NCBI RefSeq assembly: GCF_963921235.1
Contig: NC_086097.1
Span: forward strand, 152,336,001 to 152,400,000
DNA: 64,000 nt
Reading direction: 5' to 3'
Origin: Mobula hypostoma
Taxonomy: Eukaryota
In this document: one piece after another, positions 1-64,000 of the stretch
How positions within the stretch are numbered: position 1 is the first letter of the stretch
How the letters are laid out: each line of letters starts with the position of its first letter
The notes under the pieces: generated by a model
Seen by the model: the letters and a program-made list of their open reading frames with translations, nothing else
The model's database searches: none
Told to the model about the DNA's origin: nothing
Position numbers and translations under genes: made by a program

Positions 1-2150
1 AATTATGGAGAAGGATAGGTCTGGATCCAGGGTTGATATTTTTTGTTGGAAAAAGGCTAACTTTGAGGAGATTAAAAAGGATTTAGAAGGAGTGGATTGG
101 GACAATTTGTTTTATGGGAAGAATGTAAAAGAGAAATGGAGGTAACTTAAAGGTGAAATTTTGAGAGTACAGAATCTTTATGTTCCTGTTAGGTTGAAAG
201 GAAAGGTTGAAAGTTTGAGAGAGCCATGGTTTTCGAGGGATATTGGAAATCTGGTTTGGAAAAAGAGAGATATCTACAAAAATATACACAGCATGGTGTA
301 AATGAGGTGCTCGAGGAATATAAAGAATGTAAAAAGAATCTTAAGAAAGAAATTAGAAAAGCTAAAAGAAGATACGAGGTTACTTTGGCAAGTAAGGTGA
401 AAATAAATCCCAAGGGTTTCTACTGTCATATTTATAGCAAAAGGATCGTGAGGGATAAAATTGGTCCCTTAGAGAATCAGAGTGGACAGCTATGTGTGGA
501 GACAAAAGGGATGGGGGGAGATTCTAGACAATTTGTTTTCTTTGGTATTCACTAAGGAGAAGGATATTGAATTGTGGAAGACAAGGGAAGCAGGTAGGGA
601 AGTTATGGAAACTAAGATGATTAAAGAAGAGGAAGTACTGGTGCTTTTAAGGAATATAAAAGTGGATAAGTCTCCGGGTCCTGACAGGATATTCCCTAGG
701 GCCTTGAGGGAAGTTAGTGTGGAAATAACAGGGGCTCTGACAGAAATTTTTCAAATGTCATTAGAAACGGGAATGATGCAGGAGGATTGGCGTATTGCTT
801 ATGTTTTTTCATTGTTTAAAAAGGGGTCTAAGAGTAAACCTAGCAATTATTGGCCTGTGAGTTTGACATCAGTGGTGGGTAAATTGATGGAAAGTATTCT
901 TAGAGATGGTATATATAATTATCTGGATAGACAGGGTCTGACTAGGAACAGTCAACATGGATTTGTGTGGGGAAGGTCATGTTCAACAAATCTTATTGAA
1001 TTTTTGAAGAGGTTACTAGGAATGTTGACAAGGGTAAAACAGTGGATGTTGTCTATATGGACTTCAGTAAGGCCTTTGACAAGATCCGACACGGAAGGTT
1101 GGTTAGGAAAGTTCAGTTGTTAGGTATTAATATTGAAGTAGTAAAATGGATTCAACAGTGGCTGGATGGGCGATGCCAGAGCGTAGTCGTGGATAACTAT
1201 TTGTCAGATTGGAGGCCGGTGACGAGTGGTGTGCCTCAGGGATCTGTACTGGGTCCAATGTTATTTGTCATATACATTAATGACCTGGATGATGGTGTGG
1301 TAAATTGGATGAGTATGTATGCAGATGATACTAAGATAAATGGAGTTGTGGATAATGAAGTAGGTTTTCAAATCTTGCAGAGAGATTTAGGCCAGTTAGA
1401 AGAGTGGGCTGAAAGATTGCAGATAGAGTTTAATGCTGATAAATATGAGGTGGTACATTTTGGTAGGACTAATCAAAATAGGACATACATGGTAAATGGT
1501 AGGGCATTGAAGAATGCAGTGGAACAGAGGGATCTAGAAATAATGGTGCATAGTTCCCTGAAGGTGGAATCTCATGTGGATAGGGTGGTTAAGAAAGCTT
1601 TTGGTATGCTGGCCCCTATAAATCAGAGCATTGAGTATAGGAGTTGGGATGTAATGTCGAAATTGTACAAGGTATTGGTGAGATCAAATTTGGAGTATTG
1701 TGTACAGTTTTGGTCACTGAATTATAGGAAATATGTCAACAATATAGAGAGAGTACAGAGAAGATTTACTAGAATGTTACTTGTGTTTCATCACCTAAGT
1801 TACAGAGAGAGGTTGAACAAGTTGGGTCTTTATTCTTTGGAACGTAGAAGGTGAAGGGTGGACTTGATTGAGGTATTTAAAATTATGAGGGGGATAGATA
1901 GAGTTGACGTGGATAGGCTTTTTCCATTGAGGGTGGGGGATATTCAAACAAGAGGACATGAGTTGAGAGTTAAAGGGCAAAAGTTTGGGGGTAAGATGAA
2001 GGGGAACTTCTTTACTGATGGAGGAATGGAGGGTTATGGGTTGAGTGCAGGTCGGTGGGACTAGGTGAGGGTAAGAGTTCGGCATGGACTAGAAAGGCCG
2101 AGATGGCCTGTTTCCATGCTGTAATTGATATATGGTTATATGGTTATATG
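1..2150 (+). mobile_element. CR1 LINE, ORF2 (RT) and 3' end; runs off the left edge; frameshifted
   Basis: Overlapping ORFs 226-555, 482-1123, 1042-1854 and 1858-2064 give the CR1 ORF2 motifs KSPGPDRIFPR, NYWPVSLTS, YMDFSKAFD, GVPQGSVLGP and YADDTK. It ends in an octamer tail (ATATGGTT)n at about 2129-2150. About 93 nt are deleted at 2016/2017 relative to the copy at 6868. Confidence 0.95.
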
Positions 2151-2160
2151 ATGCAGCCGT

Positions 2161-2385
2161 AATTTTATCATTGCACCTTTGCGTACAGGTACTTGTGGAT
2201 ATGGTAATAAACTTGACTTTGACTTTGATTTACTGTCTGCACCACACTTTCTTTGTAATGGTAATACTTTATTGTTTTTCTTTGTACTACACTAATGCAT
2301 TGACGTGATGAAATGATCTGTAGGGATGGCATGGAAAAAATGTTTTTCATTATAGCTCAGGACACATGACTATACTAAACCAATT
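2161..2385 (+). mobile_element. Short 3'-UTR remnants of Rex1/Babar- or L2-type LINEs
   Basis: AATAAA followed by the short tandem tail cttgactttgactttga (2206-2228), similar in style to the other Rex1 tails here. No coding remnant. Confidence 0.35.
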
Positions 2386-3082
2386 TATTTATCAGTTTTA
2401 GATCAACCCTGCTCTATCAGGCACTGCTATAGATTTGAAAACATCAGAAGTGCGTCTGTGGGGAAGAGAACCAATGTTAGAATATTCATGGTATTTAGAT
2501 CTAGGCAGCTTGTGCTGTTAAAGCATAAGGGTCAGGTTTGAGTCATTGCTGTCAGAACATAATAAAAAAAAGTAGAATCACTTGCCCTCTCAAGCCTGTC
2601 CTGCTCGTCAAAATGTCCAGGGTACACCACAAGCAGGATTCATATCTTCTCTGTCAGTTCCACATGGCTGCTGATTCCCAGATCTTTCAGAAATTTACCA
2701 ACTGCCTTCTTAAACATCCACAGTAAGTCCAGCCTCCACAACCCCCATAATCCTCTGTGGAAAGTTCATCTTCATTTTGTAATAAAATCACTCCTCATTG
2801 CTCAAAAACTTGAAAAAGACAAAGCTCTAATTTCTTTAGCTGCTGGTGATAGAACAGCTCTCCTATCTGTACTATTTCCTTCTCCAAATTATTCTTCCCT
2901 CGGATGTCACATTGGAAATTTGTTTTTTTTTACATTTTGGCGATATTCATTTGACAGCAAGGGGAACAATGTCACTGCTACCGGATGACACTAGGAATTA
3001 GTCTGATAAGTTTTTTGGACTGCCAGTAGTGTCCGTATGTCCTTTCTTGTTGGCCTAGATGCTGAGTAATTTCATTACAACT

Positions 3083-3707
3083 CAGAACATGGAATATTAC
3101 AGCACAATACCAGGCCCCTTAGCACATATTGTTGTGTCAAACTTTTATCCCATTCCAAGATCAATCTAATCCTTCCCTCACACCTAATCCTCCATTTTTC
3201 TATCACCCAATATGCCTACCTATGAATTTCTTAAATGCCCCTGCCACCACCCCGACAGAGTGATTCATGCACTCACCATTCTCTTGGTAAAAACTTATCT
3301 CTGACATACCCCTATATTTTCCTCCAAACACATTAATATTATGTCTCTTTGTATTAGCCATTTATGCCCTGGGGAAGAAAGTCACAGGCTATCCATTTGA
3401 TCTACGCCTCATATCATCTTGTACACTTCTATCAAGTTACCACTCCTCCTCCTTCACTCCAAAGAGAAAAGCCCTAGCTTATTCAATGCATCCTGATAAG
3501 GCATGCTGTCTAGTGTAGGTAGCATCCTGGTAAAACTTCTCTGCACTTTCTCTAAAGCTTCCACTTCCTTCCTATAATGAGGCAACCAGAACTGAACACA
3601 ATAATCCAAATGTGGTCCAACCATGGTTTTATGGAGTCACAATATTACCTCATGGCTCTTGTTCTCAATCCCCTGACCAATGAAGGCTGACATACTATTT
3701 GCCTTCT
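3083..3707 (-). mobile_element. CR1 LINE 3' fragment (degenerate)
   Basis: Reverse complement matches the 3' ORF2/UTR of the CR1 copies (cattcttctatc-like tail region; ccagaactgaacacaataatccaaatgtgg encodes a HLDYCVQFW-like motif). Confidence 0.75.
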
Positions 3708-6039
3708 TTCCTTGCTCTCTCTTTTAAAGTACTATGGGACCTTTCATATTTGCTCAAGAAAATTAATATATTGCTTTAACAGCTCATTCAAATGCTTTCA
3801 AATAACTTGGTATCATCAGGTAGCAGTGACATTGATCCACTTGCTGTCAAATGGATGTCGGGATAAAATGTAAAAAAACAAATTTCCAATGTGACATCCT
3901 CGGGAATAACAATTTGGAGAAGGAAATTGTACAGAGAATATTGTTTTAATTCAAAAAGGGAGAAATAATGTTGAGAATTTAGAGAAACAATAAAGAGCTA
4001 CCTTCACATTGTGGTATTTATAACAACATTGATACTTAACTTGGTTATGAAACTCTTGCTTCTAGGATTAACTTTATCTCAGAAATGAACGAGCTTTCTA
4101 TTTTAGTTGGGCATAAAAACTACTACTTTGCACTGTTTTACTGATTCCCTGACAAATAGTTGTCTTTCAAATAACCCTCTAACATTTCAAAAATTTAGAC
4201 ACTTCATTACTATCTCCTAATATATGAATTGTGCATATGCTTCATTGCAATGGATAAAGCCTTACTCTTACAAACTAGCTCCTGTATAAGCTAGTGATGA
4301 TCCTACTGCTCAGCTCAGGCTTTATTGACTGTGAAGGGCTTCGAGATTCTTGAGATGGAATAGAGAAATCTGTAAATGTAAGTTGCTCCTTCAGTCATCC
4401 AATGAAAACACTATTGGAACCCTACCATGATGTAATGTTCTTAATAAGATATCATACTGGTAGAATATTACTCAAGAAATTACTGGCAAGTTAAAGTAGG
4501 AGATAAATTTGATAAGAGCACATTAAAGGTTTATGATGAAAACATCACCAACAGTGTCTTAAAGTCCATTCAGCTTGATCCCCTGTTGTTTTTGCTCTTT
4601 GTGAATTTTCTAAAGAGAGGCTATTCTTCACGCACTTACTAGATTAGATATTTATGCAGTGAGTTGACATTCACTGAATAAACATGAGCGATACTGTTTT
4701 ACTAGGACAGGATGGCTGCTTATTGAATAATTAATGTGCCTCGAATAGTGTGTATTTTATAGTGCTGGATATAACACTCCTATCTTTTCTCTACTCCTGC
4801 AATGTTCCTTTTCTAACTGCCTTTATTTCCTATGTAAAATATTTGCACCATTTCAACTACGTTCAGATCAAATGCCAAATCACTGGTCCAAATAAGTAGC
4901 TTATCAAACATCGGTTGAAATGAGGTCAAGGAAATATTATGTTTTTATGGGATCATAGAAGATCAGACATGTCTACAAAAGCATAATGTACATGATTAAA
5001 GTAAATCTTTTGACAAATTTTAATTAGTTCATAGGTGCTATTCACAGAAACAAATAAGAATGCAGCTATCAACACACGTGCTTTATTGAAGATAGAAACT
5101 CAACTAATATCAGTTTCTGTTAGAACAGCATTTTGAAACTCATATCAACTGGTTCTGAATTCCACTTCCAGTCACACACATTGAAGTTACCCTTGAACTT
5201 GTATCATACTGCTGTTGAGCGAATGTAGTCATTGGAGAAAAATAATGATAGGTATAAAGCAGCCTCTTTATTTAATAAAAGAAGACACAGCAGGCAACAT
5301 ATTGAGACCCTTTCTGGAAAAGGGCTGATTGAATCTGTACTACACGACATTTTATGTGCTAAAGATCAAAGAACTTTCAAGACAATTCAAACAAATCCAT
5401 ATTTACAATGCCATCTTTAAACTACACGTGACAATTTCAAAAGCCTGGATCTTCCAAATATCACACCCAAAGTAAGTGTGAATTATTGGTGTATCCAGTA
5501 ATGGGGTGTTGATTGGATTTATGCATATGTAGACAATCAGTTAAGTGTCTGTTTCCTGGTCTGTCATCTTCAATGCATATCTGAATCTAAAGGCTTGTGG
5601 CTGAAATTGGTTAAATTAATTGCTACATGTGCTAACTTCAAAACTCGCTCATACCACAGGACCTTTCCTTGCATCAATTAAATCATCGTGTCTAATTTCT
5701 TATGCAAAAACAGCAATATTCCCAGGAGAAAACATAAGAAAAAAGGAGCACTAAAAAGAAGCAAAACTTAAGTAATTATTGAAATATAGTGTAGAGATGA
5801 TCCATCAGGGATGATAATGATTATGTATGAACATGTGCCTGTGAGATCTCTGTTAACTTAGCTTTGGAAAAATCTATTAATTAACTCCACTCCTTCCGTC
5901 TCTCTCCCAAATTTAGAAATCCTGATTGACCTCCCTTCCTTATCCCCAGTCATGGCACTAATCTTCCCAGTTCCCCGAACTAGTCCACAAAGTTCATTTG
6001 AAGCACAAGACACAGAGATGGACCAGTAAGAGAGAGTCT

Positions 6040-6865
6040 CACAGATGTTCCATTCCCATAGTGACATGTCTGTCCTTGCCTCCTCTACTGAAAAATTGAG
6101 GTTAAATGCAGATCAGAGGAACAGCGCCTCATCCAATCTAGTGGTATGAACATTAAATTCTCTAACTTTTGGTAACAACTCCCCTTCTGCTCTATTCTCT
6201 TTTCCCTTTTCTCTCTCCTCTTGATCTATCTGGACCTCTGTACCACTGTACACACTCAATGTTTTAGGAACAGCTTCTTCCCCTCTACCATCAGATTTCT
6301 GAATGGTCCATGAACCCATGAGTACTATTTCACTATTTTGCTCTCTTTTGGCACTGCATAATTTTTTTTACATATTTTTGTAACTTATGGTAATTGTTTT
6401 AATACTTTTGCACTAAACTACTGCCACAAAGCAACCACTTTCACAACTTAAGTCAGTGATAATAAACCTGATTCTGATTCTGACCTGGTTCTCATCACCC
6501 TATCTGTTTCCTATCCTTCACCCTCTCCATCAGTCCATTACCCACATGGTCCTCCCACAGTTTCCATCCTTTTAGCCCATGCTCCACCTTCCTCTCCTAG
6601 CAGATTCCATCATCTACAGCCGTCTGTCATTCCTACCTATTTCCTCCCAGTTTTTGACATCATTCCCACTCTTCCCCTCCCCCGATCACCATCTATCTAT
6701 CACCCCCTTCACCTGGATCCAATTATCACCTGCTAGCATTTGTTCTTCTCTTTCCCACCATCTTCACATACTGGCTGTCACCCTTTCGTCTTTCAGTCCC
6801 AATTAAAGATCTTGAACCAAAATATCAACTGTCAATTTCCCTCCATACATGCTGCCTGACCCTGG
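6040..6865 (+). mobile_element. Penelope-like element family A (Neptune-like): GIY-YIG C-terminus and pseudo-LTR, interrupted
   Basis: ttccattcccatagtgacatgtctgtccttg...atgaacattaaattctctaactt encodes an SHSDMSVL...MNIKFSNF-like motif, as in the copies at 22.5, 22.9 and 59.7 kb. It is followed by a pyrimidine-rich UTR and an eroded hammerhead remnant at about 6795-6831. Confidence 0.7.
6250..6483 (+). mobile_element. Rex1/Babar LINE 3' end inserted in the Penelope fragment
   Basis: ttttaggaacagcttcttcccctctaccatcagatttctgaat encodes FRNSFFPSTIRFLN, the Rex1-type C-terminus. Tail aataaacctgattctgattctga. Confidence 0.8.
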
Positions 6866-6870
6866 GAGAT

Positions 6871-7212
6871 GTCACGGTACACATCGGGACCAATGACGTA
6901 GGGAGAAAGAGTGAGAAGATCCTGAAGAGTGAGTATAGAGAGCTAGGTAGGAATTTAAAAAGCAGGACCTCGAGGGTGGTAACCTCAGGATTTCTACCTG
7001 TGCCACGTGCCAGTGAGAGAAAGAATAGGATGCTCTGGCGGATGAACAAGTGGCTGAGGAACTGGTGTAGGGGGCAGGGTTTCAGATTTCAGGATCATTG
7101 GGACCTCTTCTGGGGCAGGTGGGACCTGTACAAGAGAGATGGGTTTTACCTGAACTACAAGGGGACCAATATCCTTGCAGGGAGGTTTGTTAGTGCTTTA
7201 GGGAGGGTTTAA
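6871..7212 (+). pseudogene. CR1 ORF1 C-terminal SGNH/GDSL-type esterase remnant
   Basis: Reads VHIGTNDVG...VVTSGFLPVPRASERKNRMLWRMNKWLRNWCRGQGFRFQDHWDLFWGRWDLYKRDGFYLN. GxND and DGxxL blocks are typical of the CR1 ORF1 esterase; the catalytic His position reads Tyr. Confidence 0.8.
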
Positions 7213-7339
7213 ACTAGATTTGCAGGGGGATGGGAACCAAAGTGCCAGAGCAGATAGCAGAGCGGGGCTGAAAGTAAATGATGTTAAAAGTTCATGCAAA
7301 GTCACAAATAGAAAGGTTGTGTGTGGTGGTAATAATCTT

Positions 7340-10108
7340 CTGAGGTGTGTCTATTTCAATGCAAGGAGTATTGTAGGGAAGGCTGACGAGCTCAGGGCGT
7401 GGATTGACACATAGTATTACGGGATTATAGCCATTAATGAAACTTGGCTACAGGAGGGGCAGGACAGGTTCTGATGTTTCAGATGAGATAGAGGCAGAGG
7501 AACAAAGGGTGGGGGTTGGCAACACTAGTCAGGGAAAACGTTACAGCAGTGCTCAGGCAGGACAGATTAGAGGGCTTGTCTATCGAGGCCATATTGGTGG
7601 AGCTGATAAACAGGAAAGGTATGACCACATTAATGGGGTTGTATTATAGACCGCCCAATAGTCAGCGAGAATTGGAGGAGCAAATCTGCAGAGAGGTAGC
7701 AGGAAACATAAAGTCGTGATAGTAGGAGATTTTAATTTTCCACATATTGAGTGGGACTCCCATACCGTTGAAGGTCTAGATGGGTTAGAGTTTGTAAAAT
7801 GTGTTCAGGAGAGTTTTCTAAATCAGTATATAGAGGTACCAACTAGAGAGGATGCAATCTTAGATCTCCTATTAGGAAACGAGTTAGGACAGGTGATGGA
7901 AGTGTGTGTAGGGGAGCACTTTGGTTCCAGTGATCATAACACCATTTGTTTCAACTTGATCATGGATTAAGATAGATCTGGTCCTCGGGTTGAGGTTCTA
8001 AACTGGAAAAAAGCCAACTTTGAAGAAATGAGAAAGGATCTAAAAAGCGTGGATTGGGACAGGTTGTTTTCTGGCAAGGATGTGATTGGTAAATGGGAGG
8101 CCTTCAAAGGAGAAATTTTGAGAGTGCAGAATTTGTATGCTCCTGTCAGGATTAAAGGCAAAGTGAGAAAGAATCTTGGTTCTCAAGGGATATTGGAACT
8201 CTGATAAACAAGAAGAGAGAGTTGTATGACATGTATAGGAAACGGAGCAAATATGGTGCCTGAGGAGTATAAAAAGTGCAAAAAATATTTAAGAAAGAAA
8301 TCAGGAGGGCTAAAAGAAGACATGAGGTTGCTTTGGCAGTCAAGGTGAAGGATAATCCAAAGAGCTTCTACAGGTATATTAAGAACAAAAGGATAGTAAA
8401 GGATAAAATTGATCTTCTTGAAGATCAGAGTGGTCGGCTATGTATGGAACCAAAAGAAATGGTGGAGATCTTAAATGGGTTTTTTGCATCTGTATTTACT
8501 AAGGAAACTGGCATGGAGTCAATGGAAATAAGGCAAACAAGTAGTGAGGTCATGGAACCTATACAGATTGAGGAGGAGGAGGTGCTTGCTATCTTGAGGC
8601 AAATCAGAGTAGATAAATCCCCAGGACCTGACAGGGTATTACCTTGGACCTTGAAGGAGACTAGTGCTCAAATTGCAGGGGCCCTGGCGGATATATTTAA
8701 AATGTCGGTATCTACAGGTGAAGTGCCGGAGGATTGGAGGATAGCTCATGTTGTTCCATTGTTTAAAAAAGGCTCTAGAAGTAATTCGGGAAATTATAGG
8801 CCGGTAGGTTTGACGTCGGTAGTAGGAAAATTATTCGAAGGAGTACTAAGAGATAGGATCTACAAGTATTTGGATAGACAGGGACTTATTAGGGAGAGTC
8901 AACATGGCTTTGTGCATGGTAAGTCATGTTTAACAAATTTATTAGAGTTTTTCGAGGAGATTACCAGGAACATGGATGAATGGAAGGCAGTGGATGTTGT
9001 CTACATGGACTTCAGTAAGGCCATTGATAAGATCCCGCATGGGAGGTTAGTTAGGAAAATTCAGTCGCTAGGTATAAATGGAGAAGTAGTAAATTGGATT
9101 AGACATTGGCTCAATGGAGGAAGCCAGCATGTGGTAGTGGAGGATTGCTTCTCTGAGTGGAGGCCTGTGACTAGTGGTGTGTCACAGGGATCAGTGCTGG
9201 GTCCATTGTTATTTTTCATCTATATCAATGATATAGATGATAATGTGATAAATTGGATCAGCAAATTTGCTGATGATACAAAGATTGGAGGTGTAGTGGA
9301 CAGTGAGGAAGGATTTCAAAGCTTGTAGGGGGAATTGGACCAGCTGGAAAAATGGGCTGAAAAATTGCAGATGGAGTTTAATACAGACAAGTGTGAGGTA
9401 TTGCACTTTGGAAGGACAAACCAAGGTAGAACATATAGGGTTAATGGTAAGGCACTGAGGAGTGCAGCAGAACAGAGGGATCTGGGAATACAGATACAAA
9501 ATTCTCTAAAAGTGGTGTCACAGGTAGATAAGGTTGTAAAGAGAGCTTTTGGTACATTGGCTTTTATTAATCGAAGTATTGAGTATAAGAGTTGAAATGT
9601 TATGGTGAGGTTGTATAAGGCATTGGTGAGGCCAGATTTGGAGTATTGTGTGCACTTTTGGTCACCCAAATACAGGAAGGATATAAATAAGGTTGGAAGA
9701 GTGCAGAGAAGGTTTACAAGGATGTTGCCAGGACTTGAGAAACTCAGTTACAGAGAAAGGTTGAATAGGTTAGGACTTTATTCCCTGGAGCGTAGAAGAA
9801 TGAGGGGAGATTTGATAGAGGTATATAAAATTATGATGGGTATAGATAGAGTAAATGTAAGCAGGCTTTTTCCGCTGAAGCTAGGGGAGGGAAAAAACAG
9901 AGGACATGGGTTAAGGGTGAAGGGGGAAAAGTTTAAAGGGAACATTGGGGGGAGCTTCTTCACACAGAGAGTGGTGGGAATGTGGAATGAGCTGCCAGAT
10001 GAAGTGGTAAATGCGAGCTCCCTTTTAACACTTAAGAAGAACTTGGACAGGTACATGGATGAGAGGTGTATGGAAGGATATGGTCCAGATGCAGGTCAGT
10101 GGGACTAG
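7340..10108 (+). pseudogene. CR1 ORF2: apurinic-like endonuclease plus reverse transcriptase, disrupted
   Basis: APE motifs CVYFNARSI, ETWL, YYRPPN, VGDFNFP, LDLLL and SSDHN. RT motifs YRPVGLTS, YMDFSKA, QGSVLGP and KFADDTK. Stops at about 7412, 7968, 9326 and 9593, plus several frameshifts. Confidence 0.93.
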
Positions 10109-11119
10109 ACAGAAAAATGGTTTGGGACAGCCAAGAAGGGCCAAACGGCCTGTTTCTGTGCTGTAATGTTCTATGGTTCTATGGTTCTCTAGCACTTCCA
10201 CAAGGCTCATTCTACTTCCCCAGATCTCAACCACATTCCTGATGGCAATTCCATTCTGTACCCTCATCTTTCATTTGCATGTTCCTACTATTAGATGTTC
10301 CTACTGTTAGATGTTTTCCTAATGCAAAGAAATACTCATATCTCAAAATAGTACAACATGACTGACATGGGAGGTCAAAGCCAATGTAAAAACAAAAGGG
10401 AAGGTGTACAATAAAGTAAAAATCTCCTATCCCCATCTCAAAAAGAAGCACATATTTTGCTATTCTTCTGTCCTGGTTTAACAAGGTTCTGCCTACTCTA
10501 TTTGGTGGACAATGAGACTGTTCTTAGACAGATTCCCACTTACATCACAGAGAGCTAGGATCAGACTATTTTTGTTTACAGTTTTATAACATAAGTAAAG
10601 AATCAAGCAAGGAAAGGGACTGTGTGATTAATGTTGTTCCTTTTTCTTTTGAAGAAGTACTTTATATACTCTTGCATCCATATTGTTCAAGACTGTCAAA
10701 ATTACTGTAATTTGTCTCCTGCAGGATTAATTAGTCAATCAAATGAAACCATTTCACTTAACAAAACATATCTTTTGTTGCTTTACCTTCATTCCTATCG
10801 ACCTGTGCTCAACAGGAATGTCAGTGGTAGGCAGTTGATCCCTCTTGCCTTTCACACTAATATAGACTTCTGTTCTTTCCTCTTACCCTTACTCTACTTC
10901 CTTTTACAAAGCTCTTTGCTTGCTGTTAATTATCAAGCTTCTTCCAGAGCTGATGTAACACAATGGAAATATTAATTCATTTCATGTTGCTACCTTCTTT
11001 TTGATATTTTCCTTTGCCTTTTCTTTCACTATTTTAAACCTAATTATATTATAATCTCCTTCACCTCCCCCCCCCACAAATCAAACATTGTTTGATAGCT
11101 TGTGTATATAACAGGACCC

Positions 11120-11625
11120 CCAACACCTCCTCATTAGTCAAGAAGACACAAAATCATCTACACTTTCCGAGGAGATTGAGACATGCAAGGCTCCTCGCTC
11201 CATTCTAAAAATTTTCTATTAGAGCACTGTTGAGAGTGTCCTGATTGTCTATATCATTGTGTGGCATGGAAACTGCAAGGAATTGGACCACAAGACCATA
11301 TAGATGATAGTAAAAATTGCCAGGATCTTCTTCCCCACTAATTGTGACATTTACTGAGAATATTGTAAATGAAGGGCCTGAAACATTTTTGAAGATCCCT
11401 AGCACCCATCCCACAAACTCTGGCCCACTACCATCAGGAAGGAGGTACAGAAGCATCAGGACTAGGACTTCCAGACTTGGTAACTGCTTCTTCACTCAGG
11501 CTGTGAGACTAATGAATACTCGGTCACAACCGATGTCTCATCACTGGACAGCGAGCTGTTACTGTTTGCCTATGCTGTACACTTCACATGCATTCTGCAT
11601 CCATTTTATTAAGTTAATAAGATCA
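11120..11625 (+). mobile_element. Rex1/Babar LINE 3' fragment
   Basis: ORF 11317-11661 contains LPSGRRYRSIRTRTSRLGNCFFTQAVRLMN, the Rex1/Babar ORF C-terminus. Confidence 0.85.
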
Positions 11626-12308
11626 CATTCAATTTCAAGTTTAAGTTTCATGGTCATATAGACCAAGTCCCTCAGCAGCATGCCCTGTAGATTGATGGTG
11701 CATGGGATGTTGTTGTGCTGCAGATGTCTTCCACGGATTGAACACTGGAGAAAAGCACTGATGCGAGGGGTCAGCCCCCAACCCAATAGGGATTCCAGAG
11801 GTCTCTTCTCTCTCCCACCTGCCTTGGCTTCTCCTCTCCTGGACAGTTGCAACAGGTTACACCGGCCACGAGGGCCTTGTTCCCACAACTACCAAGGAAA
11901 CACAGCTCTCTCACTGTTGGTCTCTCTAATAACTTGTCCAACAAGATCTTGTAATCATAATATGAACATCCAAGACAATCGTCTTCACCATTTGTTGGAT
12001 CACGCACTGCCTCCACACAATGGTATGCAACAAGTCCAGCTCCACTGCTATCAGCCCCATGCTGATGGACTTGACCTGCAGTACTTGATGTTCTTAATAT
12101 TCAGCAATGTCTTGCGATTTAAAAAGAAGTAATAAAGGACAAACACTTACACTATAATTTGACTTGGAGGGGCTGCTGCGACTGAGCACACCACCATCTT
12201 ACTGGATGGTTATCCCACTCGAGATGGACAATAGCTCGAGAGCCGGGATACTGAATTAATGAGAACTGGGACACTGGGATAAAGAACACAATAAATATAA
12301 ATAGCATT

Positions 12309-13777
12309 AGACCATAGGACTATAAGACATAGGAGCAAAATTAGGCCATTCAGCCCATTTAGTCTGCTCCAGCATTCCATCATAGCTGATTTATTATCTG
12401 TCTGAGCCCCATCTGTAACCTTTGATGCCCTGACTAATCAAGAATCTATCAATCTCTGCTTTAAATATGCCTACTGACATGGCCTCCACAACCATTTGTG
12501 GCAATGAGTTCCACAGATTCACTACACTCTTATTAAATAAATTCCTCCTCATTTCTGTTCTAAATGGGCATCCCTCTATTCTGAGTCTATGCTTTCTGGC
12601 CCTAGATTCTAGAACTATAGGAAACATCCCCTTCACATCCACTCTGTCTAGGGCTTTCAATATTTGATAGGTTGCAATAAAATTCCCTCACAATTTTTCT
12701 GACCTCCAGTGACCACAGGCCCAAAGTCATCAAATGTTCCTCAGACTGTACACTGGCTTTTCATCCCCAGAATAATACCCATGAAACTCCTCTGGGCCCT
12801 CTCCAATGCCAGTACATCTTTTCTTAGATTAGCGGCCTGAAACTGCTCACAATATTTCAAGTGCAGTCTGTCCAATGCCTTATAAAATTTCAGCCTTAAA
12901 TCCTTGCTTTTATATTCTTGTCCTCTTGAAATGAATGCTAACTCTGCATTTGTTTTCCTTACCACTGACTCAATTTGCTATTTAAAATTCTGGGAATCCT
13001 GCACAAGGACTCCCAAGTCGCTTTGCACCTCTGAATTTTGAATTTTCTCCCCATTTAGAAAATAGTCTATGCCTTTATTCCTTCTACAAAAGGGCTTGAC
13101 CATACACTTCCCAACTCTGTATTCCATCTGCCACTTTTTTGCCCACTCTCCTCATCTAAGTCCTTCTGCAGACTCCCTGCTTCCTTACTATTACCTGCCT
13201 CTCCACTTATCTTTGTATCATCCTTAAACTTAGCCACAAGACTATCAATTCTGCCATGCAAATCATGGGCATATAGCAGGAAAAGGAGTGGTCCCAACAC
13301 AAACCCCTATGGAACACCACTAGTCATCAGCAGCCAACCAGAAAAGGCTCCCTTTATTCCCTCTCTTTGTCTCCTGTCAGTCAGCCAATGCTCTATCCAT
13401 TCTAGTATTGTTCTTGTAATATCATGGGCTCTTAACTTGTTAAGCAGTCTCATGCGTTCCACCTTATCAAAGGCCTTTTGAAAATCCAAATAAACAACAT
13501 CCACTGACTCTCCTTTGACTATCCTGCTTGTTATTTCTTCAAAGAATTCCAACAAATTTGTCAGAAGATTTCCCCTTGAGGACTTCCCCAAGTTGACTTT
13601 GGCCTATTTTATCCTGTGCTTCCAATTACCCTGAAATCTCATCCTTAATAATGGACTCCAACATCTTCATAACCACTGAAGTCAGGTTAACTGGCCTATG
13701 TATTACTTCCTTTCTTCAGTCTCCCTCCCTTCTCACAGAGTACACTGACTTTTGCAATTTTTCATTCTTCTGGAACC
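12309..13777 (-). mobile_element. CR1 LINE (second subfamily), 3' part of RT
   Basis: Minus-strand ORFs LTNLLEFFEEITSR..VYLDFQKAFDKV, LGPLLFLLY..KFKDDTKI and RNLFNKSVVNLWNSLP. Tail gaccataggactataagacatagg is a (CTTATGGT)-like repeat on the minus strand. Confidence 0.92.
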
Positions 13778-14093
13778 TGAGGCGAGAGACCTAGGCGAGG
13801 ATGGTTAGGACCCGAGTACTGAAGTATCAAAGACTAGAATTGAGTCATGATACAAGGCTGAAACAAAAACAAAATTCTAAACTACACACTAGATGAGGAC
13901 CCAAAACTGAGCTGACAACTGAGCGTCGAACTTCAGTTCAGTTGCTCTTTAGATATTAAATTCCGGTGCCGAAACATGGTCGCCAGTTAAGGAGGTGGCT
14001 GAATGGTTAAAGTGGCCGTGCCAGCTATTGGTATTCCAGACAGTTAGAACATCTAAACCCTGGAAGATGATGTGCTTGGGTGCATGTTATAAC
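13778..14093. mobile_element. Possible LTR fragment (unclassified)
   Basis: CpG-retaining block that abruptly truncates the CR1 and ends in ...tgttataaca, an LTR-like terminus. No second LTR, PBS or TSD seen. Confidence 0.25.
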
Positions 14094-14294
14094 ATATCGT
14101 AACATTGCCCATCTAAAATGCCTTCTCTATCTCCCATTGTGATTTGTAGCCACATCCTAGCTAATGTTCGGAGACCCGTGTGTAACTCCTAACAGGGTCT
14201 TTTTACCCTTGTAGTTACTTAACTCCATTCTCGAGTATTTTGCATCTTCTGATCCTATGTCACCTCCAAATACATGAAAGAATGCTCATATACA

Positions 14295-15360
14295 TTGATT
14301 GAATGTCCATAAAGTGACACTAGACACAGGAGTGTCTGTACATAAAGTGACTGACAGGAAATGATAAAGTAGTTGTGGGGTAGTGGGTGGTGGTGTTGAT
14401 CAGTGTTACTGCTTGTGGAAAATACCTGTTTTCAAGTTTGGTGATTCTGGTGTCAATGCTATGTAGTCTCCTCCCTGATGGAAGTGGGACAAACAGTCCA
14501 TGAGCATGGTTCGTAGGATCCTTTGTGATGTTTCTAGTCCCTTTCTGACACCTTTCTGTATATATGTCCTTGATTGTGGGTAGGCTGTTGCCAGTGACGA
14601 TTTGGGCAGTTTTGACTACCCTTTGTAAAGTCTTCCTGTCCACTGCAGTGAAGCTAACGTACCATGCAGTGATGCAATATGTTAGGATGCTCTCTACTAT
14701 AGAAGGACGTGAACATAGATGTGCATAGTCCAGCTCTCTACAGCCTTCTCAAAACGTAGACAAGTTGGCGAGCTTTCCTGATTGTGTAGAATGTGTTCTG
14801 GGACCATGAAACGTTGTGCAAGATGTGCACTTCCAGGAGTGTGGAACTGCTCGCAGTATCCACCGCTTGGCCACCAATGTAAAGAGGGGAGTAAGTGGTG
14901 GAAGTTCTCCTAAATTACAAAGCATATTTTGTCTTGTTGAATTGAGGAAGACTTTATTTGCCTGGCACCAGACCTTGGGCTCTTCTGTAGGCCTTCTCAT
15001 CATTATCGGTGATCAGCGCCACCTCTGTCATGTCATCCGGGAGCTTGACAATATGATTACTCAGGTGTTTGGCCACGTGTGCAGTTATGGATGAGTAGAG
15101 TGCACAGCAATGTGCTTGGTACACAGCTCATGGGGGTTGGGGGGCACCTGTGTTGAGGCTGATTACGAGGGAAGAGCAGTAGTGCATTCTGACTCTCTGA
15201 GGTTTGTTGGCTAGTTAATCCAACACCTAGTTGCACAGTGTTATATTTAGACTGAGGAGGAGGAGTTCACCATGGTCTGTGGGGCAATAGTGTTGAGTGC
15301 CAAAGTGAAATCCGGGAACAGCAGGATGCATGAGGGAACAGTAGCTTTCAGTTCTGTGTG
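14295..15360 (-). mobile_element. Rex1/Babar LINE RT-to-3' fragment
   Basis: ORF 14320-14643 reads LQRVVKTAQ..LPSGRRLHSIDTRITKLENRYFPQAVTLIN. Upstream degenerate RT (aagctcccggatgacatgaca, a KFADDT-like region). Confidence 0.85.
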
Positions 15361-15582
15361 GGAGTACAGAGTCAGTAAGACTTGGTCCATTGTACTTTGA
15401 TCCTAAGACAAGAATAGACTGAGAATATGTGACAGGGGCTGTACTTGAAATCTGGATGGGAGAACAAGAGCTATAAGATCTGATTCATTGCTCACAAGAT
15501 TCAGACCTACAAGTTGAATTTGTAAATTTTGACATAGGAGTGAGAGTTTTATCTCTGAACCATTTAACTATCCTTTATTATT

Positions 15583-16036
15583 CTCTCTCTCTCTCTGGCT
15601 ATCCATCCCATAGGATGATGATGGTACCCCACTCCTCAGAAAGGAACAGCGTGTGCGTGAGTGGATTTTAGGTGAGTAGGGGGTTTCACAGGTCCGGACC
15701 CACCCTCTTGACATCCCCTCCCAGATGCAGCGGCATGGTGGGGTCCAAGACGGCTGGGGGAAGTTCTGGTGCAGTGAATGGGCAGACCAAGCTTCGATGC
15801 AAGGGATGCCCTTTCCACAATTTACGGCATGTGTTTGCTAGTTGGCCATTGACCCTATGAGAAGGTTCATCCACCCTTTGACAGGTCTTGTTTTTCATCC
15901 TGCAGGGTGTCTAGCTACCCTCCTCACCAGGCAAGCCTGATGGGGGAGCAGGTTTAGTCACCGACCACCCGACTATGAGACAGGTAGTACTGGGTTATAT
16001 GGTACCAGTAGCACTCAGACGAGTGACCTGACCATA
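15583..16036 (-). mobile_element. 454-bp non-autonomous retroposon (SINE-like, probably RTE-related)
   Basis: GC-richer block flanked by the 9-bp direct repeat tttattatt (15574-15582 and 16037-16045). (AG)n tail at the minus-strand 3' end. No tRNA A/B boxes seen. The RTE link is inference. Confidence 0.65.
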
Positions 16037-16637
16037 TTTATTATTATATGTAAGAGGACCAAATCAAAAAGTCAATCTGCAAGGAAGTTTAGGCTGTGTG
16101 TGGGCAATTCTTTTTTATGATTTTTCAAGGAACAAGGCTACTTTCCCCTTAAATTAAAAAAAATGGTTTGATCAATATGTTTTTTGCTTCATTTTCTTTA
16201 CATATATTGAGTGAATCACTGGAAAACTTACAAATACAAAACTATGTCCCCATCAAAGTACTGTTGCTTTATTTATTAGTATTCACTTCAATAACCATCC
16301 ACCAGTAGGATGTCAAAATTAGGAAGAGCCAGGGGCACTTTGTACTGATTAACATTTCTCAAATCTCTTTTCCAGACCTTGTCCTGAAAAGTTATTACAT
16401 GAGAAGAACATATGGCAAAGCAAACATTTTGAAAGCTGTTCACATCCTGATGTCTGTCCTATGTTGATCCTAAGACATTTATCAAATTGAGTAGATTTTG
16501 ATTACACTTAGGTGTCAGGTTCTTCAAAGTTCAACAGAGATATATCCTTATGGAATTGGCACTGATTTTTCTTCAGATCTCCTATGCTGTCTTCAATTGT
16601 TCAATAATTTAAAACCAGGATCCACAAAGTAAAATTA

Positions 16638-16830
16638 TGCAGATGCAGAAAATAGGAGATAAAAACTAGAATCATTCAACAAGTCATTCAAGTGTGGAAA
16701 GGGAAACACACAAGGTTGATGACCTTGAGAAACATTGATCTGATGAGCTTTTGTCTGATAAATGGTCATTGATCAATGTTATCTTTTTCTTTCTCCAGAG
16801 GTGCTGCCTGACGGGCTAATTATTTCCAAT
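16638..16830. mobile_element. Eroded inverted pair of Penelope pseudo-LTR ends
   Basis: tgcagatgcagaaaat...tggaaagggaaaca on the left and tctttctccagaggtgctgcctgacgggcta on the right resemble the family A terminus in opposite orientations. Confidence 0.35.
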
Positions 16831-17954
16831 ATTATATACATGCACAGGCAGGGCCTCCGTGCTATGTTGTTTACTGTCAAAATCAATGCAATTTGATTTC
16901 TGCTCTTGTCTTCAACCTCACAGTTCCTGTGCTGGGGCATGTCTTTCTCTTTTTCCCATACAGTTCCTAACATTAATAGACACCATTGTGACCTCTTTGT
17001 GGAGAAGGCAGGACTTTTTCATAAAAAGCAACCTGTTGATATAGGAATGAATATTGGCAATGAGGAGCATGCATAGTTGTGGAAATTGAAAAGAAGTGAA
17101 GGGGGTGGATTGTATGAAAGAGGGTGACATACAGGCATGTACAAATGTTTGAAAGAGGAAATTGGTGGAAGTGAAAACAGAAACAGACGGCAGTAAAGTG
17201 CAGGGAAAACAAAATATTATAACAGAATAACGGAAAATGTGAAAATGAGTTAAAAGGACAAGGGGAGGGTAGGAGTAGAAGGAGGAATTCTGTGTAAGGT
17301 GGGAAGAGAAACCTGTTAGGAGAGTATCTTCCATCTTTTAAAACTAAAACGGAAAGGTACTCCGAGCATGAATTTAACAGTAGGGCTCTGAAATGGAGTC
17401 AGTATATTTAACTGGGGTCAATTAATGTGGATAATGTGGTAATCCTTGCAGAATTCTTGTCATTGACTTTTAACTCCATCCTGTATTGATGTATTATTTC
17501 TAGGTTTCATGATCATTTGGGTTGAGGGGATGTAATGGATGTGGATAATGATTAATTCCTTTGGACTTTAAAAGGCTGGGCAGTGTGCCACGTTGAAACT
17601 AAGGAATGGAAGAGTGTTGGTTACAGGTAAAGTAAGTCCTGGTTGATTGGTAAATGGTGTGGAGAAGGAATAGATCATTAAGAGTACATGGGGATTTGGT
17701 TGGACTTTGCATACTAATTCAGGTTGGTTTTACTGGAGTGCTGTGCGTGATGGGGTTAGAGCAGTGAGGGAGAAGTGAGAATCTGCATGGGTAACCACTT
17801 GGATTATATTCCAAAGTGATTTATAGCCAGTAACATACAGTTAACTTTTTGATTACTGTAGTAATATAGGAAAGTTCAAATTGTGAAATATTTAATCATC
17901 ACTCTGCATTTCTTTCTTTATACAAGGTGAACCTTTTGTCCTGAAGATCAGATA

Positions 17955-18284
17955 CACAAAGCCCCCAGTTTATGACAGGATTCCATTCCTGAGAACTTCA
18001 TAAACCGAACTATTCATGAGAGCAAAATGAACAGAAACAGCATGTGGGGGAGGATCACTGAAACAGTTTTGACGGCAGCGTGGGAAGGGCAACCTCCAGC
18101 CGGCCTCGCTGACTCAGTGAGTGAATGAGTCTGCTCAGCTCAGGTGGGAGGGGAGGAGAGTGAAGGCCCACAGAAAAAGCTCTAATCCTACTCAGCAGAG
18201 TTGGCAAATCTATCCCGCTGTTTTCCCAAACACTCACGTAGGAGGTGTCCATAAGTCATTTGTTCATAATCCAGGAGGACCTGT
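17955..18284. mobile_element. Tc1/mariner (Tigger/pogo-like) MITE, CpG-decayed
   Basis: Imperfect terminal inverted repeats: cacaaagcccccagtttatgac on the left versus gttcataatccaggaggacctgtg on the right. Subterminal ttcataa/cataag repeats are consistent with decayed cgtaa motifs. Confidence 0.5.
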
Positions 18285-19411
18285 GTGCTTAAGTTGCATC
18301 TGAATACATTATTTTAAAGGAAAATTTCAACGTTTCCTGTTAATATGTTACCCAAAATCTACCAACTTCCCTTCCCTACATTTGGTCCTATGTATTTGCA
18401 TTTTATTTATTTGCCCCTAAGATTCCTCTAATGCTAAGCAGTCAGTAGTAGCAGAGAACGTTATACCTGGTGAATCAGAAAGACTCACAAAAATCCCGAT
18501 GGCCTAACTTTTGCTGATGAGTATCAATAGTTACCCATGGAATTTCTGTCAATTCCCCAGTTTGGTGCCAGAAATCCTGCATTAATATGGAAGCTGCAAC
18601 TTTTCAGGCAGAAATGCACTGGTACTTTTCTAGTTGAATTTTCTTGTTGGATTAAATATAGAGTTCAAAAACGAAATGATGTCTTGTTGGGATCTGCAAT
18701 ATTTGTGCTGCAAAGTACTAATGCTCGGGTGTGAGAGCCAGATTCATCAATTTATTCATCTGCATGGTGATAGGAGAGCTGCAGAGAGGAAATGTAAAAA
18801 TAAGTAGGTTACAATCTCATGCATTTTGTTTTTGTCTTATTTCTCTTAATTATTTATTACAGTTTTTACTTTAATCTATTCTGCCATTTTATCATTGTAC
18901 TTACTATTGCAATGCATACTATGTATTCTTTGAGGCTCATGAAGACCAGGAATTCCTTTGCATTCTGGTGTATATGGCAACAAACTATTCCAATCTAATG
19001 GATTTTAAATGATAAAAATATTAACTCAACTTTTAAAAGCAATTTCCAAATATATTTAAGATTCTTTGATTAACAGGGTCATTTAGAAATGTTGAAAATT
19101 TTGACAGTTGGCGGAGCAAAGAAGTGGAATTTTGCTTTCTGTCAAACAGTTACAGGGAGGGCTGGCTGTCCTTGGCCATGCCATTCAGTTATGATGTTCA
19201 AGGTGCTGTCGCTGCTCAATTTCTTGCTACTCAGCTCTAGTACTGTCTCAACTAGCAAAACATGGATCTGTGGTACGTTATGTCCATGCAGTAGGGAAAA
19301 TATGCAGTACATGTGGCTGGTAGGCTTCACAACAATAGTCGGCTCCACCCTCAAATTAGTTTGTAGATGCTCGTAGGACCTTGCTGCATGCAAATTGGTG
19401 GTGGCCTTTAT

Positions 19412-19814
19412 TATAGTAGTGTCCTGTAGGGGCGTACCTTATTCTGATTGTCGAAAGTCGCTTCCATTGTGATTGGTTAGTTTAGAAGCTACAGTTGTTT
19501 CTCCCATTGGATAACTGCCTGATGTCCAGTTTCAAATATCCTGGGTATATAGAATTACATGTGGAAGGGACTCTCTTCTTCCTTTGTTTTAGACATGACC
19601 ATTGGAAGGTATGCTCTGCGCGCACTTTTAACTAAGCATGTTTGTTGAATTTTTGTACGTCCGTTGAGTATTCAACTTTGTAGTGTCTGTAACTTGGGGA
19701 ACATGAATGTTTGGTCAAATTTTTACTGTTTGTAAATAAATGATTAATACACCTGTTTGCAGAGAGTGCTTTTTGTACCACTTGCTAGACCCATGAACTC
19801 GATTGAATATTACA
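19412..19814 (+). mobile_element. Probable solo LTR inserted in a Deu-domain SINE remnant
   Basis: About 400 bp ending ...aatattaca. Contains ATTGG boxes, tatata (about 19546) and AATAAA (about 19735) in promoter-to-polyA order. The flanks (ggaccttgctgcatgcaaattgg | gagtgaccacgttttagaagtatttaattg) read as one DeuSINE-like 3' segment. TSD not resolved. Confidence 0.45.
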
Positions 19815-20934
19815 ATGAGTGACCACGTTTTAGAAGTATTTAATTGCCCGTAAGGTTCTCTGTGATGTCAAAAACACTCTTAGTAATTTGAAGGTCTCTG
19901 GGTGCTAAACAGGTGTAAATACTTATTACATGAGCTGGAATTTTGAATGAGCTTATTATAACTTTGCTGGAAGTTACACACACTGCTGCATAGCCTTTTA
20001 ATGAACATCAGCAATATTTCACCAATATTTAAAAGAGATTTTGTGACTAATATGCATTCATAAGTCTGTTGTATTCATATTTCAAATAGTCCAATCAGCA
20101 TTTACGATGCAGTAAAGAGAAAGCTTTTCAAGATGTTTCACTCACCTTGACAATTCACACTGGGAAAAATTCAGCCCCAGGAGCAGACCCAGGTTATATC
20201 TATATGATTTATTTCATATCCTAATTTCCAGGACAATTCTCCCTTAAATACAAAGATCCCTTGTGACCCTGGCTTGTAATGAATAGCTGAGGAAGTACAA
20301 GAAGTTCTTTGTTAGTGAGGAAAGTTGTTTTTGGAAGTTAATAGCAGAATGTGCTATAAAAAGCTGCCCTTGACTGTCCAGGAGGGTAAAAGACTAAGCA
20401 GATCTACCATCCAGGGAATACATTTCAACACTCCTATTTGTATTTGCATGAAGTTCAAAGAGACTGCCAGAGAATAGTGCTAAGAAAATGTTTATATCTT
20501 ACCATCGTTTTCAAATTGGTTACTGTTGAAATTTTCTTTAACAGCAGAATACTATGAGGAACCAACTTTATTTAAAGAGAATAATAAACATTTAAAGAAA
20601 TACTTGTGGGAACCATGGTGAGAGCTTAATTAGAAACTGCCTGAACAATCTCTTTCAGTCTTTTATTTTCTTCAAATCAATTATTCCATTACTAATTATC
20701 CCAATAACAAGTTATTTTTTCGTAGCATTGTAAACAATCCTAAGATATTTGGACACCATACAGCAGGGGTCCCCAAACACCGGGCCGCAGACCAGTACTG
20801 GGCTGCAAAGCATGTGCTACTGGGCCACAAGGAAATGATACGATTTGGCGATATGAGTCCGCTGCACTTTTCCTCATTCCCTGTCACGCCCACTGTTGAG
20901 CTTGAATGCGCATGAGGTCATTACGCACGCGTCA

Positions 20935-21238
20935 TCCATGTCAGCGCAGGAAGGAGATCAACTCCTCGAGCTTGCAAATAACGATGGGTTGAAAAGTATG
21001 TTTGACATAACATCTCTGCCAGTATTCTGGATCAAAGCCAAGGCTAAATATCCTGAGAAAGCCACGAAAGCACTGGAAACGTTGCTTCCATTTCCAACAT
21101 ATCTCTACAATGAATGCAACGAAAACTAAATTGCGGAATAGACTGGACATAAGGAACTCCCTTCGAGTATCACTGTCTCCCATCACCCCTTGATGGAACC
21201 GTCTTGCTGCAGGGAAACAAGCCCAGGGCTCCCACTGA
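20935..21238 (+). pseudogene. hAT transposase C-terminal dimerisation-domain remnant
   Basis: QLLELANNDGLKSMFDITSLPVFWIKAKAKYPEKATKALETLLPFPTYL, then a shifted frame MNATKTKLRNRLDIRNSLRVSLSPITP*WNRLAAGKQAQGSH*. The CExGFS-type motif is lost at the frameshift. Confidence 0.85.
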
Positions 21239-21358
21239 TTCAGCGATATTGGTGTGTTGAAATGATTTTATATGTTCATACGGGGAAAATATGTGCTGTG
21301 TGTTTAATATCCAAACGTTACTTAAAATGTTATGATGCTATTGACTTATAAGTGACTT

Positions 21359-21566
21359 ATATAACCATATAACAATTGCAGCACGGAAACAGGCCATCTC
21401 TGCCCTTCTAGTCCGTGCCAGACGCTTACTCTCACTTAGTCCCACCAACCTGCACGCGGCCCATAACCCTCCATTCCTTTCCTGTCCACATACCTATCCA
21501 ATTTTTCATTAAATGATAATATCAAACCTGCCTCTACCACTTCTACTGGAAGTTCGTTCAACACTT
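21359..21566 (-). mobile_element. CR1 3' end inside the hAT element
   Basis: Reverse complement closely matches 2018-2150 (ggaatggagggttatggg...gagatggcctgtttcc..gtaattgttatatggttatat). Confidence 0.9.
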
Positions 21567-22087
21567 ACTTCAAGCTTCCCTGATAATTGACTTATCGCTA
21601 TATTCATGCAAGGAAAATATGCGCTGTGTGTTTAATATTAAATTCATTAGATAAACCCTTTTAGAAATGAAATTGAGTGTATTAGCCACTTATCTCCTAT
21701 ATTCCAGTTGTGATGAACACCCCCCCACTGAACAGAATCATCAAAAACGATTTGTAGGAAAAAATCGGCATGTACACGCATGCTCAAGTCACGCATGCGC
21801 ACTGGTACCCGCGCAAGGCTTCATGGTCATTGTAGTCTTTCTCGGGATAAACACAATGTATTTGACTGCTACTCTTGTCCGTTGGCAACCCTACCGCCTC
21901 CCCAGGGTCGGTCGGTCTGTAAGAATATTGTCAATATTAAACCGGTCCGCGTTGTAAAAAGGTTGGGGACCCCTGCCATACAGAATGAAATTTAATCATC
22001 TTCTAATGCAGTGGAGGCAGTGCGGTGACCGATGTTTCGTATCCATAAAGTTCTTTGGTCCTGTAGATCAGTTGATGTATTAACGTG

Positions 22088-22835
22088 CACACAAAATGCA
22101 GAGGAACTCAACAGGCTAGGTAGTGCCTATGGAAAAGAGTAAACAGTCAACATTTCATGCTGAGACCCTTCGTCAGGACTGGAAAAAAATGATGAGAAGT
22201 TAGAGCAAGAAGGTGGTGGGAGTGGAGGAAGAAGTACAAGGTGGTAGGTGATAGGTGAATCCGGGAGAGATGGAGAGGTGAAATAAAGAACTGGGAAGCT
22301 GATTGGTGAAAGAGATAAGGGGCCAGAGAAAGAGGAATCTGATAGGAGAGGATAAAAGACCATGGAAGAAAAGGAAAGAGGAGGAGCACCAGGAGGAAGT
22401 GATGGGCTAGTAAGTAGATAAGGTGAGAGGGCAAACAGGAATGGGGGCATGGTGAAAGGTGTAGGTGGCAATTACCGGGAGTTTGAGAAATCGATGTTCA
22501 TGCCATTAGGTTGGAGGCTACTCAGACAGAATATAAGGTGTTGCTCCTCCACCCTGAGTATGGCCTCATCATGGCAGTAGAGGAGGCCATAGACTCATAT
22601 GTTGGAATGGGAATGGAAAGTAGAATTGAAATGAGTGGCCGGCAGGAGATCTCTCATTTGCTGGCAGATGGAATATAGATGCTTGGCTAGGTGGCCTTCC
22701 AATCTACGTCTTGTCTCACTGTTATACAGGAGGCCACATGAGCACCAGATACAGTGGGTGGCCTTAACAGAGTCAGAAGCTTCACCGGAAAGGACGGTTC
22801 GGGGCCCTGAATGGTTGTTAGGGAGGAGGTGTAGG
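22088..22835 (-). mobile_element. Penelope-like family A (Neptune-like) 3' fragment: GIY-YIG plus pseudo-LTR
   Basis: ORF 22595-22861 reads HCIWCSCGLLYNSETRRRLEGHLAKHLYSI..LLPATHFNSTFHSHS, a degenerate GIY-YIG. Hammerhead motif at 22144-22181. Confidence 0.88.
22144..22181 (-). ncRNA. Minimal type I hammerhead ribozyme motif (stem II damaged)
   Basis: Minus strand: cagtc CTGACGA agggtctcagcat GAAA TG TT gactg. Confidence 0.6.
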
Positions 22836-23041
22836 AGCGTTCTGCTTGTTTTGTCGTGCACCTATGCTCCACTTGCCTGAAAAAGTGGGATCTCCCAGTC
22901 ACCACCCATTTCGATTCTACTTCCCATTCCCATTCTGACATGTCAGTCCATGGCTTCCTCTACTGCCCGATAAGGCCACACTCAGGTTGGAGGATATTAA
23001 GCAGTAGTAAATCAAGGCAAATGGACTTGCTATGTTGTCTC

Positions 23042-23081
23042 GAAGACGTTTTGCCACTCATCCAAGAGGCTTCTTCAGTTC
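23042..23081 (-). ncRNA. Hammerhead motif of Penelope family B (G12>A, probably inactive)
   Basis: Minus strand: gaa CTGAAGA a gcctcttggatgagtggc AAAA CG TC ttc. A more eroded twin lies on the + strand at about 26781-26820. Confidence 0.6.
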
Positions 23082-24112
23082 TGATCCATGGTGGATAATT
23101 TTCCAGTTTATAAACTCTGTGAGTTGTTTCACGGTATAGCAATCACATGAGGGTCGTTAAGAGTTGTAGAGGTGATGATATGGTCATTAGTCTTATCTTT
23201 GCATGAATGGAGGTGTGAACCATTGTGGAGATGCTGGAGTAGAGATGTTAGGACTACATTGTAAGTAGCTGATAGGTGGTGTCATACTCCACCCCCTCTG
23301 CTCAGGGATGGGTTTTCCAGTTTGACAAAGATGACTTCAATAACCACTCTTTCCAACCACCTGTCCTCCCTGTCCAAAAAAATACACATTATTATTAAAG
23401 GAGCGACCCTTGTCCTTTAGGTGTAGATATATAGCCAGTCTTGAACTTTGGTATTAACCCTCCTATGCTAGGCTATCCATTGGTGAGGTGATTGTTTTGT
23501 CTCACCGATATACAGATCTGTGCAGTACTCAACGCATTGGATAGAATATACAATATTGCTCTGTTTATGTCTCAATGTAGGATCCTTGGCATAGATGAGT
23601 TTCTATCTCAGTACATTGTAGGTTTGGAAAAACACAGCAATTTCATGTTTGTTGAGAATCTTTCTGAGTTTCTCTGAAATTCCAGCTACATATGGGATGA
23701 CTTTGTTTTTCCAGCTGCTTTGTTCTGCCTGTTGGACTGATGTCCCTGCTGGATTTTGTTGCTGTCTTGATGAAGGCCCAGTCAGGGTAGCCGCAAGCTT
23801 TCAAGGCTGCTCTCAAATACCTGCGCACCCTGCCTTTAGCTGTAATGTTGGTGGGGACATTCTCGGCACTGTGATGTAGTGTTCTGATAACCCTTAACTT
23901 ACGTTCTAATGGGTGATGAGAGTCCAACTGTAGCTACTGTTTTGTGTGGATTGGTTTCCTGTAAACTTCAATATCTAGATGTTCTTTACTTTGATAAGTA
24001 CTGCACAGTCAAGAAAGGCCAGTCTAATGTTCTTGACGTCTTTTCATGTAAATTTGATGTTATTATCCACCAAATTGATGTATTCTATGAAGGCTTGTAC
24101 CTCATGAATTTT

Positions 24113-26349
24113 AGACTGTAAGACCATAAGACACAGGAGCAGAATTAGGCCATCTGGCCCATCGAGCCTGCTCCGCCATTCAATCATGGCTGATCTTTTT
24201 CTTCCTCTCCTCCTCAACCCCAGTTCCTGGCCTTCTCCCCATAACTTTTGATGTCATGTCCAATCAAGAACTATCAATCTCTGCCTTAGTACACCCAACG
24301 ACCTGGCCTCCACAGCTGCGTGTGGCGGCAAATTCCACAAATTCACCACCCTTTGGCTAAAGAAATTTCTCTGCATCTCTGTTTTGAAAGGGCACTCCTC
24401 TATCCTGAGGCTGTGCCTTCTTGTCCGAGACTCTCCCACCATAGGAAACATCTTTCCGCACCTACTCTGTATAGGCCTTTCAATCATTTGAAAGGTTTCA
24501 ATGAGATCCCCCCTCATCTTTCTGAATTCCAGTGGGTACAGACCCAGAGCCATCAAACTTTCCTCATATGATAGCCCTTTCATTCCTGGAATTTTCTTTG
24601 TGAACCTCCTCTGGACCCTCTCCAATGCCAGCACATCTTTTCTAAGACGAGGGGCCCAAAACTGTTCATAATACTCAAGCTGAGGCCTCACTAGTGCCTT
24701 ATAAAGCCTCAGCATCACATCCTTGCTCTTGTATTCAAGACCTCTTGAAATGAATGCTAACATGGCATTTGCCTTCCTCACCACCAACTCAACCTGCAAG
24801 TTAACCTTCAGTGTGTTCTGTATATGGACTCCCAAGTCCCTTTGCATCTCAGATTCCTGGACTTTCTCCCCATTTAGAAAATAGTCTGCACATTTATTTC
24901 TACTACCAAAGAGTATGACCATGCATTTTCCAACATTGTATTTCATTTGCTACTTTCTTTCCCATTCTCCTAATTTGTCTTAGCCCTTCTGCATCCTCAA
25001 AACTACCTGCTCCTCCACCAATCTTCGTATCATCTGAAACCTGGCAACAAAGCCATCTATTCCATCATCTAAATCATTTATATACAGCATAAAAAGAAGT
25101 GGTCCCAACACTGACCCCTGCGGAACATCACTAGTCACTGGCAGCCAACCAGAAAAGGATCCTTTTATTCCCATTCACTGCCTCCTACCTATCAGCCAAT
25201 GCTCCAACCATATTAGTAACTTTCCTGTAATACCATGGGCTCATAACTTGGTAAGCAGCCTCATGTGTGGCACCTTGTGAAGGTGTCTGAAAGTCCAAGT
25301 ATACAACATCCACTGCATCCCCTTTATCTATCCTACTCGTAATCTCTTCAAAGAATTCCAGCAGGTTCATCAGGCAGGATTTTCCCTGAAGGAAACCATA
25401 CTGACTTTGTACTATCTTGTGTTGTGTCACCAAGTACTCCATCACGTCGTCCTTAACAATTGACTCTAACATCTTCCCAACCACTGAGGTTGGGCTCCCT
25501 GGTCTATAATTTCCTTTCTGCTACCTTCCTCCTTTCTTAAAGAGTAGAGTAATGTTTGCAACTTTCCAGTCCTCTGGCACTATACTAGAGTCCAATGATT
25601 TTTGAAAGATCATTTCTAATGTCCCCACAATCTCTAAAGCTGCCTCTTTCAGAACCATCGGGTGCAGTTCCTCTGGTCTGGGTAACTTATGTACATTTAG
25701 GTCTTTCAGCTTTTTGGGCACCTTCTCTCTTGTAACAGTAACAGCACCCACTTCTCTTCCTTCACACACTACAACATCAGGCCTACCACTAGTATCCTCC
25801 ACAGTGAAGACTGACGCAAAATACTCATTTAGTTCATCAACCATCTCCTTGTCCCCTGTTGTTATTTCTCCTGCCTCATTTCCTAGCAGTCCTATATCCA
25901 CTCTCGTCTCTCTTTTATTTTTAACTTACTTGAAAACACTTCTACTATCCACGTTGATATTATTTGCTAGCTTGCTTTCATATTTCATCTTTTCTCTTCT
26001 AATGATTTTTTAGTTGCTCTCTGTAGGCTTTTAAAACCTTCCCAATCCTTTATCTTCCCACTAATTTTTGCTTTGTTGTATACTCTTTCTTTTGCTTTTA
26101 CAATAGCTTTGACTTCCCTCGTCAGCGAAATTTGTTCTATTTTACCATTCTTCATTTTTGGAATACACATGTCCTCCACCTTCCTCATTTTTCCCAGAAA
26201 CGTACACCATTGCTACTCTGCTGACATCCCTGCCAGCAGCTCCTCCCAATTTACTTTGGCCAACTCCTCTCTCATACCACTGTAATTTCCCAAACTCCAC
26301 TGAAATACGTCAGCTTTACTTTCCCCCTATCAAATTTCAAGTTGAACTT
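24113..26349 (-). mobile_element. CR1 LINE (second subfamily), 5'-truncated, inserted in the Penelope B RT
   Basis: Minus-strand ORFs 24254-26188 carry CR1 ORF2 motifs (PEDWKVANITLLFKKG, VYLDFQ, PQGSVLGPLLF, RNFFSQRVVNLWN). Tail agactgtaagaccataag. 6-bp TSD aatttt (24107-24112 and 26350-26355). Confidence 0.95.
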
Positions 26350-29300
26350 AATTTTGATCTTGACCTAGGTGTCATCTACATACCTGAACCATTGACTGTG
26401 TGATGCTCCATGGAGGTTGTTCACGACTGTCCTTTCTACTTCTTCCATGTATAAGTAGCTGTAATAGGAGATACCAGTGAACCCATGGACGCAACCGTCT
26501 TTCTGCCTGTAGAAGGCATCTTTCTTTTTGAAATAGGTAGCGTTGAGACAAAGGTTGAGTAGAGTATGACAACACCCATCAGCTACTTGCAATGTTGGGC
26601 CATCCATCTGACATCTTTACCCCAGCATCTGCACAACAGTGCATACCTTCGTTCATGCAAAGATAAGTCTAATCACCCTCCCCTTATTATCTCTACAATC
26701 CTTAATGACCCTCATGTGATTGCTATACCTTCAAACAACACACAAAGTTTGTAAGCCAGAAAGCTACCCACTGTGGATCAGAAGTGAAGAAGTCTCTCGG
26801 ATGTGTGGCAAACCATCTTCCAGACAGCACAGCAAGTCCAGTTGCCTTGATTTACTACTGCTTGATATATAATGACCTGGATGACTGAGCATCTTCATAG
26901 ACATATCAGGTTGGAGGAGCAGCATCTTATATTCCACCTGGTCTGACAGCATGTACCTTGATCTCTCAAACTTCACCATTCACAATTCACCATTCACCAA
27001 TTCCTGTTTCCCACTCTCACCTTATCTGCTTACTTGCCCATCACCTCCCCCTGGTGCTCCTCCCCCTTCTCTTTCTTCTATGGTCTTCTATCTTGTCTTA
27101 TCAGATTCCCTCTTCTCTAGCCCTCTCACCAATCAATTTCCTAGTTCCTTATTTCACCCATCCCCCCATCTTCATGCTCTAACTTTTTCTTCAGTCATGA
27201 TGAAGTCTTGGCCTGAAATGTTGACTGTTAATTCTTTTTCATAAGTGCTGCCTGGCCTGCTGAGCTCCTCTAGTATCTTTTGTGCATGTTGCTTAGATTT
27301 ATTGTCTTTGTTGTATCAATATGTTTTTTTTTGGTTTCCTAATCAATTCCATTGATTTAATGTAATGATGAAACGTAATTGGTATTGTTGCTTATTCACA
27401 TTCCTGATCTGCAGCAGGTATGAAATTACACCCTGGAGCATAATTATTTATTTTCAAGAAAAAAATTGAAAGACAACTTTTTTTTGATAAAACAGCAAAG
27501 TAAATGAGCCAAAGAATACACAGAATGTACAACATTGAAACAGACAGTGTGATGCAAGTATCTCTATACTGAAGTCTATATTCTAAAGGAGGCTCCATCC
27601 ATTTTGTTTGCCTTAACTAAGAAAGACTTCTGGTAATTCTTTCTAGAAGTACAATCAACTACTTGAAACTTCACAGCTGTGTTGGTATTTGGTAAGGTTG
27701 TGATTGACCTTCTACCTGAGTGACAATACCCTATATTAACTCCATGTTCCTTGATGCTATGAATATCCAAAAATCTATCAATCGTCATAACTATGCTCAG
27801 TGACTAAACTTCCAGAGCCTGCTTTGATAGAGAATTACAAAGAGTCACTATCTTCTGTGTCCGCAATTTCTTTTCACCTCTGTCTGGAGTGCTGGCCTCT
27901 TATGTTGAAGCTGCAAAGTCTGGTTCTACATCTCTCAGCCAGGGGAAAAGCAAGCCTGTATTAAAGCTGAGAATTCCTTTTGCCTCCCTCTTTCCTTTTC
28001 TTAGAGTTATAGAGTCATAGAGAAAAAACAACACAGCTACAGGACCTTTGGCCCATTTGGTCTGCGCTGAACCATTTAAACTGCCTAATCCCATCAATAT
28101 ATACTTGAACCATAACCCACCAGACCCCTGCCATCCATGTACCTTTAGAAACTTATTTTAAACATTGCAATTGAGCTTGCATGTATCATTTGCACTGGCA
28201 GCACATTTCACAGTCTTCTGACCTGCTGAGTGAAGAAGTTTCCCCTCATGTTCCCCTTAAACTTTTCACCTTTCACCCTTAACTCATGACCTCTAGTTGT
28301 AGTACCACCCAACCTCAGTGGAAAAAGTCTGCTTGCATTTAGCCTCCCTATACCCCTCATGATTCTGTATATCTCTATCAAATCTCCCTTCAATCTTCTA
28401 CATTCCAAGGAATAAAGTCCCGACATATCTTTCCTTATAACTCAAGTCCTCCTGTCCCAGAAAAATCCTTGTAAATTTTCTCTGTACTCTTTCAACCTTA
28501 TTTACATCTTTCCTGTAGGTATATAACCAAAACTGCACACAGTACTCCAAATAAGGCCTCATCAATGTCTTATCCAAGTTCAACATGCCCCCTGTCCTGT
28601 CCAGAAGACATAACGCCAAAAGCTATCTTTACGACTCTGTCGAACTGTGCCGTCACTTTCAATAATTATGGACCTGTATTCCCAGATCCCTTTGTTCCAA
28701 CGCACTCCTCAGTGCCCTACTGTTCAATGTGCAAGACCTACTCTGGCTGGTCCCTCTGAAGTGCAACACCTCACACTTGTCCATATTCAATTCCATTTGT
28801 CATTTTTCACCTGTTTTTTCCATCTGGTCCAGATCTGGCTGCAAGCTCTGATAGTCTTCCATGCAGTCCACTACACCCCCAATATTGGTATCATCCACAA
28901 ATTTGCTGACCCAGTTAACCACATTATCATTCAGATCATTGTTGACAAACAACAACAGATTCAGCACCAGTCCCAGTGGCACTTCACTAGTCACAGGCCT
29001 CCAGTCAGAGAGGCAAGCATCTACTACTACTCTCTAGCTTCTCCCACAATGCAATGTCTAATCCAATTTTACTACTTCATCTGGAATGCAAAGTGACTGA
29101 ACCTTCTTGACCAAGCTGCCATGCAGGACGTTGTTAAATGCCTTGATAAATTCTATGTGAACACCATTTATTGCCTTGCCTTCATCACATTTCCTGGTAA
29201 CTTCTTTGAAAATCTCTATAAGATTAGTTAGACATGACCTTCCATGCACCAAGTCATGTTGACTATCCCTAATCAGTCCATACCTATCCAAATACTCATA

Positions 29301-29398
29301 TATCCCATCCTCTAGAATACCTCCAAATAACTTGCCCACTACTGATTTTAGGCTCACTGGCCTATAATTTCCTGGTTTGTTTCTCGAGTCTTTCTTAA

Positions 29399-29717
29399 AG
29401 AGGGCATGTGGCCAAATGGTTAAGGCATTCAACTAGCAATCTGAAGGTCGTGAGTTCGAGCCCCAGCTGAGACAGTGTGTTGTGTCCTTGAGCAAGGCAC
29501 TTAACCACAAGGACAGGTGCTCTGCAATGACACTGGTGCCAAACTGTATCAGCCCTTGCCCTTCCCTTGGACAACACTGGTGTTGTGGAGAGGGGAGACT
29601 TGCAATATGGGCAACTGCTGGTCTTCCATACAACCTTGCCCAGGCCTGCGCATTGGAGAGTGAAGACTTTCCAGGCACAGATCCATGGTCTCGCAAGACT
29701 AACGGATGCCTTTATTT
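29399..29717 (+). mobile_element. tRNA-derived SINE with CORE-like domain and RTE-derived body
   Basis: A box TGGCCAAATGG, B box GAGTTCGAGCC and CORE-like gtgtccttgagcaaggcacttaacc. TSD tttcttaa (29391-29398 and 29718-29725). Removing it restores the CR1 frame LLKKDSRNKPGNYR. Confidence 0.88.
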
Positions 29718-29832
29718 TTTCTTAAGCAGCAGAACAACATTGGTCATCTGCCAATCCTTCAGCACCTCACCTGTGGCTAAGAATGATTTAAATATCTCTC
29801 TAGGGCCTCAGCAATTTCTGCACTTGCAATTT

Positions 29833-30161
29833 CTTCAGGGTTCTGCTAGTCACTGGTTATGGCCTTTCCAGGGTGCAAGCTAGGGCAGAATTGATATGGA
29901 GATCCATCTATTGCCCACGCAGCGGGGGCCCCCCCCCCCCCCACCATGCTGATGACAGGTCCAAAGGAACAACGAAAGCCTATACAGTTTGGTGCCAGCA
30001 GCATCGCAGGAGTTGCCGTGCCAGTGCTGGGTACAGCAGTCAGCCACCTTCGGGACTCCGACTCTGGATTTTTCCCCGGGGTTTACTCCCAAAGCCTTTC
30101 CCGTAAGCAAGTTTAGCCACAAGGCAGCAGAGGTTTGAAATCAGAGTTTTCCCTCTCCTAA
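29833..30161 (-). mobile_element. RTE-type 5' UTR fragment or RTE-derived non-autonomous element
   Basis: Minus strand ggagagggaaaactctgatttcaaacctctgctgccttgtgg...gggagtaaaccccggggaaaaatcc resembles RTE/BovB-like 5' UTRs. It shares a segment with the adjacent SINE body. Confidence 0.6.
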
Positions 30162-31117
30162 TCTGTACAAGAGCCCACGAAGTAGATACCATTTTGCCTC
30201 ACTTCTATAGACCCTGTATCTGTCTCAGGAGTATGTACAGATACAAAAAACAAATACATTTAAGATCTTCCTCATCTCTTTTGGCTCCATGCGTAGATTA
30301 CCATTCTAATCTTCCTGTGGACTAACTTTGTCCCTTGCAATCCTTTTGCACTTTTTTTTCTTGCATATTGATCTAATTTTCTCTGAAAGAATCTCAGCTG
30401 TTTGCTTTACAATGCTTTTGGCAATAGTTCCTCATCCTAAAGAATATCTGAATAAAACCATATTTATAATTGAACTGGTAACTTTCTTGTATTTATGATT
30501 TCTTCTTCTGGATTGACATCAATTGCAGTAATTTGATTTCTACTGTGCCTTTAGCACATCCTAAAGTTCTTCCTGGCATCATTATCAAACGTATACATAT
30601 TTCAGGACACAAAAAGACCAAATATTTGGTCAAAGAAATGGATTTTCTTTTAGAAAAGCAAAATGTCACAAGGAGAGATTTCCAAAACCTAATTTGAGAA
30701 CATGTGACTCGGAGCTGGAGGAATACTGGGAGTTAGGGCATGTCATCAGGTTTTGGATGATCTCAGGTTTTTAGAGTAGAAAGAGGCTAGTCAGCAGTGT
30801 ATTGAAATAGTTAAGTCTGGGCATGGTTTAGAAGTGGTTGACCTGGTACTAGCATGTGGAAGAAAAACATATCTGTAATGTAGTTCGAGGTTCTTTTGAG
30901 TCAAACATGATAACAAGTTGAAGAATATTTAATAAGGTATTAAGAGGCAATAAAAGAAGGCAAATAATATAATTAGAGGTGTTGAGGGCAAAGATAATTT
31001 ATAACTAGGTTAATGAAGTTCAAAAGGTATGATTGTTGTTTGATCTAAATTAGAATAACATTTTGAGTACTACACTTTAATTAGAAAAGTGGGTTAAGTA
31101 TGTTTAGATTCACTAAA

Positions 31118-31410
31118 AATCAGAATCACATTTAATAGCGTGATATTTGTTGTTTTGCAGCAGCAGTACATAAAATTACTATAAATATATGAAATAAGTA
31201 AATAGTGCAAAATTAAATGAATGAAGATTTATGGACCGCTCAGCAATCTGATAGTGGAGGGGAAGGAGCTGTTTCTGTATCATTGAGTGTGGGTCTTCAG
31301 GTTCTTGTGCATTCGTCCTGATGGTAGTGATGTGAGGGTCCTTAATAATGGATGTCAGCATCTTGAGGTACCACCCCTTGAAGATGTCCTCAGTGATGGG
31401 GAGGGTTGTG
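31118..31410 (-). mobile_element. Rex1/Babar 3' end
   Basis: (AATCAG)n tail. Minus strand reads SIIKDP..TIR..NSFFPSTIRLLSG-like. Confidence 0.75.
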
Positions 31411-31591
31411 ATGGAGTCATAAAGTATGTGATAAGAAACTCTAATGAAGAGGAACTAGATGTTTTTCCCACTAAACAAAGAAAGTTCAGAGATAATCTGC
31501 AGCTTGTTCAAACAATTAGAGCTATTGAGATGAAGTAAGAATTATTTTATTTATTCAAACATAATTTCTGAATAAATAATCTCTAATTGCA

Positions 31592-31750
31592 GCACACACA
31601 AAATGCAGTGGAAACTCAGTAGATCAGAAAGGATCTATGGAGGGATAAGACCAATCAATGTTTTGGGCTGAGACCCTTCATCAGGACTGGAAAGAAGAAG
31701 GCAGAAGCCAGAACAAAAAGGAAGGATGAAGGAAAGGGGGCACAAGCACA
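31592..31750 (-). mobile_element. Penelope family A pseudo-LTR fragment with decayed hammerhead
   Basis: Minus strand 31651-31690: ccagtc CTGATGA agggtctcagccc AAAA CA TT gattgg (G12>A). Confidence 0.7.
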
Positions 31751-33718
31751 CAAGTAACTGGAAAAGCTTTAAGATAGTCATGAGAAGAATGAAAGAAACA
31801 CAAAATATTTTGTATGAAGAGCTGTTGAGAAATGTCTTAGTAATAACCAAAAATGAAACAGACTCTTAAACTAAGAATTAAAAGAGGAATGAACGAATGT
31901 TATGGAAAATTATCCTCCTGATTCTGGGGGAGCAGGTGGGTGATTTCAGACTACATGTATTTAATGAGAAAGAAGAAATGAGACATATGGTAATCTAGAA
32001 TTAAAAGCTAGCATGTTTATGTATGCATATTCCTTTGTGATAGGGATTGTAACATTGTGACATTTGGAAATATGGGCAACAATGTTTTTAATAAAATTTT
32101 CTGCAGAACAAAACAGCAGTATAGTTTGACAAGACCTGAAATATCAATGAAAGCAAAAGGGCAGTATCTATACTTGAAAGAGAGAGTAGCCTTTGTGCTC
32201 AAGAAGAAATTCTGTTAATTTTTGCATGGATTCTCCAAATGGTATTTTATAATCTAGTCATTGTTTCCCTGAACCCTGGAAGAATAACAATAATTATACT
32301 TGAGTTGTTTCCTCCAGTGTTTATATGAATCCTCACCAAAGATAGATGATGGAGTAAATACCTCTAACATTAAATGTCAAGTTGCCCTTATGAACTCTAA
32401 AATGATTAGTTGTCACTGGGATCTGAGTATCACTTAAAAGGCTGTGTTTATTATCCATAGGCTTGTATATTCAATTGGAGCCTTGATAAGGCAAGATCTG
32501 ACAAAGATATTGCTCATCTTCAATTAACAATATTTGTATATAGAAACCTACTACATATCACTTTTTAAGTATCAGTTCTTGCAATACATGATCATAACTG
32601 TTATAGCTAATATAAATTTTACAAAACACAACAGTTTCACCAATTAAGTACTCAATTCTCTTCTTGCCCCATACCCATGCAAAATTAGGTTCAAGGTAAA
32701 TCTTATTATCAGAGTACAGGTATGCCACCATATACAACACTGAGATTCACTTTCTTGTAAGCATCCTCAATAAATCTATAGAATAATAACCAAAACAGAA
32801 AGAATGAAAGGCCACCCAACCAGAGCATTCAACCACAGTGCAGAAGGCAACAGAATATGAAAATACAAAAAGAAAGAATAATAATAAGTAAGCAATAAAC
32901 ATGAGATGAAGTGTCCTTGAAAATAAGTCCACTGGTTGTGGGAACATTTCAATGATGGGCGTGAAGTTGAATGAAGTTATCCCCTCTGGCTCAAGAGCCT
33001 GATGGTTGAGGGTTAGTAACCGTTCTTGAACCTGGTGGTGTGAGTCCTGAGGCTCCTCTACCACCTTCCTGATGGCAGCAGTGAGAAGACAGCATATCCT
33101 AGGTGGTGCAGATCCCTGATAATGGATGCTGATTTGCTGCAACAGCGTTTCATGGTGACGTGATCACTGGTTGGGAGAGCTTTACTCATGATGGACTGGA
33201 CCATTTCCACTGGTTTTTGTATGACTTTCAGTTCAAGGACATTGGTGATTCCATACCAGGTCATGATGTATCCAGTCAACATACTCTCCACTACCCAGCT
33301 ATTGAAGTTTGTCAAAGATTTAGATGTTATGCTGAATCTCTGAAAACTTCAAAGGAAGTAGAGCTGCTGTTGTGTCTTCTTCATAATTGCACTTGTGTAT
33401 TAGGCCCGGGAGAGTTCCTCCAAAATAATAACACGAAGGAATATAAAGTTGCTAACCCTCTCCACCTCTGATCCTCTGAGGACTGGCTCATGGATCTCTG
33501 ATTTCATTCTTCTGAAGTCTATAATCAGCCCTTTGGTCTTGCTGACATTGAGCAAGAGATTGCTGTTATTGCAGCATTCAGCCAGGTTTTCAATTTCCTT
33601 CCTATATGCTGATTCAACACCACCTTTGACTCAGCCTATATCAGTGGTGTTGACCGCAAACTTGAAAATGGCATTGGAGCTGTGTAAAGGGAGTACAACA
33701 GGAATCTAAACACACAGC

Positions 33719-33835
33719 AACACACATCAAAGTTGCTGGTGAACGCAGCAGGCCAGGCAGCATCTGTAGGAAGAGGTGCAGTCGACGTTTCAGGCCGAGA
33801 CCCTTCGTCAGGACTGCAGAATTCCTGTTGTTTGC
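33719..33835 (-). mobile_element. 117-nt young Penelope family A pseudo-LTR insertion with an inverted end piece
   Basis: 15-bp TSD atctaaacacacagc (33704-33718 and 33836-33850). Nearly identical to 59079-59175. 33814-33835 is the reverse complement of the element terminus seen at 59041-59061. Confidence 0.93.
33777..33818 (-). ncRNA. Intact minimal type I hammerhead ribozyme (dimer-requiring Penelope type)
   Basis: Minus strand: tgcagtc CTGACGA agg gtctcgg cct GAAA CG TC^ gactgca. 7-bp stem I, full core, and a loopless palindromic ACGU stem III. Confidence 0.85.
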
Positions 33836-36724
33836 ATCTAAACACACAGCTTTGTGGTGCACCTGTACTGATGAAGATCATGGAGGAGATGTTGCTAATT
33901 ACAGTTGACTGGGGTCTGCAAGTGAGGAAATTAAGGATCCAATTGTACAAGGAGGTATTGAGGTCAATTAGTTTCGAGGGGATGATGGTATTGAATGCTG
34001 AACTATCGTCGATAAAGAGCATCCTGATGTATGCATCTTTGCTGTCCGGATGTTCCAGATGTTCCAGATGGCATCTGCTGTGGACCTGTTGTCCGGAAGG
34101 CAAACTGAACTGGATATAAGCTGCTTCTCAGGCAGCAGTTGATGTGTTTCAATACCAGCCTACCATAACACTTCATCACTGTGAATGTAAGTGCTACTGG
34201 ACAATAGTCATTGAGGCAGGTCACTCTTCTTGTGCATGCTTGAAGCAGGTCAGTATCATACACTGCTGTAGTGAGTAGTTAAAGATCTCAGTGAACATTC
34301 CAGCCAGTTGATCAGCACAGGTCTTTAGTACTTCGCCAGATACTCAGTCTGGGCCTTATGCTTTTTGTGGGTTCACCCTCCTGAAGGCTGTTCAAACATT
34401 GGCTTCAGAGACTGAAATCAGAGGATCATCGGGGTATGTGGGAGTTCATGATCGTTCCTCAATGTCTTGAGACAAAGTGAGCATAAAGTGAATTCTCATC
34501 TGTAAGTGAAGCCCTGCTGTCTCCTACTGTTGCTTGATTTCACTTGATAAAGAGCTGATAGTATTCAAGCCCTGCCACAACTACTGAGCATCATTTGTAG
34601 GTTCAGCTTTGGTTTGAGATTGCCACTTCACTCATGAAATTGTTTCTGGTGATTGCACCTGGACCTCTTGTAACTTTCCTAGTTACCAGACTTGAATGCT
34701 TCTGATGTGGCTCTCAGCAGATTTCAGATATCATGGTTCATCTACGGCTTCTGTTTGGGGAAGACTGGGTGATTTTGTGGGACCACACTCGACTACAGTT
34801 GGCTTAAAAGTCCATTACAACCATGGCGTATTCATTCACGTCTATAGATGAGTCCTTGAACACAATCCAGTCCACTGACTGAAAATGGCCCCCATAGCCT
34901 CTCCTCTGCCTCTTGCAACCACCATTTTGTTGTCCTTAGCTCTGGAGCTTTGGTCTTTAGTCTCTGCCTGTATACAAGTAGGAGAAGGACAACTAAATGA
35001 TCAGATTTGCTGAATTGTGTCGGGGCATGGAACAGTAGGCATTTCTTGTCTTAGTATAGTAGTGGTTTAGTGTGTTGGGACCTCTGGTGCCATACGTTAT
35101 AAGCGGATGGTAATTGGGCAGGGTTTGCTTCAAAGAAGTCTGGTTTGAACACTTTTATAAAGGAAAGTTGGAGAGTTAATAGCGGTGTGGGAGGCTGTGC
35201 GGAGCTAGTGGAATTTAGATTATCTCCTTTCATCTTCTGCTTTTGTCCATCTACTGAAGGCAAGGACCGTTCCTCAAGCTGTGCATTGTGGTTTACATCA
35301 TGATGGCAGGTTTGCATTTTGAAACCTGGGGCACAGGATGCTCCTTCTGGTCCGTCTCCAGACACCCCTTTCACAATCCATTGAAGAATCCATTGAAACT
35401 TTTTTTTTGAAGCATGGCGCATGTCTTTGCTGAAATTTTCTCTCCAAACACAAGTTATAATATTATGAAAGAATTGGAATTGCTTTCAAATATTTGTGCA
35501 TGAACTTTTAAAAAACTTTTCAAATAAATTGCTTATTGATTGCAATACTTTGTTCAGCTTTTGCTGTTTGAATAAACTGATGTGATGAAACATTTGGTAA
35601 ACAGATCAAAGAAGATTCATTGTGGACAGGCTTACAGTGGCAATAACCAACTATTCTCTGGCCTGCCCGTCCTCCTGCAAATGAAGTAATAAGTGGAAGA
35701 AATATTGTTTGTGGAGATAAAGGGCTAAAATTATGTCTTGAATTTAGAAAACAACTCTACACTAGGGGGGAAATTGGTTTCATCCAGCATCACAGGACGG
35801 TTATTTTTGTTTGCAAACAATGTACAGGAAATCTTGTGTTTATGCAATGTGATGGTCCTGGCTTTAGCTTATTTATTCACAATTTCAGGAGTCACAAGAG
35901 GTTTATGAAGATGCATGTATAATGCCCTGTTGTGGCAGGAGATTCTGGAGCACTGATTCTCCAAGTGAAGTGGTCTCATCCCTGTGGATCAACTCATTAT
36001 GAATGGCAAACTGTGCTTCCCTAAAGAAGATTAGTTTATTAGAGTGGTGAATATAGACAGTTGGAGCAAAACATTGACTATTCCATACCAACGAATGCCA
36101 GACATGAAAAGTGTTCAAAGATCTGGACTTTCTGAGAGGTATCCACATGCACTTTTTTCTGATGGACTCCTAACAAATGTTCATTTAAGAAACACTCCAA
36201 TGGATCTGCTTCCTTTTTAAACCTGCACACCTGGTTTAGGCAAAAACTGATTCCCAAATGTGGCTATTGCATCTTCAGTGACTGAATAATGATAGATTTT
36301 TTTTACTGTTCTTGCATACTGACATTATGGTAGCAACCCAATTTTCCATAATGCATAGTGTGCAAGAAAGCTTCTGTTGAATAGCCTTAGTTTGCACTGT
36401 GTCAGTCATACAGCTGACATGTACCAACGTATTGAAATACTGCGTCAATTACTTTTATGGCTTCTATCTATCACTATAGCAATTAATGTTATCAGAGATC
36501 ATTTATAGATAAATGGGTAAGTGGCCCCGTGGTGAAACTTAAACTAGGTGCAGGCCTCAATTGCTTAAAGATCCACCTCGGCGGTTGCTAATTCAGTCTT
36601 TTGTGACTATGTTTGAAGAGGTAACTGAGAATGTATGAAACTATTATTTCATTATCAAAGTGTTGATGATTCAAACAAAGAGAATGTCTATGTCTGCCAA
36701 GTTATCGAAGTTATGAGGTGTTAA

Positions 36725-36840
36725 TAGAATATAGAACACTACAGCACATGACAGGCCCTTTGGCCCAATGTGCCAACATTTTAGCCTACTCGAAGACCAA
36801 ACTAACTCTTGCCTCCTACATAGCCCTCCATTTTACTCTC
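36725..36840 (-). mobile_element. CR1 extreme 3' fragment
   Basis: atagaatatagaacactacagcacatgacaggccctttggccc matches the reverse-complemented CR1 tail and hairpin. Confidence 0.65.
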
Positions 36841-38539
36841 AGTTACCCAGTAATTCCAGCTGGAAATATCCAGGGATGTAGAAGATCAGATTAAGTTTGT
36901 TTTAGCTCTGAGGAAATTAAGATTGGAGGAGATGTCAATACCAATGGGACCATACATCAATAAAGGTTACCAGAGAATGAGAAAACTTGATATAAAGAAC
37001 AAAACCATTAAGAAAATAACAAAGTATTCAAACAATTTTTCTCTCATTAATTTAAACAGATTGGGCAAATTTATTGTAAGAGGTGAGGAAATGTCCTAGG
37101 ATTGTGGTTCGCAGTTGTGGCTATTGGGCCAACCACAATGAAACATTTGTGAAACTAAAAGATGAAGGTAATCATTTCATAAGAGGACACAAGTAATTGA
37201 GATATGTCTAGTGAAACTGGCTGTTGATCAAGTGAGAATGAAGACCTGCATTTTCAGTTTAATTTCCAGGTCTCAGGTATGATCCAGCAATGCAATATAA
37301 CCAGTAATGCAATCAATAGTCTCGCTGGCTGGGTTTTGTGAAAGGTCAAACAAGCTGGAGAAGATTCTTCAAGTGAATGCACTGCTTAACAGTAGTGTAG
37401 GAATCCTGCCCGATTTTCCTTTTTCCGGTCTAATGACAGCAAAGCATGCCAGGCACACACACTAAAGTGATTAATATTTATTTATGTCTTGCATAACCCA
37501 ATCGATTAAACTGAAACAAATACCACTACAGTCATGCAAAGTCTGGAAACTGGAGCATCTTGCATATCAATTGGCCTACAGACAAGTTAGTAAAATTGAA
37601 ATCTATTGAATCGAGAAGCATGAATAGGGAATGGGTTGAAAGCAGAGAGTGGTGCTGGAAGATTGCTTTCCGGCTACAGAATGGAAGGCAAAAATTATCC
37701 CAGGGTGCTGATGTGGGGGCATTGAATTTTGTTAGTGATTAATATGTAAAAATATAGAAGATAGCTTTTAAATGTTCTCTCATGGCCATCGCTAAGAACT
37801 AATAAACAAATGTGTATGTAGTGCAACTGAAGATGTGTATATAAATAATGAAAAAGCATTTTCATACTGTATATTGTATATGAAAAATATGATATATAAA
37901 TATATAATACTTCTAGGCAATATATGAGGCACCATCAACTATGCTGATTTCATATGAGGATTATGAACATATTAAATATTAAGAAACATTAGTCAGTTGT
38001 GTATTTCTGACAGGAGCATTCATTGCTATATCTGCTCTGTTGATGTAGCATTCAGTCATTGAGCAATTCGTGAATATTTGCATTGGCTTCATTCATTTGA
38101 ATTTTTTACCTTCTCTTTGCATTTCTCTCACTTTTTTTGCCTTGATTTTTGTTTTGGTTTTAAGCGGCCTTTTTCTGCACTATAGTGTTCTATGACTCTA
38201 TGGAATCTAACCTCTCAGAAAAGCAAAACAAACGTGTTATCAAGTCTCTCTCCTACCCTGTTAATTTTCTTGTAGCCTTCATGGGGAAGTGAATAGAAAT
38301 TTGAGACTAATAAATTCCACTTTTTCAGGTGGAGTTATTCTTTTTGCAAAAGCATTTTTCATATCATTTCTTAATCATTCCCAGGTTTGATTAGAGATTT
38401 AAAAAATGGTTATCTGCTACCAGATGTGTGAAACAGTCCCACAAGACATGTTGGCGAGCAAGACTGAGGAAACTGAATGCTCATTAATTAAAATAAATGG
38501 TAATGAGATAATAAGCAGAGAACTATACGAAAATGGCCG

Positions 38540-39800
38540 TTTTCAGCTGGCACCTGGTGGCCAAAGGAAGTCAGTACTGGACTCAATGCATTTATAAATT
38601 CTATGTTTCAGACATTGTGAAATAGAAGGGGATGGCATGAAACTTTACGGTGTGGTGAATAACAGAAGACTGCAAGAGGACAGAGATAGGTTGGTACAAT
38701 GGGCGAACAACTACCGGATAAAATTCAATGAATAGAAGCATGAAATGATGAATTCTGGCAATAAGGATGAGGGACAAGTTGGATTAACTGGAAAATAGAT
38801 ACAAAGGTGTGCAGGAACAGAGGGATCTGAGTATCAGTGTGCATAAATCCTTGAAAGCGACAGGCTTGTTCAGTGGATAGTGGAGTTTAAGTGAATCTGG
38901 TTCTCAAAGGTATAGTTTGCAAAAGCGGGGTTGTTATGTTGGATCCATATAGATTATTGGTTAAATCCAAATGGAGATTTGTATTGATTTTTGTCACCTC
39001 TTTTGTGGATGTGTGAAGTTGCAGAAAAAGATTGTTAGAGTGACTTCAGGGCTAAGAGCTATGCTGGGGAAGCAAACGTTGTTCTTTTTGTAACAAAAAA
39101 AAATGAGACTTGATAACAGTGTGCAAGATCACGACTGGAATAGATAGGGAGGGTAAATAGAAGAGAGTTGTTGGCATCAAAAAGACTTGGTAAAAAAAAA
39201 TCGATAATCATCAAGGGGAAAACACACCAGTTGTAGGAATCATGCCTGGCACAAAATAAACCAATCAATCCAGCCTCCAGGTATTTTTGTAGGAGCTCCT
39301 AAGGGTCAACTATTTTCAGCTGTATCAGTAAAAACCTCTCTTCCACCGTACAGTCAGAAGTAAGGTTATCCAGTCGTGCAGGTTGACCTGTATATAAAAT
39401 AGAACACTCCACAAATTGCAGCAGCTGACTCACCTCCTGACATCCAAAACTTTCCCACCAAGTGAGAAGTACAAATCAGAAATCTGGTGGGAAAATACCT
39501 GGCTACCAAGTGAGCACAGCTGCAATGATACTCCAGAAGCTCTATACGATATTGGGAAAAGCAGCTGCCCTGATTAATACCCCTGTTACCAGCAGGCAAG
39601 ATGTACAGAACCTAATGTTCTACACCAACAGATTCAGGATCAGCTTCTTTCCAAAAGCCATGGGGTTCTTGAAACAACCTGCACAATCTTCACCATACCT
39701 CAGCAACAAACATAATCGACTACCCCTTCACAAACATGGCCTTGTCCCTAATTTTGCTTTTGTTTTTTTTTTGTGTGTGTCCACATGTGGGAACTCCTTT
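38540..39800 (+). mobile_element. Old degenerate LINE fragments (CR1-like RT pieces, then a Rex1 3' piece)
   Basis: Eroded matches such as LQEDRDRLVQWA..IKFN and EQRDL near 38670-38830. accaacagattcaggatcagcttctttcc (TNRFRISFFP) at about 39623. Confidence 0.55.
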
Positions 39801-40062
39801 TATAAAATGTATCAGGGAGTAAGAATGGGCAAGAAGTATGGCATTGCTAGAAAAGTCCAGATCTCAGAAATTTCATAAATATAAAAGAAATTTAGTGGAT
39901 TGTTCAAAGACCAGGGCACACATTTATTCTTTGCACAAAGCATTATAAAGGATCACAGAGAAAAAATGATCAACAAACCTTTATGTACTGTACTTAAGAA
40001 TTCTGTTTAGTCTATAAACTGAATTGATTAGGCCTATCATAAAGAAATTAAATATGCACTTA

Positions 40063-41137
40063 ATGCCATAAGACATAGGAGCAGAATTAGGCCATTCAGC
40101 CCATTGATCCTGCTCCACCACTCCATCATGGCTGATCCTGGATCCCATTCAACCCCATACATCTTACTTCTTGCCTTATCCTTTGATGCCCTGACCAATG
40201 AGGAAACTATCCACTTCTGCCTTAAATATACCCATGGACTTGGCCTCCACTGCAGTCTGTTGCAGAGCATTCCACAGTTTCCCTACTCTCTGGCTAAAAA
40301 AAAATCACTTCTTTCCTCTGTTCTAAAAGGTCGCCCCTCAATTTTGAAGTTGTGCCCTCTAGTTCTGGAGACCCCTACCATAGGAAGCATCCTCTCCACA
40401 TCCACAGTATCTAGTCTTTTCAACATTCAGTAGGTTTTAATGAGATCTCCCCTGCATTTTCTGAATTCCAGTGAGTACAGGTCCAAAGCTGCCGAACACT
40501 CCTCGTATGTTAACTCTTCATTCCCAGAATCATCCTCGTCAAACTCCTTTGGACTCTGTACAATGACAACACATCCTTTCTGAGATATGGGGCTCTAAAC
40601 TGTTGACATACTTCAAGTGCAGCCTGACCAGTGTCTTATAAAGCTTCAGCATTATTTACTTGCTTTTGTATTCTATTCTCCTTGAAATAAAAGCCAACAT
40701 TGCATTTGCCTTCTTTACCACAAACTCAACCTGCAAATTAATCTTATGGGAGTCTTGCAAGAGGACTCTTAAGTCCCTCTGCACCTCTGATGTTTGAACT
40801 TTTTTCCCATTTAGATAATAGTTCTCACTACTTTTCCTTTTACCAAAATGCATTATTGTACATTTCCCAACACTGTATTCCATCTACCAAATTTTTGCCC
40901 ATTCTTCCAATTTAAGTCCTGCTGCAATTGCATTGCTTCCTCAGTCCTACCTCCCCCTCCACCTATCTTCGTATCATCTGCAAACTTTGCCACAAAGCTA
41001 TCAATTGCATTATCTAAATCATTGGCAAACAATGTGAAAAGTAACAATACCTATATTGACTCCTGAGGAACACCACTAGTTACTGGCGGCCAACCAGAAA
41101 GGGCTTCCTTTACTCCCACTCACTGCCTCCTGCCTAA
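40063..41137 (-). mobile_element. CR1 LINE (second subfamily) 3' fragment
   Basis: Minus-strand ORFs NDLDNAIDSFVAKFADDTKIGG and VVKKANAMLAFISR. Tail gccataagacatagg. Confidence 0.92.
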
Positions 41138-41492
41138 TTCACAGGAGAGGAATTATGGGGAATGGGATAAGAGTGGTGTAATAGGACAGATGAAATTGTT
41201 CCACTAGCAAGTGGATTGGATGAATGAATGAGCTGAATAGTCTCTTAAAGCTTTGAGACAGTAATGACTCTGTGATTGCATCATGAAATCCTAAGATGAA
41301 GTGTGAAAGCAATACTTTGAGATAAACTAAATTAGCACAGACTGAAGTTTTAGTAGAGGACCTCATTAATCAAATGGAATACATATATACTTACTGAGCA
41401 AGTTAATTACCCATTGTAAAATAGATCAAGAACACATTTTATTCATTTTATCTTTATTCCATTATGCACTTTTTGCGCAGACAAAGTTACAA

Positions 41493-42075
41493 AATCAGAA
41501 TCAGGTTTAATAACGCTGGCATATGTCATGAAATATATTGCTTGGTGGTAGCAGTATATTCCAATACAAAATAAAAAGCTATAAATTACGAAATATATAT
41601 ATATATATATATCAGTGCAAATCAAGAGCAAAAAATAAAGAAATAGTGAGGTAGTGTACATGGATTCAATATCTGTTCATATGGCTGATGTTTGTAGGGA
41701 AGAAGCTGTTCCTAATACACTTGAGAGTGTGCCTTCAGACCTGTGTACCTCCTCCTTGATGGTAGAAAAAAGAGGGCATGTCCTTTTTGATGGATGTTGT
41801 TTTTTTTGAGATATTGACTTTTGAAGATGTCTTGGATGCTGGGGAGGCTACTGCCCAGCTTTCAGTTTGCCGGCTGGCTATTTGCAGCTTTCTGCAGCTT
41901 TTTCCAATCCTTTGCAATGGCCCTTCAATACCAGGTGGTGATACAACCAGTTAAATGCTCTCTACAGCATACTTGTAGAAATTTGCGCGTGTCTTTGATG
42001 ACATACCATGTCTCCTCACATTCCTAATGAATATACATGCAGACGCTATCCTGCCTTCTTTGTAATTACAACAAT
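41493..42075 (-). mobile_element. Rex1/Babar 3' fragment
   Basis: (AATCAG)n tail at 41493. Degenerate C-terminal coding sequence on the minus strand. Confidence 0.75.
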
Positions 42076-42734
42076 ATAGTTTATCCCCCTCCCCCTACCC
42101 CAACCCTCACTGGTCCTGTACTATGTATCTTGGTGGCAGAAGTCAGAAAGTGACTACCCACGATGAAGTCCTTGAATGGGCTTCAATCAACTATCGTCTG
42201 CCTGTTGATACCTTCAAGCTCTCACTCCAATGCTCTACTGTCCTCATCTGCTTCAAGGAAATCCCTCTTATTCTAGTTCTCAAGAAAAGTAGTTTCCTCT
42301 CTCAATGACTACCAACCAGTGACTGGTAGTGGCCTAGATCAGTGCCAGTCTTTCTGAGAGTCTGGAACCCGTGCAATGTGCATACCAGAATGATAAGTCA
42401 CAGAGGATGCTGTTCCTTTGCACAATATTCAGCTCTGGATCAGAATAATACTGATGACAGGATGTTATTCATCGACTAGAACACATTCTTTAACACCAAA
42501 TGATATAATTACTAAGCTCCTGGACCTTGGCCTTGGGGTGCCACCTGCAACTAGCTTCCTGATTGGTTAGAATTGTTCAATAACATTTCATCCATTCTGT
42601 CCCTTAACAACAGCACTCCTCAGGGTTATGTGCTCAGTCCAGTGCTCTGGTCTTTCCATACCCATGGTGTGACTGCACATAGCCTGGTACAATGCTACAT
42701 TGATTCTAAAGTTTGCCAATGATACCTCTGCAGG

Positions 42735-43597
42735 AATCAGAATCAGGTTTATTATCACCGGCCTGTGTCGTGAAATTTGTTAACTTAGCAGCAGCAGTTC
42801 AATGCAATACATAATATAGAAAAAGGACAACAAAAAATAAATAAATTACAATATATGTATATTGGGGATTAAAAATCATGCAAAAACAAAAATAATATAC
42901 ATTGAAAAATGAGGTAGTGTTCACGGGTTCAATATCCATTTAAGAATTGGATGGCAGAGGGGAAGAAGCTGTTCCTGAATCACTGAGTGTGTGCCTTCAG
43001 GCTTCTGTACCTCTTACCTAATGGTAACAATAAGAAAAGGGCATGCCTTTGGTGCTGGTGGTCCTTAATAACAGACACTGCCTTTCTCAGTCGCTGCTCC
43101 TTGAAGGTGTTCTGGGTACTTTGTAGGCTACTACTGAAGCTGGAGCCAACTAAATTTATGACCCTCTGCAGCTTCTTTCAGTCCTGTGCAGTAGTCCTCA
43201 CCATCCCCCCCCCCCATACCAGACAATGATGCAACCTGTCAGAATGCTCTCCACAGTACATCTATAGAAGTTTTTGAGTGTATTTGTTGACATACCAAAT
43301 CTCTTCAAACTCCCAATGAAGTATAGTCACTGTCTTGCCTTCTTTATAACTGCATTGATACGTTGGGACCAAGTTAGGTCTTCGGAGATCTTGATACTCA
43401 CGAACTTGAAGCTGCTCACTCTCTCCACTTCTGATCCCTCTGAGGATTGGTCTGCGTTCCTTTGTCTTGCCCTTCCTGAAGTCCACAATCAGCTCTTTCA
43501 TCTTACTGATGTTGAGTGCCAGGTTATTGCTGCAACACCACTCCATTATTTGGTATATCTCGCTCCTGTACACCCTCTCATCACCACCTGAGATTCT
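42735..43597 (-). mobile_element. Rex1/Babar 3' fragment (younger)
   Basis: (AATCAG)n tail. ORF 43262-43678 reads ISGGDERVYRSEIYQIMEWCCSNNLALNISKMKELIVDFRK. Confidence 0.88.
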
Positions 43598-43674
43598 TTT
43601 GAGATACACTGTTGTCTGAATCCGCAATGATGAAACAGAATACAGGAAAGAGATTATGAACCTTTTCCAAAAAT

Positions 43675-43990
43675 TCAAAGTTCAAAGTAAATTTATTATT
43701 GAAATACATATGTGTTACCGTACACTGTCTTGAGATCCACCTCCTTGCAGGAAAAAATGAAATGCAGTAGAATTTTACATAAATAAACTATACATAAACT
43801 GAAAAAGACCAACAAACATCAATTGCAAAAGGATAGAAACTGTGTAAACAAAAATAACACTGAGAACACAAGTTGTAAAGACTCCTTGAAAGTGAGTTGG
43901 TAAGTTGTAGAATAAATTCAGATTTGTGGTGAATGTAGTTATCCTTGCTGATTCAGGAGTCTGGTGGTTGTAGGGTAATTGTGTCATGGT
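43675..43990 (-). mobile_element. Rex1/Babar 3' UTR fragment
   Basis: Tail ttcaaagttcaaagtaaatttatt. The UTR resembles 32686-33040. Confidence 0.65.
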
Positions 43991-46900
43991 GTCAGAACAC
44001 CAACCCAGCCCTTAATGATTTTAAGACAAAAGATTTTGTTGTTGACCGAAGGAAGCAAGGGGTAAACTCTTCCCTGTCCTCATCAACAGAGCTGCTGTAG
44101 AGTTGGTGCACAACTTCAAGTTCCCTGGAGTCCATATCACTAGCAATGTCAACTGTGTGGTGATCAAGGAAGCTGATCAGCATACTCCTTTCCTTTGGCA
44201 TATGAGAAGATATGGCTATGCCAATGAGGATTTTATTGAACTTCTACAAATGTGTTATAGGAAGAATTCTGAAATGTCGCATTTCGGCCCGCTGTGGCAA
44301 CTGCTCTGTTCCAGCCAGGGTGGTAAACACTATTCAGCCCTGCACCAATCCTGCCATTTAGTCCATCTGCAAGGTGCATTGCTTCAGGAAGATTGATAAG
44401 GTGAGGGCAACCATGTCTGCCACCCTGAGTATTCTCTTTTCTCACTTGTACCCAATGAGTGAAGATACAGGGGCTTGAAAGTCTGGATATCCAGACTTTA
44501 AATGGTCTTCTCTACTGTGAACAGACCAGTGATCCAATCACCTCTTTCATAACACAGTCCTGGTGGCATTGCCACTTCTCGTCCTCTTAACTCTACCTCT
44601 CTCAGTTATTCCACTACTACCTCCTTTCTTGTTGTACTGCTTCAGATTCCAGAACAATCTTTGCATCATTTTGTTTTTGTGCTCGTCACTGTATTTATTG
44701 GTGCTATTTATTATCATGAATATTATTTACTTTGCGAGTCTCACGTGATCAAGGAATTTCATTACACCCTGGTGTAAGTGACATTAAACCAATCTAGTCT
44801 GATGAAGTTCCAAATCTTTTGAATACGATTTCAACCCACAGACATCTGGTACAGAGGTGAAAGTGCTATCAACAATATATTTGAATACAATTTTTAAATG
44901 AGGGCTTAACTGAGATTCTTGGAGATATGATATGCAGCTGGACCTTCAGTTACCCTGTATAATTTCAGTTAATGTTTTCCTTTTTATGCAATTAACATAT
45001 ACTGATCAATTATGCAGCAAAACAAGGAGCCATTCATCACTTATTGGTCAATAGCTAACATTGTCTGGTCCAGTGCCAAGAAACAGGGCTAATGTTGTAC
45101 TATTAAGAAAATAATTCAGGAAGTGAAGATTAGAAAATAAATTATAATATATAAAAGAAGGACATTGTAAAAGAAACTATTGAATTTCTTCCCAGGGTCT
45201 TGAAGTATCTGCAATTAAAATTCAATCTAATATCAAGATGTAACAAACAAGAACAGGAGATAGGGTGGAATAGAAAACTAATATGTGTAAAACTGTTCAT
45301 TGCAACAGTTTTTTGGGGTATTAAATACACACAGTTCACCTCAACTCTATAGAGGTGATTCACTCAAACTTACACATGGTTAATGCCCTGAACCAGTGTA
45401 GTAATATATTTAAGAGACTCATTGACAAGTGGATGATCACTTCATGAAATAGAGGTTAGCATTACTCGATATTGTGGGTGCCATCTTCAAGTACGTTTAA
45501 TTTTCCTTTAGAAACAGAAGGAGTAGGAGTGCTCCCTGAATCTCCGGTTCTAAGAATAGACCTTCTCATTGCATGATTTGAAGGGCCAAAACTTAATTTT
45601 TATCAACTAAGTGGGTACTGTGGAAGAGGAGCCAATGCTGGTAATTTAGATTAAAGATATGGGTAAAACAGTGATATCCCATTCAGTCTTTGGTTTAGTT
45701 GTCCTTGTTAGAGTACACAAGCTCCCCAGGTTACAAAATGACTCGACTTTCTGAAAATTCTCTGATACATTTTAAAAACATTTTTCAAACTAGTAATTAT
45801 GATAACAATAGTTCACAGTATTTACTAATGACTGAATTATGGTAGAGTTAGCTTGATTATTCAGTGGAATGAAAGAGCAAAGGTATAATATGAGTAGCTA
45901 TAGAAAACATGCACATCTGACAATGGGAGCTGAATTACAGGCATTCTCAAGCTGGAACTCTTGCCTATCCTGGAGATTGCCTGTGTATGCTGTTCCATCC
46001 ACCATGGTCTTGATCCCCATAATGAAGCCAGACTTATTCAGACCATTCCCTCTTTGACTCTTTGCAGTCTAACATATTCACCTAACACACTGAAGCATTG
46101 AAATACTGTAAAAACTGGGCAGGCATTTATGCACATCTGACCTTTCTGAGCATTTAGTGTAGATTTTAACATATTTAGAATCCCCACTGTGCATCTGTGA
46201 CCAGAAGAATATTGCTACAGAGTTCTACGTTCTCTAACACAGTGAACCGTAATTTTTAGACTTTGACGTCCTAAAGGAACATCTGTAACAAATAACTCAT
46301 GATCCTCAAGGATAAAAGTGAATTTGCAGTAACAGACTTCCTGGACTTAACAGTGCAGCAGTCAGATCTGCTGTAAAGAAGTTAGTTGAATGATGTGTAT
46401 GTGTATACAGACACACACGACTGTGGCGCAAATGCTTGCCTCCACGGGGAAAGAAAATATCTGGTACTCAGCTCTCACTTGAGCATTCTTAATTTGTAAT
46501 TTCTGCATTAATAGTGACTGAAATGGAGTAGAGAGAGGAAAGGACATATCCTGACATTGCTTTGAACACAATGATACTGACAAATGGAAGCGTTTAACCA
46601 TTAGGGGATAGCTAAGGCTAACTTCAACCATTTTTCCCTCCCTTGGTACGTTGACCTAATCATGTGGTTACTGAAAAAGAGAACAAAAGTGTCTCTGAGA
46701 AAGTGTCTCTGAGAAACCCAAAACTAGAGCACTGCATAAGTGATAAAGCTTGTGCTGCTCATTTTAATGTTTGCTCCTACTCTAAATCACCACAAAGGTA
46801 TCAAGGATTTTGTTCCAACCACTCTACCCCTCCATTATTACTTCAGTTTTTCAGCTGTAATTTTCCCCTCTGCTCATAAAGCTATCTCGGCCTGCAATGT

Positions 46901-47345
46901 AAATATAATTAAGCCATTAACCATTCTTCACAAATCTGTTTTAGAGGTGAGTATAGGCTGAATGACAGAAGAAACACAACTGAGCTTTATCCTTGCATCC
47001 AGATCCAGGACAAATATCTGCATAGCAGTTGAGGTCATTGTGAGCAGGGTTATAAAGTTGAAAATAAAAATTCAAGAGAATGATGGTTTGGAGGCGGAAA
47101 TGTGGGAATACAAAAAAAGGTTTCATTTCAGCAGTCTCTTTGGTTCAATGACAACTTGCTTTTCATCTGCTTTTGTGACTTTTGAGATGAATCATGTGGC
47201 CAACATGGAAACCACAGACACTTCCACTGATTAGACAGCTTGTGGAGCAGGTGGGTGGGCACCCTGATGTGGTGTTTTTTCCATGTCATTCATGCAAAAA
47301 TCCTGGATGATCCCTATGCATGATCTTGTGATACTTAATACCTCT

Positions 47346-48230
47346 CATAAGGCCATAAGACATAGGAGCAGAACTAGGCTATTAGGCCCTCTAAGTCTGC
47401 TCCTTCATTCCGTCATGGCTGATTTATTATCCCTCTCAACCCCATTCGCCTGCCTTTTCCCTGTAACCTTTGATGCCCTTGCCAACTTCCAATTTAAATC
47501 TACCCAATAACTTGGCCTCTACTCTCACTTAAATTCCTCCTAATCTCTGTAATAAAGGGCTGTCCTTCAATTCTGAGGCTGTTTCCTCTGGTACTAGACT
47601 CCCCCACTATAGGAAACATCCTCTCCAAATCCACTCTATTTAGTCTTTTCAATATTTGATGGGTTTCATTGAGATTCCCCCTCATTCTTCCAAATTCCAT
47701 TGAGAACAGGCCCGGAGCCATCCAACACTCCTCATATGTTAATCCTTTCATTCCCAGGATGATACTAGTGAACCTCCTCTGGACCCTCTCTAAACCCAAT
47801 ACATCGTTTCCTAGATAAGGGGCCCAAAATTGCCCCCAGCACTTCAGGTGCCAGTTCTTTGCCCATTCTTCCAATTTGTCCAAGTCCTTCTGCAGACTCC
47901 CTGCTTCCTCAACTCTAACTGCCTCTACACTGATCTTTGCATTGTCCAGAAACTTGGCTATAAAGCCATTAATTCTGTCATCCAAATCATTGATATACAA
48001 CTTGAAAAGAAGCAGTTCTAACACAGACCTCTTTAAACACCGTTAGTCACCAGCAGGCAACCGGAAAAGCCCTTCTTTATTCCCACTCTCTGGCTCCTGC
48101 TAGTCAACCAATCATCATGATGCTAATGTCTTTTCTGTAATATCATGGGCTCTAATCTTGTTTAGTAGCCTCAGGTACTCCACCTTGTCAAAACCTTTTG
48201 AAAATCCAAGTAATCCACATCCACTGATTC
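47346..48230 (-). mobile_element. CR1 LINE (second subfamily) 3' fragment with internal deletions
   Basis: ORF 47500-48024 reads YINDLDDRINGFIAKFLDNAKI..LERVQRRFT, with the central region missing. Tail cataaggccataagacatagg. Confidence 0.9.
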
Positions 48231-49147
48231 TCCCTAAATGTTTCCTCTCCACTTTAGCACAATTGAGCCAGAGATTCCAAAACCCAGAAAGGGTTACTGA
48301 TGTTGCTTCAAGAAGGCTCAAGGCAAATAAACAATCACAAAATGTAAAGTCACAGGTCAGTCAAATGATCTCCACAACAAATCAAGTAAGGCACATTTTC
48401 TGTGGGGAATAAATGATATTAAATTTGATTCTGATCTTTATTAGACCATATTTTTGTATTTTGAAAAATTGCAAGTCAAGTCAAGCCAATTTGAGTTGTC
48501 ATGTGCACAATGTTGCAGATATTCACCCTCAAGAACAATGATTGATTTGACACAGAAAGATTCTATAATAACTGATAATTATCTTTATTGGTTCAGTTAA
48601 AAACAAGCATGCTAGTCACACAAAACTAAGTATCTTTGTGCCGACCAATCAAATTGCTCTGACCCTCCCTAAATAGTCAAAGCATAGAAACATGGGGATA
48701 GAAATTTAAAGTGCCTCAGCGTTCCTCTTGATCACAACATAATCACCATATTTTCAACACAGGGTCATCCATTTCCACAATGGTCTCAGAGATTTTGCTC
48801 CGCCACTCAAAATCCTCCATTTTTATCATTTTAAAAAAATCAGATTGCGCTGTTATGTTTTGATTTCATTGGCTAAGCTGATCTGACTAGCCTGTGTCAG
48901 CTTCTCATTAGATCTGATCCAAGGCTGGAAGCAGTATTACTTTATTGCTTTTCCACGAAACTTGTGCCTCAGTTAACTTTCTTCGTTCTCCCTGAGACAG
49001 ACCAGTTCAAACTCATTTAGCCAGATCAGCCAAACACTGGACTCTGGTTACTTCAGGTCATAGGCTATTCTTTCCACAAGCCTGCCACTTTTACTAACCA
49101 AGATTTTTATTTGGAAATAGTTTCAGGTTAGCAGTTGGTGTTTTGTT

Positions 49148-50640
49148 ACGAGACCCTTCATTGAGATTTGCTGATGAGGGGTCTCGGCCTGAAGCCTCTG
49201 CATAGATGATGCCTGACCTGCTGAGTTCCATTCTGTGGTCAGGTTCAGATGATCATCAGCAGAGATCTCATTGTGTTCACTTTCAGTTGCTCATATCAAG
49301 CCATACCTGAGCAAGAACCATTCTCTAAATAGTTCACAAAATGATGGCTGCAAGAACAGTCTCACAAAATGACAGCCTCCATTCCTTCAACCTCATGGAA
49401 AGAACAAAGACATTTGGTTTGTCTGCTTCTACTGCTCTTGGCTCATTCTAGTTTCAACAGCTAGGATTTCCCAATGGCCAGCTATTTTAATTCCATTTCC
49501 TATTCCCACATGGTATGTCTTTCCAAAGCATCCGCTACTGCCAAAATGAGGCCAGATGCAGATTGGAGGAGCAGCACTTCATATTACATCTTGGTGGTTC
49601 CTTCCTATTCTGTCTCTAGTAAAAATGCTATTCCATTTTCTCAGTTCCTTCATCTCTGCCACATCTGTTCCCAGGATGAGGCCTTCCTTTCCTAGACATC
49701 GGAGGTGCCCCCCCCCTTCTTCAAAGAACAGGGTTTCTCTTCCTTCCCTCTTCTTCTATTCCCCATTCTGGCTTCTTACCTCTTCTCACCTGTATATCAC
49801 CTCTTCCTGGTCTCCCTCCTCCTTCATTTTTTCCTGTGATCCACTGTCCTATCAGAATCCTTCATCTGCAGCCCTTTATCTTTCCCACCCACCTGGCTTC
49901 GTCTATCACCTTCTAACAATCCTTCCTCCCCTCTCACCCCTCCCACACATTTATCCGTCAACTTCCCCCTTCCTTTCCTATCCTGAAGGGTCTCAGCTCT
50001 AATCGTCAACTATTTATTCATTTCCAAGGATCCTGCCTGACCTGCTGAGTTTCTCCAGCATTTTGTGTGTGTTGCTTTGGACTTCCATCATCTGTTGACT
50101 TATTGTGTTTATGATTAGTATCGATGTCTCTAATTCCAGTAACCACTCCCCACTACTCATCTGTTTTGTTTCCCTTATCTTAATGGCCCCTTTACTCATT
50201 CTCTTTCCCCTTTCCTGCCCTCAAAGTCTGTCCATCACCTTCGCCTTCCTTCCTCTATTCCCTACCTACTTCCCTTATTCCATGATCCTCTGCTTTCAGA
50301 TTCCTTCTGCAGCTGTTTGCTTTTTCCACCATCAATTCCCAGCTTCTCTCATTATTACCTTTTACACTCTCCCTCACCTACCTGCCTTCCCCCCCTCACC
50401 TGAATTCACCTGTCACCTTCCAGCTTATGCTTCTCCTCTTCCTCCCCTTTAATTCTGGCTTTGACTTTCTCCTTTCCAGTCCTGATCAACATTCCCATTC
50501 TGAATCATTGTGTGTTCATTTCCCTCTGTAGATGCTGAATGACCCTCAGTGTGGTAGTAGCGGAGGCCTTGGATGGACATGTTCTTCAACATAGTGTGTT
50601 TTCTCCCGATTTCCGGCATCTACAATTTCTCTCGTGTCTC
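49148..50640 (+). mobile_element. Cluster of Penelope family A fragments
   Basis: DFPMASYFNSISYSH..(LEEQHFILHLG) at 49465-49594. Pyrimidine-rich UTRs. Eroded hammerhead remnants near 49171-49193, 49981-50012 and 50477. Termini ctgcctgacctgctgagtt. Confidence 0.72.
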
Positions 50641-50644
50641 TGTG

Positions 50645-50985
50645 ACAAAAAATAAATTGTACATAAATTACACAAGACAGTGATGAGAGACAGAAAATAG
50701 GCTGCAAAAGCAAGACAATAATTCTAAAAAACATACAATTGGAGATGTCCATGGTAATTCAAGGGGTGGTCCATAGTTTTTCATTGCTGAGAAAGGATTA
50801 AAGTTAAACAGGTCAGTTCAATAACCTGATAGCTGTATGAAAGTAGCTGCTTCTGAACCTGGTGACGTAGCAATGAGGAGAGAGCATACCTGGATGGTGG
50901 GGATCCCTCATCATAGATGCCATGCTCTTGAGGCAGTACTTTCCGTAGAAGCTATCAATGATTGTGCCCATGATGGACCAGACTG
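50645..50985 (-). mobile_element. Degenerate Rex1/Babar 3' fragment
   Basis: gttcaataacctgatagctgtatgaaagtagctgcttctgaacctggtg resembles the minus-strand Rex1 C-terminus at 32990-33040. Confidence 0.55.
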
Positions 50986-51221
50986 TACATGGAGGATATT
51001 ATATATATATCACTGTCATCACTGTCTTGTGTAATATTATTTATATATATAGATAAGTTGTAGAAATAATGGAAAGGGTGCCAAAAGGGTTTACAGTATT
51101 TAGATCAGAAGTAAAAAAGTTCATAAGTCAGGAAAGAATGAATTATTACATTTTGTTAAACAAAAAAATGTGCAAATTTGTAAACAAATAAATCCAGATA
51201 AAGAGAGAAAGGATGGGCTAC

Positions 51222-51313
51222 AAGGTGCTCAGGGGTGCAGCAATTAGCATACTGATTCACAACTCCAGAAACGGGAACTTGATTCTATATCTGGGTATCG
51301 TCTCTGTGGAATT
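51222..51313 (+). mobile_element. Eroded tRNA-derived SINE head
   Basis: ggtgcagcaattagc...cacaactccagaaacgggaacttgattct...gtctctgtggaatt shows decayed A/B-box spacing resembling HE1/V-SINE heads. Confidence 0.35.
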
Positions 51314-54300
51314 CTTCAGCTTCATAGATGGAGAGCACAATCCAGTCAAAACCATGGAGAGCAAAACCATGGAAACACCAACTCTGTATAAACAATAGTG
51401 TACCTCTGTGCCTCTGATTACGTTTAAACATTGATTTTTGTGGATTGTGAGAATGATTTACAGAAGGACTTTCTGGGACCTGTAACCATCAACATAAAGC
51501 AATTTACAGTTTCATTGCAAAAAAGGAAATATTATATGCACTTTCGTTGTAAAAAAAAAGATAAACCTTGCAGCAGGATATCCTAATGGGATTATTATTA
51601 TGGAAATCAATATTGCAAGCAATTTATTTTATATTGGTACAAAGGCAAGTCGGTGGATGTATTTTGAATGCTTGAGTTACCACTGACATGTGTTTAGAAG
51701 CCAGTGCAAAAAAATTCTCTCAATTGTTGCTGATGCAAGAAATATATATGTTTACTCTACATACAAATTGGATTTCACCTTTTCTTGGTGCACTGAACAG
51801 TCATATGGGATCACTGAAAAAAACTGCTTACAGCTAAAGACACAAGCATAAGAAAATCTGTACATTTTTTTGACAGGATCTCACCTGACTCATCCAGCTG
51901 CAAACATTTTACTGGCAGAAATTTAAAGATAATGACAAAATGCTCATAATAAACACACATCAGCTTCATAGACACCTTAGAGAAGAATCAGGGTTTGCAG
52001 CAGAGGGGGAGAGTGCAAAATTCTTGCAACTTTGCATTCCCTCCCTTTCAATTTCATATCATCTTTTACCTCCTTTTGTCAAGCACAGACTATGCTGCTT
52101 TCTCATAGAATCATTCTATCTAATTAGGATTAATTCTTGCAGAATGTTATGGACTATTTCTTCAAATATTTGCCACCATTCATACAGAGCTCCTTGGACA
52201 ACTCCAATTTCATAACATTATAATCACTCTTATTTATATTCTGAACTAAGGTCTCAGTGCCCTGGTGCTCACACTCAAACCTGATCTGAAATTATATCAT
52301 ACTGTGATGGAAATTATATTATACTGTCTGCAAAGCACTAAACGCAGAAGGAGATTTTAAGCCTTATCCAATATTGGTATCTATGGGTACCCTCACTATA
52401 GGGAGATTATATTGTATCAATCAACTCTTCAAAGACTAGTTTACTTCGCTGTCTAGTCACTGCGGTGAGCTCTAGCTGCCAATATCCATTTGAATGGAGT
52501 GCTTCCCCTCCCTATCGAGGAGATACTTCCAGCTAGCTTAAGTAGTTTAAGTACAGTCTATTTTATGCTTCATGATCCATGTTTAAATTTAGACAAATAG
52601 TTCTTAACACACATTTAAAACTGACAGAGGAGTTCTGATTTATAAATGATTTCTGAATTACAAAAGATGCATAAACTACAAAGGATTTCCAAACACAGAT
52701 ACAATTCTTATGAGCTAAAAGAACATACCAACAAGCTGCAAATGAATATGTCGTCTGTCACAGAAACCCAAAAGTTGAGGAATTAATTCCAATTCTTCTT
52801 TCTGTCACCCCATCTTTTTGTCATTCTCCTTACCATTCCTAACACCCCCCCCCAATGCTTTCTAACATTTACACTGATTTGCTGCTAAATGACATTACGG
52901 GCATGTAATATTTTCAAATACTCTACCTTTGTTGGGACAAAGTAGTTCACACCAATAGTCTAAAAGCTTCTGGGGAAAGTGATGCCAAACACCCAAAATT
53001 AATGGTGTGAGGGCTAATTCTCTGAAAACATAAATATCCCAACTATCAATTGATCAGCTATACCTGTCACCATGTTTGATGTGTTAAGTGACAATATCAA
53101 TCTGGTTTGCAAGCTTCCTCGAACTCAGTCGTAATGGTGCAAATAACTGAGATAGTTTTATAGAGTAGTCAAATTAAGAAATCCCCATTGTCTTGTGTTA
53201 ACCTCATTGACCTCATTGTTTACTTGTTTATAACAGGAAGTTGAGCAGTAAGTATTGGTTAGAAGTTTAACTTTGACAAAAACAACTCTGACCCTTTAGG
53301 AAGGTCATGTTGCTGGGCTAGAAAGCTGAGGTCAGCAAAATGCCTCTCAGACCCTGCTAAATGAATATCCAGAACAATTGCAGTTACAACTTCCCAAGAA
53401 ATCTTTAACCTCAAGCTCTCTTATTAATCCCTTTTCATTATTCATGACAAAATCTTGAACAGCCTGTACCCATGTAGGTTCTGTACTGCTGTGTTCCGCA
53501 ATGCAGTCTTAGAAGCTCTTGCAATGCACTTATAATTTCTGTGGGTTGTGAGGGAAATAGATACTGCGCAATAGATAGTGATTTTGTTTGGTATATTAGA
53601 TACTTGGAAGGTAGTGCCAAATTCAGTTTCATTTTAGGCATGTTTTTACCCCGAAAAATTGCAGGTTTATACTGAAAAATTGATCCAGTTTCTTAGTGAT
53701 GTTTATTGTCTCCTTATTGGTTCCTGATATTGCTGCCTATCCTCATGACCCGAGTTCCTTTCCCTTGATGTTCTTTGCATTTCCTTTTAATGAGATATGT
53801 CCACGAACACTAAGTGCTGCACCAACCAACAAGTTATCAGTTGATTTATTTATTTATTTATTTTAAAACAGCACACTAGGTGTTGCAAAGGCCCAGGAGG
53901 GCATGCCTGATTCCATATGGGAAAAAAAATACAAGAGAAGACTACTGGGAATTGAGATCTTGCAATCAGGTCTCATACAATCAAATCTTTCTTTTATTGT
54001 TATATCCCTTAAGTCATGATATATTGGATAATGAAGGTAAACCTTTGATTGCTAACAAAAGGCTGTATTATCTCTCAAGAATCCAAGATGTTCCAATTAC
54101 TCAGATTAGGTTGCATCAGTAGAGTGTGAAACAAAGTTTACTTTTCAAATTGATATCCTTTCCTTGCAACTTTTTTTTTATTTTGCATGTAGTCATCGTC
54201 TGACTAAATTATGTTGATCCAGGCATTAAGGAGAACAACATAGTTTGGTCTCATATCTCATCCTGAAGACATTGTCAAGGTGGCAATCAGCTCATGTCCT

Positions 54301-55321
54301 TAATTCTCTAAAATAGACTCAACCCATGAATTACGGATTCAAATGCAAAAAAAATTACCATTTCACAAAACTATTCAGAACACTGAAGTTATTTCCCATT
54401 GCCTTCTTCAGTTGCAGTGTCCAAACTGGACAGGTAATACTGGCCATTGATCAGCAGGTTCACCTGCCCAGTGTTTTTAGTTTTACAACCATAAATTCTA
54501 ATTGTAGAATCTGCTTGTAAAACCATCCACCACCTGCAAGCCATGGCTTCACGTGACCCTGATTGGGAGGCTAACAGGCACTACACCTTGCCCAAGGGCG
54601 ACCTGTAGGCTATTGGACGGAAAGAGCACCTTACACCTCCTTTTGCTGAGCAATTGCACAGCACTGACAACAGGAAACCACTTCAGTATTCCTCCCTTGT
54701 ACAATCATGAACTCAAATCAACTAGTCTCAGCTCAAAGATGTGAATGGAGCCTTCACAGAAGGAGCCTCATCCGGTAGAGGAACTCATGCATCACAGGTG
54801 AACCTCGACCGTTATCCAGCGACTGTCAGCAGATTAAAAGCAAAGAAGATCAGACTAGCAACCTGGAATGTAAGAACGCTTAACCAACCTGGTAAACTAA
54901 ACACCAACAGGAAATGGAAAAATTAAAAATCAACATCTTGGGAATGTGCCAGATGAGGTGGAAAGGAACTCTAAGGGATATACCATTATTTACTCAGGAG
55001 AAGTACATGAAAAAGGTGTTGGAATTATGTTAGATGAAGAACATGCAAAATCAATAAAAGGCTATTGGACAATATCAGATCAAATGTTACTTCTGAAACT
55101 ACATGCAAAACCTTTTGATATTAACATTGTTCAAGTTTATGACCCAACAGCAGACACTAGTGAGGAAAGCATCGATCAATTTTATGACGAGCTAGAAACA
55201 GCATTAAGACAATGTAACAATTTAGAAAATACCATTATTCAAGGTGACTTCAACGCAAAAGTAGGCAAGACCAGGGACGAGGACAATATTGGGCATTACG
55301 GCATAGGTGAGAGAAATGAAA

Positions 55322-55511
55322 CATAGAAACATAGAAAATAGGTGCAGGAGTAGGCCATTCGACCCTTCGAGCCTGCACCGCCATTTATTATGATCATGGC
55401 TGATCATCCAACTCAGAACCCCGCCCCAGCCTTCCCACCATACTCCCTGACCCCCGTAGCCACAAGGGCCATATCTAACTCCCTCTTAAATATAGCCAAT
55501 GAACTGGCCTC
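55322..55511 (-). mobile_element. Young CR1 3' end inserted in the RTE
   Basis: Tail catagaaacatagaaa. 4-bp TSD gaaa (55318-55321 and 55512-55515). Removal restores GERNERGEQL. Confidence 0.88.
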
Positions 55512-56619
55512 GAAAGAGGTGAACAACTAGCTACTTGAGTCACAGAAAAAGATTATACAATTGGTAATACCATCTTCAAGCAACACCCAAGAAAACTATG
55601 GATATGGAAGAGGCCAGGGAATAACACCAGAAACCAGACTGATAATGTGCTTATAAGGAGAAGGTATAGAAATGCTCTGAAATCATGCAAAACATATCCG
55701 AGTGCAGACTGCCACAGTGATCACGTATCAATAATCAGCGTGATGTACCTGAGACTCAGAAAGCTCAAAAGCTGTATTTGAGACTTTTGACAAAAAATAG
55801 TGACATCAAAAATGAATTCCAAATAACAGTGAAGAAAAAATTCAAGGCTCTACAAAACATCACTATTATAGAGCAGCAATGGGAAAACCTCAGAGACAGC
55901 ATAACACAAGCAGAACAGGAGGTGATTTCCAAACAACAGAAAAACGCTGAAAAGAAATGGATGGGAGAAGAAATTCTGAATCTTATGGAACAAAGAAGAA
56001 AATGTAAGGAAAGCAAAAAAGTCTACGTATCCTTGCATGCAGAGATAACAACCAAGTGCAAGGAAGCAAAAGAAAAGTGGCTTAAGGACAAATGTGAGTT
56101 AATAGAACAATTACAGAAGACCATCAACAGCAAACGTATTCACAACGAGATCAGAGAGGCCACAAATCGGAAGAAAAGCGGGGCAACAACAGGATGTCTA
56201 AAAGCAAAATACAGCTCTACTATTATGGATAAAGGAAAAATAATGCAAAGATGGTCAGAATATATCAAAGACCTATACGACGATAAAGACCAAGAGGACA
56301 ACTTTGATATTGCCAGAGGGCCCAGCAATACTGAAAGAAGTGGAACATGCTAGGAAGAAAAGGCAAAAGGGGAAGTCATCAGGACCAGATAACATTCTGG
56401 TTGAACTGTATGAAGCGCTAGAAGATTTTGGTGTAGAGAAATTAACAATCTTATTGAATAGAATATACAAGTGGCAAAGTACCAGAATATCTTTTAAAGA
56501 CAGTATTCATTGCGCTGCCAAAGAAACCAGGTGCAACAGAGTGTGGACAACACAGAACAATTAGTTTAATGAGCCACCTCACAAAAATTCTACATAGAAT
56601 CATCATGCTCAGAATAAGA

Positions 56620-56986
56620 TCATCATTAAAGACCCCTCACACCCTCTCCATGAACTGTTTGTTCTTCTGCCATCAGGCAAACGTTACAGGAGCATCAAAA
56701 CTAAAACCACAAGGCTACTAAATGGCTTCCTCCCACAGGCAGTCAGACTGCTAAATAGCTGCTCTGCCTGACTCTGCTTTGGACACTTAACTTGCACTGG
56801 ACACTTATAATTGATTTTAACTGACATGTAGCCGTTGTGTTTTACTATTTATTGTTATGTTTATTATTTAGTGTTGCACTTGTTATGTTATGATTACACT
56901 GCCCCTGAGAAACGCTGTCTCATTCTGCCCTGCAGAGCTGATGTATGGTTAGAATGGCAATAAAGTTTTTTGAATCTTTAATCTTG
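56620..56986 (+). mobile_element. Rex1/Babar 3' end inserted in the RTE
   Basis: IIKDPSHPLHELFVLLPSGKRYRSIKTKTTRLLNGFLPQAVRLLN. AATAAA plus an (AATCTT)n-like tail. TSD aaga (56616-56619 and 56987-56990). Removal restores MLRIRNKIKPEISEE. Confidence 0.9.
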
Positions 56987-59033
56987 AAGAAACAAAATTA
57001 AACCAGAGATCAGTGAAGAATAGTGCGACTTTGTCGAAGGCAAGGGAACATCAAACGCCACTTATACTCCCAGGAATATTATTGAAAGGTCAATAGAAGT
57101 ACAACAAGATCTATAATTCTGTTTCATTGACTACACAAAAGCCTTTGACACAGTGAAACACCAAGTCATCATGAAAATGCTTAAAGGTATTAATATCGGC
57201 AGAAAAGATTTAAGAATAATCAGGAATCTCTACTGGCAACAAAGTGCAGCCATATGGGTAGACAACGAGATTGGTGAATATCAGCCAATAAAGCGAGGAG
57301 TCAGACAGGATCGTGTTCTATCACTACCTGTTCTCCCTGTACAGTAAAAACATCATGAGAACCATACAAGACCTATCTGGAATAAGTATAGGAGGATACA
57401 ATATCAACAACCTCCGCTATGTGAATGATACAGTACTGATAGCATACAGTGAAGTAAATTTACAGAAACTAGTACCTACCATCAACACAGACTGAAAGAC
57501 TTGGCCTAACCTTAAACAAAAAGAAAACTGAAGTAATGGTAATATCAAAGAAACCTGACATCCCAAACTGTAGGATCGTATTGGGAAATGAAATCCTGAA
57601 ACAAGTTCACAACTTCAAGCACCTTGGATCATGGGTAACATCTGATGGCAAATGCGAAACAGACATAAAAGCAAGAATAACAATGGCAAGAACAGCATTC
57701 ACAGAAATGAGAAACATCATAACGAACAAGAAAATAGCAATTGACATCCGCTTTAGAACTCTCAGCTGCTTCATTCTTCCTATACAGATGTATGGCTACG
57801 AGTCATGGACCATCACAAATGCAATGGAAAATGAATCAATGCAGCAGAGATGTGGTTCCTCAGAAGAATGCTATGCATATCATATACGGACAGGATAACC
57901 AACGAAGAAGTTCTGCAGAGAACGAAAACAAAACGCACATTACTTAAAAAAAATCAGAAAACAGCAATCAAAATTCTTTGGACACATCATGCGCAGAGAG
58001 ACATTGGAACTTTTAGTTACAACTGGAAAGCTGGAAGGAAAAAGGAGCAGAAGGAGACAGAGAATAAAAATGATAGATGGAATAACATCATAGTTAGAAA
58101 GAGAGGAGGCAACAACAACAATTCGGAGGGTCAGGGACCATGATGGATGGAGAGACATGATCGCCCACGCCGAACGGCAAGGCACCTGAATGAATGAATG
58201 AATTCAGAACACAGTAGAGTACCCTCTTGGCTTCCTGACTATCAGCAGGGTGTAAATCAATAACACAGAAACAATCATTTCAATTAGTGTTAGATGCTGT
58301 TTTAATCTTAAAATGCGTATAATCTTTTGTGTCATGGTTTGGGATGTCTTGTAAGGCAGTTCCAAATACATTTATTCTATACTCCCTTATACATTTGAAC
58401 TTAAGCATCATTATGTCATTGATGGTTGCTTGAATATATATAGTAGTTTCAGGTTATAATCCACTTCTGAAATACATCCTCATTGACTTTAATGGAATCA
58501 AATATTAGAGGCTGAGAATTTATTTGGTTCATTGAACTGAATTTCTGTTCAATGTGAAACACAAGATTTTGATAATGATATATTCAGCACTGCTAATATA
58601 CTTGAATCTAAAGAGACATGGTTAGATATCTGGAAGAAAAGCAAACTGCTGGACGAGTTCAGAGGGTCAGGCAGTATACATAAATGTTGTGGCCAGGATC
58701 CTTCCTCTGTACTGAGAGGCTAGAGGGGTGATAATCAGTATACAGTAGAGGGGGAAAGGTAAGGCAGGTGCTGGCAAGTGATAGGTGAGGTGGGTGGATT
58801 GGTAGATAGATAGTTCAGGGAGCAAAGTCGGGAAGTAATAGTAGAGGCTGATAGGTGATAAATGGAGGCAACAATATGATGCTGGTGATGGGAATCTGAC
58901 AAGAAAGGAAGACAGGGCATGGAACCAAATAACTGTGGTAGTGTGGACTGATGGGAACAATAGGAGTGAGAACCCTACAGGAGGAATGTGTGGGTGACAG
59001 TCAGATGGAGGGGAAAGAAACTGGGTGACGGGT

Positions 59034-59552
59034 ACAACAACAAACAACAGGAACTCTGCAGATGCTGGAAATTCAAGCAACACACATCAAAGTTGCTGGT
59101 GAACGCAGCAGGCCAGGCAGCACCTATAGGAAGAGGCGCAGTCGACATTTCAGGCCGAGACCCTTCGTCAGGACTAACTGAAGGAAGAGTGAGTAAGGGA
59201 TTTGAAAGCTGGAGGGGGAGGGGGAGATGCAAAATGATAGGAGAAGACAGGAGGGGGAGGGATAGAGCCGAGAGCTGGACAGGTGATAGGCAGAAGGGGA
59301 TACGAGAGGATCATGGGACAGGAGGTCCGGGAAGAAAGACGGGGGGGGGGGGTGACCCAGAGGATGGGCAAGAGGTATATTCAGAGGGACAGAGGGAGAA
59401 AAAGGAGAGTGAGAGAAAGAATGTGTGCATAAAAAAGAGTAACAGATGGGGTACGAGGGGAAGGTGGGGCCTAGCGGAAGTTAGAGAAGTCAATGTTCAT
59501 GCCATCAGGTTGGAGGCTACCCATACGGAATATAAGGTGTTGTTCCTCCAAC
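59034..59552 (-). mobile_element. Young Penelope family A 3' fragment inserted into the older copy
   Basis: 13-bp TSD ctgggtgacgggt (59021-59033 and 59553-59565). Minus strand encodes RLEEQHLIFRMGSLQPDGMNIDFSNFR*. Confidence 0.92.
59139..59176 (-). ncRNA. Minimal type I hammerhead ribozyme, near intact
   Basis: Minus strand: tagtc CTGACGA agg gtctcgg cct GAAA TG TC^ gactg. The stem III palindrome ACGU has become AUGU. Confidence 0.75.
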
Positions 59553-60039
59553 CTGGGTGACGGGTGACAGGGTGAGAAGAAACTGGGTGGGAGTGTTAGA
59601 AAGAAGGGTGCATGGAGGACACCTTGTGTATGCTAGAAGGAGAGAGAATGGAAAAGAAGGGAGGAAAGTTGCTGAAATTGAAAAATTCAAATTTCATGCT
59701 ATTGCGTTGTAAACCACCTAGATGGGATATGAGGTTCTTCTGGTTTGTGTTTGGCCTCACCCAGACAATGGAGGAAGCCGAGGATTGACAGGTTGGTGTG
59801 CAAATGGGATGGAGAATTAATGCAAATTGCAGGTGTGAGTTCCAGCCTACAGATGGCTGTAGCGGAAAGAGCACAGGTGCCCAGCAGAACACGTGCACAA
59901 TGTAGAACACCACACTCAAAAGACAAGGTTGGAAGTGGGCATTTGAAAGTCTGCATCAGCTGGAGGGAGGTGGTGGAGGGGCAGGTATTATAGCCCCCTG
60001 TGGTTGCAAGGGAAACTGCTAAGGGAGGGAAAGGTCTAA

Positions 60040-60235
60040 TCACAAACAAGAGAAAATCTACAGATGATGGAAATCTAAGCTTCACGCACAAAATGATGGA
60101 GCTTGGCAGGCCAGGCAGCATCACTGGAAAAGGGTAAACAGTTAATTTTTCGGCCAAGACCCTTCAGCAGGACACAACAGACCTGCTGAAGGGTTCTCGG
60201 CCCGAAATGTCAAGTGTACCCTTTTCTATAGATTC
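60040..60235. mobile_element. Fold-back pair of Penelope pseudo-LTR ends
   Basis: 60126-60171 and 60182-60227 are imperfect inverted repeats. Each has a hammerhead-like core CTGCTGA...CGAAA. Confidence 0.75.
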
Positions 60236-60238
60236 TAC

Positions 60239-60412
60239 GAGGGGGGGGAGAGAGAGAGGGGGGGAGAGAGAGGGGGGGAGAGGGGGAGAGAGGGGGAGAG
60301 AGGGGGAGAGAGGGGGGGAGGAGGGGGAGAGAGGGGGAGAGAGGGGGAGAGAGGGGAGAGAGGGGGGGGAGAGAGGGGGGGGGAGAGAGGGGGAGGGAGG
60401 GGGGGGGGGGAG

Positions 60413-60444
<32 letters not shown>

Positions 60445-60537
60445 AGAGAGGGGGGGAGGAGGGAGGGAGGGGGGGAGGGGGGGAGGGGGGGAGAGGGGGG
60501 AGGGGGGGGGGGGGGGGGGGAGGGGGGGGGGGGGGGG

Positions 60538-60571
<34 letters not shown>

Positions 60572-63500
60572 GGGGGGAGAGGGGGGGGGGGGAGGGGGGG
60601 GAGAGGGGGGGAGGGGGAGAGGGGGGGGGGAGGGAGGGAGAGGGGGGAGGGGGGGGGGGGGAGGGGGAGGGGGGGGGGGGAGGGAGGGGGGGGAGAGAGG
60701 GGGGGAGGGGGGGGGGGGGGGGGGGAGAGGGGGGGAGGGGGGAGGGGGGGGGGGGGGGGAGGGGGGAGAGAGGGAGGGAGAGAGGGGGAGGGAGGGGGGG
60801 GAGGGGGGGGGAGAGAGGGGGAGGAGGGGGGAGAGGGGGGGGAGAGAGGGGGGGGAGAGAGGGGAGGGAGAGGGGGGGGGAGGGGGGGAGGGGGAGAGAG
60901 GGAGGGGGGGGGAGGGAGAGGGGGAGGGGGGGGGGGAGGGAGGGGGGAGAGGGGGAGGGGAGAGGGGGGGGGAGGGGGGGAGAGAGGGGGGGGGAGGAGG
61001 GGGGGGGGGGGGAGGAGGGGGAGGGAGGGGGGGGGAGAGAGGGGGGAGAGGAGGGAGGGGGGGGAGGGGGGGAGAGAGGGGGGAGAGAGGGGGAGAGGGG
61101 GGAGAGAGGAGGGAGAGAGGGGGAGGGAGAGGGGGAGAGGGGGGGAGAGGGGGAGAGAGGGGGGGAGAGAGAGGGAGGGAGGGGGAGAGGGAGGGGGGAG
61201 GGGGGAGGGGGGAGGGGGGGAGAGAGGGGGGGGAGGGGGGGGGGGGGGGGGAGGGGGGGGGGGGGGGGAGAGGGGGGGAGGGGGGAGGGGGGGGGGGGGG
61301 GGGGGAGGGAGGGGGGGGGGAGGGGGGAGAGGGGGGGGAGAGGGGGGAGAGGGGGGAGAGGAGGGGAGAGAGGGGGGAGAGGGGGGAGGGAGGGGGGGGG
61401 AGGGGGGAGAGAGGGGGGAGGGGAGGGGGGGAGAGGGGGGAGGAGGGGAGGGGGGAGGGAGGGAGAGAGAGGGGGGGAGAGAGAGGGGGGAGGGAGGGGG
61501 GGGAGAGGAGGGGGGAGGGGGGGGGGGGGGGAGGGGGGGAGAGGAGGGGGGGGGGGAGGGAGGGGGAGAGAGGAGGGAGGAGGGAGGGGGGGGGGAGGGG
61601 GGGGAGAGAGAGGGGGAGAGAGAGGGGGGGGGAGAGAGAGGGGGAGAGGGGGAGAGAGAGGGGGAGAGAGAGGGGGAGAGAGAGGGGGGGAGAGAGAGGG
61701 GGAGAGAGAGGGGGGAGAGAGGGGGAGAGAGAGGGGGGGGAGAGAGGGGGGAGAGAGGGGGAGAGAGGGGGGGGGAGAGAGGGGGGAGAGAGGGGGGAGA
61801 GAGAGGGGGGAGAGAGGGGAGAGAGAGAGAGGGGGAGAAGGAGGGAGGGGGAGAGAGGGAGGGGGGAGAGGGGGGGAGGGAGAGAGGGAGGGGAGAGAGA
61901 GGGGGGGGAGAGAGGGGGAGAGGGGGGAGGAGGGGGAGAGAGGGGGGGGGAGGGGAGAGAGGGGGAGGGGGAGGGAGGGGAGGAGAGAGGGGGAGAGAGG
62001 GGGAGAGAGGGGGAGAGAGGGGAGAGAGGGGAGAGAGGGGAGAGAGGGGAGAGGGAGAGAGGGGGGGAGGGAGAGAGGGGGAGGGGGGGAGAGGGGGGAG
62101 AGGGGGGGAGAGGGAGAGGGGGAGAGGGAGGGGGGGAGAGGGAGGGGGGAGAGGGAGGGGGGAGGGAGGGGGAGAGGAGGGAGGGAGAGGAGGGGGGAGA
62201 GAGAGGGGGGAGGAGGGAGGGGGAGAGAGAGGGGGGAGAGAGGAGGGGGGGAGAGGGGGGGGAGAGAGGGGGGAGAGAGAGGGGGGAGAGAGGGGGAGAG
62301 AGGGAGGGGGGGAGAGAGGGGGGGAGAGAGAGGGGGAGAGAGAGGGGGGGGGGAGGGGGGGAGAGAGAGAGGGGGGAGAGAGAGGGGGAGAGAGAGGGGG
62401 AGAGAGAGGGGGAGAGAGGGGGGGAGAGGGGGGGGAGAGGGGGGAGAGAGGGGAGAGGGGGGGGAGAGGGGGGGGAGGGGGGAGAGGGGGAGAGGGGGGA
62501 GGGGGGGAGAGGGGGGAGGGGGGGGAGAGGGGGGGGGGGGGAGGGGAGGGGGGGAGAGGGGGGAGAGAGGGGAGAGAGGGGGAGAGAGGGGGGAGAGAGG
62601 GGGGGGAGGGGGGAGAGAGAGGGGGGGGGAGAGGGGAGGGAGGGGGGAGAGGAGGGAGAGGGGGGGGAGGGGGAGAGGGGGGAGAGGGGGGAGGGGGAGG
62701 GAGAGGAGGGAGAGAGGGGGGAGAGAGGGAGAGAGAGGGGGGGGAGAGGGGGGAGAGAGAGGGGGGAGAGAGAGGGGGAGGGAGAGGGGGAGAGAGGGGG
62801 AGAGAGGGGGGGGAGAGAGGGAGGGGGAGAGAGGGAGGGAGAGAGGAGGGAGAGAGGGAGGGGAGGGAGAGAGGAGGGGGAGAGAGGAGGGAGAGAGAGG
62901 GGGGGAGAGGAGGGGGGAGAGAGGGGGAGAGAGGGGGGAGAGGGGGAGAGAGGGGAGAGAGGGGAGAGAGGGGGGAGAGAGAGGGGGAGAGAGGGGGAGA
63001 GAGGAGGGAGAGAGGGGGAGAGAGAGGGGGAGAGAGGGGGAGAGGGGGGAGAGGGGGGAGAGGGGGGGAGGGGGAGAGGGGGGGAGAGGGGGGAGAGGGA
63101 GGGAGAGGGGGGGGGAGAGGGGGGAGAGGGGGAGAGAGGGGGGGGGAGAGGGGGGGGGAGAGGGGGAGAGAGGGGAGAGAGGGAGAGAGGGGGAGGGGGG
63201 AGGGGGGAGAGAGGGAGGAGGGGGGGGAGAGGGGGGGGGGGGAGGGGGGGGGGGGAGGGGGAGGGGGGAGAGGGGGGAGAGGGGGGGGGGGAGAGGGGGG
63301 GAGAGGGGAGGGGGGAGGGGGGAGAGAGGGGGGAGAGGGGGGGAGAGGGGGGGGGAGAGGGGGAGGAGGGAGAGAGGGGGAGAGAGGGGGAGAGAGGGGG
63401 GGAGGAGAGGGGAGGGAGGGAGGAGGGGAGGGGAGAGAGGGGGGGAGAGAGGGGGAGAGAGAGGAGGGAGAGAGGGGGGGAGGGAGGGGGAGAGGGGGGG

Positions 63501-64000
63501 AGAGAGGGGGGAGGAGGGGGGGAGAGAGGGGGGGAGAGAGGGGGGAGAGAGGGGGGAGAGGGGGGGGGAGAGAGGGGGGAGAGAGAGGGGGGAGAGAGGG
63601 AGGGGGAGAGGGAGGGGGGAGAGAGGGGGGAGAGAGAGGGGGGGAGAGAGAGAGAGAGGGGGAGAGAGGGGGGAGAGAGGGGGGGAGAGAGGGGGAGAGA
63701 GGGGGGAGAGAGGGGGAGAGAGGGAGAGAGGGGGGAGAGAGGGGGAGGAGAGGGGGGAGGGAGGGGGAGAGGGGGGAGAGGGGGGAGAGAGAGGGGGGGA
63801 GAGAGGGGGGAGAGAGGAGGGGAGAGAGGGGGGAGGGGGGGAGGAGGGGGGGAGAGGGGGGGGAGGGGGGGAGAGAGGGGGGGGAGAGAGGGGGGGGGAG
63901 AGAGGGGGGGGGGAGAGGGGGGGAGAGAGGGGGGGAGAGAGGGAGAGAGAGAGGGGGAGGGAGAGGGGGGAGAGGGAGGGGAGAGAGAGGAGGGAGAGAG
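60239..64000 (+). repeat. Purine-only G/A low-complexity tract, at least 3.76 kb, open at the window end
   Basis: No C or T seen by eye from 60239 onward. Irregular G-runs are separated by A, AGA or AGAGA. Confidence 0.97.

What the first reader, a model, noticed from the sequence alone, without database searches (positions are those of the whole stretch)
33777..33818. Intact minimal hammerhead ribozyme carried by a 117-nt Penelope insertion
Seen: the minus strand reads tgcagtc-CUGACGA-agg gucucgg ccu-GAAA-CG-UC^-gacugca. All core nucleotides are present, with a GUC cleavage triplet (cut predicted between 33784 and 33783) and a loopless ACGU stem III. Established: Penelope-like elements carry such minimal type I hammerheads, which fold poorly as monomers and cleave as dimers through the palindromic stem III. 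Inference: this is the best-preserved copy here and could cleave any minus-strand transcript through this locus if a partner copy is available.
Basis: partly seen in the sequence, partly recalled or inferred. Interest (0 to 1): 0.75.

Follow-up and report, generated by a model that had tools for sequence, protein, structure and literature searches.

The report
Ordinary Penelope hammerhead in twin-primed stub
This is a real minimal hammerhead-ribozyme motif, but it is one of tens of thousands of identical copies spread by a known kind of jumping gene (Penelope-like), here in a 117-base stub that was likely built from two separately primed DNA copies, and nothing shows that this copy is transcribed or cuts.

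Summary
The motif is there as described (minus strand 33777-33818, predicted cut 33784/33783), inside a 117-nt insert between 15-nt target duplications. It belongs to a Neptune/Nematis-type Penelope-like element (RT plus GIY-YIG ORF in longer copies). It is not special: 32,886 exact copies of the 36-nt core lie in this genome. The family's stem I is 4-5 bp; the outer 3 bp here come from a junction with an inverted piece of the element's own tail. The active dimer fold is predicted about 10 kcal/mol worse than an inactive hairpin; I found no host gene, transcript or compensatory covariation. By-products: each of 100 two-armed insertions has exactly one arm starting at the tail end, which fits twin priming on one RNA; arm ends pile up at the first base of stem I (about 10%), not at the cut site (about 1.6%). 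Penelope hammerheads, inverted arms and tails are published, and this scan reported the twin-priming reading before on other DNA (74 notes, at least 16 genomes). Verdict: new member of a known kind.

The parts
33704..33718 (+). Left copy of the 15-nt target-site duplication; its last 3 nt also match the element (priming microhomology)
33719..33815 (-). Arm B: 3' pLTR piece of the Penelope-like element without the tail (reference positions 39-135), ending at the first base of hammerhead stem I
   Evidence: 96% identical over 96 nt to window 59080-59175
33780..33815 (-). Family-encoded minimal type I hammerhead: 4-bp stem I, CUGACGA, unpaired A, 4-bp stem II, GAAA, palindromic ACGU, predicted cut between 33784 and 33783
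   Evidence: 32,886 exact genomic copies
33777..33818 (-). The 42-nt motif as reported; the outer 3 bp of stem I are a junction product
   Evidence: 42 exact copies; contexts
33814..33835 (+). Arm A: inverted copy of the element's 3'-terminal tail (reference positions about 21 to 0), joined to arm B over a 2-nt overlap
   Evidence: 20 of 21 nt match window 59041-59061 on the opposite strand
33836..33850 (+). Right copy of the target-site duplication
33852..34079 (-). Decayed older LINE (RT-like reading frame) into which the stub inserted; both flanks match copies elsewhere at 67-83% identity
   Evidence: naming it a LINE RT motif is recalled knowledge
59041..59555 (-). Second, longer copy of the same family (tail, hammerhead with a C-to-T change in ACGU, 3' UTR, ORF end); used as the numbering reference

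Best explanation
The motif is the family-encoded minimal hammerhead of a very abundant Penelope-like retroelement, carried passively in a short, likely inert insertion that was likely made by twin priming on one element RNA. Shown: the insert is two head-to-head pieces of the element's 3' end between 15-nt duplications; one starts at the internal start site and runs through the ribozyme to the first base of stem I, the other starts at the tail end and is about 22 nt long. Inferred: the GIY-YIG endonuclease cuts both target strands about 15 nt apart; each 3' end primes reverse transcription on the same RNA, at two sites about 36 nt apart; the two cDNAs are joined over a 2-nt overlap, which by chance adds 3 bp to stem I. 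Inferred: the template was uncleaved RNA, and the ribozyme would cut only as a dimer, probably with help from the element's protein.
For: Longer copies carry one long ORF with RT and C-terminal GIY-YIG (835 aa in L176, 916 aa open in L173; Pfam RVT_1 E 3e-5 and GIY-YIG E 2e-4 to 8e-4, below the curated cut-offs) with DKG, CX4CxxC and CCHH motifs. 87,132 exact matches to a 25-nt pLTR tag. 3' starts of the first 100 tag matches fall in two groups, 43 at positions 1-9 and 57 at 30-50, as the two RT start sites and tail in PMC11167929. 51 of 95 parsed arms have an inverted partner. Of 100 duplication-flanked two-armed insertions, 89 pair a tail start with an internal start at 26-50, 11 pair a tail start with a start further in, 0 have two tail starts and 0 two internal starts. 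Duplications are 13-15 nt in 29 of 33 strictly parsed cases, with mean priming overlap 1.3-1.4 nt against 0.4-0.6 shuffled. The purified anole enzyme cuts and extends both strands, and ribozyme mutants insert normally (PMC11167929). The corrected break rate at the cut site is 1.55%, within the range of other positions (0.37-1.69%).
Against: No biochemical or RNA test was possible. The cut site is 2-3 times above its neighbours at 102 (0.51%) and 106 (0.75%), so a small cleavage footprint is not excluded. The 2-nt overlap cannot exclude a brief fold-back at stem I for this one copy. One RNA versus two RNAs with fixed roles cannot be told from the start-site rule alone. The anole study saw no strand difference in RT start sites in vitro. 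Denominators for the break rates, except at 135, are scaled from a 100-arm sample.
Confidence: 0.8

Rival explanations
1. This copy works as a ribozyme at its locus: a minus-strand transcript through 33777-33818 pairs with another Penelope-derived RNA through ACGU and swapped stem I strands and is cut.
For: All core residues are intact. Partners would be plentiful (32,886 identical cores). Family sequence is the deepest bin in contigs of 4 public runs guessed to be RNA (family-level signal, organism not shown to be this one). The surrounding old LINE reads on the same strand.
Against: No host exon found. The active dimer is predicted 10.5 kcal/mol worse than two inactive hairpins (non-canonical core pairs not modelled). 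G-U at 10.1-11.1. Published minimal motifs show no monomer and low dimer activity (PMC4209133) or need the element's protein.
Confidence: 0.07
2. The insert arose by fold-back of one cDNA at stem I (snap-back synthesis), followed by a jump to the tail.
For: The junction extends stem I by 3 perfect pairs. Perfect hairpins with the ribozyme core as the loop exist, for example L004, L005, L013, L016.
Against: The second arm holds tail sequence that the first arm lacks, so it cannot be copied from it. The same three letters are supplied by the tail itself. Only 42 exact cases exist among 32,886 cores. The one-tail-arm rule holds in 100 of 100.
Confidence: 0.08
3. The ribozyme cuts element RNA in vivo, and the cut RNA is a regular template, so that many copies end at the cut site.
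For: 571 break signatures at the cut site against 209 at position 102 and 208 at 106. An unreviewed scan note claims this for another genome (e1-8622537).
Against: Positions 101 (about 0.97%) and 121 (1.69%) are similar to the cut site (1.55%), and position 135 is about six times higher. About 22 of 30 cut-site breaks inspected are joins to the inverted partner, many over sequence shared with stem I or stem II; only 5 run into flank (four loci that the script labelled 'other family' are short arms, which I re-sorted by eye).
Confidence: 0.15

Closest known systems
Minimal type I hammerheads of metazoan Penelope-like elements (Cervera and de la Pena 2014, PMC4209133; parts 1-2 of 4 read)
   Same: Core intact, no helix III loop, palindromic 15.2-16.2, short helix I (4-5 bp), extra unpaired base between positions 9 and 10.1, location in the pLTR, mostly scattered single copies, some opposite-strand pairs 100-700 bp apart.
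   Different: G10.1-U11.1 instead of the usual G-C in this subfamily; 4-bp helix II; copies nearly invariant and several times more numerous than the 4,000-9,000 quoted for coelacanth and Xenopus.
Anole Poseidon element PAc (Frangieh et al. 2024, PMC11167929; parts 1-2 of 4 read, supplements searched without hits)
   Same: Two RT start sites bounding a 30-40-nt tail, downstream of the hammerhead; both target strands extended; no sign that cleavage is needed for insertion.
   Different: The ORF here has the CX2-5CxxC linker of Neptune/Nematis, which Penelope/Poseidon lacks. The text that I read does not state the one-tail, one-internal pairing rule or a pile-up of ends at stem I.
EN+ Penelope-like insertions with inverted pLTR, one-sided tail and target duplication (PMC3846280, PMC8557442; passages read)
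   Same: Head-to-head inverted 5'-truncated copy, tail at only one end, short duplication.
   Different: This copy is an extreme miniature (97-nt plus 22-nt arms, no ORF). Those papers suggest self-priming or endonuclease resolution rather than twin priming.
Non-LTR retrozymes (bioRxiv 10.64898/2026.07.22.740005; abstract, introduction and start of methods read)
   Same: Type I hammerhead in a short non-coding Penelope-derived unit.
   Different: Retrozymes are tandem arrays with a ribozyme in each unit; this locus is a single ribozyme in an inverted stub.

Membership tests
Minimal type I hammerhead (PLE type) | Core CUGANGA / GAAA / UH in type I order | tested here: met
Minimal type I hammerhead (PLE type) | Helix I of 4-5 bp and helix II closing the core, unpaired base between 9 and 10.1 | tested here: met
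   (helix II 98% paired in 15 copies)
Minimal type I hammerhead (PLE type) | Palindromic, loopless helix III allowing a dimer | tested here: met
   ACGU; dimer fold can be drawn but is not the predicted minimum
Minimal type I hammerhead (PLE type) | G10.1-C11.1 pair (highly conserved, not universal) | tested here: not met
   G-U here; G-C in 8 and G-U in 6 of 14 aligned copies with letters at that pair
Minimal type I hammerhead (PLE type) | Compensatory covariation in helices | tested here: inconclusive
   No two-sided change in the family-encoded pairs among 15 copies; score not above shuffles; copies are young and closely related
Minimal type I hammerhead (PLE type) | Site-specific self-cleavage | not testable with these tools
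   needs an RNA assay
Rfam hammerhead families | Match to a curated covariance model | tested here: not met
   no hammerhead hit at E<=5
EN+ Penelope-like element | Single ORF with RT and C-terminal GIY-YIG, DKG and CCHH motifs, in copies continuous with this pLTR | tested here: met
   (Pfam scores below curated cut-offs; motifs read by eye)
EN+ Penelope-like element | pLTR with optional 30-40-nt tail, tandem and inverted copies, short target duplication | tested here: met
Neptune/Nematis clade | CX2-5CxxC linker between RT and EN | tested here: met
   CX4CxxC in the L176 and L033 ORFs; definition from PMC8557442
Neptune/Nematis clade | Placement in an RT phylogeny | not tested
   no reference sequences fetched
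Non-LTR retrozyme | Tandem repeat with a hammerhead in each unit | tested here: not met
   single motif, inverted arms

The most novel reading that the evidence does not exclude
The genomic copies record the Penelope insertion mechanism: both cut target strands prime on one RNA, always one at the tail end and one further in, and cDNA synthesis has a strong stop exactly at the first base of hammerhead stem I (an initiator-like RNA start, or an RT stop set by the ribozyme's hairpin) rather than at the cut site. The ribozyme would then mark a boundary of the template without cleaving it.
Probability: 0.45. Interest if true: 0.55.

Novelty: new member of a known kind. Interest (0 to 1): 0.25.

Why it matters
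The ribozyme itself matters little: such motifs are known from Penelope-like elements across animals, and this is one of tens of thousands. The family data are more useful. How these elements make inverted ends and one-sided tails, and what their hammerhead does, are open questions in PMC8557442 and PMC11167929. The 100-of-100 start-site rule and the peak of ends at stem I give two predictions that the existing in vitro system can test. The start-site rule was already noted by other agents in this scan.

Tried and rejected
Rfam scan: no hammerhead model matched. My first idea that stem-I hairpins are a major class came from a score-biased search; exact counts showed them to be rare. The idea that the right arm is an inverted copy of target DNA was dropped: the target explains 11 nt, the element tail 21. 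The idea that position 135 is the single RNA 5' end was weakened: of the first 30 of 384 copies spanning the tail-ORF junction, 20 reach position 135, only 2 stop there (aligned end 137) and 8 run beyond 515. A splice-acceptor reading of the same position was dropped because no common upstream exon follows the break in the 60 loci inspected. RNA: no RNA holder listed; contigs of 4 of the 5 runs were laid and cannot show ends or strand. Host gene: 150 of 232 non-repeat ORFs scanned, none host-like; short exons could be missed. One search used a wrong first mismatch letter and so mixes positions 100 and 101; I split it 17:83 by counting the 100 listed rows by eye. A sequence look-up of earlier findings returned nothing. 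Paper searches for twin priming in Penelope-like elements, recent mechanism papers and shark hammerheads listed no paper that, from its title and abstract start, states the start-site rule; subscription papers are not in the library, and supplements of PMC4209133 and of the bioRxiv preprint were not seen.

Full report
Observation. A minimal type I descriptor finds this motif and one other in the window, at 59171, where ACGU has become AUGU. A 15-nt direct repeat at 33704-33718 and 33836-33850 bounds a 117-nt insert. The flanks match an older repeat elsewhere in the genome on both sides and the right flank reads as a decayed RT frame. Rfam gives no hammerhead hit. The 42-mer folds at z = -2.5, but into a hairpin in which GACG of the core pairs with CGUC, which is not the active fold.

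The element. I number positions from window 59041 (position 1 = 3' tail end, read antisense); the cut lies between 103 and 104 and stem I begins at 135. The window is G000:C1:152336001-152400000 of a 3.48-Gb assembly. A 25-nt tag occurs 87,132 times and the exact 36-nt ribozyme 32,886 times. Longer copies run from this sequence into a 3' UTR and an ORF with RT and C-terminal GIY-YIG domains (Pfam matches below curated cut-offs). The ORF has DKG, CCHH and a CX4CxxC linker, which PMC8557442 gives for Neptune/Nematis and not for Penelope/Poseidon; I built no tree. L065 and L116 show the tail running into the ORF start, the usual pLTR-ORF junction; 384 exact junction copies exist. The ribozyme is on the element's sense strand. 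That the host is a cartilaginous fish is my recollection of these repeats and the statement of an unreviewed scan note; I did not test it.

Anatomy of this insert. 33719-33815 is element positions 39-135 on the minus strand. 33814-33835 is the element's own tail on the plus strand, matching 59041-59061 at 20 of 21 nt. The arms overlap by 2 nt. The family's stem I is 4 bp plus a wobble; the three further pairs here come from the first letters of the tail arm. Only 42 exact copies of the 42-mer exist, and the 30 inspected continue in several ways. Stem II is best drawn as an unpaired A and 4 bp with a G-U at 10.1-11.1, in line with the extra base that PMC4209133 describes.

How such inserts form. 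In the first 100 tag matches on contig 1, 3' starts fall at 1-9 (43) or 30-50 (57), as the two RT start sites that bound the tail in the anole element (PMC11167929). 51 of 95 parsed arms have an inverted partner. From 227 loci (L001-L137 and L179-L268; the other 71 were left out) I parsed 100 two-armed insertions with a duplication: 89 have one tail start and one start at 26-50, 11 have one tail start and one further in, none has two of a kind. Some of these loci were chosen by junction patterns, none by start site. In 33 strictly parsed cases the duplication is 13-15 nt in 29, and both priming ends show about 1.3 nt of overlap against about 0.5 shuffled. The purified anole protein cuts and extends both strands. 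I infer twin priming on one RNA. Inverted pLTRs with a one-sided tail are published (PMC3846280; PMC8557442), with other explanations. My searches showed no paper stating this rule, but 74 notes of this scan in at least 16 genomes match the words, and the 8 shown give the same reading. I reached it before that look-up.

Does cleavage leave a mark? I counted copies in which an anchor is followed by three non-element bases: 174 at position 92, 209 at 102, 571 at 103, 208 at 106, 457 at 121, 2,400 at 135, 884 at 136 and 145 at 145; mixes 100 and 101. After correcting for chance matches, for related families (3 of 30 loci at 135) and for anchor abundance (57,715 measured at 135; others scaled from the 100-arm sample), break rates are 0.37, 0.39, 0.97, 0.51, 1.55, 0.75, 1.69, 9.55, 4.19 and 0.85% at 92, 100, 101, 102, 103, 106, 121, 135, 136 and 145. 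The cut site is 2-3 times its nearest neighbours but no higher than 121, and about 22 of 30 inspected breaks there are joins to the partner arm. The clear peak is at the first base of stem I, where this copy also ends; the 95-arm sample agrees (2.4% per base at 131-138 against 0.3-0.9% nearby). That base fits an initiator consensus (recalled), and Drosophila Penelope has an internal pLTR promoter (PMC2377424). But only 2 of 20 junction-spanning copies that reach it stop there, so it is a minor RNA start or an RT stop; I cannot choose between them.

Would this copy cut? The dimeric active fold scores -24.7 kcal/mol against -35.2 for two inactive hairpins and -43.5 for the best co-fold (core contacts not modelled). 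Published minimal motifs cleave weakly as dimers and not as monomers; the anole motif needs the element's protein, and its cleavage is not needed for insertion. I found no host exon and no usable RNA data. Fifteen copies from this genome show no compensatory changes in the family-encoded pairs, which says little for young neutral copies.

Verdict. A real Penelope-type minimal hammerhead, ordinary in kind and copy number, in a miniature inverted insertion. New member of a known kind; interest 0.25. The family-level patterns are worth more than the locus.

Noticed in passing
G000 family-wide; this copy at window 33815: About 10% of arms that reach the first base of hammerhead stem I end there, against 0.4-1.7% at eight other positions tested and 4% at the next base. 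Some show short repeated additions at the end (L257-L261).
   Followed up: partly
G000:C1:147388449-147389128, C2:157816719-157817370, C2:122542758-122543051; L065, L116: Short tandem units of about 260-330 nt made of pLTR, tail and ORF start (spacings; unit seen); they look like nascent retrozyme arrays.
   Followed up: no
L008, L009, L020, L109, L111, L124: Tandem duplication of the 38-nt ribozyme core inside single insertions, which places two hammerheads side by side on one strand.
   Followed up: no
window 22104-22181, 27187-27262, 31652-31689, 49171-49228, 49985-50072, 60106-60236: Older, decayed hammerhead-bearing Penelope-like stubs of related families, including a head-to-head pair at 60106-60236.
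   Followed up: partly
window 33695-33705: The target just upstream of the duplication matches 11 nt of the element's tail; probably chance, not tested across copies.
   Followed up: no
window 60240-64000: About 3.8 kb made almost only of G and A on the plus strand (GC skew near 1); a simple repeat or an assembly artefact.
   Followed up: no
L176:1452-3956 (minus), L173:1736-4483 (minus): Copies with long uninterrupted reading frames (835 and 916 codons), showing that the family is young.
   Followed up: partly
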